NCBI GenBank assembly: GCA_965541515.1
Contig: CBEUCC010000001.1
Coordinates: forward strand, 1 to 62,713
Reading direction: 5' to 3'
Origin: an uncultured Thermoplasmata archaeon
Lineage (GTDB): Archaea; Thermoplasmatota; DTKX01; DATEUP01
Length of the DNA stretch: 62,713 bases
Shown: one piece after another, positions 1 to 62,713 of the stretch
Numbering within the stretch: the first letter of the stretch is position 1
How the letters are laid out: every line of letters starts with the position of its first letter
Made by a program: the position numbers and the translations under genes
The notes under the pieces: generated by a model
Seen by the model: the letters and a program-made list of their open reading frames with translations, nothing else
Databases searched by the model: none
Told to the model about the DNA's origin: nothing

Positions 1-1110
1 GACCCCGTACATTTCGCCCCCCTCCGTCAGCTCCAGCGCGAGGAGTGATACTATCCCCGATCTAGGCCCGGGCCCTGGCAGTCCCATCCCACGGACCATC
101 TCGCCACGCTCGCCATAGACGAGCACGACTAAGCGGAAGTCACCCAAAAGCTCCCTGCGCCCGTCAGGGTAGGATTCCACGGCCTCAAGCACGGTGGGGT
201 AGGCCGCCTCGCCCCCGTTTGGCGACAGGTCTACTCCGAAGCGTCCAATGAAGCGAAGCGCCGACGAGTTCTCAAGGTCGATGTCCAGCGTGGGTTCCTC
301 ATTGTCTGGGCTGTCGAATCGTTTCAGGCGGTCATTTGGCGCGTCCCATCCACCCCTCTTCATGATCCAGAAACGGTTTCCCGTCTGAGCGGCTTTGATC
401 GCCCCCGACCCCGGTCCAAACGCGCGACTCTCACCGGTTGAGACGTCATACAGAAAAGGGGACTGCCCAGGAGCGATGTCCACTCCGACCATTGCACCGG
501 AGCCATCGGCCGAAATGCCTAGAATCTTGCTTGTATTGTCTACGGTAGTCACATCCAGAGTTTGAGTGACGGCTCCCGTGGCGATGTCCATGATCTCTAT
601 GACCACATCGTCGCCGACTCCAGAGGCAAGGAACGCCTGTCCTGTTGCTTCTGAGACGTCGAACGCGAGGATATTGGCCGAAGACTGAAGGCTGGCAAGC
701 CTCATTCCATCAGCATCAAACAGATCCACTCGACTCCCGCAGGAGACCATGAGCGAGCTGTTTGCCAAGAGCTTTAGCGCCCCGGGCATGGGACAGGGTG
801 CGCCAGGAATGGACCAGGATCGGTTGGTGATGTTTCCCTCATCCGAGAAATCCCATCGTCGGATCTCGCTGTTACTGTAGTAGACGAAGAGCCTAGCGCT
901 TTCAACATCGATGGTCGCCGCAACCGGGTATTCCCCACTCATCGAGATCTCGGAGAAAATTTGGCGGTAGCCGCTCCCCTCGACGAATGTGAAGGTTGTG
1001 CCGAGATCCGGATCCGTAGCCGGCGGACTGCCGAAACAACCCGCCGCCACCAGAATCACTAGCGTGATGATGCTGGTGGCGCTTCGGGCTCCGCCCTTCA
1101 CGCCTACCAT
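1..1110 (-). CDS. Secreted lipoprotein, beta-propeller-like repeat protein, paralog 1 of 3 (C-terminus lies beyond the window edge)
   Basis: Absent from the ORF track because there is no stop inside the window. Hand translation of the minus strand from ATG (1110-1108) gives MVGVKGGARSATSIITLVILVAAGCFGSPPATDPDLGTTFTFVEGSGYRQ..., open to position 1 (...IVSLLALELTEGGEMYGV). It has a signal peptide plus lipobox-like AAGC. It is collinear with the products of 1424-2659 and 3075-4214 (shared ..Y.S...I..WDF/WNF motif and ..GG..Y.V tail). Confidence 0.75.
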   Translation of the reverse strand, partial: MVGVKGGARSATSIITLVILVAAGCFGSPPATDPDLGTTFTFVEGSGYRQIFSEISMSGEYPVAATIDVESARLFVYYSNSEIRRWDFSDEGNITNRSWSIPGAPCPMPGALKLLANSSLMVSCGSRVDLFDADGMRLASLQSSANILAFDVSEATGQAFLASGVGDDVVIEIMDIATGAVTQTLDVTTVDNTSKILGISADGSGAMVGVDIAPGQSPFLYDVSTGESRAFGPGSGAIKAAQTGNRFWIMKRGGWDAPNDRLKRFDSPDNEEPTLDIDLENSSALRFIGRFGVDLSPNGGEAAYPTVLEAVESYPDGRRELLGDFRLVVLVYGERGEMVRGMGLPGPGPRSGIVSLLALELTEGGEMYGV

Positions 1111-1122
1111 TCCCGAGGGGGC

Positions 1123-1135
1123 GTAGTTAAAAGCC
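1123..1135 (-). promoter_or_regulatory. TATA-like box (minus-strand sense GGCTTTTAACTAC) about 22 nt upstream of the ATG at 1110; implies a leaderless or near-leaderless mRNA
   Basis: AT-rich element in GC-rich DNA. The same CTTTAAC core recurs at 2759-2771, 4230-4242 and 37977-37986 at promoter-like distances. Confidence 0.45.
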
Positions 1136-1140
1136 TTGGT

Positions 1141-1434
1141 ACGAGCTGGCCCGGCGACAGCGTATACCGATCAATCCGGGCGTGGGCCGAGAGGGCTGGC
1201 GTCAGCGATCCTGATTCCGAAAATGCCGCAGACAAGTTCTTCGTGCATTGCTTCCGGCACTGGTTCACGACCCAACTCCTGAAGGGGGGAATGCCCCGAG
1301 AGCAAGTGGCGTTCCTCAGGGGTGACGCGCCCGCCGGCCCGGTTGACGTTTACAACCGAATCGACGCGGACGATGTGCGCATCGCGTATCTAGCAACAAT
1401 CCCTCTGCTCATCGATCGGACGCCTAAACCGTGA
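1141..1434 (+). pseudogene. Tyrosine recombinase (phage-integrase family) C-terminal remnant
   Basis: In-frame translation reads ...SVYRSIRAWAERAGVSDPDSENAADKFFVHCFRHWFTTQLLKGGMPREQVAFLRGDAPAGPVDVYNRIDADD... This is the box II pattern H-x-x-R-H..T.LL..G....V..L.G......Y of tyrosine recombinases. Only about 95 residues remain and no N-terminal or box I part exists, because the upstream DNA is the promoter and start of gene 1-1110. The usual LGH is LRGD here. Confidence 0.6.
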
Positions 1435-2659
1435 CGTTCTGCCATGCGAGACTTGGTGGCGAGCTCTCGGAAGTGCCGTACGTTAGCCACAGCTGAGCTC
1501 CAAGTAGGGGGGTTCGGAAGGAAGTCACCGCATAGGTGCCGCCCCCGCCATCGAACGCGACAGCCACTAGTTCAACAGCGTAGCGGGTTGCAACCGGAGC
1601 AGGGAGCCCCATCCCCCGCACCAAATCTCCCGCGCTATTGTACGTCAAGAGAATGGACTTCTCCTCCCCCCAAGGCTTCTCGGTGCCATCCGAGAACCTT
1701 TCTGTCGATTCCAGGACCGAAGGGAAAGACGCCTCGCCCGTCTCAACACCTGGAAAGACCACATAGCGTCCCCGAGCATCGTGGACAGGCGGGTTCTCCA
1801 GATCCACCGATCCAAGGGGGGAAGACAATCCCGACTGGATCGAGTAGAACAACTGACCAAGATCGTACTGGCCGCCTCCACTTTTTACAACCCAGAACGA
1901 TTCCTGATTGGGGGAGAACCCCACCGCACCCCACCCGGGTCCGAAGCTCCGATTCGTCCCCGGCGGGATCTCATAAATGTACGGTGTTGGTCCTGGCGCG
2001 TAGTCAACCCCGACCAGCGTGCCGTTCGAGTTCGGTTTCAATCGCATTATTCGACTTCCGTCCTCTCCCGTTCCTACCGGGAGGGACGCCTCGATGGAGC
2101 CGGTGCTTAGGTTGCGCACCTCCACGCGTGAGGTTTCCCCCATGCCCAGTCCAGCAAAGGCGAGGTTCGCTTGTTCGGCGAAGCCAAACGCCCAAATCAA
2201 CTCGGAGAAGTTCAAGGAGAATCGCTCACTTCCCGTCGAATTGAACGCGTAAAGAGATGATCCGCAAGAAGCTGCAACGATATGGTTGGAAAGCAGCTCA
2301 ATCGAGCCTTCATAACCGCACGGAGTCCCCGATATCACCCAACTCGTTTGGACAATGTGATTCTCGTCGGCAAAATCCCAGCTGGCGATCGTCCCATCAC
2401 TGAAATAGGCGTAAAGTACCCTAAGCCCTGCATCTACAGTCGCAGCCGTTACGAATGAGTTACTTCCCGACGTGTGGTTCAGAATCTCCGCGTAGCCCGT
2501 TCCTTCAACCACGGTGGAAATTAAAATGGTATGCGGGTCTTCTGGCTGCGTGATGTTGGATTCCTCCCCGTTCTCCGGGCTCGTGGGCCCGAAGCAGCCC
2601 GCGATAACCGTGGCGATTGCAACCACGAAACAGGACATTCGGAGAGTTCGCCCGGCCAT
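1424..2659 (-). CDS. Secreted lipoprotein, beta-propeller-like repeat protein, paralog 2 of 3
   Basis: 411-aa ORF. N-terminus is MAGRTLRMSCFVVAIATVIAGCFGP (signal peptide plus lipobox IAGC). A GGTGAGGAG Shine-Dalgarno-like element sits just upstream of the ATG. Many NxS/T sequons. Collinear with paralogs 1 and 3. Confidence 0.8.
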   Translation of the reverse strand: MAGRTLRMSCFVVAIATVIAGCFGPTSPENGEESNITQPEDPHTILISTVVEGTGYAEILNHTSGSNSFVTAATVDAGLRVLYAYFSDGTIASWDFADENHIVQTSWVISGTPCGYEGSIELLSNHIVAASCGSSLYAFNSTGSERFSLNFSELIWAFGFAEQANLAFAGLGMGETSRVEVRNLSTGSIEASLPVGTGEDGSRIMRLKPNSNGTLVGVDYAPGPTPYIYEIPPGTNRSFGPGWGAVGFSPNQESFWVVKSGGGQYDLGQLFYSIQSGLSSPLGSVDLENPPVHDARGRYVVFPGVETGEASFPSVLESTERFSDGTEKPWGEEKSILLTYNSAGDLVRGMGLPAPVATRYAVELVAVAFDGGGGTYAVTSFRTPLLGAQLWLTYGTSESSPPSLAWQNVTV

Positions 2660-2758
2660 TGCTCCTCACCATCAGACAGCCGAAACGCCGACCGCCATCA
2701 AGACGAAGCAAGCGACGGCCCGCGCCCGGTCGTTCACAACTACCATCTTTGGGTGGCC

Positions 2759-2771
2759 TTAGTTAAAGGCC
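2759..2771. promoter_or_regulatory. Near-palindromic TATA-like element TTAGTTAAAGGCC between divergent genes (possible bidirectional promoter)
   Basis: Lies about 100 nt upstream of the minus-strand ATG at 2659 and 68-80 nt upstream of the plus-strand ATG at 2839. An identical element occurs at 4230-4242. Confidence 0.45.
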
Positions 2772-2838
2772 TCGGCGCGAGGTACCCTTGCAACGACGCG
2801 GCACGCCCCCAGTCCCTGGCAGGAGGGACACACCGAAA

Positions 2839-2982
2839 ATGGGAGACCCTAATAGGGATAACCACGCCAACCAGTTGAACCACAACAATGACGCCTACTG
2901 GCAGAGCCGCGGCGAAGACGAGCGCCCGGACGACTGGGAAGAGCGCGTGGACGACGAGTCTGACGAGGACGACGAGGACTGA
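2839..2982 (+). CDS. Acidic micro-protein (47 aa), copy 1: MGDPNRDNHANQLNHNNDAYWQSRGEDERPDDWEERVDDESDEDDED
   Basis: ATG preceded by GGAGGGA about 10 nt upstream. A second copy is at 4310-4444. Several inter-copy differences are synonymous (cgc/cgg Arg codons) and the indel is 9 nt (in frame), consistent with translation. The longer track ORF (2788-) probably over-extends the start. Confidence 0.6.
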   Translation: MGDPNRDNHANQLNHNNDAYWQSRGEDERPDDWEERVDDESDEDDED

Positions 2983-3024
2983 GTAGTCCTCGCGCCTTGC
3001 GTAGCACCGGCCAGATGTGCTTTC

Positions 3025-3050
3025 GGGACCGGCGGGCCGGCGCCGGTTCC
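3025..3050 (+). terminator. GC-rich hairpin (GGGACCGGC-loop-GCCGGTTCC) followed by ATCTTCCCC
   Basis: 9-bp stem with one G-U pair, conserved in the second module copy (4490-4515). Sits between the convergent 3' ends of the micro-ORF and gene 3075-4214. Confidence 0.4.
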
Positions 3051-3074
3051 ATCTTCCCCAAAGACGAGGCATGG

Positions 3075-4214
3075 TCACTCAGTGATGTTGTGCCTCACAA
3101 GCACGGGGGGCGTGGCATCGGGCCCTCCGTAGGAAAGCCATAGTTGCGATCCCCCGACCGCAGCTCGTAGGGCCGATACGGCGTAGAATCCCCCGTCGGA
3201 AAGGAGCGCAATGGTCACCTCCACTCCCGGTAGTTCGCCACCCCTCACTAGGCTTCCATTTAGGTCGTATACGTAGGCAATGTTACGCACATCGCTGAGG
3301 GGACGGTATTGGCCTCGTGAGTATTCGTAGCCCCCGAAGGAAGTAGCGAAAGCGGCATCCAACCCTCGTGGCGAGGCGTACAGGTGCTTGTCGACGAGCG
3401 AGAACGAAAGCCCATGGCCGTGTTCAAGGGTTTCCGCAAACTGGGGGGTTCCGTCTGTAAACGCCTCGAAGGCGCGAAGGACGTCGAATGGGCCATCAAA
3501 ATGGTTGGTAGACGCCCAGACGTAATCCCCCGAGGAGGGAACGACCCCAGCTCCGGGGCCAAGCGTCAGATTCTCGCCGCCAGCCAAACGCCAGAAGCTG
3601 ACGTCTTCCAATGATACGGCGCCGACCACGTCGCCCGCGGAGTTGATCGAAACCTGTCGGGGCTCATTGGGGAGGTCGATCCGAGTGCGCAAAACGCCAG
3701 TGGCCATTTCTCGAACTTCCAGGGCGGGCGGTGACGCTATGGCACCGACGACCAGGCCCGCCTCTCCCGCAACCGCAAGATCCGAGAGGTTGCCTGAAAA
3801 GTGAACCGCGAACCGGAGGTTCCCTTCGGCCGAATAACCGTCAACGCTGGCGCCGCAGGCCACGAGGAGCGTGTGATTAGGCAGCATTCGCAACAGAGGC
3901 CTCGAGCAAGGCGCCGCACCTTCAAGCAACAGCCCATGTGTGGCATGGCTTTCGTCGGTGAAGTTCCACCAGTGGATTGCCCCGTCGCTGAAGGCGGCGT
4001 AGACGATGCTCCACTCCACGTCGATGACCGCGCGTATCGCAAACGGTCCTGTCGTGTTCTGGTAGGCCAGAATCTGCCGAACGCCGCTGCCATCCTCAAA
4101 CTCCATCACGTGCGCCTCGGGGTCTGGCTGCGGGGCACCAAGGCAACCGGCAGAGGCCACGACCGCCACCACGGCGAGGCTTGCGAATGGACTCACGCGG
4201 CCATGCACAATCAT
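3075..4214 (-). CDS. Secreted lipoprotein, beta-propeller-like repeat protein, paralog 3 of 3
   Basis: 379-aa ORF. N-terminus is MIVHGRVSPFASLAVVAVVASAGCLGAP (signal peptide plus lipobox SAGC). TATA-like CCTTTAACTAA lies about 24 nt upstream of the ATG (leaderless-type). Collinear with paralogs 1 and 2. Confidence 0.8.
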   Translation of the reverse strand: MIVHGRVSPFASLAVVAVVASAGCLGAPQPDPEAHVMEFEDGSGVRQILAYQNTTGPFAIRAVIDVEWSIVYAAFSDGAIHWWNFTDESHATHGLLLEGAAPCSRPLLRMLPNHTLLVACGASVDGYSAEGNLRFAVHFSGNLSDLAVAGEAGLVVGAIASPPALEVREMATGVLRTRIDLPNEPRQVSINSAGDVVGAVSLEDVSFWRLAGGENLTLGPGAGVVPSSGDYVWASTNHFDGPFDVLRAFEAFTDGTPQFAETLEHGHGLSFSLVDKHLYASPRGLDAAFATSFGGYEYSRGQYRPLSDVRNIAYVYDLNGSLVRGGELPGVEVTIALLSDGGFYAVSALRAAVGGSQLWLSYGGPDATPPVLVRHNITE

Positions 4215-4309
4215 GGTTTGCCGGCCGGGTTAGTTAAAGGCCTCGGCTGGTGGTTCCCCAGAGACGACGCGGCACGCCCCCAGTCCCTGGTAGGAGGGAC
4301 ACACCGAAA

Positions 4310-4444
4310 ATGGGAGACCCTAATAGGGATAACCACGCCAACCAGTTGAACCCGGAGCACGACGCCTACTGGCAGAGCCGGGGCGAAGACGAGCGCCCGG
4401 ACGACTGGGAAGAGCGGTTGGACGAAGAGTCTGACGAGGACTGA
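4310..4444 (+). CDS. Acidic micro-protein (44 aa), copy 2: MGDPNRDNHANQLNPEHDAYWQSRGEDERPDDWEERLDEESDED
   Basis: Same leader and GGAGGGA as copy 1. Differences cluster in three adjacent codons (HNN vs PEH) and in the acidic tail. Confidence 0.6.
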   Translation: MGDPNRDNHANQLNPEHDAYWQSRGEDERPDDWEERLDEESDED

Positions 4445-4489
4445 TTAGTCCCGTCGCCTCGCCTTGGCCCGGCCATATGATCGCCTTTC

Positions 4490-4515
4490 GGGACCGGGGG
4501 GCCGGCGCCGGTTCC
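4490..4515 (+). terminator. Conserved GC-rich hairpin followed by ATTTTCCCC
   Basis: Second copy of the 3025-3050 hairpin. A T4 tract follows it. Confidence 0.4.
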
Positions 4516-4523
4516 ATTTTCCC

Positions 4524-5315
4524 CTATTCGGGAGCCGAGCAGAGGTTGGCAAGGTAGACGCCATACTCGGTAAGCCGGGCTGCCCGCTTCCTTCCTCTGG
4601 TCTCAATTTCGATGTAGCCCTCGCGGAGCAACTTCTGGAGGACGCGCTTGTTCAACCTCACGTTGAGCTTGTTTCGTTCGCTGCGCGGCGTCGACGGCTC
4701 GTACTTCGCATCCTCCCACCCCGGCGCCCTACCCGCACGAAGCGCCTGGATCAATTCATAGTAGCCAAGGGTTGCATCAGGCGAGGAATTCAGGGCCTTT
4801 AACACGAGACGGCCTTCTTGGTCGGGCAGTTTCAACTCAAAGAACGGAAGAGTGCGGGCATCGCCGTCCATCCCCCGCGTTAGCCCATGTTTCTGGACCC
4901 CGGCCTTCGTGTGAATGTACTCCTCCGGTGTGACGTAGTAGATTACGCCGCCCGAGGCTCCCAAATGCGCCATCGCGGCTAGCGAGGCTCCCAACGATGC
5001 GATTTTCCCGGCAGCGGACATGTTCAAGTAGATCCTGTTGCCCTTCGCGCGCTCCGACTGAACGACCTTCGCGACTTCGCGCATGACTCCGATCAGGTCT
5101 GAGTTCGCATCGACCTTGATGTGCTTGACCCGGATTCCCTTCTTTTCGAGGGCCGCCCGGACCCGGTCAAAACAGTACTTCTGATTCTTGTGGGAGGCGG
5201 GGTTGCATAGCAGGTAGACAAGATGGGCATGCATCTGGACGACCGGCAGGACCGCGCGATCTACTTCCCAGCCCAGGGGGACGACGTGAACTAGTTTCTC
5301 CACTGATGGTTTCAA
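4524..5315 (-). CDS. Csa3/CARF-like (HFX_2341 / DUF6293-like) regulator: Rossmann-like N-domain plus C-terminal winged helix
   Basis: 263 aa. The N-terminus VHVVPLGWEVDRAVLPVV...HLVYLL resembles the Csa3-type sensor domain. The C-terminus ...LNKRVLQKLLREGYIEIETRGRKRAARLTEYGVYL is wHTH-like. The assignment is from memory of family patterns, not from a search. Confidence 0.5.
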   Translation of the reverse strand: MKPSVEKLVHVVPLGWEVDRAVLPVVQMHAHLVYLLCNPASHKNQKYCFDRVRAALEKKGIRVKHIKVDANSDLIGVMREVAKVVQSERAKGNRIYLNMSAAGKIASLGASLAAMAHLGASGGVIYYVTPEEYIHTKAGVQKHGLTRGMDGDARTLPFFELKLPDQEGRLVLKALNSSPDATLGYYELIQALRAGRAPGWEDAKYEPSTPRSERNKLNVRLNKRVLQKLLREGYIEIETRGRKRAARLTEYGVYLANLCSAPE

Positions 5316-5427
5316 TGATCATGTTGGTATTGATGCTTTCCCTACAAAGCTTGATATTCTGACACACTATTGAACCATTCCATGCTCATGGCGCCGACCG
5401 CGGCGTCCCGGCACAGGCGGACTACAA

Positions 5428-5856
5428 ATGCGTGAATCGGAAATGTACGAACCCGTACGCCAGTTCTTGAAACGGCGTCTTGAGAGCTCCAACGCCCCGT
5501 ACTACTGCGATGAATGTGTGACCCGTGAAGGCTACCGTGCGGACCTCGTGATCGTGCAGTCGCGGCGGGACTGTGTACACGTGGTTGAGCTCAAGGCTGC
5601 TATCACCGAGCCCGATGAGGCGATCGACCAACTCCTTGGGTACCCAGGGAACCACCACTGGCTGGCCGTCTCGGACGACCTGTATGAGGCGTGGCCCGGC
5701 CTCTTCAGCGCCTGCGCTGATGCAGGTGTTGGCCTACTGGTTGTGGGAGGCACCTACCGTCATTGGGTCGTACTCAAGTTGAAGCCGCACCGCGAGTACG
5801 GGGACTTCCTCGATGAGTACCCCCGGATAGAGCAAGCGTGGACGGAGGGATGCTAG
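5428..5856 (+). CDS. Stand-alone PD-(D/E)xK nuclease-fold protein (NucS C-domain / DUF91-like motif set)
   Basis: 142 aa. ...GYRADLVIVQSRRDCVHVVELKAAITEPDEAIDQLLGY shows D...E-x-K followed by Q-x-x-x-Y, the arrangement I recall for NucS/EndoMS and, less certainly, Cap4 and Shedu (DUF4263) nucleases. An alternative start is Met at 5443. Confidence 0.55.
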   Translation: MRESEMYEPVRQFLKRRLESSNAPYYCDECVTREGYRADLVIVQSRRDCVHVVELKAAITEPDEAIDQLLGYPGNHHWLAVSDDLYEAWPGLFSACADAGVGLLVVGGTYRHWVVLKLKPHREYGDFLDEYPRIEQAWTEGC

Positions 5857-5928
5857 CGTGCCCGGCTTCCGGAGCGCTCTCTACGCAATCCCCGTCAGTT
5901 AGATGGTTGATGCGAGGAGGAATTCTGG

Positions 5929-6198
5929 ATGACGGCCACACGAAGCTTCCAGATTGACCAGCACCGCGTACCCCAGATGCTTGAGGCCATCCGGCGTCAC
6001 GCGGCGGCCGCCGGCGTCAGGTTTGTGGGAACCGAACGCTCCGGATCCTTCTCGGGAGTGGCGCGTGGGTATGAAATCGAGGGATCCTACACCGTCAGCG
6101 GCGACCAACTGATGGTCACGCTTACCAAGCATCCGGACGGGTTCTTCGCAAACGCCAATGCGGTCTTTGGGGAGATCCAGAAGTGGATTCGGGCATGA
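5929..6198 (+). CDS. Small hypothetical protein (89 aa)
   Basis: GAGGAGG Shine-Dalgarno 8 nt upstream. Weak resemblance to the small PHA_gran_rgn-type fold (…SGSFSGVARGYEIEGSYTVSGDQLMVTLTKHP...). No confident family assignment. Confidence 0.5.
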   Translation: MTATRSFQIDQHRVPQMLEAIRRHAAAAGVRFVGTERSGSFSGVARGYEIEGSYTVSGDQLMVTLTKHPDGFFANANAVFGEIQKWIRA

Positions 6199-6283
6199 TC
6201 GAGCAATCGATTTGCGTTTGCCCGCCGCTCTTTCCTGGAACCTCGCGCGTGGATCTAACCCAAATTAGTAGGGAGGAGAGCCC

Positions 6284-8569
6284 ATGAGTGGACATTCACG
6301 TCCGCCAAACGGTTGGCGAGCCGTAATCGAAACGATCGTCGCCGCGCGGGCCCACGGAGAGGAGATCGTAAGGCAGTGGGAATCGCTGACCGCCGGGCTC
6401 CGATACACACCGTTGGAGGTCGTGAGCTATCTAGAGAAACGGAAGCTGTGGCACTATGATGACCTAATCCGGCACCTGATTCGGGCGGCCACCCCCCTAG
6501 AGGATCAATACGAATTCATCGTGAAGGTCGCGGCCACGTGGGGTCCAAGAGGTTTCTTCCGCATTTGGGGCACACTTACGGATGTTGCCACTTCAGATCC
6601 AACGTCCGCAACGCTTCTCCTTCGTCGACTACTCGAGGAGAATCCCCAAGGCGCCGCCTACGCTACGAGCGCTCTGCTGCTAGGGATCGCCATGTCCGAG
6701 TCACAACCCACGCTAACCGTGATCAAGGATGCGATCCGTTCGACAGTGCCCCATTCTCGGACTGCGGGACTGTGCGCGTTGTCTGATCTCATCAGGAAGA
6801 CAAACCAACTCACCCAATCGACCATAGCTGCAGTCGAAACGATCGCCGACCCCACGAATGAACTCGAAGCCGGAATAATGCTAGACATCTTCGAACGTGT
6901 GGCCTCTCTAGGGGGGCCGCCGATGGGCGAAAGGATCCTCAGGATCGCTAGGAGCGGGAGCACAGTTACGTTGAAGGAGGCCATCCGGATTTCAACAGAC
7001 ACCTTTGCCTCGGATGAGGCCTTCTTGAGGGAGCTTTTCGAAATAGCTTCTGCCAATCCGGAGGCTCTCCGAGGATTCTGGTCCGGAAGATTCATGGGAC
7101 TCATATACTCCTTTGATCCCGATGCGGTTCTCCGTGTTATCGGATCGGTTTCTGAGCAAACCTCTCTTGTGGATTCCTTCTACGATGGGGCGAACGAGTT
7201 CTTAGATGCCGTGGGAAAGAGCGATCGGGAGAGGTTCTTTGATGCGATCGGGGAATGGCTGAACCGAAGGAATTCCAGGCTACTAATCCAGGCGCCAGCC
7301 TTGGTTGCTCGGGCATTCAAAGGCAACGAGGATCAGCTTGTCGTACTGCTAAGAAAGTGGGAGTACGGCGAATCCCCTCAGTTCCTAGTCCGGCTGGAGA
7401 CGCTGAGGGAAGTGCTGTCGGAAGCGTCGATAGAGAAGAAACCAGCTTTTGGCGCCATTGTCCAGTCCGTTGAAGAGTTGGCCGACTCCGCAAGTGTAAA
7501 CAGACAACTTGCGCTCCAAGGCGAGACCGATCCCCGGTTCCGGGCTCTGCGTCTAGTTGATGCTTTGCTCAACCCGCCTCCGCCCATTGACCCCGTGCAG
7601 ATCAAGAGGTCGATGGGGTTTGTTCCAAGCTTGGTTCGATTTGTGCAGGAATCATTCATCGTCAAGGAATTAAAGAAGGGAGCAAGTGACCATCCATTGA
7701 TCCGAATGTTGGCAGTCAACGTACCCTCGTCTACGGACGTGGAAGCAGCCATTGGGGACCTTTCGAGCGAGGAGGAACCGAACAGATTGATGGCGGCCTG
7801 GGCGCGTGCCCGCCAGATGGTCAAGCTCTTCAACCATTTTGGCTACTGGGAGAAGGTGTTCTCGGGACTGAACGAGGGGGAGAAAGGGATGCCGTCGCTG
7901 CGTGACAAGCTGCGAAATTCCCCGCAGACGATAAGTGCTCTCGCTGAGGCGGAAGTCATTAGCCAGCTTAAGAGAGGCGGTGCGTTGGAGGTCGAGCCGA
8001 CCTTGGCCACAAGTGGCACCAAGCCGGACCTGCGGGTTGACCTAACTGAAGCCTCCGCTTTGCTGGAGGTCTATCGACCGAGCATGGAGAGATCCCTTCT
8101 GTTTGAGACCGGCGTTCACGGAATCAATCGGGCGAAGATCCGAGCTCCCATCGAAGCGAAGATCGCGGCGCAGTATGACGCGACCGCGGGCGACTTGGGA
8201 TTCCCTCTGTTCCTCGTAATGAACCTCGAGGAAACGCCTTACCTTGATTTCATGCTCCCGGAGTTCATGGTGGGAACAACCGCTGTAAGTCTACGTCTCA
8301 ATCCGTCAATGGGGACTGCAGAGATCGGTGGGCTCATCGCGCAGCCAGATGCAATGGGTGAAACTGACGAACGCTTGAACAGCATCAGTGGCGTCATTGC
8401 CTACCGCCGTGACCTCGTCTCAGAAGCCCCAGGCAAGCTTGTTGGGCGGATCTACCTGAATCCGCGAGCGGTTCGACCACTTGATCCTGAAGGCGTTCGA
8501 GAACTCCATCGTCGCTTCTTTGAAACGGATCCCCCAGACGACGAACCGTTCATTAATACCGATCCGTGA
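6284..8569 (+). CDS. Large hypothetical protein: all-helical (HEAT/ARM-like) N-terminal ~560 aa plus C-terminal nuclease-like (PD-(D/E)xK-like) module; no NTPase motif seen
   Basis: 761 aa with GGGAGGAG Shine-Dalgarno upstream. The C-terminal segment AEAEVISQLKRGG.LEVEP...GTKPDLRVDLTEASALLEVYRP resembles helix-E / beta-D / beta-E-x-(K) topology, but the Lys is not in the canonical place. I found no Walker A motif by eye. Confidence 0.6.
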   Translation: MSGHSRPPNGWRAVIETIVAARAHGEEIVRQWESLTAGLRYTPLEVVSYLEKRKLWHYDDLIRHLIRAATPLEDQYEFIVKVAATWGPRGFFRIWGTLTDVATSDPTSATLLLRRLLEENPQGAAYATSALLLGIAMSESQPTLTVIKDAIRSTVPHSRTAGLCALSDLIRKTNQLTQSTIAAVETIADPTNELEAGIMLDIFERVASLGGPPMGERILRIARSGSTVTLKEAIRISTDTFASDEAFLRELFEIASANPEALRGFWSGRFMGLIYSFDPDAVLRVIGSVSEQTSLVDSFYDGANEFLDAVGKSDRERFFDAIGEWLNRRNSRLLIQAPALVARAFKGNEDQLVVLLRKWEYGESPQFLVRLETLREVLSEASIEKKPAFGAIVQSVEELADSASVNRQLALQGETDPRFRALRLVDALLNPPPPIDPVQIKRSMGFVPSLVRFVQESFIVKELKKGASDHPLIRMLAVNVPSSTDVEAAIGDLSSEEEPNRLMAAWARARQMVKLFNHFGYWEKVFSGLNEGEKGMPSLRDKLRNSPQTISALAEAEVISQLKRGGALEVEPTLATSGTKPDLRVDLTEASALLEVYRPSMERSLLFETGVHGINRAKIRAPIEAKIAAQYDATAGDLGFPLFLVMNLEETPYLDFMLPEFMVGTTAVSLRLNPSMGTAEIGGLIAQPDAMGETDERLNSISGVIAYRRDLVSEAPGKLVGRIYLNPRAVRPLDPEGVRELHRRFFETDPPDDEPFINTDP

Positions 8570-8617
8570 GGGAGTCCCCAGGAACCAGCCTCCACCGGAA
8601 TTGCTCGAAAAGGGGGG

Positions 8618-8896
8618 CTATCGATGGCTAGGGGGATTCGCCTCATCGGGGCCATCACTCGATGACCGAACGCGCGCCCCCCACGGCGTCTGGAGCACCT
8701 CGAGCCACCCCTTCTCGGCCGCGTCGCGGACCCGGCGGGGGTCGTCCGCCGCGTACCCAGCAGCGGCCTCCTCGCGCGCGAGTTCTAGGAACGAAGCCGC
8801 CATGCGGTGGAGTTCCCGAGGAACGGACGGAGCGGACACGGGCGAGTCGTGGGGAGCTGCCCATATCAAGGTTGCGTGAGGGTCTGCGCGTTCCAT
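8618..8896 (-). pseudogene. Possible truncated PaREP1/HEPN-like helical protein fragment
   Basis: ...RELHRMAASFLELAREEAAAGYAADDPRRVRDAAEKGWLEVLQ resembles the N-terminal helix pair of archaeal PaREP1-type proteins (..FLE.A...L..G.....A.EK.W.A..). The ORF stops shortly afterwards. The start is uncertain (8896 or 8803). Confidence 0.25.
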
Positions 8897-8959
8897 CGGG
8901 GTTGCGCCGGATTCCTCCGGGGCAATGAAGGGGCTCGCGAACGCTCTCCCGTCGTTGGG

Positions 8960-10252
8960 TTGATAAGGCCTGATCGCCAACATCAGCCGGCCTTGATCCA
9001 ACCATCCGACCTCTACTGGCGGCGGCTGCTCACTTGGGCCCTTGGCGCGACGATCGTCCTTTCGCTCGTCGCCGTCGCCGCATTTCCCGGCCCCGGCGGA
9101 CACGAGACGCCCGCGGAGCCGGACGCGCCGCCTCCACCCGCCGCCGGAGGGCTAGAGGTGAGTGACCTCGATTGGTTCGTATGGGAGAGAAACAGCCCCG
9201 AAGGCTCGCACCTCAAGACCTGGGTCAACGTAACCAACCCGGGCAACGAGCCCGCCACAAACATGACGGCAGAGATGCGCGGCGCCACGACGGCGATCGT
9301 GTTCCGGGCTGGCGACGAGGGGATGTCTGGGAACGTGGGAAGGGGTGGCTCCTCGTCGCACACGTTCGAAGTCATCCCTCGCACCACTGCGAGGGTCTCG
9401 GCGCAGATAACGAGCAACTCGTTGCTTGGAAGCATCGGGCTGGAGGTCGTGTCGCCGAGCGGAAAAGTGTACGCTGGGGCTTCAAGCGGACAATCCGCCT
9501 CGGTCATGTTGGCCCTGCCCGATGTGAACGACGGCGTCTTCGGGGAGTGGAGCGCGACAGTCTCCCACACGGGGGGCGTGCGGGGATTCTCCTACTCTCT
9601 CGGCATATCTTCCGACTATACGGATGCCTTCGAGAACGTCAGCCTTCTTGAGCTCCCCGCGGGGGAGACCTACCATTTCTACTTCAACATCTGGGCTGAC
9701 GAACCCTACACGACCGTCCCCCCGGACCTGTCGATCACCGTAAACGGCACTGTTGTCGGGGACCAGGGCCCGGAGCGCGTGTCCTTTGTCGCGCGCTTTG
9801 AGGAGCCCGTCCAGCAGATCCCCGTGGAGGCTCCGACCGGAGGCGGCGGTGCGCTCTCCCCCGGCGAGTTCCTCGGGTTCTCCGCAATCGCCATCATCGG
9901 GCTCTCCGTCGCCTCCGGGGCGCTTCGAACGCGCGGCGGTCGCGCGACCTCGCAGGACCGTGCGCGGACGGAGGTCTCGATCCACCGGCTGGCGTGGCTC
10001 ACGGTGATCGCGGTGCTGGGAGTCCACGGCCTCGTGCAGCTCACCTCGGGCCACGCGCCGCTCGGATCCGTCTTGCTGGGGACGATCGCCTTCGGAGCAC
10101 TTGGCGGGATTGTCTGGTTCAACGCCTACCAACGACAGCGGGTGCTGGCGATGGAGTGGAGACGGTGGCTCCTGATCAAGGTCGGGGCCGTCGCGGTCGT
10201 CCTGGTCTTCGTCGGCTTTCACGTCGGGCTCTACGGGCGGCATTTCGGCTGA
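8960..10252 (+). CDS. Membrane protein: N-terminal signal anchor, extracytoplasmic beta-rich domain, C-terminal 4-TM His-containing bundle
   Basis: The track ORF starts at 8807 but overlaps the minus-strand ORF there. In-frame TTG codons at 8960 and 8993 precede the first TM (WRRLLTWALGATIVLSLVAVAAF). The C-terminal TMs carry conserved-looking His residues (IHRLAWLTVIAVLGVHGLV..., FVGFHVGLYGRH). Confidence 0.6.
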   Translation: MIRPDRQHQPALIQPSDLYWRRLLTWALGATIVLSLVAVAAFPGPGGHETPAEPDAPPPPAAGGLEVSDLDWFVWERNSPEGSHLKTWVNVTNPGNEPATNMTAEMRGATTAIVFRAGDEGMSGNVGRGGSSSHTFEVIPRTTARVSAQITSNSLLGSIGLEVVSPSGKVYAGASSGQSASVMLALPDVNDGVFGEWSATVSHTGGVRGFSYSLGISSDYTDAFENVSLLELPAGETYHFYFNIWADEPYTTVPPDLSITVNGTVVGDQGPERVSFVARFEEPVQQIPVEAPTGGGGALSPGEFLGFSAIAIIGLSVASGALRTRGGRATSQDRARTEVSIHRLAWLTVIAVLGVHGLVQLTSGHAPLGSVLLGTIAFGALGGIVWFNAYQRQRVLAMEWRRWLLIKVGAVAVVLVFVGFHVGLYGRHFG

Positions 10253-10350
10253 CAAGTTAGCAGGTCGCCCCGGCCGGCGCCCCGGGCGAAGACGGCCCCC
10301 TGTCCTGGCTCCGGGGCCTCATTCTCGGCTGCGAGACGGGCCGTGGCACG

Positions 10351-10358
10351 TTTATAAG
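10351..10358 (+). promoter_or_regulatory. TATA-like box TTTATAAG about 45 nt upstream of the GTG at 10398
   Basis: AT-rich octamer in GC-rich DNA. GGGGAGG lies between the box and the start codon. Confidence 0.45.
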
Positions 10359-10397
10359 CGAACCTCGGGAGTCCGTGCAAAGGGGAGGCCTGGCCAG

Positions 10398-13292
10398 GTG
10401 CGGGGCGTACTGGTTCTCCCCCTCCTTGTCGCAACGATTCTCGTTGCGGGGGCCGCCCCAGCGTTTGGCAATCTCATCCGTAACGACGTCGCCGTCCTGG
10501 AGGACACGACACTGATGGGTTACCGGGCAGAGTGGGTCTATGGCGGCAACGCCGCCGGGACCCTGCGCGACCAGGTGGCTGGGGCCGACGGCCAGGTCAA
10601 CGAATCGGACGCGGCGGTGTACCTGGAGGCTCGGCGGGCGGAACTCAACGGGTCGGCAGCACCGCTGCTGTCGTGGGACGGGTCCGCGCCCACATGGTGG
10701 GGGTTGGAGGTCTCGGCGACCGGGCTGACCACGAGTGGCGGAAAGGTGACCCTGGCCTTCGGGGGCAAGCTCCTCCTCAGTTCTTCTGAGGGCGAGCACC
10801 ACACATTCACGATCCAGAGGCCGTCCTCGCTGGACACTTTCACCGTTGCGCTATCGGTCCCCGGGGGTTGGTCCATCGAAGACGCAACGGGGCTGTCCGT
10901 CACGGCGCAGTCGAACAGCACGGTGATCGGGGACGTTACGGGCTCGCTCGCGGTGATCGAGGTGAGCGAGCTGCCGCCGGCCCCCACGCCGGACGAGAAC
11001 GACACGACCCCACCGGTCGTCAACGCCGGGCCCGACCAGACGGTTGCCATTGGTGACCTCGTCGCATTCGATGGGGCCGCGGCGGACGACCCGCCCTTCC
11101 CTGCGGGCGCCTCGTTTTGGTGGACGTTCCTCTACAACAACACGCCCACGAACTTCACGGGGCAGAACGTGTCGTACACATTCTGGGCCCTTGGCGAGTA
11201 CCTCATCACGTTCACGGCCATGGACGCTTCAGGCAACACGGCTGGCGACACCTTGCGCCTCTTGGTCCAAGCGCCCGACCTTGAACCCCCAACGGCATTC
11301 GCTGGCCAAGACCGGACGGAGGTGGCCGGCAACGCGTCGCAGTTCGTTGGGCAGGCGCAGGACAACGACGCCAACTTCCCCGAAGGCGCGCGGTTCGCCT
11401 GGTCCTTCACCTACAACGGGACGACCTTGACCTACCCGACCGCGGCCTTCTCCTTCGTCTTCTGGGTCGCGGGGCACTACACGCTGACCCTTGAGGCCAC
11501 CGACGCATGGGGGAACACCGGGACGGACGAGGTCAATGTAACGGTGGTCCTCCCTGACAGCGAGGCGCCCACCGTCCAGGCGGGGGCCGACACCACCGTT
11601 GAGGTGGGGAGGTCGTTGCGGCTGTCGGGCTTTGCGACGGACAACGACCCGGCCTTCCCTGACGGCGCAGATTTCTGGTGGACCTTTAGCCGCAACGGGG
11701 GCGACCTGAACGTGACCCTAACGGGCTTGGAGGCCGACTACAGCTTCACGGCGGACGGCGCTTACGCCGTCACGCTCTGGGCGAGCGACGCATGGGGCAA
11801 CACGGCCAACGACACGCTGCTCGTCCAGGTCACGCCCACCCCGTCCGGCGCCGGCGACTTGTCGGCCGGGCCTGCCGGCTTGGGGGCCATGGTCCTGGAT
11901 CCACTCTTCCTGTTGGGGGTCATCGGGTTGGTTGGCGCGAGCGTCGCGGGGGCGGTGTCGTTGCGCCGCCGGTTCGGGCGGGCCGCTCTCCAGGCTGCCG
12001 ACGCGCTGGCCGGCACAGCCCGCCCGGCGTACGTTGTCGAGGCCGTCCTGATCCTCAACCGCGATGGGCGGCTCATCCACTTCCAGGCTTCCGGGGCCGA
12101 AGGCGAGTACGAGAGCCCGGAGGTCATCGGCTCCATGTTCACTGCAGTGACGGAGTTCATCCGCGATTCCTTCGGCAAGGAAGGGGCGCTTTCTGGGCTC
12201 ACCTACGGGCAGAACACCATCGTGCTCGAGCGCAGTCGCCACCTCTTTGGTGCGGTCATCGTCTACGGCGAGCCCGGCGAACAGCTTGGCGAGATGCTCA
12301 CGGATGTGCTCCGCAGGCTCGAGGTGGCCTACGCGGGGCTCGTGGAGCGGTGGACGGGCGACCGCGAGGCGTTCGAGGGCATCGAAGGGTTCGTGGCCCC
12401 GCTGATCGCGCTCACCGCCGGCCTCACGCGGGCGGACGTGCGCGCGGCCACTAGCGACAAGACCGTGCGCCTCGGGTCAGGGACGGAGCACTTCAAGGGG
12501 TACATCCGGCTGCGCCTCGCGATGGTCAACCAGACCGAGTCCCTGATCCGGGACACACGGATCACGGTTCTCTTCAACCAGTCCGTGCTGCGCCTTGCGC
12601 ACGTCGAGCCGGCGGGGCTCAAGCGGGAGGGGCTCAGCGTGTACTTGGGAGACATCGCCCCCGGCGAGCGAGTGGGCGCCTCCTACTACCTTGACCCGCA
12701 GAGCTGCAGCCAGACCAACATCGAGGGGGTCGGCACCTACACGGACGCGTCAGGCGGGTCCCAGACGGTCAAGATGAAGCCGCGCTTGGCCGAGATCGTC
12801 TGCCCGCTCTTCTTCACCCCGGAGCACGCGAACCCCGCAATGATGCGGAGGCTCATCGACACGTCGCTGGACGCGCGGGACTCGCGGGTATACCGCGTGA
12901 CGGTGCTGCCCGAGGGTCTCACGTACGGGGACTTCTTCGGAATCGCTCGCGAGGCGGTGCAGCGCCACCACGTTGTGCTCGTTAGGAACATCAAGCGGGA
13001 GGAGCCGTTCGAGGGCAACGCCTGGTTCTACGGGCAGACGAAGCACTCGCGCAGTCCGGCGGTCATCCGGGTGACCGTCTCGGAGAAGCGCCGCGCGGCG
13101 GAGTTCTTCGTGGCCGTCGACTCGCCGGCGACACTCACGGGAATGTTGGCCGAGTTCCACCGGTCGTTCGCGGAGATCGTGACGTCGCGCGCGCCGGGGG
13201 TAGGCTTGGAGCCAGTGCTGGACGACTCGCTCAAGGTGATCCTGAGCGCCGAGGGGCTGGATCGGGCATTCGGGGATGAGGGCGGCAAGTAG
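10398..13292 (+). CDS. Type I membrane protein: signal peptide, three PKD-like repeats, one TM, cytoplasmic Roadblock/LC7-like domain, beta-sandwich-like domain and a C-terminal alpha/beta domain
   Basis: 964 aa. It has a three-fold repeat ...PPxxxAGxDxTVxxGxxxxFxGxAxDD/NDPxFPxGAxFWWTF...YxFxxxGxYxxTLxAxDAxGNTxxDTLxVxV. The TM is LFLLGVIGLVGASVAGAVSL. After it comes PAYVVEAVLILNRDGRLIHFQASG...VIGSMFTAVTEFIRDSFG...LSGLTYGQNTIVLERSRHLFGAVIVYG, the Roadblock/LC7 (MglB-like) pattern. Confidence 0.7.
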   Translation: MRGVLVLPLLVATILVAGAAPAFGNLIRNDVAVLEDTTLMGYRAEWVYGGNAAGTLRDQVAGADGQVNESDAAVYLEARRAELNGSAAPLLSWDGSAPTWWGLEVSATGLTTSGGKVTLAFGGKLLLSSSEGEHHTFTIQRPSSLDTFTVALSVPGGWSIEDATGLSVTAQSNSTVIGDVTGSLAVIEVSELPPAPTPDENDTTPPVVNAGPDQTVAIGDLVAFDGAAADDPPFPAGASFWWTFLYNNTPTNFTGQNVSYTFWALGEYLITFTAMDASGNTAGDTLRLLVQAPDLEPPTAFAGQDRTEVAGNASQFVGQAQDNDANFPEGARFAWSFTYNGTTLTYPTAAFSFVFWVAGHYTLTLEATDAWGNTGTDEVNVTVVLPDSEAPTVQAGADTTVEVGRSLRLSGFATDNDPAFPDGADFWWTFSRNGGDLNVTLTGLEADYSFTADGAYAVTLWASDAWGNTANDTLLVQVTPTPSGAGDLSAGPAGLGAMVLDPLFLLGVIGLVGASVAGAVSLRRRFGRAALQAADALAGTARPAYVVEAVLILNRDGRLIHFQASGAEGEYESPEVIGSMFTAVTEFIRDSFGKEGALSGLTYGQNTIVLERSRHLFGAVIVYGEPGEQLGEMLTDVLRRLEVAYAGLVERWTGDREAFEGIEGFVAPLIALTAGLTRADVRAATSDKTVRLGSGTEHFKGYIRLRLAMVNQTESLIRDTRITVLFNQSVLRLAHVEPAGLKREGLSVYLGDIAPGERVGASYYLDPQSCSQTNIEGVGTYTDASGGSQTVKMKPRLAEIVCPLFFTPEHANPAMMRRLIDTSLDARDSRVYRVTVLPEGLTYGDFFGIAREAVQRHHVVLVRNIKREEPFEGNAWFYGQTKHSRSPAVIRVTVSEKRRAAEFFVAVDSPATLTGMLAEFHRSFAEIVTSRAPGVGLEPVLDDSLKVILSAEGLDRAFGDEGGK

Positions 13293-13341
13293 CGCGACGA
13301 ACGCGCGTGGCTTGCGCGCCGCGCGGGGGATGTGAGCCTCT

Positions 13342-14433
13342 CTACCCTCGAACCCCTTGACTTGGCGCCTTGGTCCGGCCAGTCATCATCAGCAAGACCG
13401 ATTCCGAGGGGTCGAGGAAATTCGCCGCACGCATCTCCTGGAGGCCGGCAAGTCCGATCGCGCCCGTTGCCTCGACGGTGATACCCTCCGCGTGGAGCCG
13501 CGCAAGGGCGTCGCGCGTCTCCTGCTCGGCAACCCGAATCGCGGTTCCACCGCTCGAACGGAGCGCGCCGACCATTTGTGTGAGCCGCGGGGGCTTTGCG
13601 ATCTGCGTCCCGTCGGCGATCGTGTTGGCAGGCCCCCGAGGGCCCATGCCATCCAGGGCATCCACCATCGGCGAGTACCCCGACGGCTGCACTGCCACGA
13701 GCCTCGGCACGCGCTCCTCGAGCCCGGCCGCCACGAGCTCGGCGAACCCGCGCGCCAGCCCCAAGAGCAGCGTGCCGTTGCCGACGGGGGTGACAACCAC
13801 GTCGAAGGCCCCCGGCCCCGCCTCCTCGTGGATCTCGTACGCCGCCGTCTTCGTCCCCTGGATGAACCAGGGGGTCATCACGTGGCTCGCGTAGTAGTGG
13901 CCGCCAGCTTGCGCGAGGGCCACGGCGCGCGCGGTGACCGCGTCCCGGTCGCCGGGGACGCGCTCGAGCGTTGCGCCGAGCGCCTCGATGGCCGCCGCTT
14001 TGGCCTCCATGATCGAGGAGGGGGCGACTATGCGCGCCTTCAGCCCCGCCCGCGCGGCATATGCCGCGATGGCCGTCCCCGCGTTCCCGCTCGAGTCCTC
14101 CACGAGCGTCTGCGCGCCAAGCGCCTTCGCCTTGCTGACGACGACCGTCGCGCCCCGGTCCTTGAAGGACCCGGTGGGCGACATGTACTCCAACTTGACT
14201 GACGCGCCAATCGCGGGCACCTCCCGGATGGGCGTCCCGCCCTCGCCCAGCGAGACCGCCGCCTCGCGCGCGACAGGGAGGAGTTGCGCGTACCGCCATA
14301 CGCCCCGGCCCGACCACCGGGACGGGTCGGCGCAAGGCTCGAAGTCCCGGATGTCAAGCGGCCCCCCGCACGCGGCGCAAAGGCTCGCGGATTCGGGCGC
14401 CGCGGCCGCGCACCGGGTGCAACGGAGTTCCAC
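13342..14433 (-). CDS. thrC: Threonine synthase (short, Zn-ribbon N-terminus) / PLP-dependent beta-family enzyme
   Basis: N-terminal CxxC...CxxCG. PLP-lysine motif SPTGSFKDRG. The following SSGNAG motif is typical of the family. Confidence 0.75.
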   Translation of the reverse strand: MELRCTRCAAAAPESASLCAACGGPLDIRDFEPCADPSRWSGRGVWRYAQLLPVAREAAVSLGEGGTPIREVPAIGASVKLEYMSPTGSFKDRGATVVVSKAKALGAQTLVEDSSGNAGTAIAAYAARAGLKARIVAPSSIMEAKAAAIEALGATLERVPGDRDAVTARAVALAQAGGHYYASHVMTPWFIQGTKTAAYEIHEEAGPGAFDVVVTPVGNGTLLLGLARGFAELVAAGLEERVPRLVAVQPSGYSPMVDALDGMGPRGPANTIADGTQIAKPPRLTQMVGALRSSGGTAIRVAEQETRDALARLHAEGITVEATGAIGLAGLQEMRAANFLDPSESVLLMMTGRTKAPSQGVRG

Positions 14434-14505
14434 GCGCGGGGATCGTGCCGCCGGCTCAAAGCCGTTCCTGCCCCGCCGGCCCCCCGGCCGATCGCGCGCG
14501 GACGC

Positions 14506-15723
14506 TCACAGGGACTCGTACGCGGCCTCGCCGTGGAGCGCCTCGTCGAGTCCCTCCTCCTCGGCCTCCGGTTTCACCCGAACGGGTGTGACCTTGTTGA
14601 TGATCCAGAGCATCCCCCATGTGAACGCGAAAGCGTAGCCGGAGGCAATCAACGCCGCTGCAACCTCGATACCGAAGAATTCCGCGTTGCCCGCCAGGAG
14701 GCCGTCGGCTCCCGCCGCGTTAACGCTCAGCGTTGCAAAGATGCCAAGCGAAATGATGCCAAGCACCCCGCCGACCCCGTGGACCCCCCAGACATCCAGC
14801 GCGTCGTCCCAGCCACGCTTGTTCTTGAACATGATCGCCAGGTAGCAAATCGACCCCGCTAGCAGCCCGATTACCATCGCGGCTGAAGGAGTCACGTACC
14901 CGGCCGCCGGCGTGATCGTCGCGAGCCCCGCAACCATCCCGACGAGCAACCCCACGAACTTCGGCTTCTTCTCGAATATCCAGGCCATTGCAAGCCACGA
15001 AACTCCGGCCATCGACGCCGCGAGGTCGGTGTTCAGGAAGGCCGTCACGGTGACCTCGTTCACCGCGAGGGTGCTACCCGCGTTGAACCCGTACCACCCG
15101 AACCAAAGGAGGGCCGTCCCGAGGGCCACGAGCGGGATGCTGTGCGGGCCCTTCTCCTTCACCGTGCGTTTTCCGACGAAGATCACGGCTGCAAGCGCCG
15201 CCATCCCCGCGAGCGCGTGGACGACTAAGCCTCCCGCAAAATCGAGGACTCCCCACGTCGCCAGCAGGCCACCGCCCCAAACCATGTGCACGAACGGGAA
15301 GTAGACGAACAGCAGCCAGGCAACGAGGAAGATCAGGTACGCCTTGAAGGTCACCCGGTTCGCGAACGCGCCGGTGATGAGGGCCGGCGTGATGACCGCG
15401 AACATCATCTGGTAGACGAGGAAGGCATACACCGGGATGTTCGGGTTACCCGCGTAGGCGTCCAACGGGTCAATGCCAATCAGGAAAGCGTTGTTGAGGT
15501 CCCCGTAGATCCCGCCCTGTCCGCCGCTGAAGCAAAGCGAGTACCCCACAGCAAACCACAAAACGGTGGTCACCGCGATCGATACAAAGCTCTGCATCAT
15601 GATCGTGAGGACGTTCTTGCGCCCCACTAGCCCGCCGTAGAAGAACGCGAGGCCCGGCGTCATCAGCATGACGAGGCTCGCGGCGATCAGCATGAACGCC
15701 GTGTCCGCATTCTCGAAGGCCAC
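14506..15723 (-). CDS. amt: Ammonium transporter (Amt family)
   Basis: AFMLIAASLVMLMTPGLAFFYGGLVGRKNVL... and 11 TM-like segments. I moved the start to the in-frame GTG at 15723 (VAFENADTAF...). A TATA-like CATTATAGCG lies about 35-40 nt upstream. The track ORF (to 15816) is over-extended. Confidence 0.85.
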   Translation of the reverse strand: MAFENADTAFMLIAASLVMLMTPGLAFFYGGLVGRKNVLTIMMQSFVSIAVTTVLWFAVGYSLCFSGGQGGIYGDLNNAFLIGIDPLDAYAGNPNIPVYAFLVYQMMFAVITPALITGAFANRVTFKAYLIFLVAWLLFVYFPFVHMVWGGGLLATWGVLDFAGGLVVHALAGMAALAAVIFVGKRTVKEKGPHSIPLVALGTALLWFGWYGFNAGSTLAVNEVTVTAFLNTDLAASMAGVSWLAMAWIFEKKPKFVGLLVGMVAGLATITPAAGYVTPSAAMVIGLLAGSICYLAIMFKNKRGWDDALDVWGVHGVGGVLGIISLGIFATLSVNAAGADGLLAGNAEFFGIEVAAALIASGYAFAFTWGMLWIINKVTPVRVKPEAEEEGLDEALHGEAAYESL

Positions 15724-15790
15724 CCGGTCTCCCCCGGCCCCCCGTGGGGCCCGGTGCGCTATAATGGCTTGCCAGGCGGCCGGCCGGGCC

Positions 15791-16648
15791 TCACAACTCA
15801 ACGCTCGACTTCTCAACTACCGTCGCGCGCCCGACGAGGTCCACGCGCCCGGTCCGCACGCGGACGGTCAACGCGCCGCCGCGCTTTGAGAGCTGGGCAG
15901 CGCGCAGCTCCTTCTTGCCGAGCCTATCCGCCCAAAAGGGGCCGAGCACGGTGTGGGCCGAGCCCGTCACCGGGTCCTCGTCGACCCCGACCCACGGGGC
16001 GAAGTAGCGCGACACGAAGTCGTACTCGCCCTCCCCCGGGGCCGTCACGATCACGCCCTGGATGTCACCGTCCGGGGCCGCGGACTTGAGCCGACCGATG
16101 GCCGGCTTGACTTCCCGGACGGCGCTTGCGTCCGCCACCAGCAGCAGGAGCTTGCGGTTCATCTTCCCGTACGCGCACCCCTCGACCTTGGGGAGCCCCA
16201 TCGCCTCCAACACGGCTTTGGGCGCCTCGTGCTCCTCCGGGGGGTCCGAGGGGAAGTCAAGGGCGACCTCGTCGCCCTCCTTGCGCGCCTCCAGTGTCCC
16301 GCTCTTCGTCTCGAACATGAGGTCGGTCGACGGGATCTCCTCCTCGCCGAAGAGCACGGCGGCTGTGGCCAGCGTCGCGTGGCCACACATCGGCACTTCG
16401 ACCGACGGCGTGAACCACCGCAACTCGAAGGAACGCGCCTTCTCGAAGGTCGCGCCGCCCTGCGGACGGACGAACGCGGTCTCGGAGGCGCCGACCTCGG
16501 CCGCGAGCGCCAGCATCTGGTCGGGGGACGCCTCGTCCGGGGTCAGGCACACGCCCGCGGGGTTGCCCTTGAGGCCCGGCGCCACGAACGCGTCGACGCG
16601 GTAGAGTGGCACGACCAGACGGATTCCCCCGCCCCCGGATCGGGTCAT
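15791..16648 (-). CDS. PhzF-family isomerase-like protein
   Basis: ...VDAFVAPGLKGNPAGVCL...GASETAFVRP...LRWFTPSVEVPMCGHATLATA... ATG at 16648 (the track start at 16738 is over-extended). Confidence 0.8.
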   Translation of the reverse strand: MTRSGGGGIRLVVPLYRVDAFVAPGLKGNPAGVCLTPDEASPDQMLALAAEVGASETAFVRPQGGATFEKARSFELRWFTPSVEVPMCGHATLATAAVLFGEEEIPSTDLMFETKSGTLEARKEGDEVALDFPSDPPEEHEAPKAVLEAMGLPKVEGCAYGKMNRKLLLLVADASAVREVKPAIGRLKSAAPDGDIQGVIVTAPGEGEYDFVSRYFAPWVGVDEDPVTGSAHTVLGPFWADRLGKKELRAAQLSKRGGALTVRVRTGRVDLVGRATVVEKSSVEL

Positions 16649-16652
16649 GTGT

Positions 16653-17603
16653 CTAAAGCCGAACGGCTCCGTTGTCGGTGCGTTGGCGCCCTTGCCAGAT
16701 CGCGCCGACCCACGTCCCGGCCACCACGAGCGCGCCACCGACCGCCAGCGTGTACGTGACAGGCTCCGCGAGCAAGGCGGCCGCGACCATGACCGTCACC
16801 GCGGGCGAGAGCACGGTCTGGTAGGCGGTCGCCGACGCGGTCCAGCGGTTGAGTACGTAGATGATGAGCACCGTCGCGGCCGAGGCGCTCAGGATCAGCC
16901 AAACAAGGGCTGCCACCGTGAGGGGAGCGGTGGGGACTTGGAGTCGTTCGCCAAGCACGATCGTCCCGACCAGGAGGAACCCCGAGGCTGCGGCCATCCC
17001 GACAGCGTTCACGGTGACGGGGTGCATCGGTGGGACGGCCTTGATCACGACTCCGGCGCCGGCCACGAGCACGGCGGCGGCCACCGCCGCAAGCGTCGGC
17101 GCTAGGTCCTGCCCGCCCGTGATGCTCGAGCCCGAGATCACTGCGATCCCAGTGATCGCGAGGCCCGCCCCGGCGAGCCCCTGCCAACGGAAGGACTCCT
17201 GCCGGACCCCGACCGCGATCAGGAATGTCGCGAGGGGGATCGTGGCGAAGATGAGCGAGCCCGCGCCGGCCGAGATCCGCGTGAGCGCCCAGAAGATGAG
17301 GAGGGAGGCAAGTCCAAACGCCATCACGCCGAAGGCGGCGGCGGCCGCAAGGCCGCGGCCGCGCGGCCACGAGGCGCGGGCCACGAGCGCGATCAGCGAG
17401 AGGAGCGCCGCTCCCGGCGCGAAACGCAAGAGCGCCGTCCAGGTGGGGTCAAGGTCGGCCACCGCGAACCGGATGGCGACGAAATTGACGCCGAAAAGCC
17501 CCACGGTGGCCGCAAAAGCCGCAAGGACCGGAGCCTGCGGCACGCCCCCCGGTGCGCCGTGCCTCCCCGTGATACCCGCCTGTACCTGCACGGGCGCGTG
17601 CAA
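16653..17603 (-). CDS. EamA/DMT-family transporter
   Basis: 10-TM pattern with FGVNFVAIRFAV... Its stop lies 4 nt before the PhzF start (operon-like). Exact start uncertain. Confidence 0.75.
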   Translation of the reverse strand: MHAPVQVQAGITGRHGAPGGVPQAPVLAAFAATVGLFGVNFVAIRFAVADLDPTWTALLRFAPGAALLSLIALVARASWPRGRGLAAAAAFGVMAFGLASLLIFWALTRISAGAGSLIFATIPLATFLIAVGVRQESFRWQGLAGAGLAITGIAVISGSSITGGQDLAPTLAAVAAAVLVAGAGVVIKAVPPMHPVTVNAVGMAAASGFLLVGTIVLGERLQVPTAPLTVAALVWLILSASAATVLIIYVLNRWTASATAYQTVLSPAVTVMVAAALLAEPVTYTLAVGGALVVAGTWVGAIWQGRQRTDNGAVRL

Positions 17604-17767
17604 TGCGGCTCGCCCATAAACACAGCGGCCTGGGTGCGTCCGTCCCAGGCAACGGTTAATTCCTCGGGGGGGTTGCCCCGCCGCGGGGGGCCCGAAGCAC
17701 GCCCGACAACAAGCCCGGCACCCGTGCCCCCGGTGTTGCCGCCTTCCGGCGCCTGGGCTCGGTCGTC

Positions 17768-20674
17768 GTGCGTCGGCGCAAAGCGGTCGTCATCGTATGG
17801 GTCATCATCCTGATCGGGTCCGTCCCCCTCGCGATGCAGTTGGGCGAAGTGACCTCCGCGGGGTCAGGTGGATTCGGCGCGTCCGACGCCGAGTCCGCAC
17901 AGGCCCAGGACATCATCGACGAGCAGTTCCCGCGGGTCTTTGCCAACTCCACAGCGATCATCGTTGTGAGGGACGAGGATGTGACGGGCGCGGGCGCCCG
18001 CGATTTCGTCCTGGACCTGGAGGAAGAACTGGAGAGCGACGCACGGCAGGAGCACCTCTCGGAATTCACATCCGTCTACTCGGTGGCCCGTGACCTTGCG
18101 GCCGAGACCGCCCTGCAGGCGGCGCCGCTTGTGTGGGGCGTGAACTTCACCGCGTTCGTCGTCTACGGGGTCCCCTCGATATTCCTCGGGCACTGGGAGG
18201 CAACAAACGCTTCGTGGAACGTCTCGGCGCGCGACGCGGCCGCAAACGCCTCGACGACCGCGGAGGTCAATGCGATGGGGCTCGACGACGCCTCGCGCGC
18301 GGCGGCTCTCGGATACCATGCCCCCTTCTACGGGGCATGGACCCAGAGCGCGCGCAACCCGACGCTTGTGTCCGACCCCCCCGCTCGCGCCCAGGCGGCG
18401 GTCGCCGTGGCCGCGCCAACCTACGCGGCACAGGTTCCAGACCCGCAACAGGCGGGCTTGGTCCTTGGCGTCCTCCAGGGCTTTGACCTCGCCACGTGGA
18501 GCGAGCCGTCGGCCCACTACGCGTTCGTCGGCGCCCAGTTCGAGGCGTTCGGTCTGGGAGCGCCCGACCCCGCCTTCCTCGAGGCCGCGGCGGCCTTTGG
18601 CCCCTCCCCCACGGGGGAGCAAGCCGAGGCCCTTGCGGCCGAGACGGTGCGCAACGCGACGTTGGACGCCCTCCCCGTCCCGCTACCAAGCGACCTGCAG
18701 CGCGCGTTCGTCGCGCCCGACAATGGTACCATGCTCGTCGTCGTCGGCTACGACCTCACGCCCGTGGGTTTTGGGTCCGTCGAACTCGACCCCGTGCTGC
18801 AGGACGTCATCGAGGTGCGTGATGTCGTGGCCACGCTCCTGGATTTGGACGGCGCGCCCGGGGAGGTCCTCGTCACGGGCAGCGCCGCCACCTCGCTCGA
18901 CTCGGCCGTGAGTGGAGAGGAGGACTTCGAACGGATCGAGCCCGCGACCATCGGCGCGGTCATCCTGCTTGTGTCGCTCTTCTTCCTGGGGGCTTTCGTC
19001 GTCCTTGTCCCGCTTGGCAGCATCGGGATTGCGCTCCTCGTGACACAAGCGCTCGTCTTCCTCATCGGCACGACCATCGTCAAGGTGCCGGCCGACACGC
19101 TGACCTTCCTCTTCACCATCCTCATCGGTGTCGGGATCGACTACGCCGTCTTCCTGATGGCCCGCTACCGCGAGGAGCGCGCCGAGGGGGCCGAGCGCAA
19201 CGACGCGGTCGCCACGTCCGTCACGTGGGCCGGTGAGAGCATCACGACGTCCGGCGTGGCGGTGGTCGTCGCGTTTGGTGTACTTGCCACGGGCTCGTTC
19301 GAGATGCTCCGCGCGATGGGGCTCGCGGTCGGTGTCGGTGTCGGTGTCGCGCTCCTCGTGAGCCTGACGCTCATCCCCGCGTTGCTCGCGTTGCTTGGAA
19401 ACCGCATCTTCTGGCCCACCTCTGGCGACCGCTTTCGCAAGCGCCAGGAGAAGGTGCGGGCCCGCAATGCGGCGCGGGGCGGGAACTACTTCCGGCGCGC
19501 CGCGCAGTTCAGCGTCGACCACGCGAAACTCGTCATTGTCCTTGCGGTCCTGGTGTCCGTCCCTACGACCTACATCAGCCTGACGGGCCAGACGTCCTTC
19601 GACTTCATCGCCGGGCTCCCCGACACGGAATCCAGCCGTGGCCTCGACGCGATGCAAGACGCGTTTGGGGCAGGGCAGTTGGGGCCCACGCAGGTCGTGG
19701 TCGTGTTCCCGGGCGCCGTTTGGCAGAACAGCACGGGGCTGGACCCGGACGCGGCCGGCGAGTTGGAAGAGATGTCGAGGCAGATCCAAGCGATGCCGAA
19801 CATCCAGCAGGTGCAAGGACCCTCGCGCCCCCGCGGGACCTTCCTCGACGCGACCAACGCCTCGGCCCTGTCGCCGGCCGACCTAGCGGGCGTGGGCGGG
19901 TTCATCGGTCTGGACAACCGCACGGTGCTGCTCTCGGTCATCCTCGTCGAGGCGCCCTTTGCGCCCGCTTCGCTCGACACAGTACGGGATGTGCGGAAGG
20001 CGCTCCACGCGCGGGCCGTGGCCGACCCGGACCTGGCCGGTGCAGGGGTCTACGTCGGGGGGCAAAGCGCGCTCACGATCGACTTTGCGGCGGACATGGA
20101 CGAGCAGTTTCTGACGATGCGGGTCCTGGTGACGATCGCCGTGTACATCGTCCTGCTCATCGTGCTCGGCTCCTTCCTGTTGCCGCTGGCGGCCGTCGCG
20201 TCGGTGGCAGCCTCGATCACGTGGGCCTACGCGGCCACGCTCTTCTTCTTCCACGATGTGTTCAACCTCGAGGTCCTCTTCATGATCCCGCTCATCCTGT
20301 TCGTGCTGTTGATGGGGATCGGGATGGACTACAACATCTTCATCCTGACACGAATCCGCGAGGAGTCGGAGAAGGGGAAGGACCCCAAACGCGCGGCCGT
20401 GGACGCAGTCGAGCGCACGGGCGGCATCATCACGGCACTGGCGCTGATCCTCGCGGCCGCGCTCGGCAGCCTCATGCTCTCCTCGAATTCGATGCTCCAG
20501 GGGTTCGGGTTCGCGATCGCGCTTGCGGTCATCCTCGACGCGATGATCGTGCGCACGTACGTGGTGCCCGCGGTGATGGCATTGCTGGGCAACCGGGCCT
20601 GGTGGGGCCCGAAGCGCCTGCAGCGCGTGGACACGTCGGCGATGGTGGCAGAGGAGCCGGAGCCCTCATCGTGA
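17768..20674 (+). CDS. MMPL/RND-superfamily membrane transporter
   Basis: Two homologous halves, each with a 5-6 TM bundle and the motifs GIDYAVFLMARYREE and GMDYNIFILTRIREE. Confidence 0.85.
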   Translation: MRRRKAVVIVWVIILIGSVPLAMQLGEVTSAGSGGFGASDAESAQAQDIIDEQFPRVFANSTAIIVVRDEDVTGAGARDFVLDLEEELESDARQEHLSEFTSVYSVARDLAAETALQAAPLVWGVNFTAFVVYGVPSIFLGHWEATNASWNVSARDAAANASTTAEVNAMGLDDASRAAALGYHAPFYGAWTQSARNPTLVSDPPARAQAAVAVAAPTYAAQVPDPQQAGLVLGVLQGFDLATWSEPSAHYAFVGAQFEAFGLGAPDPAFLEAAAAFGPSPTGEQAEALAAETVRNATLDALPVPLPSDLQRAFVAPDNGTMLVVVGYDLTPVGFGSVELDPVLQDVIEVRDVVATLLDLDGAPGEVLVTGSAATSLDSAVSGEEDFERIEPATIGAVILLVSLFFLGAFVVLVPLGSIGIALLVTQALVFLIGTTIVKVPADTLTFLFTILIGVGIDYAVFLMARYREERAEGAERNDAVATSVTWAGESITTSGVAVVVAFGVLATGSFEMLRAMGLAVGVGVGVALLVSLTLIPALLALLGNRIFWPTSGDRFRKRQEKVRARNAARGGNYFRRAAQFSVDHAKLVIVLAVLVSVPTTYISLTGQTSFDFIAGLPDTESSRGLDAMQDAFGAGQLGPTQVVVVFPGAVWQNSTGLDPDAAGELEEMSRQIQAMPNIQQVQGPSRPRGTFLDATNASALSPADLAGVGGFIGLDNRTVLLSVILVEAPFAPASLDTVRDVRKALHARAVADPDLAGAGVYVGGQSALTIDFAADMDEQFLTMRVLVTIAVYIVLLIVLGSFLLPLAAVASVAASITWAYAATLFFFHDVFNLEVLFMIPLILFVLLMGIGMDYNIFILTRIREESEKGKDPKRAAVDAVERTGGIITALALILAAALGSLMLSSNSMLQGFGFAIALAVILDAMIVRTYVVPAVMALLGNRAWWGPKRLQRVDTSAMVAEEPEPSS

Positions 20675-22477
20675 GCGGCGGCGGCGGGCTACGGCCACGA
20701 GGCCGACGAGCGCCACGATGAGCGCGCCCGACTCGAAGCCTGGGACGCGCGGGGGGCCGGAGTGGGGCGGCAGCTCTAGCCTTTCCCAAGTGAACATTGT
20801 CGCGTTCTCTGCGCCTGCCTCGCGCGTGAGGTTGGATGCGGATCCGACCGACGAGACCTCTCCGATTACCACATACGGCCCTTCGGGAAGCCCGTCCGGA
20901 ACCGTGATTATGCACTCCATCCGCTCTTGGTCCACAGGGTCCGACACCGCGCACCCGAGGGTTCCGCCCCACGCTCCGGCGAGCGCCGCGTCACGCTCAA
21001 GTTCGGGGACGAGCCAGACCCACCCGTTCTCGAAGCCCGCGTCTGCGGGTCGCGCGTTGAGCGCGGTCACCAAGACGGCGCTCCCCAACAGGCTCTCGGC
21101 TTCTAGGTCAAGGGCGAAGCCCGGCTCCTTGGCAAACGGCGGGAACCCTGTACCGAACGCAGCCTGCTCGCCCGACGGGCACACGATCCGACCGTTCAGG
21201 TAGTCTGAGTACCCCCAGTCGTCGGGGATCGTGTACTCGATGGAGAGGTTTCCGTCCAACGTTGTGAAGTCCTTGCCCGCCCTGATGGCCCCCGGCGCTC
21301 CCTGCCGCCAGTAGAACACCCCGACATCGACGCCCGAAACGAGCAGCCCGTTGTCCGTCACACGCACACGCAACGTCGCTGTGTCGCCCCGGTGGAAGGC
21401 GTTGGGATCCTCCTGGAGTGCAGCGGAGCACCCGACGGCGGAGTTCGATTGCCGGTTCCATTCGGGGACCACGGGGGGCGGGGCCGTCTGGACGACAATG
21501 ACCTCCTCGGCGGTGCGGTTGTCGGCCGCAATCCGGACGACAAGGTGGAGCTCCTGACGGCCGGGCAGGTCGTCGAAGGTCGCGCTCGTGGTGGCGTGCC
21601 CGGCTTCGTCCGTGATTCCTGTGGTCGGGATCACGTTGGTAGACGTCGGCGTCGCCCGGACGCCAGCCCCCGGGAGCGGCCCGGAGGCGTCCCACACCCA
21701 CGCGTCTGCGGTGAGGTCCGTCGGGGTCACCTCCACGGCCACAACGAAGTCAAACGGATGGGCTATGACGTCCAGCGAGGCCTGCGGGACCGAGGACACA
21801 CCACCCAGCGTGGCGGTGACGTCATAGTGGCGCGTCCTCCGCAGATCTTCCGGGACCGTGAACGTGTAGCGCCAGACGCCGTCGGCCGTTGAATTCCCCT
21901 CGGGGCTTTCCCACTCTCTCCCCCCTTCGTAGTACGTCACCAGCATGGACGGCTCCAATCCGCCGCTCACGACCCCGGCCCGGTAGGTGCGGACCTCGAT
22001 CACGACCCGGTCACCCGGTCCGGGCCGCGGAGACGAGGTGCCCTCGGCGAGCACGCGGGCACGGATCTCCCACGCCGGCTCCGCCGGCCCGATCCGGTAG
22101 GGCACGATGTCGTACCCTTCGGACCCGTCTTCGGCCACAGCCCAAACCACAAACATGGCGTGGTTCACGCCGTATGGGCGCGCCTCGACCGTGTAGTTGG
22201 TGATCCACACGCCCCTGGAGACATTGCTCAGGTTGAGGGACGTCCAATTGAGGTACATCCATGCCGGGTTGATGACCGAGACGTTCACCGAGGCCGGGTC
22301 GTACGGTTCGCCCCACCGGTAGACCTCGACGCGCAGGTCGACAGTGTCGCCCACGCCGGCGCCTTGGTTCTGCGCGAAGACGAGCACGGTGAGGCCGCCA
22401 GCGGCCGACGCGGTGGGAAGGGCGGCGGGCGCCGCCAAAAGCAATCCCACAACGGTAGCAATCAACAAACGTCGCAT
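20666..22477 (-). CDS. Secreted surface glycoprotein-like protein with PGF-CTERM anchor signal (paralog of 23614-25608)
   Basis: True start is MRRLLIATVVGLLLAAPAALPTASAAGG at 22477 (the track start at 22906 is over-extended). C-terminus is ...PRVPGFESGALIVALVGLVAVARRRRSR, i.e. PGF, a hydrophobic helix and a basic tail (archaeosortase-type signal). Many NxS/T sequons. Confidence 0.75.
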   Translation of the reverse strand: MRRLLIATVVGLLLAAPAALPTASAAGGLTVLVFAQNQGAGVGDTVDLRVEVYRWGEPYDPASVNVSVINPAWMYLNWTSLNLSNVSRGVWITNYTVEARPYGVNHAMFVVWAVAEDGSEGYDIVPYRIGPAEPAWEIRARVLAEGTSSPRPGPGDRVVIEVRTYRAGVVSGGLEPSMLVTYYEGGREWESPEGNSTADGVWRYTFTVPEDLRRTRHYDVTATLGGVSSVPQASLDVIAHPFDFVVAVEVTPTDLTADAWVWDASGPLPGAGVRATPTSTNVIPTTGITDEAGHATTSATFDDLPGRQELHLVVRIAADNRTAEEVIVVQTAPPPVVPEWNRQSNSAVGCSAALQEDPNAFHRGDTATLRVRVTDNGLLVSGVDVGVFYWRQGAPGAIRAGKDFTTLDGNLSIEYTIPDDWGYSDYLNGRIVCPSGEQAAFGTGFPPFAKEPGFALDLEAESLLGSAVLVTALNARPADAGFENGWVWLVPELERDAALAGAWGGTLGCAVSDPVDQERMECIITVPDGLPEGPYVVIGEVSSVGSASNLTREAGAENATMFTWERLELPPHSGPPRVPGFESGALIVALVGLVAVARRRRSR

Positions 22478-22571
22478 GAGCCCTGCGCCCGCAACGATAG
22501 AACCGCGGCTCCCCGATAAGTCCTTCGAAGACCGGCGAAACCAAATGCAGGGGTTTCGCTGCCGCGGGCCG

Positions 22572-23483
22572 ATGCGCGTTCTCGTGGCAGGTGCGGCCGG
22601 GTTTCTTGGCCTTGGCACGGTCGGCGCGCTAGCGCGGGCCGGCCACGAGGTCGTGGGCCTCGTCCACACGCCGACGAAGACGGGTCGCGTCGAGGCGGCG
22701 GGCGCCGCGCCGGTCGTGGGCGACGTCCTCAACGCGGCGGCGCTGGCCAAGGCCGCCGAGGGGTGCGAGGCGCTGATCCACCTTGCGCACACGCGGGACA
22801 CCGGTACGCCCGCGGCAGGCCAGTCAATGGCCGCAAAGGTCCGGGTGGACGGCGCGTACAACCTGGTCGCGGTCGCGCGGGCCGTGAAGGCGCGGCGCCT
22901 CATCATCGGTTCGGGCTACTGGGAGTTCGGGCACCACGAAGGGACGATCACGGAGGAGACGCCGGTGATCCCGATCGGTACGTCCGTCTACAACTGGCAG
23001 GCGGAGCGCGCGGGGCTCGACGCGAACAGCCCCGGTACGCTCGACGTCGTGATCGCGCGGCCGGGGATGGTGTACGGCGACGGCGGGTGGTTCAAGGCGA
23101 TGGTAGACGCGGTCCGCGATGGGAGCTACCGCGTCCCGGGTGACGGCGGGAACCACTGGTCGCCGGTGTACGTGGACGACGTGGGCGAGGCGTTTCGTGT
23201 GTTGCTCGAAAAGGGCTTGGCGGGGGAGGCGTACATTGTCGTCGACGACGACCCGCTCCCCCTCAAGGACTTCGCGGGCGCTATCGCGGGGGCGCTTGGT
23301 GTGGCCGCGCCCGCCCACGACACGATGGAGGAGGCCAAGGCGCGGGGGAGCGAGACCCGCGTGAAGATGATGACCGCGAACCAGCGGGCGTCCAACGCGA
23401 AGATGAAGGGGCTCGGGTGGGCGCCGACGCGGGCGTCTTCGCGCGAGGGCGTGCCGCCGGTCGTGCGGGCCATGGGGAAGTAG
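22572..23483 (+). CDS. NAD(P)-dependent epimerase/dehydratase (extended SDR)
   Basis: MRVLVAGAAGFLGLGTVGALARAGHEVVGLV (GxxGxxG Rossmann motif). ATG at 22572 (the track start at 22344 is over-extended). Confidence 0.75.
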   Translation: MRVLVAGAAGFLGLGTVGALARAGHEVVGLVHTPTKTGRVEAAGAAPVVGDVLNAAALAKAAEGCEALIHLAHTRDTGTPAAGQSMAAKVRVDGAYNLVAVARAVKARRLIIGSGYWEFGHHEGTITEETPVIPIGTSVYNWQAERAGLDANSPGTLDVVIARPGMVYGDGGWFKAMVDAVRDGSYRVPGDGGNHWSPVYVDDVGEAFRVLLEKGLAGEAYIVVDDDPLPLKDFAGAIAGALGVAAPAHDTMEEAKARGSETRVKMMTANQRASNAKMKGLGWAPTRASSREGVPPVVRAMGK

Positions 23484-23613
23484 GCGAGGCCCCGCTGGCG
23501 ATCCCGATCACGCAAGCGCCGCCATCAGAGCACCCCTACGGTTGCGGCAATAGCCACCGCCACCCCGCCGAGCCACACACCCCACGCTTAAGGACGGATA
23601 GCAAGCCGTTGCA

Positions 23614-25608
23614 TCAGTTGTCCTCTCTCGGCCTCCGCCGCAACCAAAGCAGGGCGAGGGTACCCGCAGCCACGAAGAGGAGCAACCACATGAACGGGAA
23701 GGGATCGCCGATGAGCGCCGGGGGCGACGCTCCGGGGAGGCCGCTGTCGAGAGGCGGATCGTCTGCAACGACATTGTCTGCAGGGTCGAGGGCAGCGGGC
23801 GGCTCTGGCAATGACCCGTCGACCGGCTCTGCGCGGGGGGGCGAAAGGTGTACCGTCGTCCAGTTGTATTGTGGAACTTCGGCGGGGCGCGTCCGAAATC
23901 CGAATTCGGATTCCAGCCCGGCCACCACTACGTAGTCCCCTTCCCACAGCCATGCCGAAAGCCGGAAGGTACCAGAGAATGCTTCGCCGTCCCATCGCAT
24001 GGGGCCACCCGGAAAGTTGCCGTCTCGTGTATTCCCGGGCATGGGGAAGACACTCTCGACAGGGATGACGTCCCCCCAGGCCGAGAGGCCCGTAACATTC
24101 TGTCCCGGTTGAGGATAGGCGCGGACCGCAAGGGTCCCGTTTACGGTGTCATGGGTTGCTTCGACGCGCAGTGGCCCTGGGGGTCCGTGACCCGGCCAAT
24201 GCTCGTGGTTGAGGGGGGGCACTCCAACATTGATGTGGACCTCAAGCCGCTCGCCTGCCTCCGTGACGAACCGCACGTGGAGCAGATCGTTCCACGTCCA
24301 CGCCTCCGGGATTGGGCACGTGAAGGAGAAGGTCCCGTTGGCATCGGTCGGTCGCTCCCCTATGAAGAAGGGCTGTCCCCTATTCCAGGGCCCCGCGAAC
24401 ACGGCCACGCTGTAGTTTGCGAGGGGCGTGCCGTTCACTGCGGCTGATATTGTGAAGGTCGCCTCTGTTCCGGGGACGATGATGGTGGGGTCGGAGAGCA
24501 ATCTCAACACCAAGTCGTGAGGCGGCGGGTCCGGGCCACCTTGTGGCTCGAATGGGTCGTCGCGGTACGCGCCGGCGACCATGAGCCGGCTGGTGAGCCC
24601 GAAGCCCTCCACGTTGGCAATGACCAGGATGCGGTCGGGATCTCCCTCGCTGTCCAGGGGAACCGTGGCGCATCCGTCGGGGCCCGTCGTACGGTTCTCG
24701 CGGATGGGGATGTCCGCAGAGATAATGCTCGTGGGATTCGGGATGATCCCGAAAGCCACACTTGCGTTCTCGACCGCGTGCCCTCGGTAAGACGCGCAAA
24801 CGCGTGCAGCAGATCCGGCAGGCGCGCCGTTGACGATCTCCAAGATCGCGGGCAGCGGGTGCACGATGACATGCGCCACAGCCGAGGGCTGGTGGACCGT
24901 GCCCTGGATCTCCGCGTTGAATTGGAATCTCGTCGAGACGTTCGTCTCGGGCGGGATCTGGTATGTGAAGCTGTGGACGCCCGGCCCTTCACGCACTCCG
25001 ACCACGGACTGCTCGTCCCGTGAGAGGGAAAAAGGCGAATATTCCTCGAAGCGATCCGCGTACGGAAACAGCACGACCCGGCCACTGGGGGCCCCCACGT
25101 CTTCCGGTCGGCCGTCGCGGTGCGTGTATGACTGAAACACAATAGTGTCACCCGCAAGAGGTTCGATGCCCAGTTGCTCGGTGTTCGCCACGCGTGCCCC
25201 GATGTAGAGTCCGGAAGGGTAGCCGGGTTCCCCGATGTGGTACGACAGGCGTCCGGTCTCCTCGTGGTCTGCCACGCGAGCCGTGACGTGAATCGATACG
25301 GAACGGTAGCCAGAGTTGAACTCCGGCCGGATTTCAAGAGTGGCCGTGAACCGTCCAATTCCCGCGTTCGAGAAGTCAAGGACAACCGTCGGCTGCCCGC
25401 GCGCCGCCGAAGCCACCCCTGTCAACTCGTCAGGGTGCACGAGAGAGGCGTGCATGTACACCTCGACATGAATCGTGATTGTCTCGTTGACTCCCGCGCC
25501 TTCCGGCGTAGCATAGACGACCACGGTCATGGGGTCGGGAAACGCCGCGGCTGGCGCCGCAAGCAACGTTGCAAGCAGCGTCGCAATGACGAGCGGCAGG
25601 AAGCGCAT
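23614..25608 (-). CDS. Secreted, C-terminally TM-anchored surface protein (paralog of 20666-22477)
   Basis: Start MRFLPLVIATLLATLLAAPAAAFP at 25608. The N-terminal MTVVVYATPEGAGVNETITIHVEVY aligns with LTVLVFAQNQGAGVGDTVDLRVEVY of the paralog. C-terminal TM FMWLLLFVAAGTLALLWLRRR. Confidence 0.7.
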   Translation of the reverse strand: MRFLPLVIATLLATLLAAPAAAFPDPMTVVVYATPEGAGVNETITIHVEVYMHASLVHPDELTGVASAARGQPTVVLDFSNAGIGRFTATLEIRPEFNSGYRSVSIHVTARVADHEETGRLSYHIGEPGYPSGLYIGARVANTEQLGIEPLAGDTIVFQSYTHRDGRPEDVGAPSGRVVLFPYADRFEEYSPFSLSRDEQSVVGVREGPGVHSFTYQIPPETNVSTRFQFNAEIQGTVHQPSAVAHVIVHPLPAILEIVNGAPAGSAARVCASYRGHAVENASVAFGIIPNPTSIISADIPIRENRTTGPDGCATVPLDSEGDPDRILVIANVEGFGLTSRLMVAGAYRDDPFEPQGGPDPPPHDLVLRLLSDPTIIVPGTEATFTISAAVNGTPLANYSVAVFAGPWNRGQPFFIGERPTDANGTFSFTCPIPEAWTWNDLLHVRFVTEAGERLEVHINVGVPPLNHEHWPGHGPPGPLRVEATHDTVNGTLAVRAYPQPGQNVTGLSAWGDVIPVESVFPMPGNTRDGNFPGGPMRWDGEAFSGTFRLSAWLWEGDYVVVAGLESEFGFRTRPAEVPQYNWTTVHLSPPRAEPVDGSLPEPPAALDPADNVVADDPPLDSGLPGASPPALIGDPFPFMWLLLFVAAGTLALLWLRRRPREDN

Positions 25609-25718
25609 GGGACGGGTCTCTTGGACTTTCGCTCTAGGCGCCTTAAGGCTTCTTTGGTGGATGGGGCGGACACCCCCAACCCGTGACCGCCGCTTGCGCG
25701 ACGTTCCGCTCCCACCGG

Positions 25719-27074
25719 CTACGGCCGGACCTTCTTCTCGGCCGCCTTGAGCGCCGCCTCGAAGATCTCCACTCCCTTGTCGACCTGCGCGGCCGTCACG
25801 ACGAGCGGCGGGATGAAACGCGTCGAGTTGCGGCCGCACCCCAGGACCACCAGCCCACGCTTGAACGCCTCTTCGCCAACCGCGTCGCGCAAGCGGGCGT
25901 CGCGCGACTTCGTCCGCGGGTCCTTCACGAACTCCGTCGCCTGCATCAAGCCGATCCCGCGCACATCGCCCACGCGCGGGTGGTCCTCCTGGACCTCCTT
26001 GAGCCGCTTGCGCAGGAGCTTGCCCTGGCGCGTTGCATTGGCGAGCAGCTTCTCCTCCTCGATCACGTCGAGCGTCGCTGTCGCGGCCGCACATGCGACC
26101 GGGTTGCCCCCAAACGTATTGGAGTGCGAACCCGATACCCTCCAGTCGAGGTCCGCACGGAAAACGGTGGCCCCGATGGGCATCCCGGACCCGAGTGCCT
26201 TGGCGACCGACACGATGTCCGGCTTCACGCCGAAGTGCTCGCTCGCGAACCACTTGCCCGTGCGGCCGATGCCGGACTGCACCTCGTCCATCACGAGCAG
26301 GATCCCGTGGGGGTCGAGGATCTTCTTGAGTTCCTTGAAGTACGGCCGCGGGGGGACGATGTAGCCGCCCTCCCCCTGGATCGGCTCCGCGAAGACCGCC
26401 CCGAGCTCATCCGGCGGGATGAGCGACGGGAAGTACTCCTCCTCCAGGATGTGGAGGCACCAGAAGTCGCATGAGGGGTACTCGATCTTGTAGGGGCACC
26501 GGTAGCAGTCCGCGAACGGGATGTGCTCGACGCCGCCGAGCATCGGCAGGTACCCTTCCCGCTGCACCTTCTTGGAGGCGGTCATTGAGAGCGAACCCAT
26601 ACTCCGCCCGTGGAAGGCACCGAGGAACGCGAGGATGGAGGGGCGCCTGCTCGCTTGGCGCACCAGCTTGATGGCGGCCTCGTTGGACTCGGTCCCTGAG
26701 TTTGTGAAGAACGTGAGTGCGCGGCCCCTGATGGGCACCAGCCCGTTCAGGCGCTTGGCGAGGTCCGACTGCTGCGCATAGTAGTAGTCCGTCCCCGCGA
26801 AGTGCAGGAACTCGCCGGCTTGGCGGCGGATGGCCTCCACGACCTTGGGGTGGGCATGGCCCGTGTTGAGCGCGCCCACGCCCGCCGCGAAGTCCAGGAA
26901 GAAGTTCCCGTCGACGTCCTGCGCGATGCACCCGCGGCCGCGCCGGATCGCGATCGGATCGGACTTCGTGGTGGTCGCCATTTCGCGCTTGTCGCGGGCG
27001 ACGATCCTCTTGGCCTTGGGGCCGGGCGGCGTCGTCGTGATCTTTGGCATCGTGGGGAACGTGTTTCTTGCCAC
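25719..27074 (-). CDS. Class-III PLP aminotransferase (4-aminobutyrate / acetylornithine aminotransferase-like)
   Basis: ...GVGALNTGHAHPKVVEAI..., DEVQSGIGRTGKWFA, DIVSVAKALGSGMPIG (PLP Lys). GTG at 27074 is preceded by GGAGGG. An alternative start is Met at 27050. Confidence 0.8.
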   Translation of the reverse strand: MARNTFPTMPKITTTPPGPKAKRIVARDKREMATTTKSDPIAIRRGRGCIAQDVDGNFFLDFAAGVGALNTGHAHPKVVEAIRRQAGEFLHFAGTDYYYAQQSDLAKRLNGLVPIRGRALTFFTNSGTESNEAAIKLVRQASRRPSILAFLGAFHGRSMGSLSMTASKKVQREGYLPMLGGVEHIPFADCYRCPYKIEYPSCDFWCLHILEEEYFPSLIPPDELGAVFAEPIQGEGGYIVPPRPYFKELKKILDPHGILLVMDEVQSGIGRTGKWFASEHFGVKPDIVSVAKALGSGMPIGATVFRADLDWRVSGSHSNTFGGNPVACAAATATLDVIEEEKLLANATRQGKLLRKRLKEVQEDHPRVGDVRGIGLMQATEFVKDPRTKSRDARLRDAVGEEAFKRGLVVLGCGRNSTRFIPPLVVTAAQVDKGVEIFEAALKAAEKKVRP

Positions 27075-27213
27075 CTAGGCACCCTCCGTTACGAGATTCG
27101 TAACTCCTGGCCCCCGCATTAAGGTTTGGATATCGCCTTCTTGGATCTGCAAGCGCCACGGGCAGCGCACCCCCTCAAATAGCGGGTCGGGCGTCCCGGG
27201 CCGGGCGGTCACC

Positions 27214-28242
27214 GTGGTCTCCATCGACGGCTCCATAGGCGAGGGCGGCGGCCAAGTCCTGCGCACCGCGGTCGCGCTCGCGGCGGTCATGGAGACCGAC
27301 CTGAAGATCACAAACATCCGGTCAGGGCGAACGCCCGGGGGGCTCAAGGCGCAGCACGTGGCCGGCGTGCGCGCCGTCGCGCAGTTGTGCGGCGCCGGGC
27401 TGGAGGGCGACAAAGTCGGGTCGAGCGAGTTGCGGTTCCGCCCGGACGTGTTGGGGGGCGGTGACTTCACGTTCGACGTCGGGACGGCCGGCTCGGTCGC
27501 CCTCGTCGTCCAAGCGGCCCTGCCGCCAGCGCTGCGGTGCGGCGAGGCTGTGACAATGACCGTCCACGGGGGGACCGACACCACGAACGCGCCGACGGTG
27601 GATTACCTCGAACATGTGCTTCTCCCCGTCCTGAGGACGGCCGGTGCTGACGTCTCCCTCGAGGTCCCATTGAGGGGGTTCTTCCCCAAGGGCGGAGGCG
27701 AAGTTCGGATCCGCGTGCAGCCCGGTGGCGCGCTCAAGCCCTTCGCCCCGACAGGCCCTCACCCCAAGCCCGTCGTCGAGGGAGTCGTCGTCAACTCAGG
27801 GCTGTCGGCCGACGTCGCCGACCGTACGCGGCGCTCCCTCCTGCGCGGCGTGCGGGGGCTCCATGTGGGGCGCGTGCAAATCCTGCACGCGACAGCCGCC
27901 TCGCACGGCGTCAGCGCGACCCTGTGGTGTGCGCGCCGGGGGGGCGCACTGGGGTCGTCGGGCGTGGGCAAGCGCGGGTATTCGGCCGAGGCGCTCGGGC
28001 GCGACACCGCCGAGCCCGTTGCCCGTGCGCTGAGGGCCGGTGTCGATGTTGACGAGTTCCTGCTCGACCAGGTCCTGCTCTACTGCATCATGGCGACCGG
28101 CCGCTCGAGTTTCACGTTCGACCGGATGACACCACACGCCCAGACGCTGCTGGCGGTCGTTCGCGAATTTGCGCCGTTTCGCAGCGAGGTCGAGCGACAC
28201 GGAAGGCGGAACCGCATGGTCATCGACGGCGAGGGGCTGTAA
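27214..28242 (+). CDS. rtcA: RNA 3'-terminal phosphate cyclase
   Basis: VSIDGSIGEGGGQVLRTAVALAAV...ITNIRSGRTPGGLKAQH, the hallmark RtcA N-terminus. Confidence 0.85.
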   Translation: MVSIDGSIGEGGGQVLRTAVALAAVMETDLKITNIRSGRTPGGLKAQHVAGVRAVAQLCGAGLEGDKVGSSELRFRPDVLGGGDFTFDVGTAGSVALVVQAALPPALRCGEAVTMTVHGGTDTTNAPTVDYLEHVLLPVLRTAGADVSLEVPLRGFFPKGGGEVRIRVQPGGALKPFAPTGPHPKPVVEGVVVNSGLSADVADRTRRSLLRGVRGLHVGRVQILHATAASHGVSATLWCARRGGALGSSGVGKRGYSAEALGRDTAEPVARALRAGVDVDEFLLDQVLLYCIMATGRSSFTFDRMTPHAQTLLAVVREFAPFRSEVERHGRRNRMVIDGEGL

Positions 28243-28476
28243 CGGGGAGGCGCGATTATCTAGGGATGTCCTTCTCGGCACGCTTATCTATCGGCCCGGC
28301 TCGGGTGGCATGTCGTCTCCACGCAGGGGAGCCACTTCAGATTCGCCCACGTGGGGCGGAACGAGGTCTTGGTGGTTGCTCTCCACGAATCGATAAGGCG
28401 CGGCGCGTTGTTATCGACTTTGAGGCTGGCCGGTATTGAAGTGGGGGAGTTCCTGGAGGCCCTCTGAGCGGTCCCT

Positions 28477-29706
28477 TCACCGCGACCGCACCCGGTGCGT
28501 CTGTCCCGTCACCTTCGCAACGATCTGCCAGAACTCGTCGAACGTGACGCTCCCCTTGCGCTCCCCGAGCTCTTTCAGGCTCGCCGTCACGCGGTCCACC
28601 TGCTCCTCCGGCAGTCTTACGCCCTGGCCCGAGAGGACGGCCCGCACATGGGCCTCGCCGGTATGCTTGCCAAGCGCGAGCGTCCGGCGCTGGCCGACGA
28701 GCTCCGGCGGGTAGGGCTCGTACGTGCGCGGGTCTACCATGACCGCCTTGACATGGATTCCGCTCTCGTGTGAGAACACGTTCGCGCCGGCGACGGGCGC
28801 GTTCGGGTGGATCGGCACGCCGCTGCGCGCGCTCACGAGCTCCGAGAGCGCTCGTAGCCCCGGAAGGTCGACCCCCGTGTCGATCCCGTAGAGCAGCTCG
28901 GCCGCCACTGCGAAGGGCTGGAGCGGCACGTTGCCCGCGCGCTCGCCGATCCCGTTCACGGTCGTTGTCACGAACCCTGCACCCGCGAGCACCCCGGCAA
29001 GCGCGTTTGCGGTCGCAAGGCCGAAGTCGTTGTGCAGGTGCACCGAGACCGGGAACCCGGCGAGCCCGTGCTTCACGTCCTGCACCAGTTGCGCGATGCC
29101 GTTTGGCGTCGAGCCGCCAACGGTGTCCGTGATCCCGACGCGCTCGGCGCCCGCGGCGACCGCCGCCCGGTAGATCCGCAGGAGGTCGGCGAGGTTGGCG
29201 CGCGTCGAGTCCTCCGTCGAGAAGCCGACCCTGAGGCCCCGGCCGCGAGCGTACTCGGTCACGCGCGTGATGTCGGGGAGCACCTGGTCGACGGTCTTCT
29301 TCAGCTTCACCTTCAGTTGGATCGGGGAGGCCGGGACAAAGAGCAGCACGAGGTCGACTCCGGCGTCGGCCGCCGCGTCGATGTCGTCTCGCCGCAACCG
29401 GGCGAGGCAGAGGATGTCCGCGTCCAGCCCCGCCTGGGCGATCTGCCTGACGGCCGCGGCCTCCGAGGCGCTGACCGACGGGAAACCCGCCTCGATCTCC
29501 CGGACACGCACCTCGTCGAGCGCCCGGGCGATCTCCAACTTCACCGCGGGGACGAACGCGACCCCTGGCATCTGTTCGCCGTCGCGCAGGGTCGAGTCGT
29601 AGACCACGACCGACTTGGGCACGTCATGGTAGAGGCCGTGCAGCCGGTAGGGAGATACGGCCACTTTGTCGCGCGGATCCACGAGGGCTCCGATGGTACA
29701 GGGCAC
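28477..29706 (-). CDS. 2-isopropylmalate synthase family enzyme, short form (citramalate/homocitrate synthase-like; no LeuA C-terminal regulatory domain)
   Basis: VVVYDSTLRDGEQMPGVAF and the HxH motif (SVHLHNDFGLATAN). GTG start at 29706. The start is uncertain because a TTTTTA box abuts it. Confidence 0.75.
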   Translation of the reverse strand: MPCTIGALVDPRDKVAVSPYRLHGLYHDVPKSVVVYDSTLRDGEQMPGVAFVPAVKLEIARALDEVRVREIEAGFPSVSASEAAAVRQIAQAGLDADILCLARLRRDDIDAAADAGVDLVLLFVPASPIQLKVKLKKTVDQVLPDITRVTEYARGRGLRVGFSTEDSTRANLADLLRIYRAAVAAGAERVGITDTVGGSTPNGIAQLVQDVKHGLAGFPVSVHLHNDFGLATANALAGVLAGAGFVTTTVNGIGERAGNVPLQPFAVAAELLYGIDTGVDLPGLRALSELVSARSGVPIHPNAPVAGANVFSHESGIHVKAVMVDPRTYEPYPPELVGQRRTLALGKHTGEAHVRAVLSGQGVRLPEEQVDRVTASLKELGERKGSVTFDEFWQIVAKVTGQTHRVRSR

Positions 29707-29775
29707 CCCTAAAAACTTCGCGAACAGGTTCCCGCCCGGGGGCCCGTGCGGGCTCCGGCCCAGGGGCCGTGGACC

Positions 29776-32013
29776 TCACGAGTCGCCTTCGTCGTCCTTC
29801 CCCTTGCCGCCGGAGCCGCCTCGCGCGAGCGGCTTGGACATGACAAAGCGATTGATCACGTAGAACAGGCCGAACCCAGCGACAATCCCGACGATTACTC
29901 CGATGGCCGTGAGCCCTTGTACGCGCGTGAGTTCCTCTCCGCGCGCGTCCAACTCGCCCTGTGTGTTGGACCTTCCATCTTCCGCCTCCTTGAGGTCACC
30001 AAGGGTCCGGTTGAGATCCCCCCGTGCGACGCTCGTGGCGTTCTGTGCGGCCGCGAGGTCCACCGTCAGGTTCGCCACCTCTTGGCGCGTCTCGTTCAGT
30101 GTCCGGCTGATATTCTCCCAGAGCGCCGTGGCGTTGTCGCGCTCGCCATGTGACTGGTTGAGCTGCACGCGCAGGGTCGACACGTTGTCCATCAGGTCTT
30201 GGATGCGGCCCTGGCTGATGGACTCGTTCTCGAGCGATAGGTTGAGCCGGTCTTCGATGTCCGACGCGGTGCTGTTGATTGCGTCGAACGCGGCTTGGAG
30301 CACCGCGAGTTGCGCCTGCAGGTCTAAGATCTGCTGGTCGAGCGAATCTATGACGGTACCGACTTCGGCCGCGGTCGCGTTGTGGAGCCGCTCGGCCGCG
30401 GACTCGGTGACAAGGACACCCCCGCCCACCGCGGCATTGTAGCGCGCGCCGGTCGAGGCGAATTCGTAAGACGCGAGCATCGCGGAGACCGCGTCAAAGT
30501 CCGTGGCGGCCGAGGCGGTGGCGTTCGTCGTGTTGTATGTAAAGGACGCCCCGACGACGGGGGGGCCCTGAGCGCTGGAGAGCAGGAGGGGCGGTGCGGC
30601 CACGAGGGTGTCGAACGCGTCTACGAACCGGTAGACCGCGAGGGGCTCCTCGCCCGTGAGCGACAGGTCGCGCAGCGCACCGACGAGCCCGGCCACCGCC
30701 GCGCCCGTGTACGAGGTCAACGCCGGCTCCGGCCACTCGGCCGCAAAGGAGCCGTCGCGGTAGAGAGCGGACTCGAGCCCGGCGGCGGCGCGCAACCCCG
30801 CGTCGAAGTCCGCTTTGAGTCCCGTGGCGGCGGCCGATGCCTCGAGCGCCTCGACGGCCTGGGCCTGCGCCCACAGGGAGGCCGCCGCGAAGTCCGGCGT
30901 GACGGCCGTGCCGTTGACGGTGAAGGTGGCGGCGTAGCGCCCGCCTGCGCCCGCCATCGCAAGGAGGGCCTCGACGGCCTGCTCGCGCAGGTCGCCCAAC
31001 TGGCCCTGGAGGGTGGTGTCGGAGCCGGTGGCCGACTCCCCGACCGCAAGCGCGCGGGCAAAGAGCGCCAGGTCGCCGGTGTCCACCGAAGCGCGGTCGG
31101 GTTCCGTGTAGGTGCCCGCGGTCGCGTTCCAGTGGTACGCGTGCGCGTTTTGCGCCACGGCGCCAAGGAGCGCGCGCGACTCGTTGTAGAGGGAGTCGTC
31201 GAAGGGCGAGCCGTCAAACAGGCCGGCGAGGTCGCCTGCCGGGTCGGAGAGGCCGACGACCTCCGCCAGGCCGAGGACGAGCGCCGCCTGCCCGGCCAGC
31301 GAGCTCGCGTTATCCGAGGCGACAAAGCCCTGGAACGTGGACCCGGAGATCGTGACGGCCATGGCGTCCGGCACGAGCTGCCAGCCGTTGCTGGTGTTGT
31401 CGTCCGTGAGCGCCGGGTCGGTCAGGTTGAACGCCTGGAGCGCGGAACCGTTGTAGGCCGCGCCCCCCGCGACCGCGGTCACACGGTCGTGGATCGCCTG
31501 CACCAGGAAGAGGCCCATAAGGCCAGCGTCGTCTGAGGCGCCCACGAGCGGGCCGTCGGGGTCCTGGGTCCCGTTGGCGTCGTGGTTCGTCCGCAGCAGT
31601 TCGCGGGCCCAGACCGCCTGGGCGGCCGCCCCGGTGCCCAGCGAGGCCGCGCCCACCACGCGGGCAGACGCCGTGAAGTTCCACCGCTGCTCGGCGTAGT
31701 CCGCGTCGCTGCCATTGCCCGTGTACGTCGGGTCCGAGAGCGCCGCGTATTCCATGAAGACGGGGAGCGCACCCGTCGGGAAGGCGCCCCCGGACCACGC
31801 TTCGGTCTGCGTGCGGAACGCGTCGTAGTCGGTGATGTTGCCCGCAAAGGTCGGGCCGCCGATCAGCGGGGCCCCGAACGACGAGCGCCAAAACACATGG
31901 TCGAGCGTCGCGAAACCGTCCGCGGCGAGCGCGTCGGTGGCCGCCTGCAGCTCCAGCTCCTCGTAGGCGGCGCCAAGGGGCATGAGAATTGTCGAGAGGA
32001 CAGCGGCCGCCAT
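29776..32013 (-). CDS. Secreted surface protein: large helical N-domain, about 170-aa sequon-rich coiled-coil stalk, C-terminal TM, short charged tail
   Basis: Start MAAAVLSTILMPLGAAYE at 32013 with TATA-like CTTATATGA about 65 nt upstream. Heptad-like region LDQQILDLQAQLAVLQAAF...NLTVDLAAAQNATS... TM AIGVIVGIVAGFGLFYVI. Confidence 0.65.
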   Translation of the reverse strand: MAAAVLSTILMPLGAAYEELELQAATDALAADGFATLDHVFWRSSFGAPLIGGPTFAGNITDYDAFRTQTEAWSGGAFPTGALPVFMEYAALSDPTYTGNGSDADYAEQRWNFTASARVVGAASLGTGAAAQAVWARELLRTNHDANGTQDPDGPLVGASDDAGLMGLFLVQAIHDRVTAVAGGAAYNGSALQAFNLTDPALTDDNTSNGWQLVPDAMAVTISGSTFQGFVASDNASSLAGQAALVLGLAEVVGLSDPAGDLAGLFDGSPFDDSLYNESRALLGAVAQNAHAYHWNATAGTYTEPDRASVDTGDLALFARALAVGESATGSDTTLQGQLGDLREQAVEALLAMAGAGGRYAATFTVNGTAVTPDFAAASLWAQAQAVEALEASAAATGLKADFDAGLRAAAGLESALYRDGSFAAEWPEPALTSYTGAAVAGLVGALRDLSLTGEEPLAVYRFVDAFDTLVAAPPLLLSSAQGPPVVGASFTYNTTNATASAATDFDAVSAMLASYEFASTGARYNAAVGGGVLVTESAAERLHNATAAEVGTVIDSLDQQILDLQAQLAVLQAAFDAINSTASDIEDRLNLSLENESISQGRIQDLMDNVSTLRVQLNQSHGERDNATALWENISRTLNETRQEVANLTVDLAAAQNATSVARGDLNRTLGDLKEAEDGRSNTQGELDARGEELTRVQGLTAIGVIVGIVAGFGLFYVINRFVMSKPLARGGSGGKGKDDEGDS

Positions 32014-32315
32014 GACGTAAGCTAGCCCTTTCCTGGCCAGAGAATCACCACGGAGTGCGCCGGGCAACAGGCAGGGGTCATATAAGGGCACCGATACGGC
32101 CAGACGCACTCCTGGCCACGTCCAGATGACAGGCGTCGCGGGCCCCCGGAAGCGCGTTGGTACGTTCGCGGTGCGGCTCGGGAGCGGGCTCCCGACCGTT
32201 GAACCGGGTCACTATCTGTCTGCGCGCGTGATGGAGCGGTAGTTAACCGCGCCGGAGAAGCCGCCGCCATCCTCAAGTAGGACGTCACGCTGCAAAGGTC
32301 GGAACTAGGTACCCC

Positions 32316-33176
32316 ATGACCGCCGCCGGATCCATCACACGCACCTTCGGGCTCTTCACGCTCGTCTTTGTCATCATGTTCGCCATCGCCTGGGGGCTGG
32401 CCTTCTTCCTCTCCTTCTGGAGCCTCTCGTTCTTCGTCATCTTCGCGCTGTTCGCGGTCGTGCTAAACGTGTTCACGTACTATGCGTCCTCCCGGCTCGT
32501 CCTTCGGAGCTACCGCTGCAAGGTCGTTTCCAAGGAGGAGGCACCCGAGCTCCACCAGATGGTGGCTGAGGTGGCCGAGGCCGCGGGGATTCCCAAGCCT
32601 AGGATCGCCATCATGCCGTCTGCCTCCCCGAACGCGTTTGCCACCGGACGCAACCCGCGCCACGCGGTCGTTGCGTACACGACGGGCATCCTCGACCTGC
32701 TCAAGCCCAATGAGCTGAAGGGTGTGACCGCACACGAGCTCGGGCACATCAAGAACTACGACACGCTCGTGATGACGGCAACCGCGACGGTTTCGTCATT
32801 CATAGCCTATGCGATCATGTTCGCGGGGATGAGCGCCGGCCGTGGGCGCGGCGGCTTCGGGACAATGATCGCCGCCTACATCCTGGGGATGCTCGCTGCG
32901 GCCATGATCCGCGCTTTCGTCTCGCGGCGGCGCGAGTTTGGGGCCGACGAAACGGGAACGGCCATCCTCGGCGACTCGACAGGCCTCCAGAACGCGCTCC
33001 TAAGGCTCGACTACGCGACAAAGGGCCGCCCGATGAAGCAGGCCAGGGAGGCCTCCGCCCACCTTTTCATCGTCAACCCCCTTGCCGGCGGGCGCGGGGC
33101 CTCGTTTGTGGCCGGGATGTTCAGGTCCCACCCGCCGATCGAGAAGCGCGTGGCGCGCATGCGGTCGATGAAGTGA
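32316..33176 (+). CDS. htpX: M48-family zinc metalloprotease HtpX
   Basis: HELGHIKNYD (HExxH), 4 TM segments, ...RSHPPIEKRV. Confidence 0.85.
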   Translation: MTAAGSITRTFGLFTLVFVIMFAIAWGLAFFLSFWSLSFFVIFALFAVVLNVFTYYASSRLVLRSYRCKVVSKEEAPELHQMVAEVAEAAGIPKPRIAIMPSASPNAFATGRNPRHAVVAYTTGILDLLKPNELKGVTAHELGHIKNYDTLVMTATATVSSFIAYAIMFAGMSAGRGRGGFGTMIAAYILGMLAAAMIRAFVSRRREFGADETGTAILGDSTGLQNALLRLDYATKGRPMKQAREASAHLFIVNPLAGGRGASFVAGMFRSHPPIEKRVARMRSMK

Positions 33177-33257
33177 GCCATCGGCCGGCGCGGGCCCGAA
33201 AGCGGGGTAACGCCCCGAAGCGAAACGTATTTGGTCGGCGCGCCGTGGTTGGCCCCC

Positions 33258-35057
33258 ATGCGGTCGGGCCGCGCGACGACGCTCCTCATCTTCGCGCTTT
33301 TCATGGTGCAGCCGGCGCTCGCCGGCGCCTCCGCGGCTCTTCCCCCCCTCATGGCCCCGGACGAGACCTCGAACCGCCCGTCCTTCAGCGACTCCTGGTG
33401 GGACGAGTACCACACGACGGGCGACGTCTACGACCTCATCAAGAAGATCGCGGCCGACCACCCGGACATCGTCTCGCTGGTCCCCATCGGCACGACCCAC
33501 GAGAACCGGCAGCTCCTCGTGGCCAAAGTCTCGGACAACCCCAACTCGGAGGAGTCAGGCGAGCCCAAGTACATCGTGATGGCCGGTACCCACGCGCGCG
33601 AGTGGACGACCTACCACGCGGGCGCATATTTCCTCAACTACATCACGGGCAACTACCGGAGCGCGGACTCCGGGGGGCCCGCGTACGCCGCCCCGGGCGA
33701 GGCCGACAACGCCTCCTACGCGTCGTGGCTGGTCGACAACCGCGAGATCTACGTCCTGCTCATGGTCAACCCCGACGGCATCGAGTACTCCCACACGACC
33801 GACAACCTCTGGCGCAAGAACCGCGAGCCGAACCTCGGCGCAGCCGGCCAGGTGTGCTACGGCGTCGACATCAACCGCAATTTCGGCTACCACTGGGGCG
33901 AGATCCAGGGCGACTCGCACGTCCCCTGCTCCGAGGTCTACGCGGGCCCCTCGACGGCGCGCACGGAGGGGCCTTCCGTGCTCCGGGGCTGGCGCCCCGG
34001 CGACCCGAACCCCGGCGGCTTCTCGACCGCGGAGGCGGTCGCGATCCGTGACCTGCAGCTGCGCGTACCGTTTTCCACGGCGGTCTCCCTGCATTCCTAC
34101 AGCGAACTCGTGATCTACCCGTGGGGGTACACCAACCAGCCGACGGTCGACCACGAGTACTACGTGGCGATGGCCGAGAAGATGGCCGGGTGGACCGGCT
34201 ACACGCCACTCCAGGGGTACGACCTCTACAAGACGAGCGGTGTATGGGACGACTGGTCGTACGCCGAGACGGGCGCCTACTCATTCACGATCGAGATGGG
34301 GAGGGCCTTCCAGCCGCCGGCCTCGGCGATCATCAACCAGTCCGAGCTGCTCCTTACCTCCCTCATGTACCTCGGCGAGACCGCGGACGACCTCCACATG
34401 GAGGCGCCGACCGTGACGGTCGAGTCCGAACCGCGCGCGCAGGTCGAGCCCAACGCGCCGACCCCGGTGACCGCCCGCGTGGACGCGCCCAAAGCCGTCG
34501 ACGCGGGCTCGGTGACGCTCGTCTATTCGCGCAACGGCGGCGGGAGCTGGTCCGAGGCGCCGATGCGGGAGTCCGGTGACGGCGGGACGACGTTTGTCGG
34601 CAGCCTCCCCGGGCTCTCCCCGGGGATGCAGGCCATCTACTACGTGCGTGTAGTTGACAACGACGGCATCACGCCGACGGGGCCTTTCTCCGCGCCGTAC
34701 TCCGTGCACTTTGCGACCGCCGACAACGGCTTCTTCTTGCAGGTCGGGAGCGTCGGGCTGCTGGCAATCCTTGGCGGTGCGGGCGCGGTCGGCGTCCTGG
34801 TCTACCTGCGCTACTTCCGCGGCGGTGCGTTTGACCTCAAGTTGCCCCCGGTCCCCGGCCTCCGGCGCCGGCGCGCTGTGGACAGGGACCCGACCCCCGA
34901 GGTCGAGCCCCTGTACCCGCCGGCGCCCCGGCGCGTGCCCGCCGTCATTGCCAAACCGCGCCGCGTGGTGGACGCGGGCCCGGGCGGGGGGGACGTCTCA
35001 TCGTACATCGACTCGAGGCCCCGCCTCAAGCGGTTCCTCGAGGACGGCGAACTCTAG
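33258..35057 (+). CDS. M14-family zinc carboxypeptidase, secreted, with C-terminal TM anchor and cytoplasmic tail
   Basis: MRSGRATTLLIFALFMVQPALAGASA signal. ...AGTHAREWTT (HxxE zinc motif), NPDG, ...SLHSYSELVIYPWGY. TM VGLLAILGGAGAVGVLVYL. Confidence 0.8.
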   Translation: MRSGRATTLLIFALFMVQPALAGASAALPPLMAPDETSNRPSFSDSWWDEYHTTGDVYDLIKKIAADHPDIVSLVPIGTTHENRQLLVAKVSDNPNSEESGEPKYIVMAGTHAREWTTYHAGAYFLNYITGNYRSADSGGPAYAAPGEADNASYASWLVDNREIYVLLMVNPDGIEYSHTTDNLWRKNREPNLGAAGQVCYGVDINRNFGYHWGEIQGDSHVPCSEVYAGPSTARTEGPSVLRGWRPGDPNPGGFSTAEAVAIRDLQLRVPFSTAVSLHSYSELVIYPWGYTNQPTVDHEYYVAMAEKMAGWTGYTPLQGYDLYKTSGVWDDWSYAETGAYSFTIEMGRAFQPPASAIINQSELLLTSLMYLGETADDLHMEAPTVTVESEPRAQVEPNAPTPVTARVDAPKAVDAGSVTLVYSRNGGGSWSEAPMRESGDGGTTFVGSLPGLSPGMQAIYYVRVVDNDGITPTGPFSAPYSVHFATADNGFFLQVGSVGLLAILGGAGAVGVLVYLRYFRGGAFDLKLPPVPGLRRRRAVDRDPTPEVEPLYPPAPRRVPAVIAKPRRVVDAGPGGGDVSSYIDSRPRLKRFLEDGEL

Positions 35058-35064
35058 GCCGCCC

Positions 35065-35475
35065 CTACTTGCCCCGCCGCAACCCGGCCCGCGTCATCCC
35101 GTCGTCGTGGTAGTCGACGGATTCCCCCTCGCCCACCTGGAGCCGCGCGGCGACGTCCCCCTCGAAGTCGCCCCCGCGCAGCGAGACGGTGAGCACCGCC
35201 TCCTTCCCGAACGATATGACGATGCTCTGGCCGGGGGTGTATTGGACGTCCGACACCGGCTGCCCGCGCAGCCGCTTCAGTTGCCGGATGAACGCCCTCG
35301 AGCCCGAGGCGACGGGTTCCGTATCACCCGCAAGCTGCGCGCGCGAGGCGACCTCGAGCTCCGCGGCCTCCTCGTTCCCCACGCGGAACGAGAGCCGCGT
35401 CTTGCGCTTTTCGACCGAGACCTTCGCGAAAGTGAACCCGAGGAGGTCGAGCAGGGGGTCGCGCTCGTGCTGCAA
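35065..35475 (-). CDS. Hypothetical protein (136 aa), co-directional and 24 nt downstream of metK
   Basis: ORF only; no family recognised. Confidence 0.45.
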   Translation of the reverse strand: MQHERDPLLDLLGFTFAKVSVEKRKTRLSFRVGNEEAAELEVASRAQLAGDTEPVASGSRAFIRQLKRLRGQPVSDVQYTPGQSIVISFGKEAVLTVSLRGGDFEGDVAARLQVGEGESVDYHDDGMTRAGLRRGK

Positions 35476-35499
35476 GCGTCCCCCGCCCCCGGTGCGCCT

Positions 35500-36687
35500 T
35501 CAAGCGTTCTGCTCCGAGAGCCGCCTGAGGCGCCGGGCCTTGTCCGTGCGCTCCCATGTGAACTCGGGTTCCTCGCGGCCGTAGTGGCCGAAAGCCGCCG
35601 TCTTCTTGTAGATCGGGCGCCGCAGGTTCAGGTACTCGATCATCTTCCACGGGACGAAGCTGAACACCTGGCGCACCGCCTTTTCGATCGCCTCCTCAGG
35701 CAGTTCCGAGGTGCCGTAGGTCTCGACGAGCAGCGACACGGGCTCCCGCACGCCAATCGCGTAGGCCAGCTGTACCTCGCACTCGTCGGCGAGCCCCGCC
35801 GCCACGACCGTCTTGGCGACGTGGCGCGCCATGTAGGAGGCGGTGCGGTCTACCTTCGACGGGTCCTTGCCCGAGAACGCCCCGCCGCCGTGCGAACCGT
35901 ATCCGCCGTAGGTGTCGACGATGATCTTGCGGCCCGTGAGCCCCACGTCGGCGCGGGGGCCCCCCATCACGAACTTCCCCGTCTCGTTGACGTAGAACTT
36001 CGTCTTGGTGTCGGCAAACCCGTCCGGGAAGCTGGGGCGGATGACCTCGGCGATGATGTCCCGCTTGATCTTCGTGTGGCTCACCACGTCCTTGTGCATC
36101 GCAGCAACGACGACACCCTGGAGGCGGTAGGGGCGCCCGTCGCGGTACTCGATCGTGACCTGCGACTTGCCGTCCGGGTAGAGGTAGTCGAGCGTCCCGT
36201 CCCTCCGGACCTTCCCGAGCCGCTCCGTCACGCGGTGCGCGAAGTAGATGGGCGCCGGCATCAGCGTGGGCGTCTGGTCGCACGCGAACCCGAACATGAG
36301 CCCCTGGTCGCCCGCGCCCATCGCCATGCGGCTCTTTCGGTTGACCCCCCGCGCGATGTCCAGCGACTGGGGCTTGATCGACGAGACCACGCCGACCGTC
36401 TGCCAGTCGAACCCGGTGGCGGGGTCGTCGTACCCGATCTCCTTGATCGTGTTGCGCACGACGGCGACGAAGTCACAGTATGCCTTGGTCGTGATCTCGC
36501 CAGCGACGAAGGCCATCCCCGTGGAGACGAGGGTCTCGACGGCCACGCGGCAGTCCGGGTCCTGCGCGATGATGTCGTCCAGGATCGCGTCGGAGATGTG
36601 GTCGGCGACCTTGTCGGGGTGGCCGTCGGCCACCGACTCGCTCGTGAAGAGGTGCGGGCGCGATGTGTACAGCCGCGGCCGGGCCAT
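35500..36687 (-). CDS. metK: S-adenosylmethionine synthetase, bacterial/eukaryotic MetK type
   Basis: LFTSESVADGHPDKVADHISDAILD..., GAGDQGLMFGFA, GGGAFSGKDPSKVDRS-like motifs. ATG at 36687 (the track start at 36759 is over-extended). Confidence 0.9.
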   Translation of the reverse strand: MARPRLYTSRPHLFTSESVADGHPDKVADHISDAILDDIIAQDPDCRVAVETLVSTGMAFVAGEITTKAYCDFVAVVRNTIKEIGYDDPATGFDWQTVGVVSSIKPQSLDIARGVNRKSRMAMGAGDQGLMFGFACDQTPTLMPAPIYFAHRVTERLGKVRRDGTLDYLYPDGKSQVTIEYRDGRPYRLQGVVVAAMHKDVVSHTKIKRDIIAEVIRPSFPDGFADTKTKFYVNETGKFVMGGPRADVGLTGRKIIVDTYGGYGSHGGGAFSGKDPSKVDRTASYMARHVAKTVVAAGLADECEVQLAYAIGVREPVSLLVETYGTSELPEEAIEKAVRQVFSFVPWKMIEYLNLRRPIYKKTAAFGHYGREEPEFTWERTDKARRLRRLSEQNA

Positions 36688-37076
36688 CTTCGGTGTGTCG
36701 GCCTTCCTTTTGGTCTTCTTCCTGGCTGCCACGGCACATGTCCCCCCAGTTGGCTTCAAGGCTCGACCGAAGCGTAGCGCCGGGAAGCGCCGCGCTCTTC
36801 AAAAGCATTACGGGTGCCGGGAATGGCGCGCGGGGTGCGTTGCTCGGGGGCGCGCTAGAAGTCCCGAATGAGTGCGGCGAATTGCGACTGTGATGGGGCG
36901 CGTCGGGTGCGTGCGGCCGGTCTGGGGCCGCTTGCCTCCGCGCGGAGACGGCCGCGTGCACGCCGGGGCGCTAGCGACGTTGCTGGCTCGGCCGCTGGCC
37001 GCCGCCAACCTTCAAATATGACCACCGGGCTTGCCCCATTCCCGCACCCCGCGGGAAACGCCCTCTCAGGAGTTGG

Positions 37077-37709
37077 ATGACGCTGGCCCAGTCCCTCTAC
37101 TCGCGTGTCGGCGAGACATGGCACAAAGCGAGCGAGGAGAAGGAGGAGCTCGACTGGGCACGCAAGATCGAGTGGCGCAAGGGCGAGTCGTTCGTCCGTG
37201 TCGAGCGCCCGCTCCGGCTTGACCGCGCGCGCGCCCTCGGCTACCGTGCAAAGGCCGGCTTCGTGGTCGTGCGCGCGCGTGTGCGGCGCGGTTCGCTTCG
37301 CAAGCGGCGCTTCAACCACGGCCGGAAACCCCGGTCGATGGGTGTCCGCAAGATCACGGCCTCGAAGAGCATTCAGCGGATCGGGGAGGAGCGCGTGGCC
37401 AAGCGTTACCCCAACTGCGAGGTGCTCGCCTCCTACTGGGTCGGCGATGACGGGAAGAACTACTACTACGAGGTGATCCTCGTGGACACCTCGCACCCGG
37501 CGATCAAGAATGACCCCAAGATCAACTGGATCTGCCAGCCGCAGCACCACGGGCGCGCGTACCGGGGGCTCACCCCCGCAGGCAAGCGCGGGAGGGGCCT
37601 TGGCAAGAAGGGCAAGGGGTCAGAAAAGACGCGGCCGTCGGTCGCCAAGAGCGTGAGCCGCTCGCACCAACGCGTCCAGATGACGCCCCACAAGATCCGC
37701 CGGTGGTGA
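37077..37709 (+). CDS. rpl15e: Large-subunit ribosomal protein L15e
   Basis: ...RLDRARALGYRAKAGFVVVRARVRRGSLRKRR...NSYWVGDDGKNYYYEVILVDTSHPAI...GKGSEKTRPS closely follows archaeal L15e. CAGGAG lies 4 nt upstream of the ATG. Confidence 0.9.
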   Translation: MTLAQSLYSRVGETWHKASEEKEELDWARKIEWRKGESFVRVERPLRLDRARALGYRAKAGFVVVRARVRRGSLRKRRFNHGRKPRSMGVRKITASKSIQRIGEERVAKRYPNCEVLASYWVGDDGKNYYYEVILVDTSHPAIKNDPKINWICQPQHHGRAYRGLTPAGKRGRGLGKKGKGSEKTRPSVAKSVSRSHQRVQMTPHKIRRW

Positions 37710-37976
37710 ACCGGCAGGTCCGGCACTCTCACGGGGGTAGCGTCCGCGCTCCCGGCAGGGGAGGGCGGCCATCAACGCGGTTGCAATTCGCGCCCGCCAA
37801 TTCGGTTCGCGTGCCAAGTGTGTTCAACCACCCAGACACACCCGACTGGCGGGGGCCAGGTCCCGCCCCCTCCCTCGAATCCGCTATATAGGCTTGCACG
37901 GTGCCCAAATGCGCTGAAAGGAGCCCCCTCGCCAGTGTGCCGGGATTAGTGCGGGGAATCAAACGATGTCTGACAA

Positions 37977-37986
37977 CCTTTAACTC
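37977..37986 (+). promoter_or_regulatory. TATA-like CCTTTAACTC about 30 nt upstream of the ATG at 38009
   Basis: Same CTTTAAC core as the lipoprotein promoters. Suggests a short-leader or leaderless mRNA for the C25-like gene. Confidence 0.4.
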
Positions 37987-38008
37987 GCGCTCGGCCAAGC
38001 GCCGTCCG

Positions 38009-41000
38009 ATGCGTCGTCGCCCCTCGAAGCCCCTAGCGGTGGCTGCCGTACTCGCTCTCCTCCTCCCCCTCGCGCCGCTTGCGGCCACCCCCGCGTCGGC
38101 CGCGCCCACCATCTACCCGCTTGACCCGATCCCCGGCCTCGAGTATGTCGCGATCGCCCCCGTCAACTGGGCCGACCACCTCATCCCGCTCATCGACTGG
38201 AAGACTGAGAAGGGCGTCCCCGCGCAGACCTTCACGGTCGAGAGCATCTACTCCACCTTCACGCGAGGGCGCGACAGCGCGGAGAAGCTCCACGACTTCC
38301 TCCAGGACCTCTACTACAACAAGACCGCGGGCTCCCCGCGCTGGCTGCTGCTCGTGGGCGACGGTGACTGGACGGGACCGACGATGCCGCTGCGCGAGGT
38401 CTACACGAACTCGCAACTGGACAATGACTATGGCAACAACGGCAACTGGTACACGACGGACACGTACTTCGGGAACCTCGAGAGCGACTGGGACGAGGAC
38501 GGCGACGGGGTCTTCGGCGAGCTGGACGAGGGCGACTGGACGCCGGAGATGTACGTGGGCCGCGTTCCGGTCGACGACGACACGGAGCTCGACCGGTGGG
38601 TCGTGAGGCAACTCAAGTACGAGCGCGACCCGGCGCCGGGCCCGTGGCAGACGCGCGGGATCCTCGCGGGCGCGCTGATGGACCGCCCGAACATCATAGA
38701 CGACCCGTTCACCGCCACGGACGAGGGCTTCGACCCCTTCTCGGACAACGCGCGCCGCGTGAACGAGGAGATCGCGGCGCTCCTGCCCGACGTCTTCGAC
38801 CTGACGCGCATCTACGACTACCCGTTCTTTGACGGCGGGCAGTACACGTCGGCGACGGACACGCTCGTGGCCGGCGCGGTGCGCGCCGCGCTTGACTCGG
38901 GCGCTTCGTTCCTGGCGCTCGAGGGGCACGGGTACACCTCGAACCGCGGGGTGGCCCAGTACAACGACCCCCAGGGGAAGATGAGCATCTGGCGCTCAGA
39001 CAGCGAGCAGCCGGCCCTCACCTATGCCGAGGTCCTCAACCTCACGAACGGCGACATGCGCCCCTTCGTGTACGTGTCGGCCTGCTACTCGGGCGACTTC
39101 ACGGACCGCGACGACACCTCGTTCGAGGCGTTCCTCACGGCGCCGATGGGTGGCGCGGTCGCGGTCGTTGCCGGCAACGGAGAGAACTACCGCATCGAGA
39201 ACGTCTCGGGCCAGCAGGGGTACGGCAACTGGTGGCTGGAGCGCGAGTACTTCCACATGCTATTCCAGGAAGGGTACTCGCAGCCGGGCAAGATCCTGGG
39301 CGACCTGAAGACGCGCTACAACGCGTATTTCCAGAGCCAGGGGCCGACCGACTGGATCAACCAGCAGTACTTCCGGGCCCAGCGGGTCTCGTACAACCTC
39401 ATGGGCGACCCCGAGTTCGCGCTCATCACTGCGTCGGTGGCGCCCCTTGCGGCCGCGCCGGAGCGCCAGCCCTTCGCGGGGGAGACGGCGGTGACGATCC
39501 GCGTGACGTCCGCCGGGGACATCCCCGTAAGGGACGCGCTCGTGCGCATCGAGGGCCCCCACGGGGACGCGCACGGCCGGACCGACGCGGGCGGGCGCGT
39601 AACGCTGTCCTATGCGTTTGCGGACGTGCAGGCGGCCAACCTCACCGTGACGGCGCAGAACCACTTCCCGCTCTCCACGAGTTTCGTGCCGGCCCAGCCC
39701 GACCGAAACCTGGCATTCGACCCGCCCACGCTCGAGGCGCCGGGCGCGGTCAGAGCGGGCTCCGTCGTCAATGTCGGCGCCACGGTGGTGGCGCGGGGCA
39801 TCGAGCCGTTTCGGGACGTCACGGTCGAGTTCCGGACGCAGGACCCGACGACCGGCCCCCTCATCGGTGCGGCCGTGCTCCCCCTCATCGAGCCGGGCAG
39901 CCCCGTGCACGTGTCCCACGACTTTGTGCTCCCCACGGTCGGCGACACGCTCGTCTACTTCAAGATCGACCCAGCGGGGCTGCTAACGGAGGACACGCGC
40001 GCCGACAACCTCGCGTTTGTGCTGCTGCACGCCAACCACCCGCCGTCGTTCTCCGTGCTCCCGCTCATCTCGATCCGCGAAGGGACGGTCGTGGCGGGCG
40101 CGCTCAACCTGACCGCCTACTCGACCGACCGCGACAACGGGGCGCTCGCGCTCTCCTACAGTGTGCTCTCGGTGAGCGACGGGCGGCTCGAGGCGGTGCT
40201 CGAGGGGCGGGAGCTCAGCCTCGTCGCCGCTGATGGTTGGTCGGGGCAGGCGACGGTGATCCTCGAGGCCACGGACGGGATCGACCGGGCAATCGCGGAG
40301 CTCACCGTCGAGGTGACTCGGAGCAACGCGCCGCCGGTGATCGAGCCCATCATGCGCGTCACGGTGGCGCAGGACCAGACGCGGATCATCGAACTCAAAG
40401 GGAGCGACCCGGAGGGAGCGCTGCTCGTCTGGTCGGTGGACATGGCGCCGCTCGCGGAGCTTGTGCAGGGCAGCTCGCTCCAGGTGACGGGGAGTCCGGA
40501 CATGGTTGGCCGGCACCTAGTCACCGTAACGGCCAGTGACGGCGCGACCACGGCGCGGCACATATTCATCGTGGAGGTCGTGGAGGGCGAGCGGCCGATC
40601 GACGTCCGCAACCCGCCGCGGATCAAAACGTCGGCGGGGCGCACGCTCGTCATCGACCTCAACCAGGTCACGGACGACCCGGACGTGGAGTTCGTCACCG
40701 ACCGCAGCGATGTCACCATCGACAACGACGCGCGGACGCTCACGTTCACGCCGGCGGAAGGTCCGGCGCGCCTCGAGACGATCCAACTGACAGCCACGAA
40801 GCCGGGGCAAGCGTCCGCGCGCGTCGCGATCAGCGTCGAGGTCGTGGGGCCCGGCGGCGCCGTCGACGCGCTCGGCGGTGAGGGGGCGGCGCTTGCCGCA
40901 TTCGCGGCCGCATTCGCGGCGATTGCCGCGGTGGTCGGCCTGACGCTTTGGAGGACGCACCAGGGGCGGCTGCGGGACGAGCGCGCGTTCCGGCTGCCGG

Positions 41001-41218
41001 GAAAGCCCCCGAGCGCGCGGCGAAAAGCAGGGTCCGCAGGGAAGGGCAAGAAGAAGGGCGCGAAGAAGGGCGCCGGGAAGGGCACCGGGAAGGGCACCGG
41101 GAAGGGCACCGGGAAGGGGACGAAGAAGCCAGGTTCGGCCAAGAAGGCCTCCGACCCGGCGGCACCCAAGAAAACGGGTGAGGGCGGCGACGAGGCCGAG
41201 GGCGCGCGGAAACCTTAA
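38009..41218 (+). CDS. Secreted C25 (gingipain-like, caspase-fold) cysteine peptidase with Ig/cadherin-like repeats, TM anchor and Lys/Gly-rich cytoplasmic tail
   Basis: Signal MRRRPSKPLAVAAVLALLLPLAPLAATPASA. ...PRWLLLVGDGDW...MPLREVY. Catalytic-dyad-like FLALEGHGY and FVYVSACYSGDF. TM AFAAAFAAIAAVVGLTLW. Tail ...GKGKKKGAKKGAGKGTGKGTGKGTGKGTKKPG... Confidence 0.7.
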   Translation: MRRRPSKPLAVAAVLALLLPLAPLAATPASAAPTIYPLDPIPGLEYVAIAPVNWADHLIPLIDWKTEKGVPAQTFTVESIYSTFTRGRDSAEKLHDFLQDLYYNKTAGSPRWLLLVGDGDWTGPTMPLREVYTNSQLDNDYGNNGNWYTTDTYFGNLESDWDEDGDGVFGELDEGDWTPEMYVGRVPVDDDTELDRWVVRQLKYERDPAPGPWQTRGILAGALMDRPNIIDDPFTATDEGFDPFSDNARRVNEEIAALLPDVFDLTRIYDYPFFDGGQYTSATDTLVAGAVRAALDSGASFLALEGHGYTSNRGVAQYNDPQGKMSIWRSDSEQPALTYAEVLNLTNGDMRPFVYVSACYSGDFTDRDDTSFEAFLTAPMGGAVAVVAGNGENYRIENVSGQQGYGNWWLEREYFHMLFQEGYSQPGKILGDLKTRYNAYFQSQGPTDWINQQYFRAQRVSYNLMGDPEFALITASVAPLAAAPERQPFAGETAVTIRVTSAGDIPVRDALVRIEGPHGDAHGRTDAGGRVTLSYAFADVQAANLTVTAQNHFPLSTSFVPAQPDRNLAFDPPTLEAPGAVRAGSVVNVGATVVARGIEPFRDVTVEFRTQDPTTGPLIGAAVLPLIEPGSPVHVSHDFVLPTVGDTLVYFKIDPAGLLTEDTRADNLAFVLLHANHPPSFSVLPLISIREGTVVAGALNLTAYSTDRDNGALALSYSVLSVSDGRLEAVLEGRELSLVAADGWSGQATVILEATDGIDRAIAELTVEVTRSNAPPVIEPIMRVTVAQDQTRIIELKGSDPEGALLVWSVDMAPLAELVQGSSLQVTGSPDMVGRHLVTVTASDGATTARHIFIVEVVEGERPIDVRNPPRIKTSAGRTLVIDLNQVTDDPDVEFVTDRSDVTIDNDARTLTFTPAEGPARLETIQLTATKPGQASARVAISVEVVGPGGAVDALGGEGAALAAFAAAFAAIAAVVGLTLWRTHQGRLRDERAFRLPGKPPSARRKAGSAGKGKKKGAKKGAGKGTGKGTGKGTGKGTKKPGSAKKASDPAAPKKTGEGGDEAEGARKP

Positions 41219-41257
41219 GGCGGCGGCGAGTTTCCCCGACATCCCACCACCTTCCGT

Positions 41258-41330
41258 GGGCAGGTAGATCAGCTGGCAGATCGCGTGCTTCGCAAGCACG
41301 AGGCCACGGGTTCAAATCCCGTCCTGTCCA
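41258..41330 (+). tRNA. tRNA-Ala (anticodon CGC)
   Basis: Hand-folded cloverleaf: acceptor GGGCAGG/CCTGTCC with the G3:U70 alanine identity pair; anticodon arm CGTGC-TTCGCAA-GCACG; T arm ACGGG-TTCAAAT-CCCGT; discriminator A. No encoded CCA. Confidence 0.9.
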
Positions 41331-41511
41331 CTCCCTCTCTTCCCGGACAGATTTCCCACCCAAAGTGCCACGGGACACGCTAGAGGTGCACGACGCGAAC
41401 GCGGCATGGAACGCACGTCGACCACGCATGCCAGGCGCGCGGTTTCGACCTCCGAACACATCAGGGGGGAGTTGAAATAGGCCCCCGTCCCTCGGCGACC
41501 TTGGGACTCGT

Positions 41512-42465
41512 ATGGGCCTACCAACCGCGATCGCGATTCTGACTGCCATTTCGCTCGTCTGGTCGCCGGCCTTCGTCGCCGTCTCCGATTGGCAAGCGGA
41601 AGATCCACCGGTGCTCCCTCCGGCCGATGCAGGTCTGGAGCTTTCCGACGGCGGAATGGGGCGCGTGCACGTGGAGGCGCAAGACGCGATCGTCCCCGGC
41701 GCTCTTGGTGGACTCGCAAAGCCCGGCGGCAGCGTTGAAACGGCTCCAGCCCCCCTGATACTCCCGACGTTGGAGGAAGCGGTACCCGACGTGGTTGCCG
41801 GCGAAAACGTAATGGAGGACCTCCCCCCCGCACTAGCCGAGACGGTTGCCGCCGACCCAACGCCGTCGGGGCCCGCGGCGGCTCCCGCTGGGGCTCAGCC
41901 GGTTCTACAGGCGGCCCCTGTGCCGATGAGTGACGACCACCACGACGACAACTCTTCAGGGGGCGACGATCACAACCTGAGCTACTGCGTGGGCCTTGGC
42001 GACTGGCAGAACTGGAGCCGGCTCATCAACTGGACCGCGCTCTCGGAGCTCTCGAGTTCGTTCAACTTGTCGGACTTCATCAACTGGACCGCCGTCTACG
42101 AGCAGGTCGATTGGGATGAATTGGTGGATCTCTACGAGAACTGGACCTGGGACGACTGGATGGACCTGATCCACGGGACCGGCGACGTGAACCTCAGCGA
42201 CCTGCAGGACTGGGTAACGATCCTGGAGGGGGTGGACTGGGCGAACTGGACGGTGCTTGTCAACTGGTCCGCCATCGAGGACTGGCTCGACCAAGTCAAC
42301 TGGAGCCAGTGGTGGCAACTTGGGAACCTCCTGAACTGGAGCGCCTGGCGCGATTTGTACGAAGCCTACGAGGACAGCGGATGTGGCGGTTGGGAGCACG
42401 GCCACCCGTGGCGCCACTGGGCGGTGTGGCTCTATTGGCTCCACGGGAACGACTGGAGAGACTGA
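41512..42465 (+). CDS. Secreted Trp-rich acidic protein with repeated N-W-S/T motifs
   Basis: Signal-like MGLPTAIAILTAISLVWSPAFVAV. The C-terminal ~150 aa contain about 24 Trp and eight NW[ST] tripeptides (hand count). No C-terminal TM. Confidence 0.65.
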   Translation: MGLPTAIAILTAISLVWSPAFVAVSDWQAEDPPVLPPADAGLELSDGGMGRVHVEAQDAIVPGALGGLAKPGGSVETAPAPLILPTLEEAVPDVVAGENVMEDLPPALAETVAADPTPSGPAAAPAGAQPVLQAAPVPMSDDHHDDNSSGGDDHNLSYCVGLGDWQNWSRLINWTALSELSSSFNLSDFINWTAVYEQVDWDELVDLYENWTWDDWMDLIHGTGDVNLSDLQDWVTILEGVDWANWTVLVNWSAIEDWLDQVNWSQWWQLGNLLNWSAWRDLYEAYEDSGCGGWEHGHPWRHWAVWLYWLHGNDWRD

Positions 42466-42608
42466 AGCCCGCGCGATCCACGCCTGGGACCCCGGTCCTG
42501 AAAAGTCGCGGTTATTACGTTCCTACGGGAATCGTCCCCCCAGCTACATGGCATGGCCCCGACGAGTGTCCGGGAGGGCGACTCGTGGTGACTTCTCCTT
42601 CTCGCATT

Positions 42609-42848
42609 ATGGAAGCAACTCGCGCGCGGCCTCCCGCGCCACCGCCCAAGCGCAGCCCTTTCCGCACAGCCCGGCATCCCACCGACGGCGACGAGGGGCC
42701 CCCGAGCGTCGAGGTCGCACGGGCGCCCGAGTACGCCCTTTTCCTAGACTTCTCGAACGGTGTCGTCATGAGGCCTGGTTTCTGCGCGCGCTGCGGCTCG
42801 CCGGCCGCCGGGTCCGTGTGCGACGTCTGCGGGTACCGCGACGGGTGA
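42609..42848 (+). CDS. Possible small zinc-ribbon protein (80 aa from ATG 42609, or 26 aa from ATG 42768)
   Basis: C-terminus MRPGFCARCGSPAAGSVCDVCGYRDG has CxxC-x9-CxxC. A TTATTACG TATA-like element at ~42512 precedes the longer form. Coding status unproven. Confidence 0.3.
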   Translation: MEATRARPPAPPPKRSPFRTARHPTDGDEGPPSVEVARAPEYALFLDFSNGVVMRPGFCARCGSPAAGSVCDVCGYRDG

Positions 42849-42853
42849 GGCGT

Positions 42854-43303
42854 TCACCCGATCGCCGCAGCCGCGACCGCCATCACCACGAGCGGCGCAA
42901 GGTTCATCGTGATGTTGTCGTCGAGGTGGGGGACGTTGTACGCCTCGGCCGCCACGGCGACGAAGGCGCCCAGCGGGATGAGGGCGAGCGGCGCGGCTAG
43001 CGGGACGACCAGGACCCAAACGAGCGCCTGCCCCGCCCACGCGAGCGCGCCGGCTGCCGGTGCCCATCGTGCGAACCCCCGTTGGCGCACCTCCCCAATC
43101 AGGGGGTCCACAAGCGTCGTCCCGAGGATCGTGATCATCGCGAAGCGCTGCTCGAAGAAGACGACGGCCACCGCGCACCCGACGACGAGCCATACGTGGC
43201 CGCCGACCTTGCGCCGCTCGTACTCCCGCATCGGGAAGACGAGCGAGTGGCGCGAGAGGCGCACAGCCTCCAGCGCGAGCACGACCGCGACGCCCCCAAG
43301 CAC
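42854..43303 (-). CDS. Polytopic membrane protein; 5' part apparently displaced into another frame (see findings)
   Basis: 149-aa ORF from GTG 43303 with about 4 TM segments. The same frame stays open and encodes another TM helix (FHLAVSAAVLYWWF) for about 190 nt upstream, without any ATG/GTG/TTG. Confidence 0.55.
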   Translation of the reverse strand: MLGGVAVVLALEAVRLSRHSLVFPMREYERRKVGGHVWLVVGCAVAVVFFEQRFAMITILGTTLVDPLIGEVRQRGFARWAPAAGALAWAGQALVWVLVVPLAAPLALIPLGAFVAVAAEAYNVPHLDDNITMNLAPLVVMAVAAAAIG

Positions 43304-43567
43304 AAGCTGGTCTCGGGTGAGGCCAAGCTCGACGACGCGCTCCGGGAACCACCAGTAGAGGACCGCCGCCGAGACGGCGAGGTGGAACGCGCGGCGCGCG
43401 ACCGCGCGGCGGGGGTCGGGGCCCTCCGTCGGCTCCTTCCCTTCCGCGACTTTCCCCCCGATATGAAGGGGGGAAGAGGCGGGCCACCCGTCTTATTCGT
43501 TCGGCTCGCTTGGTCTGCCGGAGCCATGAGGCCTTCGCCGCCACGCGGCGTTCTTGCCGCCCTCGGA

Positions 43568-43960
43568 CTACGGCTTGAGCACTTCGTCCCGGTACTGGTC
43601 GAGGTGGTCCATCAGCGCGTTCACGTCCTGGAGCTTGGTGAGCTCCTCCTCGAGCGAATCGAGCACCGCCACGAGTTCCGGCGACGAGGGCTGGCCCGAG
43701 GCCTTCGGGATCTCGACCGCCGCAAACTGCAGGAGCGCGTGGGTCGCGCGGGCGATGACTACGGTCGCCGCCGCCGCCACGCGCTGGACCTCCGCGATGT
43801 CCGAGAGCGCGTCCTCCACCCCCTGCACGTGCTCGTGGAGGTCGTCCAGGTCGTCAAGCACCTGCCGGCGCGCCTTCTCCTCGGCCGAGCGCCTTCCCCG
43901 CGTGCGGGCCGTGCGGGCCGTGCGGGCCGCGGGGGGACTCCCACCTTTCTTCGCGGGCAA
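43568..43960 (-). CDS. Hypothetical helical/coiled-coil protein with basic N-terminus (130 aa)
   Basis: ORF. N-terminal MPAKKGGSPPAARTARTARTRGRR is encoded by a 3 x 9-nt tandem repeat. Divergent from the 44135 gene. Confidence 0.5.
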   Translation of the reverse strand: MPAKKGGSPPAARTARTARTRGRRSAEEKARRQVLDDLDDLHEHVQGVEDALSDIAEVQRVAAAATVVIARATHALLQFAAVEIPKASGQPSSPELVAVLDSLEEELTKLQDVNALMDHLDQYRDEVLKP

Positions 43961-44091
43961 TTCGACACGCTCCCTTAGGGGGCCCGCTAGCCGGCTCCCG
44001 CGCTATGAGGTCTTTGATTGTCTTTCGCGCCGAGCCAGGCGCCGTTCCCATGGCCTCTCACGGTCGGTGGCCGGCTGCACCTTGTCCATAG

Positions 44092-44100
44092 GTTTAAAGG
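44092..44100 (+). promoter_or_regulatory. TATA-like GTTTAAAGG about 40 nt upstream of the GTG at 44135
   Basis: AT-rich box. GGAGG lies 3 nt before the GTG. Confidence 0.45.
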
Positions 44101-44134
44101 ACGACCAAAGCTAAGTGGACGGCTAGCTGGAGGC

Positions 44135-47100
44135 GTGCCCTTGGTTCTCTCTGGAAGGTTTCGTTCCCGCATCGCGGCGCTAAGCGCAATTGCAGTCGTC
44201 TCCCTCCTTGCCGGGGTCCCGGCCGTGGGGTTCCTCGGGGGGGCGCCGGCCAGTTCGACTGGAACGCTCGGCGCGGACGTTGAAGCGCCAGCAGCGTCCT
44301 TCGGGGCCCCGCACCTTGCGGACCTTCCGGCCGGCGCGCCGGCGCCCGAGAGCGTGCAGACGTCGGCTCCCACAGCACCCGTGTCGTTCACCCGCAATGA
44401 CGGCCAGGTCGCGGACGACTCCATCCTCTACTACGCGCGCGCGGGCGGCGTCCTCTCGGGCTTCGGCGCAGGCTTTGCCCGCCATGTCATCGACAGCGGG
44501 TCGCCTGACGTTTCGCCCTCGGTAGTTACCGTCTCATTTGGCGACGCGCTCGCCAAGCCCCCGCTCCCCCAGGAGCCGGCACCGGGCACGCGCAACTTCT
44601 TCCTGGGTTCGGACCCCACCATGTGGCAGCGCGAGGTCCAATCCTTCGGGACGCTCGTCTATGCTGAGACTTGGCCGGACATCGACCTCGTGTTCCGTGC
44701 CACTCCGGAAGGACCCAAGTACGAGGTCGTCGTGCGGGCCGGGGCCGACCTCGCGTCCGTTCGCATGCTCTACACCGGGGCCACCGACCTCTCCCTGACC
44801 CCCGACGGGAGCCTCGTGGCCTCAACGCTCGCCGGGCCCCTCACAGACTCGCCCCCCACCGCCGCGTCGGGCGGCGCGACCGTCGAATGCAGCTTCGCCA
44901 AGCGGGGGCCGTATTCTGTCGGTTTCACATGCCCGGGCTGGGACGGGTCGCGAACGCTCGTCATTGACCCGCTGATCTTCTCCACCCTCTTCGGCAGCTC
45001 CTCGACCGACTACGCCTACGGCGTCCAAGTGGGATCGGACGGGACCATCTATGTGGGGGGCTACACGACCTCCTCCAGTTTCCCGACCACCGCCGGGGCG
45101 TACGACACGACCTGGAACGGGGGTTACGACCAGTACATCGCGCGGTTTGACGCCAACGGCACGAAGCTCATCTGGTCTACTTACATCGGCGGCTCGTCCA
45201 CCGATTACGGCTACGACCTGTACGTGGACTCGTCGGGCGACGCTTACCTGGCCGGGGCGTCATACTCGACAAACTACCCGGCCACCGCGGGCGCTCATGA
45301 CACCACGCGCAACGGCAGCTACGATGCGACGGTTGCCAAGATCGACTCCACGGGGAGCAAGCTCCTCTTTGCAACCTACCTGGGCGGCTCCTCCTCGGAT
45401 TACGGGCGGGGGGTTTCCGTCGGCGCCAACGATACCGTCTACGTGGGCGGGTACACCTACTCGTCCGACTTCCCGACCACCGCCGGAGCATACCGGACAT
45501 CGAGACCCGGTGGCTACGACGGTTTTGTCAGCCGCCTCAACCAGACGGGGGCGCTGCTTAGCTCGACGTACCTCGGGGGCAGTTCGACCGACTATGTGCA
45601 CCACTTGCGGACGGACGCGAACGGCCGGCCTGTCATGACCGGGTACACCTACTCCTTCAATTTCCCGACCACGAGCAACGCCGAGCAGAGCTCCTATGGG
45701 GGGAGCTATGATTCGTATGTCGTTCAGTTCGCCAGCGACCTCTCGTCCATAGCGTACTCCTCCTACCTGGGGGGGGGGTCCTCCGACTACGGGTACCGCA
45801 TCGCCATCGGCCCAGGTGGGGCTGCATACATCACGGGGATGACTTATTCGTCAAATTTCCCGACGAAGGGAAACTCGTTCAGCTCGAGTCTGGCGGGCGG
45901 CACCGACGCCTTCCTCGCCGTGTTTGACCTCAGCACCGGCGACCTCGACTATTCCTCCTACTTCGGCGGCGGGAGCTACGACTACGGGTACGGCGTCGCG
46001 GTGAACAACCAAGGGGAGGCCTACCTCACCGGCTATACCCAGTCCACGGACTTCCCCACCACGGCGGCGGCCTTCCAGTCGGACCGCGCCGGTGGGTACG
46101 ACGCGTACATCCTGCGGCTCAACTCGGCCGGGGACAAGCTGATCTACGGGTCATACCTCGGCGGGACCAGGAGCGACTACGGGTACTCGATCGCCACGGA
46201 CGCAAACAGCACCGCGTACATCGCCGGGCGTACGTACTCGTCGAATTTCCCGACCACGCCGGGCGCCTACGACACGACGCTCTCGAGCAACGACGGGTTC
46301 CTGACGAAGCTGGACCCCCGGCTCCCACGGCTGACGCTCAACAGCGAGCCGCCGGGCCTGCGGCTCGTCGTCCAGAACGACAACCGCACGACACCCTACA
46401 CGGAGGAATGCTGGACCATCCGCCGCGTGTACGCCCCCTCCCCCCAGTACGATGGGGACACCCGCTACGTGTTCGACCGGTGGTCTGACGGGGGAACCCA
46501 GTTGCATGCACTCGACTGCACCAAGGCCGATGTGACGGTCACGGCGTACTTCAAGACCGAGTACCGGGTAGACATATCGACCTCGCCGCCGGGCCTGCAC
46601 GTCAGTGTCGATGGTAAGGACATCCAGACGCCCGTGACCTACTGGTGGGAGAATGGCACATACCACCGTCTTGACGTGGTGCCCACCTTCACGACTGAAG
46701 GTGTCCGGTACACCTTCGATCAGTGGTCCAACGGGAGCGTGGGGCAGTTCAACTATACCGCCATAGCCCCGCTAGACATAGTCGCCGAGTACGCCATCTC
46801 GCATTACCTCTTCAAGGCGGTCACCCACAAGCCGATGACCTACATCACGTTCGACGGCAACCGGTACGCCGGACCGATCTCTGAGTGGCTGGCCGTGGGA
46901 AGCAACCACACGCTCGCCGCGCCCGAGTCGGTGGCCGAGGGGACAGCGGCCCGCCACCTATTCTTGAGCTGGTCGGACGGCGGCCCTATGGTGCGTCCCT
47001 TCACGGTCTCGGAACCCCTGGACCTGGTCGCGGAATTCTACTCGGAGTACCTCACGTCGTTCGAGACCAACCCGCCAGAGATCGCCATCAAGATCGACGA

Positions 47101-48649
47101 GGTGGAGACGCCGACTCCCCACTCTGTCTGGTGGCGGGAGGGCGACTCGCACCGGATCAACGGGCCGGTGGACGAGGTGGAGTTGTACGACACGCGCTAC
47201 CGGATCGCGGGCTGGGTCGACAGTTACGCCAGCGAGCGGCTTGTGTACGCAGACGGGCCGATCACCTACACCGCCCTCTTCACGGCCTCCTCCTACCGGA
47301 TCACCGTCCAGTCGGTCCCGCCGGGGCTCAACGTGGTCATTGACCGCGCAACGCACACGGCTCCGGCGGTGTTGTGGTGGACTAAGGGCAGCGACCACAC
47401 GGTCCAGGCGGTCTCGCCGCAGCTGGGCGACCGGGAACGCTATGTGTTCAGCGGCTGGAGCGACCACATGCAGTTCACACACATGGTGACGGCCACGGCG
47501 CCTGGCCAACTGACCGCACGCTACCTTACGGAATACGAGTTCATCATCGACACGAATCCGACGGGCCTCAACGTGATCGTCGACGGGGCGGCCCAAGAGG
47601 CCCCGTACACCACGTGGTGGTCCAAGGGGCAGTACCACGACATTGGCGTCCCCGCTTCGCAGGCGGTGGGGGGCGACCAGCGGTGGGACTACGCGTCCTG
47701 GTCGGACGAGGGGGGGCGGATCCACAGCGTTACGGCAGAGGCCCCCATGCTATACACGGCCAGTTTCGACCCGTCCTTCCTTCTCACGATCATTAGCCAG
47801 CACCAGCCACCGCCCTGCGATGTGGACGACTGCTGGTACCGGGGAGGCGAGACTGCGACGCCCCATGTGGACAGCCCAAAGAACGCGAGCGTCGGAGTCC
47901 GCTTCGTATTCGCGGGGTGGGTGGGCGACTACGTCTCCGACGAGGTGGACGCGCTGATCCTGATGGACGGCCCGAAGACGGTGACCGTCGCCTGGCAACT
48001 CGAATACAAGCTTACCGTTGTCAGCGAGTGGGGCGAAGCGACAGGCGCCGGGTGGTACGCCCAGGGCGAATCGGCGTCGATCGGCCTGGGGGCTACGGAT
48101 TGGCAAGAAGGCGATAGGGAGTACACGTTCTCCGGGTGGACCGGCGCGATCGCGACGCAGTCGGCCCTTGCACAGGTCCAGATGGGCGCCCCGAAGACCG
48201 CGACGGCCGTGTGGGACGAGGTCAAGGCCGAGGCGCCGCCGCCGCCGCCGCCGGACACCGGGGGGGATGGAGGTGGAGGCGGCGAAAGCTCAATGCCCGT
48301 CGAGGTCCTCGCTGGCGTTGGGGCTGCGGTAGCCGTGGCCGCCCTCATTGGTCTCTTGGCGCTGCGCCGGCGGACCCCGCGCGATGGCGAGGTGGAGGCG
48401 GAGCTGTCCGCACCTGTCGCGCCCGTCGGGGACATCGAGGTCCCGGCCGCGCTCCCGGCTGCGCCCCCGGCCGCGCCCCTGACCGCCGTGCCCGCACTCC
48501 GGCCCGTCCGGCGAATGCCCCAGAAGCGGCCCGCCGCGCAGGAGCCGCGGGCGGAGGCTTCGCCAGCCCGGTGCCGCAACTGCAACGAGCCCGCGCAAGC
48601 GGCCTGGACGGTCTGCCCGTTCTGCGAGACCCGCCTCAACGGGGAGTAG
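44135..48649 (+). CDS. Giant secreted protein: SBBP-type beta-propeller repeats, about 10 divergent InlB-B-repeat-like modules, TM, cytoplasmic tail ending in a zinc ribbon
   Basis: Repeats of the form STYLGGSSTDYGYG(V/I)AVDxxGxAY(V/I)TGYTxSxxFPTTxGAY (about 9 copies), then Yx(F)xxWSDGG...-type modules. PPPPPP linker. TM VLAGVGAAVAVAALIGLLAL. C-terminal CRNCNEPAQAAWTVCPFCETRL. The start is moved to GTG 44135, downstream of the TATA box (the track start is 44018). Confidence 0.75.
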   Translation: MPLVLSGRFRSRIAALSAIAVVSLLAGVPAVGFLGGAPASSTGTLGADVEAPAASFGAPHLADLPAGAPAPESVQTSAPTAPVSFTRNDGQVADDSILYYARAGGVLSGFGAGFARHVIDSGSPDVSPSVVTVSFGDALAKPPLPQEPAPGTRNFFLGSDPTMWQREVQSFGTLVYAETWPDIDLVFRATPEGPKYEVVVRAGADLASVRMLYTGATDLSLTPDGSLVASTLAGPLTDSPPTAASGGATVECSFAKRGPYSVGFTCPGWDGSRTLVIDPLIFSTLFGSSSTDYAYGVQVGSDGTIYVGGYTTSSSFPTTAGAYDTTWNGGYDQYIARFDANGTKLIWSTYIGGSSTDYGYDLYVDSSGDAYLAGASYSTNYPATAGAHDTTRNGSYDATVAKIDSTGSKLLFATYLGGSSSDYGRGVSVGANDTVYVGGYTYSSDFPTTAGAYRTSRPGGYDGFVSRLNQTGALLSSTYLGGSSTDYVHHLRTDANGRPVMTGYTYSFNFPTTSNAEQSSYGGSYDSYVVQFASDLSSIAYSSYLGGGSSDYGYRIAIGPGGAAYITGMTYSSNFPTKGNSFSSSLAGGTDAFLAVFDLSTGDLDYSSYFGGGSYDYGYGVAVNNQGEAYLTGYTQSTDFPTTAAAFQSDRAGGYDAYILRLNSAGDKLIYGSYLGGTRSDYGYSIATDANSTAYIAGRTYSSNFPTTPGAYDTTLSSNDGFLTKLDPRLPRLTLNSEPPGLRLVVQNDNRTTPYTEECWTIRRVYAPSPQYDGDTRYVFDRWSDGGTQLHALDCTKADVTVTAYFKTEYRVDISTSPPGLHVSVDGKDIQTPVTYWWENGTYHRLDVVPTFTTEGVRYTFDQWSNGSVGQFNYTAIAPLDIVAEYAISHYLFKAVTHKPMTYITFDGNRYAGPISEWLAVGSNHTLAAPESVAEGTAARHLFLSWSDGGPMVRPFTVSEPLDLVAEFYSEYLTSFETNPPEIAIKIDEVETPTPHSVWWREGDSHRINGPVDEVELYDTRYRIAGWVDSYASERLVYADGPITYTALFTASSYRITVQSVPPGLNVVIDRATHTAPAVLWWTKGSDHTVQAVSPQLGDRERYVFSGWSDHMQFTHMVTATAPGQLTARYLTEYEFIIDTNPTGLNVIVDGAAQEAPYTTWWSKGQYHDIGVPASQAVGGDQRWDYASWSDEGGRIHSVTAEAPMLYTASFDPSFLLTIISQHQPPPCDVDDCWYRGGETATPHVDSPKNASVGVRFVFAGWVGDYVSDEVDALILMDGPKTVTVAWQLEYKLTVVSEWGEATGAGWYAQGESASIGLGATDWQEGDREYTFSGWTGAIATQSALAQVQMGAPKTATAVWDEVKAEAPPPPPPDTGGDGGGGGESSMPVEVLAGVGAAVAVAALIGLLALRRRTPRDGEVEAELSAPVAPVGDIEVPAALPAAPPAAPLTAVPALRPVRRMPQKRPAAQEPRAEASPARCRNCNEPAQAAWTVCPFCETRLNGE

Positions 48650-48806
48650 TGCTGCGTACTACGGTTCGAACCCTTCGAAGAGCAACCAGTTGGCCAGGGT
48701 CCGGCTGAAGACACCGGGCGACTCCATGTTCACCAGGCGAGAGGCGCCCTCCGCCACCTGGAGGAACGCGCCGGTCCCATCCGCGGTGCCCTCCAGCGGC
48801 CGGGCG

Positions 48807-49205
48807 TCAGGTATTGAAGTGTTTGCGTACGAGGAAGAGGTAGAGTAGCAGGACGGCGGGGATCAGCCAACCGTAGGGTGTGTAGGTGCCAAACAAGACA
48901 TCGATGATGAGCAGGATCACCGTGAGCCACCAGGCCCACCCGCGCATCCGCCACAGGCCATGGCCCGCGATGTAGGTCAGGCCCCCGATGATGATGAGGA
49001 CGAAGCCGAACGCCGCGCCAAGAAGCCCGCCCAGAGGCCCCGCCACGAGGAACCCGACAAACCCCAGGGCGAGGAGCGCGAGGAGCCCGACCAGGGCGAC
49101 GATGATGCCCGCGAGCATGACGAGGACCGAGAGGATCGCGACTCCGATCGGCCGGTGGAAGGTGCGCGGCTGGCCAGCGGTACTTGCGGGTGGTGGGGCA
49201 GACAT
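48807..49205 (-). CDS. Small 4-TM membrane protein
   Basis: Start MSAPPPASTAGQPRTFHRPIGVAILSVLVMLAG... at 49205 (the track start at 49313 is over-extended). Confidence 0.6.
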   Translation of the reverse strand: MSAPPPASTAGQPRTFHRPIGVAILSVLVMLAGIIVALVGLLALLALGFVGFLVAGPLGGLLGAAFGFVLIIIGGLTYIAGHGLWRMRGWAWWLTVILLIIDVLFGTYTPYGWLIPAVLLLYLFLVRKHFNT

Positions 49206-49357
49206 AGGGTCCGGGCTCCGCGGGCTGGATCGGCCCGCCTGCGCTTGAAGCCTCCCCTCCCCGTGACACATGTGCGATCGTCCCAGCGATGCCTTCAAGT
49301 CCCAGCGCCGCACGTTGTGAACACACGCAGCGCGCCCGCAAGCCCGCGGAGAGAAAA

Positions 49358-49676
49358 CTCGTGCCTAGACCGGGGAGTTAGGCGTTCCCTACACCGCCAT
49401 TACCGTCTATAGGCGGGGTCCAAAAGGCCCGATGCGGCGAACCGGTGGCTTGGCGGAGCCGCGCGCGATTCCCATGATGTCTCGGCCCTCGAACGGACGG
49501 GGTTGCGGGCACTTTCCGGAGGGAAGGTGGCCGCGGCGTATGCAGAGGGGATCGGCCTAGGCCCGGAAGGGAGCAGGCCCACCTCGTACCGGCCGTGTTG
49601 AGGGAGACCCGGGGCGGAGGGCGCGCGCGGGTTAACTCCGTCGAGTCGCCGGGCGCCCAGTTGGGTCAGGCGCGGG
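49358..49676 (+). ncRNA. ffs: Signal recognition particle RNA (archaeal 7S RNA); ends approximate
   Basis: The ORF-free gap contains the universally conserved helix-8 sequence CCUAGGCCCGGAAGGGAGCAGG (GGAA tetraloop at 49565-49568). There is a helix-6-like hairpin CUUUCC-GGAG-GGAAGG (49512-49527). A long helix 5 pairs GGAGCCGCGCGCG (~49455) with CGCGCGCGG..CUCC (~49622). Alu-domain hairpins are GGGGA-GUUAGGCG-UUCCC and CCGCC-loop-GGCGG. The ends pair as CGUGCCU (49360) with AGGCGCG (49668). Confidence 0.8.
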
Positions 49677-49737
49677 CCTCAAATCCGCGGGGTGCGGGGC
49701 GCAAGGCAGAAAACGGCCAGCCGCATTGCCGACCGCC

Positions 49738-50130
49738 ATGGACGCCCCCAAAGCCACTTCCGTACACTCGCCAGCCGCCCCCAAAGCCGTCGGCCCCTAC
49801 TCGCAGGCCGTCCGGTCGGGGGACCTCCTGTTCCTTTCGGGGCAGATCCCGCTCGACCCCGCAACAGGCGCGCTCGTGGACGGGGACATCGAGGTGCAGA
49901 CCGAACGCGTGCTCGCAAACATGTCGGCCGTCCTTGCCACGGCGGGCGGTTCGCTTGCCGACGTCGTGAAGACGACGGTGCTCATGACGGACCTCTCAGA
50001 GTTCGCACGGATGAACGAGGTGTACGCGCGCCACTTCACGGCCGACCCCCTGCCGGCGCGCGCGACGTTCCAGGTGGGGGCGTTGCCCAAGGGCGCGCGC
50101 GTCGAGATTGAAGCCGTCGCGCGGCTCTGA
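49738..50130 (+). CDS. ridA: RidA/YjgF-family reactive-intermediate deaminase
   Basis: APKAVGPYSQAVRSGDLLFLSGQIPLDPATG...VKTTVLMTDLSEFARMNEVY...ARATFQVGALPKGARVEIEAV. Confidence 0.85.
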   Translation: MDAPKATSVHSPAAPKAVGPYSQAVRSGDLLFLSGQIPLDPATGALVDGDIEVQTERVLANMSAVLATAGGSLADVVKTTVLMTDLSEFARMNEVYARHFTADPLPARATFQVGALPKGARVEIEAVARL

Positions 50131-50181
50131 CGCCTGCCCGGCCCCGCACGTTCAAGTAGCGCGCGCCGCCTGGGCCGCGCC

Positions 50182-51165
50182 GTGGCGGCCCCCGAAGCGC
50201 CCTCCCCCCGGCCCGGGACGCTCCCCCCGCCGCCGGGCGAGACAACGCTGCTCCTGCGGTTTGGCGAGCTGACACTAAAGAGCGCGTCCGTCCGGCGTCG
50301 GTTCACCAACCTGCTCAAGCGAAGCCTCGAGGCGGCGTTCGCCCGCTCGGGGCTCGACTGCCTCATCCGCGACGACTGGGGCCACCTCTACATCGACACG
50401 ACGGACCTCGTGGCGGCCGAAGGCATCTGCAAGCGCACGTTCGGGCTCGTGTCCGTCTCGCCCGTGGCGGTCCTCCGGAGCAGCGAGCTGGCTGTCGTCG
50501 CGCCCGCCTGCGCCGCCTACGCGCTGGGCCACCTGCCGGAGTCGGCCCGCACGTTCGCGGTGCGGCCCAGGCGCATCGGGAACCACCCGTACACCTCGAC
50601 GGATGTGGGCCGTGTGTGCGGTTCGGCGGTCGCGGTGGCGGCGGCAAAGGCCGGGCACGAGCTATCCGTGGACCTCGAGGAGCCCGACTTCGAGGTGGAG
50701 GTTGAGGTCCGCCAGTCTGTGACCTACCTCTACACGCGGCGTGTCCCGTGCGTCGGCGGGATGCCACTTGGCAGCGCGGGGCGCATCGTCAGCGTTATCC
50801 GGGACGGCGACCCCGCGTCCGACCTCGACGCACGGGCCGCGTGGATGCTGATGAAGCGCGGGTGCGTTCCGATCTTTGCGGTCGCGGGGGAGGCGGGCAC
50901 GCCGCACCTGCGCGCGGGCGAGGCGCTGGCCAAAGGGCTTGCGTGGGCGCCACGCGCAAGCGTCGTGGTGGCAGCCGACCCCACGGACGCCGCCTTCCTG
51001 CGGGATCTTGCCAACAAGCACGGCGCCGCCGCGTTCACCGTCGGCACACTGGCACGCGACGGCCAGGTATTGGGGCCGACCGAGTTGGCAGACGGGTTCC
51101 CGACGTTCCACCCGTTGCTCGCGATGGCTGACGACGAGGTCGCGAAGATCCCGTTGGACCGCTAG
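50182..51165 (+). CDS. ThiI-like THUMP-domain protein with degenerate PP-loop and short C-terminus
   Basis: LLLRFGELTLKSASVRRRF... (ThiI N-terminal ferredoxin-like/THUMP pattern) and FAVRPRRIGNHPYTS. Where ThiI has LLSGGIDSPVAA..MMKRG, this protein reads VIRDGDPASDLDARAAWMLMKRG. Confidence 0.6.
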   Translation: MAAPEAPSPRPGTLPPPPGETTLLLRFGELTLKSASVRRRFTNLLKRSLEAAFARSGLDCLIRDDWGHLYIDTTDLVAAEGICKRTFGLVSVSPVAVLRSSELAVVAPACAAYALGHLPESARTFAVRPRRIGNHPYTSTDVGRVCGSAVAVAAAKAGHELSVDLEEPDFEVEVEVRQSVTYLYTRRVPCVGGMPLGSAGRIVSVIRDGDPASDLDARAAWMLMKRGCVPIFAVAGEAGTPHLRAGEALAKGLAWAPRASVVVAADPTDAAFLRDLANKHGAAAFTVGTLARDGQVLGPTELADGFPTFHPLLAMADDEVAKIPLDR

Positions 51166-51205
51166 GTCGCCGCCACACTAGATGCCACTCGGCCCCCGCC
51201 GATGC

Positions 51206-51213
51206 TTTTATAT
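51206..51213 (+). promoter_or_regulatory. TATA box TTTTATAT about 30 nt upstream of tRNA-Ile
   Basis: Strong AT-rich box in GC-rich DNA at the canonical archaeal distance from the mature 5' end (51242). Confidence 0.6.
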
Positions 51214-51241
51214 CACCACCGAAATGCCCGGCACCCTCCGT

Positions 51242-51315
51242 GGGCCCGTAGCTTAGCTGGCTGGAGCACCCGGCTGATAACCGGGAGGTCGCCCGTTCGA
51301 ATCGGGCCGGGCCCA
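51242..51315 (+). tRNA. tRNA-Ile (anticodon GAT)
   Basis: Hand fold: acceptor GGGCCCG/CGGGCCC; D arm GCTT..GAGC; anticodon arm CCCGG-CTGATAA-CCGGG; variable AGGTC; T arm GCCCG-TTCGAAT-CGGGC; discriminator A. No encoded CCA. Confidence 0.9.
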
Positions 51316-52188
51316 CTCGGGCGCTCCCCCGCTTGGGGGGGGCGCAGGCTTCACCCGCGCGTCGAGGCACACGTGGTCGATCCCGGGTGCGAATGACTTC
51401 ACCTCGCGCTCCCCGACGACTTCCACGCGCCACGAACTGCCCGCGGCCTTGGCCAGCGCCCGCCGGGCATCCTCGAACTTCGTCTCCTGCGGGTAGGCCT
51501 CGTGGTAGTGGATGACGCCGCCCGCGGGCTTGAGGCACGAGAGCGCCGTCGGGAGGAAGGCCTCCGTCCCGTGGACATACCCCATAAGGACGCGGTCTGC
51601 CACGCCCCGCGGCGCGACATCGCGGCAGTCGCCAAGGAGGGGCTCGACCGTGTCCTGCACCTTGTTGAGGCGGGCGTTCTCGACCAGGAACGAGTGCGCG
51701 TCCGGGTTGACTTCGCACGCGACCACCCGCGCGGCGCCTGCGCGCATGGCCACCGGGAGCGTGAAGTAGCCGATCCCCGCGAACAGGTCAACCACGGTCT
51801 CGCCCCGGCAGTCGAGCGCGCCCATGCGCGCGCGTTCCGCTTGGTTCCCTGAGGCGAACATCACATTCAGGGGGTCGAACGCAAACACGATGCCGTTCTC
51901 CCTGTGGAGGCAGCGCGTGTCCCCACCCCAAAGGTGGCGCGCGCGCGGGGTGCGCGTCGGCCCCGGGCGGACGCCGAGGTCCTCGACGACGCTGCGCGCG
52001 CCAAGGGCCGGCCCGACGGCCGCCGCAGCCGCGAGGCGCTTCTCGTCCGGGACACCGGCCAGAAACTGCACCACGATGACGTCGCCGTACCGTTCCCAGC
52101 CGTGGCGCAGCACCTGCTCCCACGGGACGCCGAGGGCCGCCTCGAGGGCAGCGTCGGGAGCGCGCTTGGACTCCGCCACCTCAACCAC
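51253..52188 (-). CDS. trm5: tRNA (guanine37-N1)-methyltransferase Trm5/Taw22-like (Met-10+ family SAM methyltransferase)
   Basis: ...ETVVDLFAGIGYFTLPVA...VVACEVNPDAHSFLVENARLNKV... The start is moved to the in-frame GTG at 52188 (VVEVAESK...) with a TATA-like element about 40 nt upstream. The stop (51253-51255) lies inside the tRNA-Ile gene on the opposite strand. Confidence 0.75.
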   Translation of the reverse strand: MVEVAESKRAPDAALEAALGVPWEQVLRHGWERYGDVIVVQFLAGVPDEKRLAAAAAVGPALGARSVVEDLGVRPGPTRTPRARHLWGGDTRCLHRENGIVFAFDPLNVMFASGNQAERARMGALDCRGETVVDLFAGIGYFTLPVAMRAGAARVVACEVNPDAHSFLVENARLNKVQDTVEPLLGDCRDVAPRGVADRVLMGYVHGTEAFLPTALSCLKPAGGVIHYHEAYPQETKFEDARRALAKAAGSSWRVEVVGEREVKSFAPGIDHVCLDARVKPAPPPSGGAPEWARPDSNGRPPGYQPGAPAS

Positions 52189-52261
52189 CCCGCGGTCGCC
52201 ACGCAAGGCACGCCGTGAAAAGAAGTTATAGCGTCCCCCCCAATTCCGCCGGAGGGTTCCT

Positions 52262-52999
52262 TTGCGCTCCGGCCAGCGCGCATGTGCCGTGGGTGCTATC
52301 CTCCTACTGCTGCCCGTGGCGGGGCTGCTCGCGGCCCCCGCCGGTGCCGTCCCTATGGCCTCCGGGCAGGACACGCGCGACACGGCGCTCATTCCCCAGT
52401 TCAACTTCACGGCAGTCGAGGTGCGGCCCGGCGAGTCCGGGGCGGTCGAGGTGACCGTCACGAACCGGTACAATCAGACGGTCTACTCGCTCCAGGTGGC
52501 GCTGGCGTTTCAGGTCGGCGGCGAGTGGCGGCACGCGCGCCCCGTCGCGGAGTTGGACGACCCGCCCCGGTTTGACCCGGCCTCGCGGGGGCCCCCACAC
52601 GACCTTGCGCCGGGAGAGAACGTGACGGTGACCGCGCCATTCACGACGACCGCTGCCACGCCCGAGGGCGTCTACCTGGTCAGCCTCGTCGTCCGCTTCT
52701 CGTTCCTCGACGCGTCGAACCTCACGCGGGGGGCAGTTCTCAAGTCGTTGGGGGCGATCGCCTCCGAGAGCAACACGTCGCTCGTTGACATGACGAACTA
52801 CACGGCGACCCTTGAGGTGCTCGGGATTGACGGCGTGGCCCCCGACACCTCGGTCATCGTGGACTCGCACTCCGGGGAGGCGCTCTACTGGCAGGCGGTC
52901 GCCGCTGGCGTGGTCATCGTCGCCATCGGGTTCGGCCTGGCGGCGTACCTCGGGCGGCGCGCGGCCAAGCGGCCCCCCGCCAGGAGGAAACGCCGGTGA
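52262..52999 (+). CDS. Secreted beta-sandwich (CARDB/NEW3-like) protein with C-terminal TM anchor, paralog A
   Basis: Signal ...AVGAILLLLPVAGLLAAPAGA. FNFTAVEVRPGESGAVEVTVTNRYNQTVYSLQV... TM AAGVVIVAIGFGLAAYL plus basic tail. The stop overlaps the next gene's start (GTGA). Confidence 0.65.
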   Translation: MRSGQRACAVGAILLLLPVAGLLAAPAGAVPMASGQDTRDTALIPQFNFTAVEVRPGESGAVEVTVTNRYNQTVYSLQVALAFQVGGEWRHARPVAELDDPPRFDPASRGPPHDLAPGENVTVTAPFTTTAATPEGVYLVSLVVRFSFLDASNLTRGAVLKSLGAIASESNTSLVDMTNYTATLEVLGIDGVAPDTSVIVDSHSGEALYWQAVAAGVVIVAIGFGLAAYLGRRAAKRPPARRKRR

Positions 53000-53835
53000 G
53001 CGGAGGGCGCACGGCCCCCTCGGCTGCGGCGGCTGCGGCGGCGGCCCTTGCCGTCGTCTGCCTCCTGCCTGGGGCCGCGTTGGCCGAGTCCATGGACGAG
53101 ATGATCCGACCGGGCAACATGCCCCGCTTCGATTTCGTCGCGATCGACGCCGGCGTCGAGCCCGGGTCGGCGGCCGTGTACGGGTTCGACCTGCTCAACC
53201 GCTACAACGCGTCGATGGAGAACGTGCGCGTCACCATGGAGATCTACCGGTGGGCCGACCAGGACAGCAGCCGCCCAGTGGAGGAGGTCGGCCGGCCCCC
53301 GTGGTTCGAGACATCCGGAGGGCTCGGCCGGACCGTCACCTTCGCCGACGTGGGCCCCAACGCCACCGTCGAGGTGCGGGAGACCGTCCGCGCGTCGCAG
53401 GACGCCCTGGAGGGGGTCTACTTCACGCGCCACACAATCGAGTTCGACTACCCGAACTTCACATCGGGGCCGTTCGACCCGCCACAAACGCGGCACTTCG
53501 TCCTGAAGTCGCGCGGTTACTTCACGCAGGAGCAGTTCGAGTCGATCAACTACAGCGACCTCGAGCCGAGCCTCGCTGCGCTGAACATCTCGGGGGTCGT
53601 CCCCGACTCGTCGCTCTCCGTGAAACGGCCGGTGCCGCTGTGGCCGCTCGCGCTCGTCGTCGGCGCGGCGGCGGCCACAGGCGGGCTGGCGTATGCGTCC
53701 TACCTCGCTGACATGCACCCCGACCGGTACCCCCGCCTGAAGCGGAACCTGCTGCGGTGGTCAGGGGCGTTGCGCGTCCGGCGGGTGTTGTTCGTCGAAG
53801 GCATGAAGGAGCGGATCGCCCGTCCCAAGAGGTAG
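52996..53835 (+). CDS. Secreted beta-sandwich protein with C-terminal TM anchor, paralog B
   Basis: RFDFVAIDAGVEPGSAAVYGFDLLNRYNASMENVRV... is collinear with paralog A. The 4-nt start/stop overlap suggests translational coupling. Confidence 0.65.
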   Translation: MSGGRTAPSAAAAAAAALAVVCLLPGAALAESMDEMIRPGNMPRFDFVAIDAGVEPGSAAVYGFDLLNRYNASMENVRVTMEIYRWADQDSSRPVEEVGRPPWFETSGGLGRTVTFADVGPNATVEVRETVRASQDALEGVYFTRHTIEFDYPNFTSGPFDPPQTRHFVLKSRGYFTQEQFESINYSDLEPSLAALNISGVVPDSSLSVKRPVPLWPLALVVGAAAATGGLAYASYLADMHPDRYPRLKRNLLRWSGALRVRRVLFVEGMKERIARPKR

Positions 53836-53893
53836 GAATCCGGAGAAATCGTCTCAGTTTCTGTATGCGATTAGGGTCTATTCATCTCAAAAT

Positions 53894-53920
53894 GCATAAC
53901 ATATTATATGTCTTATATGC
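53894..53920. promoter_or_regulatory. AT-rich imperfect palindrome GCATAACATATTATATGTCTTATATGC spanning the fic start codon (core ACATAT-T-ATATGT at 53899-53911)
   Basis: Perfect 13-nt palindrome seen directly. It sits in the only strongly AT-rich stretch of this region. Confidence 0.4.
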
Positions 53921-54831
53921 GTTACAAGCTAATCGTGGATAATCGCATACTGGAGGAGCTGCGGACAGCGTTCCTGACACGCCGGCCAATAGACGACCTC
54001 CCCGACGAAGTCTGGAAGCGTACTGCGGCCTTGAACACGTGGGGGACCAACGCCCTCGAAGGGAACACGCTTACGTGGGCCGACGTGGACAAACTCCTCC
54101 TACAACAGAAGGGTGTCTCCGATCGACCTACCTCCGACATCCTGGAAACGCTCCAGCACGAGCAAGCCTTTCGAAGCCTGGTGGCCCAAAAGAAGGCACC
54201 CCTCACCCTCGTCGCTGTCCAGGAAATGCACCTGTCGGTCTTCCGTGGGGTTACTGGAAAGGACGCCGGCCAGTGGCGAAGGATCAACGTGCGAATTGGC
54301 GAGACCGCCTACCGGCCCCCCTCGATGGAGAAGGTCGTCCCCGAGATGGAGCGTTGGATCGCCGAATACGAGCGGCGCGACTTGGGGGCCGAGGAGACCT
54401 TCGCCCTTGCGGTGTGGATGCACCACCGGTTCGAATCGATCCACCCCTTCCGAGACGGCAATGGGCGCGTAGGGCGCCTCCTGCTCAACCTGCATTTCCT
54501 GAAGCGGAACTGGGCCCCTGTTCACTTGGGTCCGCCCGACCGCAAGGACTACCTGCAGGCGCTTCAGGCCGGACACGAGGGCAACTTCGCGCCGCTCATC
54601 CACCTGCTCCAGTCGGCGATGGCAGCTTCGTTGCTCGATCTACTTGACCAAGTCGGGTCAGGGCGCGATACGCTGGCCCCGCTCGGCTCCCTCTCGAAGA
54701 GGTCGGGCTACACCGCGCATTACATGGCGCTCCGGGCCCTGCAGGGGGAGTTGCCAGCGGTCAAGGAAGGGGGCCGTTGGAGGAGCAGCCCGAGGGCGGT
54801 CGAACTGTACGCGAAGTACGTAGGCCGGTAG
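53908..54831 (+). CDS. fic: Fic-family protein (AMPylase-type) with intramolecular inhibitory helix motif
   Basis: Fic motif HPFRDGNGRVGR. N-terminal TNALEG matches the (S/T)xxxE(G/N) autoinhibition motif. An alternative ATG is at 53917. Confidence 0.85.
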   Translation: MSYMRYKLIVDNRILEELRTAFLTRRPIDDLPDEVWKRTAALNTWGTNALEGNTLTWADVDKLLLQQKGVSDRPTSDILETLQHEQAFRSLVAQKKAPLTLVAVQEMHLSVFRGVTGKDAGQWRRINVRIGETAYRPPSMEKVVPEMERWIAEYERRDLGAEETFALAVWMHHRFESIHPFRDGNGRVGRLLLNLHFLKRNWAPVHLGPPDRKDYLQALQAGHEGNFAPLIHLLQSAMAASLLDLLDQVGSGRDTLAPLGSLSKRSGYTAHYMALRALQGELPAVKEGGRWRSSPRAVELYAKYVGR

Positions 54832-54907
54832 GGGAGATTGATTCAAGACCCATCTGATTGGAACCGACAGACAAACCGGAGCAAGACAATCCTTGGCGGA
54901 ATACCCC

Positions 54908-55879
54908 ATGAAAGCCATCGTCTGTGACAAATATGGTTCACCCGATGTTCTTCGACTCGAAGAGGTCCCGAAGCCGACCCCCTCGGACGATGAAGTCCTG
55001 GTCAAAGTGCATGCGGCATCCGTCAATTCAGCAGACTTTGAACTGCTGAGAGGGAAGCCGTGGCTGATCCGCCTGGGTGGGCTTCGAAGACCCATGCACC
55101 GCATACTCGGATCGGACATAGCGGGGCGGGTTGAAGCGGTAGGCAGAAACGTCAAGGAGTTTCAGCCAGGGGACGAGGTATTTGGCGACATCAGCCGGAG
55201 TGGTTGGGGCGGTTTTGCTGAGTACGTCTGCGCTCCCGAAAGTGCATTGGTGGCAAAACCGGCCAGTCTGGCCTTCGAGGAAGCCGCGGCCGTTCCGCAA
55301 ACGGCAGTCATGGCCCTCCAGGGCCTTCGCCAGTACGGGAATATCCAGACTGGGCAGAAGGTTCTGATCAATGGGGCGGGTGGTGGTGTGGGTTCGTTTG
55401 CGGTGCAGATGGTCCGGTCATTCGGGGCTGAAGTCACTGGCGTGGACAGCGCGATGAAACTGGACATGATGGCCTCGATCGGTGCAGACCATGTCATCGA
55501 CTACGCCAAGGAGGATTTCACCAAGAATGGCAAGCACTATGACCTGATTATTGATTGCGCGCTCCATCGTTCGATCCGTGCATGCAAGCGCGCGCTTAGT
55601 CCCGGGGGGAGGTATGTCATGATCGGGGGGTCCATGACTCGGGTTTTCGGGGCGATGCTCGTCGGACGATTGGTGTCACCGACCAAGGGGAAGAGAATGA
55701 TACTCCTGGTCCATAGACCCAACAAGGATCTGGCTCTTATCATCGAATTCCTGGAAGCTGGCAAGGTAGTACCGGTGATCGATCAACGGTACACGCTGCT
55801 CGAGGTTCCTGAAGCCGTCCGGTATATTGAAGAAGGACGCTCCAAAGGAAAACTGGTCATCACCATGGGCGCTCTCTAG
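54908..55879 (+). CDS. Zinc-type alcohol dehydrogenase / NADPH:quinone oxidoreductase family protein
   Basis: MKAIVCDKYGSPDVLRLEEVPKP...VLVKVHAASVN..., GAGGGVGSFAVQ nucleotide-binding motif. Confidence 0.8.
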   Translation: MKAIVCDKYGSPDVLRLEEVPKPTPSDDEVLVKVHAASVNSADFELLRGKPWLIRLGGLRRPMHRILGSDIAGRVEAVGRNVKEFQPGDEVFGDISRSGWGGFAEYVCAPESALVAKPASLAFEEAAAVPQTAVMALQGLRQYGNIQTGQKVLINGAGGGVGSFAVQMVRSFGAEVTGVDSAMKLDMMASIGADHVIDYAKEDFTKNGKHYDLIIDCALHRSIRACKRALSPGGRYVMIGGSMTRVFGAMLVGRLVSPTKGKRMILLVHRPNKDLALIIEFLEAGKVVPVIDQRYTLLEVPEAVRYIEEGRSKGKLVITMGAL

Positions 55880-55908
55880 ATGAAACCAATCCGGGCCCAG
55901 GCGAATTC

Positions 55909-57123
55909 CTACAACAGCGCTCGCACCGCCGGCCCCGTTAGCCGGAGCAACTGCGGGCTCTTGCGCAGCGCGACGCGCGCGAGCTTCGACGGGAAGTCGA
56001 TGTCTCCGTGCTTGACGATGAGTGCCTTCAGCGCCGGGTCGTCCATGACCTTCACCGCGTAGTCGAGTTGCTTGTCGCTCATCTCGCCCATCATCCGGTG
56101 GAGCAGCTTCGCCTGCTTGAGCTCCTTCCCGATCGCGGCGGTCCACGCCTCCTGGTACGCCGACAGGAAATCCGCCGAGAGGTCGCCGGCGTCGAGTGCC
56201 TCGCTCGCTGTCTGCGCGCAGTGCACCGCAGAGGTGAGCCCCATGTAGAGGCCGCCGCCCGTCGTCTGCTTGACTTGGGCCGCCGCGTCGCCCACGATCA
56301 TCACGCGGTCGTCGAACGTACGCTTCAGCATCCCGAACGGGATGGCCGATAGCACATACTCGAGCTCTTGGGGCGTGCCGTAGCGCTCCTTGAACCAGTC
56401 GGCGCCAATGAGCCTCTTGAGGTACTCGAGCGCGACGCCCTTGCGGCCGTCGATCCCTAGCCCCACGAGCCCAGACGACTCGTCGTAGGGGATGATCCAC
56501 GCGAAGAAGCCGGGGGCGATGTCGCGGCCCGCGAAGAGCTCTACGGTGTCCGGGTCGAGCCGGAGGCCCTCGCAGTGCAGTTCGATCGACGGGATGAGCT
56601 TCTCCGGGTGGGAGAGGTCGAACCACCAGGCGACCTGCGACTGGACGCCATCGGCGCCGATGAGCAGCCGCGTGCGGACGGAGGTGGGCTCCGCCTCCCC
56701 GCGGCGAAGCGTCACGTCGACGCCGTCCGCCCCGCGGATCGCGGCCTCGGCACGCGTGCCAAGCGAAAGTTGCGCGCCCTGCTTGATGGCCAGACGCGCG
56801 AACGCCTTGTCAAAGTAGGAGCGGTTGACCACGTACGCGCGTGTGTCGGGGGCCTTGAAGGAGAGCCATCGGCCGCCCGGCGCGCGGGCGTTGGCGCCTT
56901 TCAGGGTGTTGAGCACCACACCCCTCGTTTGCCGGAAGTCCGCGTCGGGCAGGTCGAAGACGCGCGGCGTGATGCAGCCGCCGCACTGGATGGGCCGGCC
57001 GACCTCGTTGTGCTCCTCGACCACGAGGACGCGGTGCCCGCGCTTGGCAATCTGGGCTGCCGTGTAGCAGCCGATGGGGCCACCGCCGACAACGACCGCG
57101 TCGAAGACGCCCTCTCCTGGCAC
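55909..57123 (-). CDS. Geranylgeranyl reductase family flavoprotein (digeranylgeranylglycerophospholipid reductase-like)
   Basis: FDAVVVGGGPIGCYTAAQIAKRGHRVLVVEE (FAD GxGxxG), ...PIQCGGCIT..., MIVGDAAAQVKQTTGGG. Confidence 0.8.
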   Translation of the reverse strand: MPGEGVFDAVVVGGGPIGCYTAAQIAKRGHRVLVVEEHNEVGRPIQCGGCITPRVFDLPDADFRQTRGVVLNTLKGANARAPGGRWLSFKAPDTRAYVVNRSYFDKAFARLAIKQGAQLSLGTRAEAAIRGADGVDVTLRRGEAEPTSVRTRLLIGADGVQSQVAWWFDLSHPEKLIPSIELHCEGLRLDPDTVELFAGRDIAPGFFAWIIPYDESSGLVGLGIDGRKGVALEYLKRLIGADWFKERYGTPQELEYVLSAIPFGMLKRTFDDRVMIVGDAAAQVKQTTGGGLYMGLTSAVHCAQTASEALDAGDLSADFLSAYQEAWTAAIGKELKQAKLLHRMMGEMSDKQLDYAVKVMDDPALKALIVKHGDIDFPSKLARVALRKSPQLLRLTGPAVRALL

Positions 57124-57183
57124 GGCCGCGCGATCGCGGGGGCCCGGTATAAATACGCACCCGGAGGATCATTGCAGGAGACA

Positions 57184-57870
57184 ATGGCGAAGCGAAAGCG
57201 GCGCTCCCTAGAGGAGGCGGTGGCCCAAGCGGAGTCGGTCCTGAGGGAGAAGGACACGCTGCGCGAGGGCGCGCTGCGCGACGCGCGCGAGATCCAGCGC
57301 GCGGCGGCCCGGGTGCTGCGCGGCGGCGTCGGGAAGACGAAGGCTGCGCGGGCGGCCACGCGCGAGCAACTGGAGCTTGCGTCCGCGCATTCACGCACGC
57401 TTAGCCGCACGCTCAAGGGCCACCCGGAGTTGTACGGGGCCGGGTTCCTGGTGACGCCGCTCCAGGAGCTTGCCGAGGCCTACATCCTCCTCGCGCGCAT
57501 CGAAGGGGTGGACGTCCCCACGCACGAAGAGATCGCGGTGACGCCCGCGGCGTTCCTGCTGGGCGCGGCCGACGCGATCGGGGAGTTTCGGCGCCAACTC
57601 GTCGAGGCGGTCCGCGAGGGCCGGATCGCCGACGCGGAGGACGAACTCGGTGCGATGGAGACGGCGTACTTGGCACTCTCGGGGATTGCGCTGCCCGACG
57701 CGCTCGTCCCGATCCGCAAGAAGATGGACGTTTCGCGGTCGCTCCTCGAGCGCTCGCGCGGCGAGGTGGCGCTGGCGGTGCGGATGCACGAGCATGAGAA
57801 GGCAATCCGGAAGGCGGCGCGCCCAAAAGGTGGCAGGCGGGGGACGGGCAAGAAGGCCAGGCGTAGGTAG
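57184..57870 (+). CDS. Translin-family protein
   Basis: ...LQELAEAYILLARIEG..., FLLGAADAIGEFRRQL..., PIRKKMDVSRSLLERSRGE follow the translin pattern. ATG at 57184 (the track ORF from 56575 is over-extended through the antisense of the reductase gene). Confidence 0.7.
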   Translation: MAKRKRRSLEEAVAQAESVLREKDTLREGALRDAREIQRAAARVLRGGVGKTKAARAATREQLELASAHSRTLSRTLKGHPELYGAGFLVTPLQELAEAYILLARIEGVDVPTHEEIAVTPAAFLLGAADAIGEFRRQLVEAVREGRIADAEDELGAMETAYLALSGIALPDALVPIRKKMDVSRSLLERSRGEVALAVRMHEHEKAIRKAARPKGGRRGTGKKARRR

Positions 57871-57959
57871 CGCCGGATTTGTCGGTCGTCCCAAACCGGC
57901 AGGCTCTTAGCGTTTTCAAACGGACGGCCCAAGGGCTGGATGGGGGTCTGGCGATACCG

Positions 57960-60900
57960 ATGAGAGGGGGAGACCGGCGACCTCCTGGGATGCGGTGGGT
58001 GCTGTGGGGGGCGGCCGCGGGCCTCCTGGTTGTCGCGCTCACGTTGCTCGCTGCACCCGCCCAAGCCGCCAACTACACGATCAACGGCGACTGGGTCATC
58101 GGACCTAGCGAGTTCGTGTCGAACGTTAGCGACAACATCACGGTGTTTGGAGACGTCATCGTTCAGGGGATGCTTTCCCTTCAGAACTGCACGCTCAACG
58201 TGACCTATCTTCCCAGCCCCCCGCCCCCGCAGATCGCACGGCTCGGGCATGTTATCGTGACCGGGCAACTTACTGTCATCAATACGACTGTGACGTTTGA
58301 CGTGGGGCTCGGCGGGTCTCTGACCGTCCCTAACGGGTTCCGCGTAAGCTCCTCCGGACGCGTAACGATCCGTGATTACGACAACATCCCGTCAACGCCT
58401 GGGGACGCGAGCTACGTGAGGGCGACGCAGGCGGGAACCTACTCCACGTTCGCTCCGGGAGCGGACATTGCAATCTGGAACTCCTACTACGACGACGCCG
58501 GGTGGGACGGGTACCCGGGCTTGGCGCTTAACGGGACTACATTCTACGCGAACCAGGTCAACTTCGCAAACAGACCCACGAACATGCCGGGCACGTTTGG
58601 CGGCATCACGGTGGTACGGGCGCGAAACAACGTCAGTGGTTCGCTCGGCAATTCCACTTTCAATGCGACGGCTGCGCCCGCCATGGTCGATGTGATGGCC
58701 TTGGACGTACAGGCCAGCCCCGGCCTGTACCTCAACGGCCTGAACATCGACGGGTTCCGGCGGGGAGTCGTGTGGGCCAACGACGCGGGCGTATACATGT
58801 ACAACCTGACGTTCATCGGACACGGCACCGGCGTCGAGTTCTCGAACATGACCAACTCGAGCATCTGGGGCACCACCACCGGTGGCGCCGCGGGCTACCC
58901 ATCGGGTCCGGGGTGGCCGCCCGCGGGGACGTTGGTGGCGATCCGTCAGTCCCAGAACATCTGGGTCACGGAGACCCGGGGCAACGCCGGGCTGGCGGTG
59001 GGCGGGTTCCTCTCCCCAACACTCATTGCGGTCCTCGCATCGCAGGACGTGCACATTCCCTCGGTCGACTCGAACCTCGCCGCCAGGTTCGGCGCAGTGG
59101 AGGGCTCCACGCGGGTGTGGGTAAACAACGTCACGGCCTCCGGCCTTCTTGACGGCCTCGTGGTATCGAATTCCGATAGTTTGTGGATTGACAACGTGAC
59201 CCTATCTGGCCCAGGAGCCCGGTTGGAGGTGTCCGGGGCGCGGTTTGTGTGGATCCTGAACACCCATTTTGACCAGCCGACCGGGCTTGCCATTTTTGTG
59301 AACGCCTCATTCAATGTCACCTTGGAAGCTACGAGCGCGAACGCGGAAGCAGGGATCTACGTGCGGGGGTCGGCCAACCTGTCGCTGGTCGATGTCGCGC
59401 TTAACGTCACTCAGAGCGCTGTCTCGATCTTCAACACCGGTTTCGTGGACATCGTGCGCCTGTCCGTTACGGGGACCGGGAGCGGCCTGACGATCAGCAA
59501 CGTGTTTCAGATGAGGCTACAAGACGCGACCATCGAGCATGCCGCTAGAGGAATCGACGCCTACGACCTGCGGGGTGCCCTCTTGGACGGGGCCGCCATG
59601 CGGTCGCCCCAGGGCGTGGAGGCCAGCGAGGTAGTTCATGTCCGCTACTCGCAGGGGGTGACGCTTAGGAATCTCTCCTTCTCGGGCAACTGCACTACAT
59701 TTGGAAAGATACAGAACACGGACATTGTTGCTGTGGAGCGACTCAGCGTTTCGGGGTGCCAGCGCGGCTTGGAGTTCGAGTCCGACAACTTCGTCACTGC
59801 CCGAAATGTCACCATCGTGGGGACGTGGAACGGGACCGGACTCAGGCTCGACACGGTGACTGATGTGCTCTTGGAGAACATCCGCGTGGATGGGGCTGCG
59901 GACCTTGGTTTGTCGGTGTCGCTGGCTGTGCGCCTCCAGGCGACATCAATCAACGTAACGGCCTCCGGCGCTGCCGGCGCGATTTTCTCCGCGTGCACCG
60001 ACCTCGACCTTTCGGACAGCGAGTTCTCGACATCGGGCGGCACAGGCCTCCTGCTCCTGAGCAACTACGAACCTGTGCAATTGTCAGGCCTGGCGCTTCG
60101 GGGAAACGACAACGGGCTCCGGCTCCTCTCCACAAAGAACGCTACCGTAACCCAAGTGGAGGCGTCCAACAACGCGGGGGACGGCGTCTTCCTTGACTCC
60201 GATTCGACGAATGTGCTGCTGCGTGACCTCAAACTCATCGGCAACGGCCGGAACGGACTGCTCGTCGACGCGACCGGTGCGGCGCTCATCGACGGCAATA
60301 TCTCCGCGAACGACTGGGACGGGATCGCCGCTGGCCGGGGCATCCGCCTCTCCTGGCTCGTCGAGGTAGCCGCCTCGTTCACGGACGGGAGCGCCCGGCT
60401 GCCGGGCGACCTCACCATCTTGCCCGGCGCCAGGTTCTGGCTCGTCCGCGCGACGCTGCGTCCCGACGCGACCCCGATCTCGGCGCGGCCGACCGCATGG
60501 AACGTTTGGTCTTTTGGCGAAGCGTCGACGGTTTTCTTTGAAGGCGCTACAGTGGACCCCGTCAACCGCTCGGCCGCATACGCGATCGAATTCGCCTCCG
60601 GGAGCTCCGTGTCGATCCGCGGGTCCGACTTCGTGGGCGCCGGCCGCGACGACGCCCGGTCGCGCGTGGCCGCCGCCGACTCATCGTTGGAGATTATGTT
60701 CAGCACGTTCACGGGTTTCCACTCGCCCCTCGTCGTCACCGGGGGAACCCTGCGGTTTGTCGATACGCTCTTCTTCGACAACAAGGACGGGCTCTCGGCC
60801 ACGGGGACGACCCTTGCGGTCTCCAACCTCACGGTTCAAGACGCCGACGGCGACGGCATCGTCTTCACCGGTGGCGGTCTGTCCAGCGGGGATCGGATCC

Positions 60901-62713
60901 AGGTCCGCGACAACGCGGGTGTCGGCCTGCGCCTTGCCCGGCTCCTGTCCGCGGACTTGTCGGGCCTCGTCGCCACAGGCAACGCCCAGGGCGGTGTCCT
61001 TGTCGACTCGACGCCGTTTCGTGCGGACGGCGTGCTCCTCTCCGGCAACGTCGGGTTCGCGCTCTCTATTGCAGGCACCGAGACCGCGGAGATCTACAAC
61101 TATACGGCATCCCTGAATGCGGGCCCCGGGCTCCGGGTCTCCAACGCCGCCGGGCTCACGTTGGGCGACTGCTTGATCGACCGGGCCGGGGGCTACGGAA
61201 TCGAGTTGGACGGGGTCGGGCTCGCCAACATATGGCGGTGCACGGTCGAGGGGAGCGGGGGCTTCGGCCTGACCGCCAACGACGTCGATGACCTGACCAT
61301 GTTCAACGTGACCTTCGACGGCAACAGCGTCTCGCACATCGAGCTGAGGGGCTCCACGCACGCAGACATCGCCTCTTGCCGCCTCCGCAACTCGCCGGGC
61401 GACGCCGTCCACATCCGCGACTCGGTGCGGCTGCGGCTGGTGGACTGCGTGAGCGAGACCAGCGTCGCCGGCATCCTGGCGCTCGAGGACGCCTACGCGT
61501 ACCTGCTGAACGCGACCTTCGGGTCGGCCGCACGGGCCCTGGGCAACGCCCAGGTCGATATCGCGTGGAGGGTGCAGGTGCACGTGGCGCTCGAGGCCGG
61601 GGGGGCCATCCCCTCTGCCCTCGTCAATGTGACAGGCGCGGACGGGACGCCCCTTGGCTCTGCGTCCACCAACGACACGGGCTGGACGCGCGTCATGGAG
61701 GTGCTCGAGCGCACCGTGTACGGCACGGGGGAACCGGCGGTCTACACGCCCCACCTCTTCGAGGCGATGCTCCCCTCGGGGGGGTATGTCTCGAAAGAAC
61801 AGTCCATCGAGGCGGACTCGGACGTTGTTATCCTGGCGGACGATCGCGCACCCACCACGTCCGCTACGCTCGACGGGCCCGAGGGGAAGGACGGGTGGCA
61901 CATCGGGCCCGTGACGGTCTCCCTCGAGGCCGAGGACGCCAGCGGCGGCTTCCTCACGCTTTGGTGGCGCACGCTCCCGGACCCCGCAACATGGGATTCG
62001 ATTGGCGGTAGCGGGGGGGTTGCCTCCACCTCCTTCGAGGTGTCGGCCCAGGGGGACACAGACGTCGAGTACTACGCGATTGACGCCGCGGGGAACCGCG
62101 ACGAGACCCAGAGCGTTGCGTTCAGGATCGACTCGTTGGCCCCCTCGGCTTCTTTGGAGGACCACGATGCCGTCATTTCCTCGAAGGAGACGGACGTCGC
62201 CTGGTTCGGCACCGACGCCGGCGGGAGCGGGATCGTCTCGTGGCGGCTCGAGTTCCAGACGCGCGGCGGCCCGTGGACCGAACTCCTCAACAACACCAAC
62301 GCGACCACCTACCACCTCGTCGGCCAGGAGGGGTTGCACACGTTCCGCCTCCAAGGGACCGACGCGGCCGGGCTCACGTCCCCACCGGCCTCCATGTCCT
62401 TCGAGATCTCGCTCTACGGCACGCTGCGGATCCACGCCGTGGACGCGGCCGGTGTCGACGTCCCGGGCATCGTGGTTTTCGTTGGGGAAACGAACGAATC
62501 GCACCTCGTTACCGGTAACTTCACGCTTTCGCTGCCGCCTGGCGAGTACACCGTCATCGTGTCGGCGCCCGGGTACTCCTCGGCGACGCTGCACGCGGTC
62601 GTCCTGGCCGGTGGCGAGACCGACCCGGGCCCGCTCACGATGGACCGCTACGGAGTCTCGGCGACGGTGGCCGACGCGCCGCCCGTGGCGTTCCTACTCG
62701 TATTCCTCGGACT
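57960..62713 (+). CDS. Giant secreted right-handed parallel beta-helix (NosD/pectate-lyase-like repeat) surface protein, heavily sequon-decorated; 3' end beyond window
   Basis: Absent from the track (no stop in the window). Hand translation from ATG 57960 (or 57990) gives MRGGDRRPPGMRWVLWGAAAGLLVVALTLLAAPAQAANYTING..., open to 62713. About 22-residue repeats with ..N..I.(N/D)..(V/I).. periodicity and dozens of NxS/T, followed by Ig-like modules near the end. Confidence 0.75.
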   Translation, partial: MRGGDRRPPGMRWVLWGAAAGLLVVALTLLAAPAQAANYTINGDWVIGPSEFVSNVSDNITVFGDVIVQGMLSLQNCTLNVTYLPSPPPPQIARLGHVIVTGQLTVINTTVTFDVGLGGSLTVPNGFRVSSSGRVTIRDYDNIPSTPGDASYVRATQAGTYSTFAPGADIAIWNSYYDDAGWDGYPGLALNGTTFYANQVNFANRPTNMPGTFGGITVVRARNNVSGSLGNSTFNATAAPAMVDVMALDVQASPGLYLNGLNIDGFRRGVVWANDAGVYMYNLTFIGHGTGVEFSNMTNSSIWGTTTGGAAGYPSGPGWPPAGTLVAIRQSQNIWVTETRGNAGLAVGGFLSPTLIAVLASQDVHIPSVDSNLAARFGAVEGSTRVWVNNVTASGLLDGLVVSNSDSLWIDNVTLSGPGARLEVSGARFVWILNTHFDQPTGLAIFVNASFNVTLEATSANAEAGIYVRGSANLSLVDVALNVTQSAVSIFNTGFVDIVRLSVTGTGSGLTISNVFQMRLQDATIEHAARGIDAYDLRGALLDGAAMRSPQGVEASEVVHVRYSQGVTLRNLSFSGNCTTFGKIQNTDIVAVERLSVSGCQRGLEFESDNFVTARNVTIVGTWNGTGLRLDTVTDVLLENIRVDGAADLGLSVSLAVRLQATSINVTASGAAGAIFSACTDLDLSDSEFSTSGGTGLLLLSNYEPVQLSGLALRGNDNGLRLLSTKNATVTQVEASNNAGDGVFLDSDSTNVLLRDLKLIGNGRNGLLVDATGAALIDGNISANDWDGIAAGRGIRLSWLVEVAASFTDGSARLPGDLTILPGARFWLVRATLRPDATPISARPTAWNVWSFGEASTVFFEGATVDPVNRSAAYAIEFASGSSVSIRGSDFVGAGRDDARSRVAAADSSLEIMFSTFTGFHSPLVVTGGTLRFVDTLFFDNKDGLSATGTTLAVSNLTVQDADGDGIVFTGGGLSSGDRIQVRDNAGVGLRLARLLSADLSGLVATGNAQGGVLVDSTPFRADGVLLSGNVGFALSIAGTETAEIYNYTASLNAGPGLRVSNAAGLTLGDCLIDRAGGYGIELDGVGLANIWRCTVEGSGGFGLTANDVDDLTMFNVTFDGNSVSHIELRGSTHADIASCRLRNSPGDAVHIRDSVRLRLVDCVSETSVAGILALEDAYAYLLNATFGSAARALGNAQVDIAWRVQVHVALEAGGAIPSALVNVTGADGTPLGSASTNDTGWTRVMEVLERTVYGTGEPAVYTPHLFEAMLPSGGYVSKEQSIEADSDVVILADDRAPTTSATLDGPEGKDGWHIGPVTVSLEAEDASGGFLTLWWRTLPDPATWDSIGGSGGVASTSFEVSAQGDTDVEYYAIDAAGNRDETQSVAFRIDSLAPSASLEDHDAVISSKETDVAWFGTDAGGSGIVSWRLEFQTRGGPWTELLNNTNATTYHLVGQEGLHTFRLQGTDAAGLTSPPASMSFEISLYGTLRIHAVDAAGVDVPGIVVFVGETNESHLVTGNFTLSLPPGEYTVIVSAPGYSSATLHAVVLAGGETDPGPLTMDRYGVSATVADAPPVAFLLVFLG

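Follow-up and report, generated by a model that had tools for sequence, protein, structure and literature searches.

The locus and its setting

Does a CARF-type regulator that faces a row of three genes, two of them with nuclease-like features, make up an undescribed defence system in archaea? The four genes lie near one end of a contig from an uncultured Thermoplasmata archaeon, within the 62,713 nucleotides analyzed here (the window), and an earlier sequence-only reading took them for a candidate nuclease-based module. Their open reading frames (ORFs) were found where that reading had placed them, with products of 263 (A), 142 (B), 89 (C), and 761 (D) amino acids, and all four have the coding-like order GC3 > GC1 > GC2. 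It was also right that the combination matches no named defence system.

1..8600, no strand: low-GC tract at the contig end, apparently horizontally acquired, holding genes A to D
1063-1431, plus strand: C-terminal remnant of a tyrosine integrase (Phage_integrase fragment, E 0.0016)
4524..5315, minus strand: gene A, 263 aa, CARF3 / HFX_2341-type regulator (Pfam and PADLOC)
5316..5427, no strand: divergent intergenic region, 112 bp, 51% GC, presumed promoter/operator region
5428..5856, plus strand: gene B, 142-aa acidic protein with a canonical PD-(D/E)xK-type motif
5929..6198, plus strand: gene C, ORF for an 89-aa basic protein (pI 9.5), GC3 0.73, with a Shine-Dalgarno (SD)-like GAGGAGG
6284..8569, plus strand: gene D, 761 aa, of an unnamed family of ~740-aa proteins, with an SD-like GGGAGGAG upstream

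The GC content is 55-62% in the tract (positions 1 to ~8,600) compared to ~68% in the remainder of the window, and GC3 is 0.63-0.77 compared to 0.87 in the flanking host genes. GC climbs to 0.70 directly past the stop codon of D. The claim that the four genes occupy the lowest-GC DNA holds in so far as the lowest 1-kb bin (55.0%, positions 7001-8000) falls within D, but low GC extends over the whole tract. This base composition, at GC and at GC3, together with the integrase remnant makes a foreign origin of the tract apparent. Its other genes include three paralogues for secreted proteins and two copies of a gene for a 64-aa acidic protein. Segmental duplications lie close to genes A to D, and overlapping alternative ORFs are frequent in GC-rich DNA such as this. 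No CRISPR-like array was found in the window, and a PADLOC scan of its 55 ORFs (E <= 1e-5) gave no match to a cas or cyclase family, both as the earlier reading had it.

Genes B, C, and D share one strand, and no T-runs occur in the gaps between them. The gaps measure 72 bp (B-C) and 85 bp (C-D), so the genes are close rather than "tightly spaced," as they had been described. Strong SD-like sites precede C (GAGGAGG at 5914-5920, 8 nt upstream of the start) and D (GGGAGGAG at 6271-6278, 5 nt upstream), where the earlier reading had noted them, and none precedes B, the first gene. This operon-like layout suggests that B, C, and D are co-transcribed. Between A and B, the intergenic region carries TATTGAnnnnnTTCC twice in direct orientation, imperfectly repeated (5328-5341 and 5368-5381); with only 14 nt and two copies, the repeat could have arisen by chance.

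The regulator encoded by gene A

Gene A had been read as a Csa3/CARF-like sensor with a winged helix, and the profile searches bear this out. PADLOC matches it over its full length to CARF3 (1.6e-57) and also to Csa3 (6.5e-4). The Pfam matches, HFX_2341_N (4.7e-30) and DUF6293_C (5.6e-13), place a CARF-like domain at the N-terminus (residues 9-133) and a winged helix of the DUF6293 type at the C-terminus (residues 156-257). Regulators of the Csa3a/HFX_2341 (CARF3) type likewise combine a CARF-like Rossmann domain with a winged helix. A differs from them in having no cas genes nearby, and it falls far under the NCBIfam equivalog cut-off for HFX_2341 (12.5 vs 500 bits). Its identity to haloarchaeal DUF6293 proteins is only ~26-28%.

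The lack of CRISPR partners had been taken as an orphan arrangement, which is not unusual among relatives of A. HFX_2341, conserved in CRISPR-less haloarchaea and found away from CRISPR loci, represses transcription globally (PMC11434293). Homologues on haloarchaeal plasmids are annotated "DUF6293 family protein," and the neighbours of these genes are heterogeneous. The family of A is widespread, also in CRISPR-less archaea, with varied neighbours.

The small genes B and C

The D / ExK / QxxxY signature reported for B is present as D39-LV ... VE54-L-K56 ... Q68-LLG-Y72. This composite motif occurs in 1 of 317 six-frame window ORFs of >=100 aa and in none of 20,000 shuffles of B. Residues 1-82 also give sub-threshold profile matches to HSDR_N_2 (0.082), PDC-M47B (0.0041), and phrog_12193 (0.0023). 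On the strength of the motif and these three matches, B is a candidate nuclease. The motif and its spacing are common to small nucleases of the NucS, HsdR_N, and Cap4 types, and the weak HSDR_N_2 match covers the motif region; however, B reaches no family threshold and is missing the N-terminal domain of NucS. The AF2 single-sequence model of B has a pLDDT of 46, too low to assign a fold. Searches of 5.8 billion protein clusters, of plasmids, and of phages detected no homologue of B. Profile scans, Pfam, PADLOC, and NCBIfam included, returned no family for C, which at the level of cluster membership stands by itself at 90% identity.

Gene D, a HEAT-repeat protein with a nuclease-like domain

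Gene D had been described as an all-helical protein with a nuclease-like C-terminus and no NTPase motif. No Walker A motif occurs in D, nor in A, B, or C. The N-terminal part is indeed built of helical repeats and the C-terminus has a nuclease fold with conserved acidic residues, but "all-helical" does not fit the last ~220 residues, which form an alpha/beta domain in the AF2 model.

6419..7306, plus strand: D residues 46-341, HEAT/adaptin-like repeat region resembling OloA
7901..8518, plus strand: D residues ~540-745, divergent PD-(D/E)xK-like alpha/beta domain (conservation, AF2, Foldseek)

The family of D counts 115 cluster representatives at E <= 1e-3 and 9 at E <= 1e-30 (clusters at 50% identity), mostly aligned over the full length. 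No Pfam or NCBIfam family covers the whole protein. Judged from its sequences, the family is rare and undescribed and appears to join HEAT repeats to a divergent nuclease-like domain. Its distribution is patchy, across genomes of 33-64% GC, and searches of 2.9 million viral contigs, 50,697 phage records, and 72,556 plasmids turned up no relatives.

The repeat region of D matches OloA in PADLOC (6.4e-7), as do those of 19 of 40 family members (best 2.8e-14), a likeness that may reflect only a shared HEAT-repeat class. HEAT_2 is found in 11 of the 40, and the family profile matches alphaRep HEAT proteins (7e-21) and the beta adaptins of AP-1/AP-2.

In the C-terminal domain, five positions are conserved among 114 family members: E555 (95%), D582 (96%), E595 (100%), K/R618 (91%), and Q/H630 (94%). 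All five are intact in the window copy (E555, D582, E595, K618, Q630). The canonical ExK lysine is missing family-wide; in its place, at position 597, stands I, Y, or F (Y in the window copy). The AF2 model of the domain (pLDDT 90) has the order alpha-beta-beta-beta-alpha-beta. Nearly all of its top Foldseek matches are PD-(D/E)xK nucleases, with best E values of 8e-3 (PDB) and 9e-5 (BFVD), though all are weak (TM 0.2-0.3, none under E 1e-3 in PDB); those in BFVD include Mrr-domain proteins. The C-terminal part of D is thus probably a divergent domain of the PD-(D/E)xK type, with predicted nuclease activity. Column 686 is Arg in 101 of 114 members and Ala in the window copy alone, which may be impaired by the change.

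Neighbourhoods of the relatives

Relatives of D sit in defence islands. Flanks were informative in ~12 of 18 distinct D-family loci and hold restriction-modification, toxin-antitoxin, SIR2, Qat, AAA_15, transposase, or integrase genes. Examples, each around a D homologue, are:

L007: MjaI restriction-modification, VapBC, HEPN, PIN_2
L008: N6_N4 methyltransferase, and a stand-alone Mrr_N gene ahead of the D homologue
L010: DUF1156 and DUF499
L012: NsnB/AriA/GajA-like ATPase, PLDc_2, Endonuc_Holl
L013: type I restriction-modification, transposases
L003: SIR2, QatC
L001, L015, L016: integrases, transposases, HNH

The gene immediately upstream of D relatives differs and can be SIR2, a proteasome-beta/HslV-like protease, or Mrr_N. 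In four loci it is a conserved ~230-aa gene, whose profile matches proteasome beta at 7e-4. The synteny on which a four-gene module would depend is lacking: no relatives of A, B, or C occur across the 18 D-family loci, and none of B, C, or D across the four A-family loci examined. Only D, the largest gene, recurs elsewhere; the four-gene "system" is not conserved, and as a module it is at most lineage-specific. Any functional link of A, B, and C to D is tentative, because B and C stand beside no other D-family gene and because GC3 differs (0.73 in A, B, and C vs 0.63 in D).

These neighbourhoods bear on the proposal that A, B, C, and D form one coherent, signal-controlled defence system, in which the CARF domain of A would sense a small ligand, for instance a cyclic oligonucleotide, and activate an operon with B and D as nucleases and C as an adaptor or inhibitor. 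The layout speaks for it, with a full-length CARF3 and winged-helix protein divergent from three same-strand genes with short gaps and SD-like sites, an AT-richer 112-bp region with a direct repeat between them, and one low-GC tract around all four. The arrangement is conserved nowhere, however; homologues of B were not detectable, C stands alone at 90% identity, neither a cyclase nor a cas gene was found among the 55 ORFs, and the characterized relative HFX_2341 regulates globally in CRISPR-less species. The proposal is improbable.

An equally small chance goes to the D family serving mobile elements rather than host immunity, for example as a nuclease that helps elements to integrate, persist, addict their host, or compete with one another, while the HEAT part would serve as a scaffold for protein interactions; the defence islands would then simply be places where mobile elements gather. 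Integrases or transposases do occur a few kb away or closer in L001, L013, L015, L016, and the window, and the patchy spread over genomes of differing GC would fit, but no D relatives were found in the viral, phage, and plasmid sets, and the genes next to them are typically immune effectors (SIR2, Mrr_N, restriction-modification, Qat). It is even less likely that the window copy is decaying with no functional module left, B and C being spurious or degenerating ORFs and D catalytically compromised (R686A): the lack of detectable homologues of B, the singleton status of C at 90% identity, the frequency of overlapping ORFs in GC-rich DNA, the unique Ala, and the nearby integrase remnant and duplications would suit decay, but B and C have coding-like composition, C has a strong, well-placed SD-like site, the motif of B is intact and statistically unlikely as chance, and D is full length with its five conserved residues.

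Known systems that resemble D

The suggestion that the locus is without precedent does not hold for D, whose N-terminal part is similar to OloA, a component of the known system Olokun, which pairs an adaptin-like protein with a PD-(D/E)xK nuclease. The Olokun anti-phage system consists of an adaptin-like protein, OloA, and a helical/PD-(D/E)xK nuclease, OloB (Millman et al. 2022); OloA binds OloB to form a complex that breaks down phage DNA (bioRxiv 10.1101/2025.07.10.664194). D shares with it a HEAT/adaptin-like protein with no NTPase motif, a PD-(D/E)xK-type nuclease, and the defence-island context, and is probably a fused version of an Olokun-like nuclease system. The differences are considerable. 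Olokun is a 2:2 complex of two proteins, whereas D carries both parts on a single 761-aa polypeptide, its nuclease domain is without the ExK lysine, and the upstream partner genes of its family are variable. Olokun has been characterized in bacteria, while the D family is archaeal/environmental. The C-terminal 420 residues of ten D-family members gave no match to OloB even at E <= 10, and PADLOC found none for B or any other window ORF.

Shedu (SduA) and the Mrr type IV restriction enzymes are single proteins with a variable N-terminal sensor or DNA-binding domain and a C-terminal PD-(D/E)xK nuclease. D resembles them as a putative sensor domain fused to such a nuclease, and Mrr is further linked to it by the Mrr_N gene at L008 and by the BFVD matches. 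In D, their N-terminal domains are replaced by a HEAT solenoid of ~500 residues, and neither PADLOC nor Pfam gave a match to a Shedu or Mrr catalytic model.

A probable lineage-specific assembly around a conserved gene

On balance, it is probable that the locus is a lineage-specific assembly in a horizontally acquired low-GC island. Its sole conserved part would be D, of a family that fuses an OloA-like HEAT/adaptin part to a divergent PD-(D/E)xK domain and that is found in archaeal and other prokaryotic defence islands. By this account, A, divergent from the rest, most likely controls both its own promoter and that of B-C-D, by repression or induction, through the 112-bp intergenic region, a suggestion that comes solely from the divergent arrangement, and it may respond to a ligand. 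The position upstream of D would be an exchangeable slot, occupied here by B, with its PD-(D/E)xK motif, and the small basic C, which may be translated from one transcript with D and act as its accessory subunits or co-effectors. By analogy to Olokun, the HEAT solenoid of D could recognize, or serve as a scaffold for, some protein or nucleic-acid feature of an invader. The solenoid would thereby gate the metal-dependent nuclease at the C-terminus, with E555, D582, and E595 in the active site and K/R618 supplied from the following helix, and the nuclease would then cut the invader's DNA. By that analogy, and from the company that its relatives keep, the D family is predicted to act in defence.

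The locus and its conserved gene

Four open reading frames lie exactly where a sequence-only reading of the window had placed them. That reading took the four together as an undescribed nuclease-based, defence-like module.

Genes of the locus
4524-5315, minus strand: gene A, 263 aa, CARF-type regulator, divergent from the other three
5428-5856, plus strand: gene B, 142 aa, candidate small nuclease
5929-6198, plus strand: gene C, 89 aa
6284-8569, plus strand: gene D, 761 aa, HEAT/adaptin-like N-terminal part and nuclease-like C-terminal domain

Of these, D alone is a conserved, recurrent unit. It is predicted to join a solenoid of the HEAT/adaptin type to a divergent PD-(D/E)xK-type domain, and its relatives are found in defence islands, apparently with an exchangeable partner upstream. 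A Walker A motif is absent from all of A, B, C and D.

The D family is rare and mainly archaeal or environmental, and it was detected only by a full HMMER scan. A word-index search, with either D or the D-family alignment, returned the query alone. Among 1.84 billion cluster representatives, the HMMER scan recovered 115 proteins at E <= 1e-3; 49 of them reach E <= 1e-10 and 9 reach E <= 1e-30. Most members are 700-760 aa long and align to D end to end at 20-27% identity, and no Pfam or NCBIfam model describes them. A related-locus scan with a tight D-family sub-alignment gave two genomic and nine metagenomic loci; viral contigs yielded none, and no D-family member was found in them at all. A tblastn search found no match to D in plasmids or phage records, and a PDB sequence search with D was uninformative.

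The C-terminal domain of D

The C-terminal domain (residues ~540-745) is the part of D with nuclease-like features. AF2 modelled residues 511-761 with confidence from a 104-sequence alignment (pLDDT 90, pTM 0.87), and the elements of the model follow the order alpha-beta-beta-beta-alpha-beta (H36-53, E58-60, E73-76, E81-87, H106-120 and E132-137 in model numbering), which is the order of the PD-(D/E)xK core fold. In the 114-member alignment, conservation is high at E555 (95%), D582 (96%), E595 (100%), K/R618 (91%), Q/H630 (94%), G664 (98%) and N726 (85%). On the model, E555 lies on the first core helix (36-53), D582 at the start of strand 2 (73-76) and E595 in strand 3 (81-87).

Foldseek matches to the model are all weak (E 9e-5 to 0.5, TM 0.2-0.3), the best in the PDB having an E of 8e-3 (TM ~0.27) and the best in BFVD an E of 9e-5. 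Despite these scores, the top of both lists is made up almost entirely of PD-(D/E)xK enzymes. They include SfsA, NotI, the Cas4 protein SSO0001, the R2 endonuclease, Bax1, BspD6I, Vsr, Hjc, McrC, Can2, AddB and the cap-snatching endonucleases of arenaviruses and bunyaviruses, along with Mrr-domain, PDDEXK exonuclease, Mrr/PDDEXK viral and MmcB-like proteins. The predicted topology, the conserved acidic residues and the fold matches together bear out the earlier suggestion that D ends in a nuclease fold.

The domain is divergent in that the lysine of the ExK motif is absent family-wide. Position 597 is hydrophobic instead (I, Y, F or L, with Y597 in the D of the window), and the role of the missing lysine may be taken by K/R618, where the following helix begins. 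The D of the window also has an alanine at residue 686 (window 8339-8341), where 101 of 114 members, its closest relatives included, have arginine; it is the sole member of the 114 with alanine in this column.

Relationship to Olokun

The nearest described system to D is Olokun, an anti-phage system whose PD-(D/E)xK nuclease, OloB, is bound through its helical N-terminus by the adaptin-like OloA; the resulting 2:2 complex breaks down phage DNA (bioRxiv 10.1101/2025.07.10.664194). The likeness lies in the N-terminal part. Residues 46-341 of D match PADLOC OloA at 6.4e-7 (model positions 70-377 of 596), and OloA is matched by 19 of 40 D-family members (best 2.8e-14). Generic repeat proteins are matched too, namely HEAT_2 by 11 of the 40 and, in the PDB, alphaRep HEAT proteins (7e-21) and the AP-1/AP-2 beta adaptins, so that the likeness may reflect the class of repeat alone.

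The nuclease half shows the difference. OloB is a separate protein encoded beside OloA, whereas in D the nuclease-like domain and the HEAT part are fused in one protein. In ten D-family members, the last 420 aa gave no PADLOC match of any kind, OloB included, at E <= 10, B does not match OloB, and OloB has no match among the 55 ORFs of the window at E <= 1e-5. Because OloB is matched by neither the C-terminal half of D, nor B, nor the window ORFs, and because the architecture is fused, D is ruled out as a canonical member of Olokun.

Neighbourhoods of D-family genes

Eighteen distinct D-family loci were fetched from other genomes and metagenomes, and 12 of them have enough characterised flank to be judged. 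The others are short contigs, or have flanks given as ORFs without family scans.

Neighbours of D-family genes (L numbers are handles for the fetched loci)
L001: restriction-modification methyltransferase, C-terminal part (identified by reading the sequence, without a recorded family match); integrase
L003: defence-type SIR2 (2694-3689), 16 bp upstream of the D-family gene (PADLOC SIR2/Aga_SIR2, 3e-8); QatC-like gene further upstream (4e-19)
L004: SIR2-like protein with GAGAS motif nearby, without a PADLOC match
L005: two Endonuc_Holl genes
L007: VapBC; HEPN; PIN_2 directly downstream; MjaI restriction enzyme and methyltransferase
L008: N6_N4 methyltransferase; stand-alone 94-aa Mrr_N gene (6685-6969), 32 bp upstream (mREase_IV, 3.9e-12)
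L010: DUF1156 and DUF499
L012: divergent NsnB/AriA/GajA-like ATPase (6e-39); Endonuc_Holl; PLDc_2
L013: complete type I hsdRSM; three transposases
L015 (Nitrosopumilus) and L016 (Nitrosotalea devanaterra): transposases, an integrase, HNH
L015:6325-7008, L016:6297-6989, L026:4278-4994 and L025:1386-2063: conserved gene of ~230 aa directly upstream of the D-family gene

D-family genes are thus embedded in defence islands, and the defence-like character first proposed for the locus holds. At four independent loci, among them those of a Nitrosopumilus sp. and Ca. Nitrosotalea devanaterra, the upstream ~230-aa gene overlaps the D-family gene or lies a few base pairs away. Its profile matches proteasome beta/HslV nearly end to end (8oix_H, E 7e-4), and its N-terminus is Met-Thr. 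The pair looks like a two-gene module of a protease plus a HEAT-nuclease. The presence of SIR2 (L003) and Mrr_N (L008) directly upstream at other loci suggests that the slot is open to exchangeable partners.

None of these loci repeats the arrangement of the window. In 29 fetched records, covering the 18 D-family loci and four A-family loci, phmmer --max found no relative of A, B or C below E 0.2, save A in the A-family loci. The four-gene module of the sequence-only reading therefore has no synteny in these genomes and fails the synteny check that this reading had itself set.

Genes B and C

In the window, the genes directly upstream of D are B and C. B carries D39, E54-L-K56 and Q68-LLG-Y72, which correspond to the PD-(D/E)xK catalytic motif D ... 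(D/E)xK with QxxxY. The composite motif occurs in only one of 317 six-frame ORFs of the window and in 0 of 20,000 shuffles of B. Three independent profile matches, all below threshold, fall over one common region of the protein (HSDR_N_2 at 0.082, PDC-M47B at 0.0041 and phrog_12193 at 0.0023). A word-index search of 5.8 billion protein clusters returned B alone, tblastn found no match in plasmids or phages, and there was no match in a PDB sequence search. An AF2 model made from the sequence of B alone is poor (pLDDT 46), and the ribosomal proteins that Foldseek matched to it are noise. An identity as a NucS, Hjc or Endonuc_Holl orthologue has no profile support, and B is ruled out as a paralogue of the nuclease domain of D (hmmsearch E 0.28, hhalign probability 0.3%). 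Its motif makes B a plausible, though unproven, small PD-(D/E)xK nuclease. C matched no family in profile scans and stands alone in its cluster at 90% identity.

Shine-Dalgarno-like sites are present as had been stated, GAGGAGG at 5914-5920 and GGGAGGAG at 6271-6278. The gap between B and C is 72 bp and that between C and D 85 bp. Co-transcription of B and C with D is plausible because of the shared strand, the spacing, these sites and the absence of T-runs from both gaps. The GC3 of 0.73 for A, B and C versus 0.63 for D hints at separate histories.

The divergent regulator

A is a clear CARF3-class regulator, judged by its domain matches: a CARF-like N-terminal domain (Pfam HFX_2341_N, residues 9-133, 4.7e-30) is followed by a C-terminal winged helix (DUF6293_C, residues 156-257, 5.6e-13). 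PADLOC CARF3 matches it over its full length (residues 4-258, 1.6e-57) and Csa3 at 6.5e-4, and these matches confirm the earlier call of a Csa3/CARF-like sensor with a winged helix-turn-helix. A PDB sequence search with A was uninformative, and a related-locus scan with A as query found no relative among species-representative genomes. When translated from the TTG at 5315, A has no exact match in a collection of 15 billion proteins; B, C and D are each present there, and public annotation probably starts A at another codon.

The association of such a sensor with nuclease-fold genes, away from CRISPR, had been put forward as an orphan arrangement. No CRISPR-like array was found in the window, and the 55 ORFs of the 62.7-kb contig gave no PADLOC match to cas or cyclase families, so on this contig A has no association with CRISPR-cas or a cyclic-oligonucleotide synthase. 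The CARF3/HFX_2341 family does not need one. The one member that has been characterised, HFX_2341 from Haloferax mediterranei, acts as a global repressor, shows strongly vertical inheritance and occurs in CRISPR-less species (PMC11434293). Haloarchaeal plasmids carry homologues of A, 26-28% identical to it and annotated as DUF6293, whose mixed neighbours include a TerB-N/ATPase/helicase trio, SbcCD-like genes with an integrase, transporters, and two-component genes. The occurrence in CRISPR-less species and the mixed plasmid neighbours mean that an "orphan" CARF regulator is normal for the family, which has no tie to B, C or D, and the orphan argument carries little weight.

The 112-bp region between A and B is locally the most AT-rich stretch (51% GC) and holds an imperfect direct repeat, TATTGAnnnnnTTCC, with copies 40 bp apart, which could serve as an operator. 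From the gene arrangement alone, A probably regulates this divergent promoter region.

The low-GC tract

The window is a complete contig of 62,713 bp with ~68% GC overall, its host archaeon has non-acidic proteins, and an archaeal SRP RNA lies at 49358-49676. By codon-position GC, A-D look like real genes, with a GC3 of 0.63-0.74, well below the 0.87 in flanking host genes, and the lowest-GC kilobase of the window (55.0%) falls within D. The low-GC tract spans position 1 to ~8,600 and ends sharply, with 70% GC directly past the stop codon of D. Since GC rises right after D and the tract reaches position 1, A-D apparently belong to a larger, horizontally acquired island extending past the contig end.

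Other features of the tract
1-1170, 1424-2659 and 3075-4214, all minus strand: three paralogous secreted/lipoprotein-like genes, without family matches
1063-1431, plus strand: C-terminal remnant of a tyrosine recombinase (integrase) (Phage_integrase E 0.0016, model positions 109-166 of 172)
2759-3059 and 4230-4524: direct duplication of ~300 bp, 91-95% identity
2788-2982 and 4250-4444: gene for a 64-aa highly acidic protein, one copy in each duplicate

The integrase remnant sits between two of the secreted-protein genes and is consistent with a decayed integrative element. The duplication, which also holds a GC-rich hairpin-like segment, is part of repeated units that include the three secreted-protein genes, and its second copy stops at the first base of the stop codon of A (4524).

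A second lower-GC patch, at 54-56 kb (58.5-62% GC), may be another foreign or defence patch. It includes a 307-aa ORF (53908-54828, plus strand) with the Fic motif HPFRDGNGR, probably the source of a PADLOC SoFic match (8.6e-27). Further PADLOC matches among the 55 window ORFs are to PD-T4-2_B (1.9e-37), PDC-S04 (3e-31), mad2 (8.8e-20) and PDC-S24 (7.9e-9).

Interpretation and significance

The sequence-only reading was accurate in what it observed. Its interpretation is partly right: it stands as regards the CARF regulator, the nuclease fold at the C-terminus of D, the defence-like character and the statement that the combination is no named defence system, while the four-gene module is not borne out by synteny and the orphan-CARF argument counts for little. 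A credible account of the locus is a fused, Olokun-like HEAT-nuclease whose partners can be swapped, the copy here being divergent and possibly atypical. By analogy, D would most plausibly work as Olokun does, with the repeat scaffold serving recognition or assembly and a metal-dependent nuclease acting as effector. The partner slot upstream would be occupied by B and C in the window.

A broader proposal is tentative, and we think it rather unlikely to hold in full. The D family would be the conserved sensor/scaffold and nuclease core of an unrecognised modular defence family, distantly related to Olokun. Its upstream slot would take exchangeable effector or specificity genes, such as a SIR2 NADase, a proteasome-beta/HslV-like protease, an Mrr_N DNA reader or, here, a small PD-(D/E)xK nuclease with an 89-aa protein. 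A ligand-responsive regulator of the CARF type would control the entire cassette in this archaeon, tying nucleotide signalling to a non-CRISPR nuclease system.

Should proteins of the D family prove to be active nucleases in defence, a single-polypeptide Olokun-like system would be added to the poorly charted immune repertoire of archaea such as Nitrosopumilus and Nitrosotalea. Such proteins would also be a simple model in which to study how a nuclease is gated by a HEAT/adaptin solenoid, and their variable partners upstream (SIR2, proteasome-like protease, Mrr_N) would be another instance of effectors being swapped while the core is conserved. The regulator adjoining the cassette may be a case of CARF-domain control outside CRISPR.
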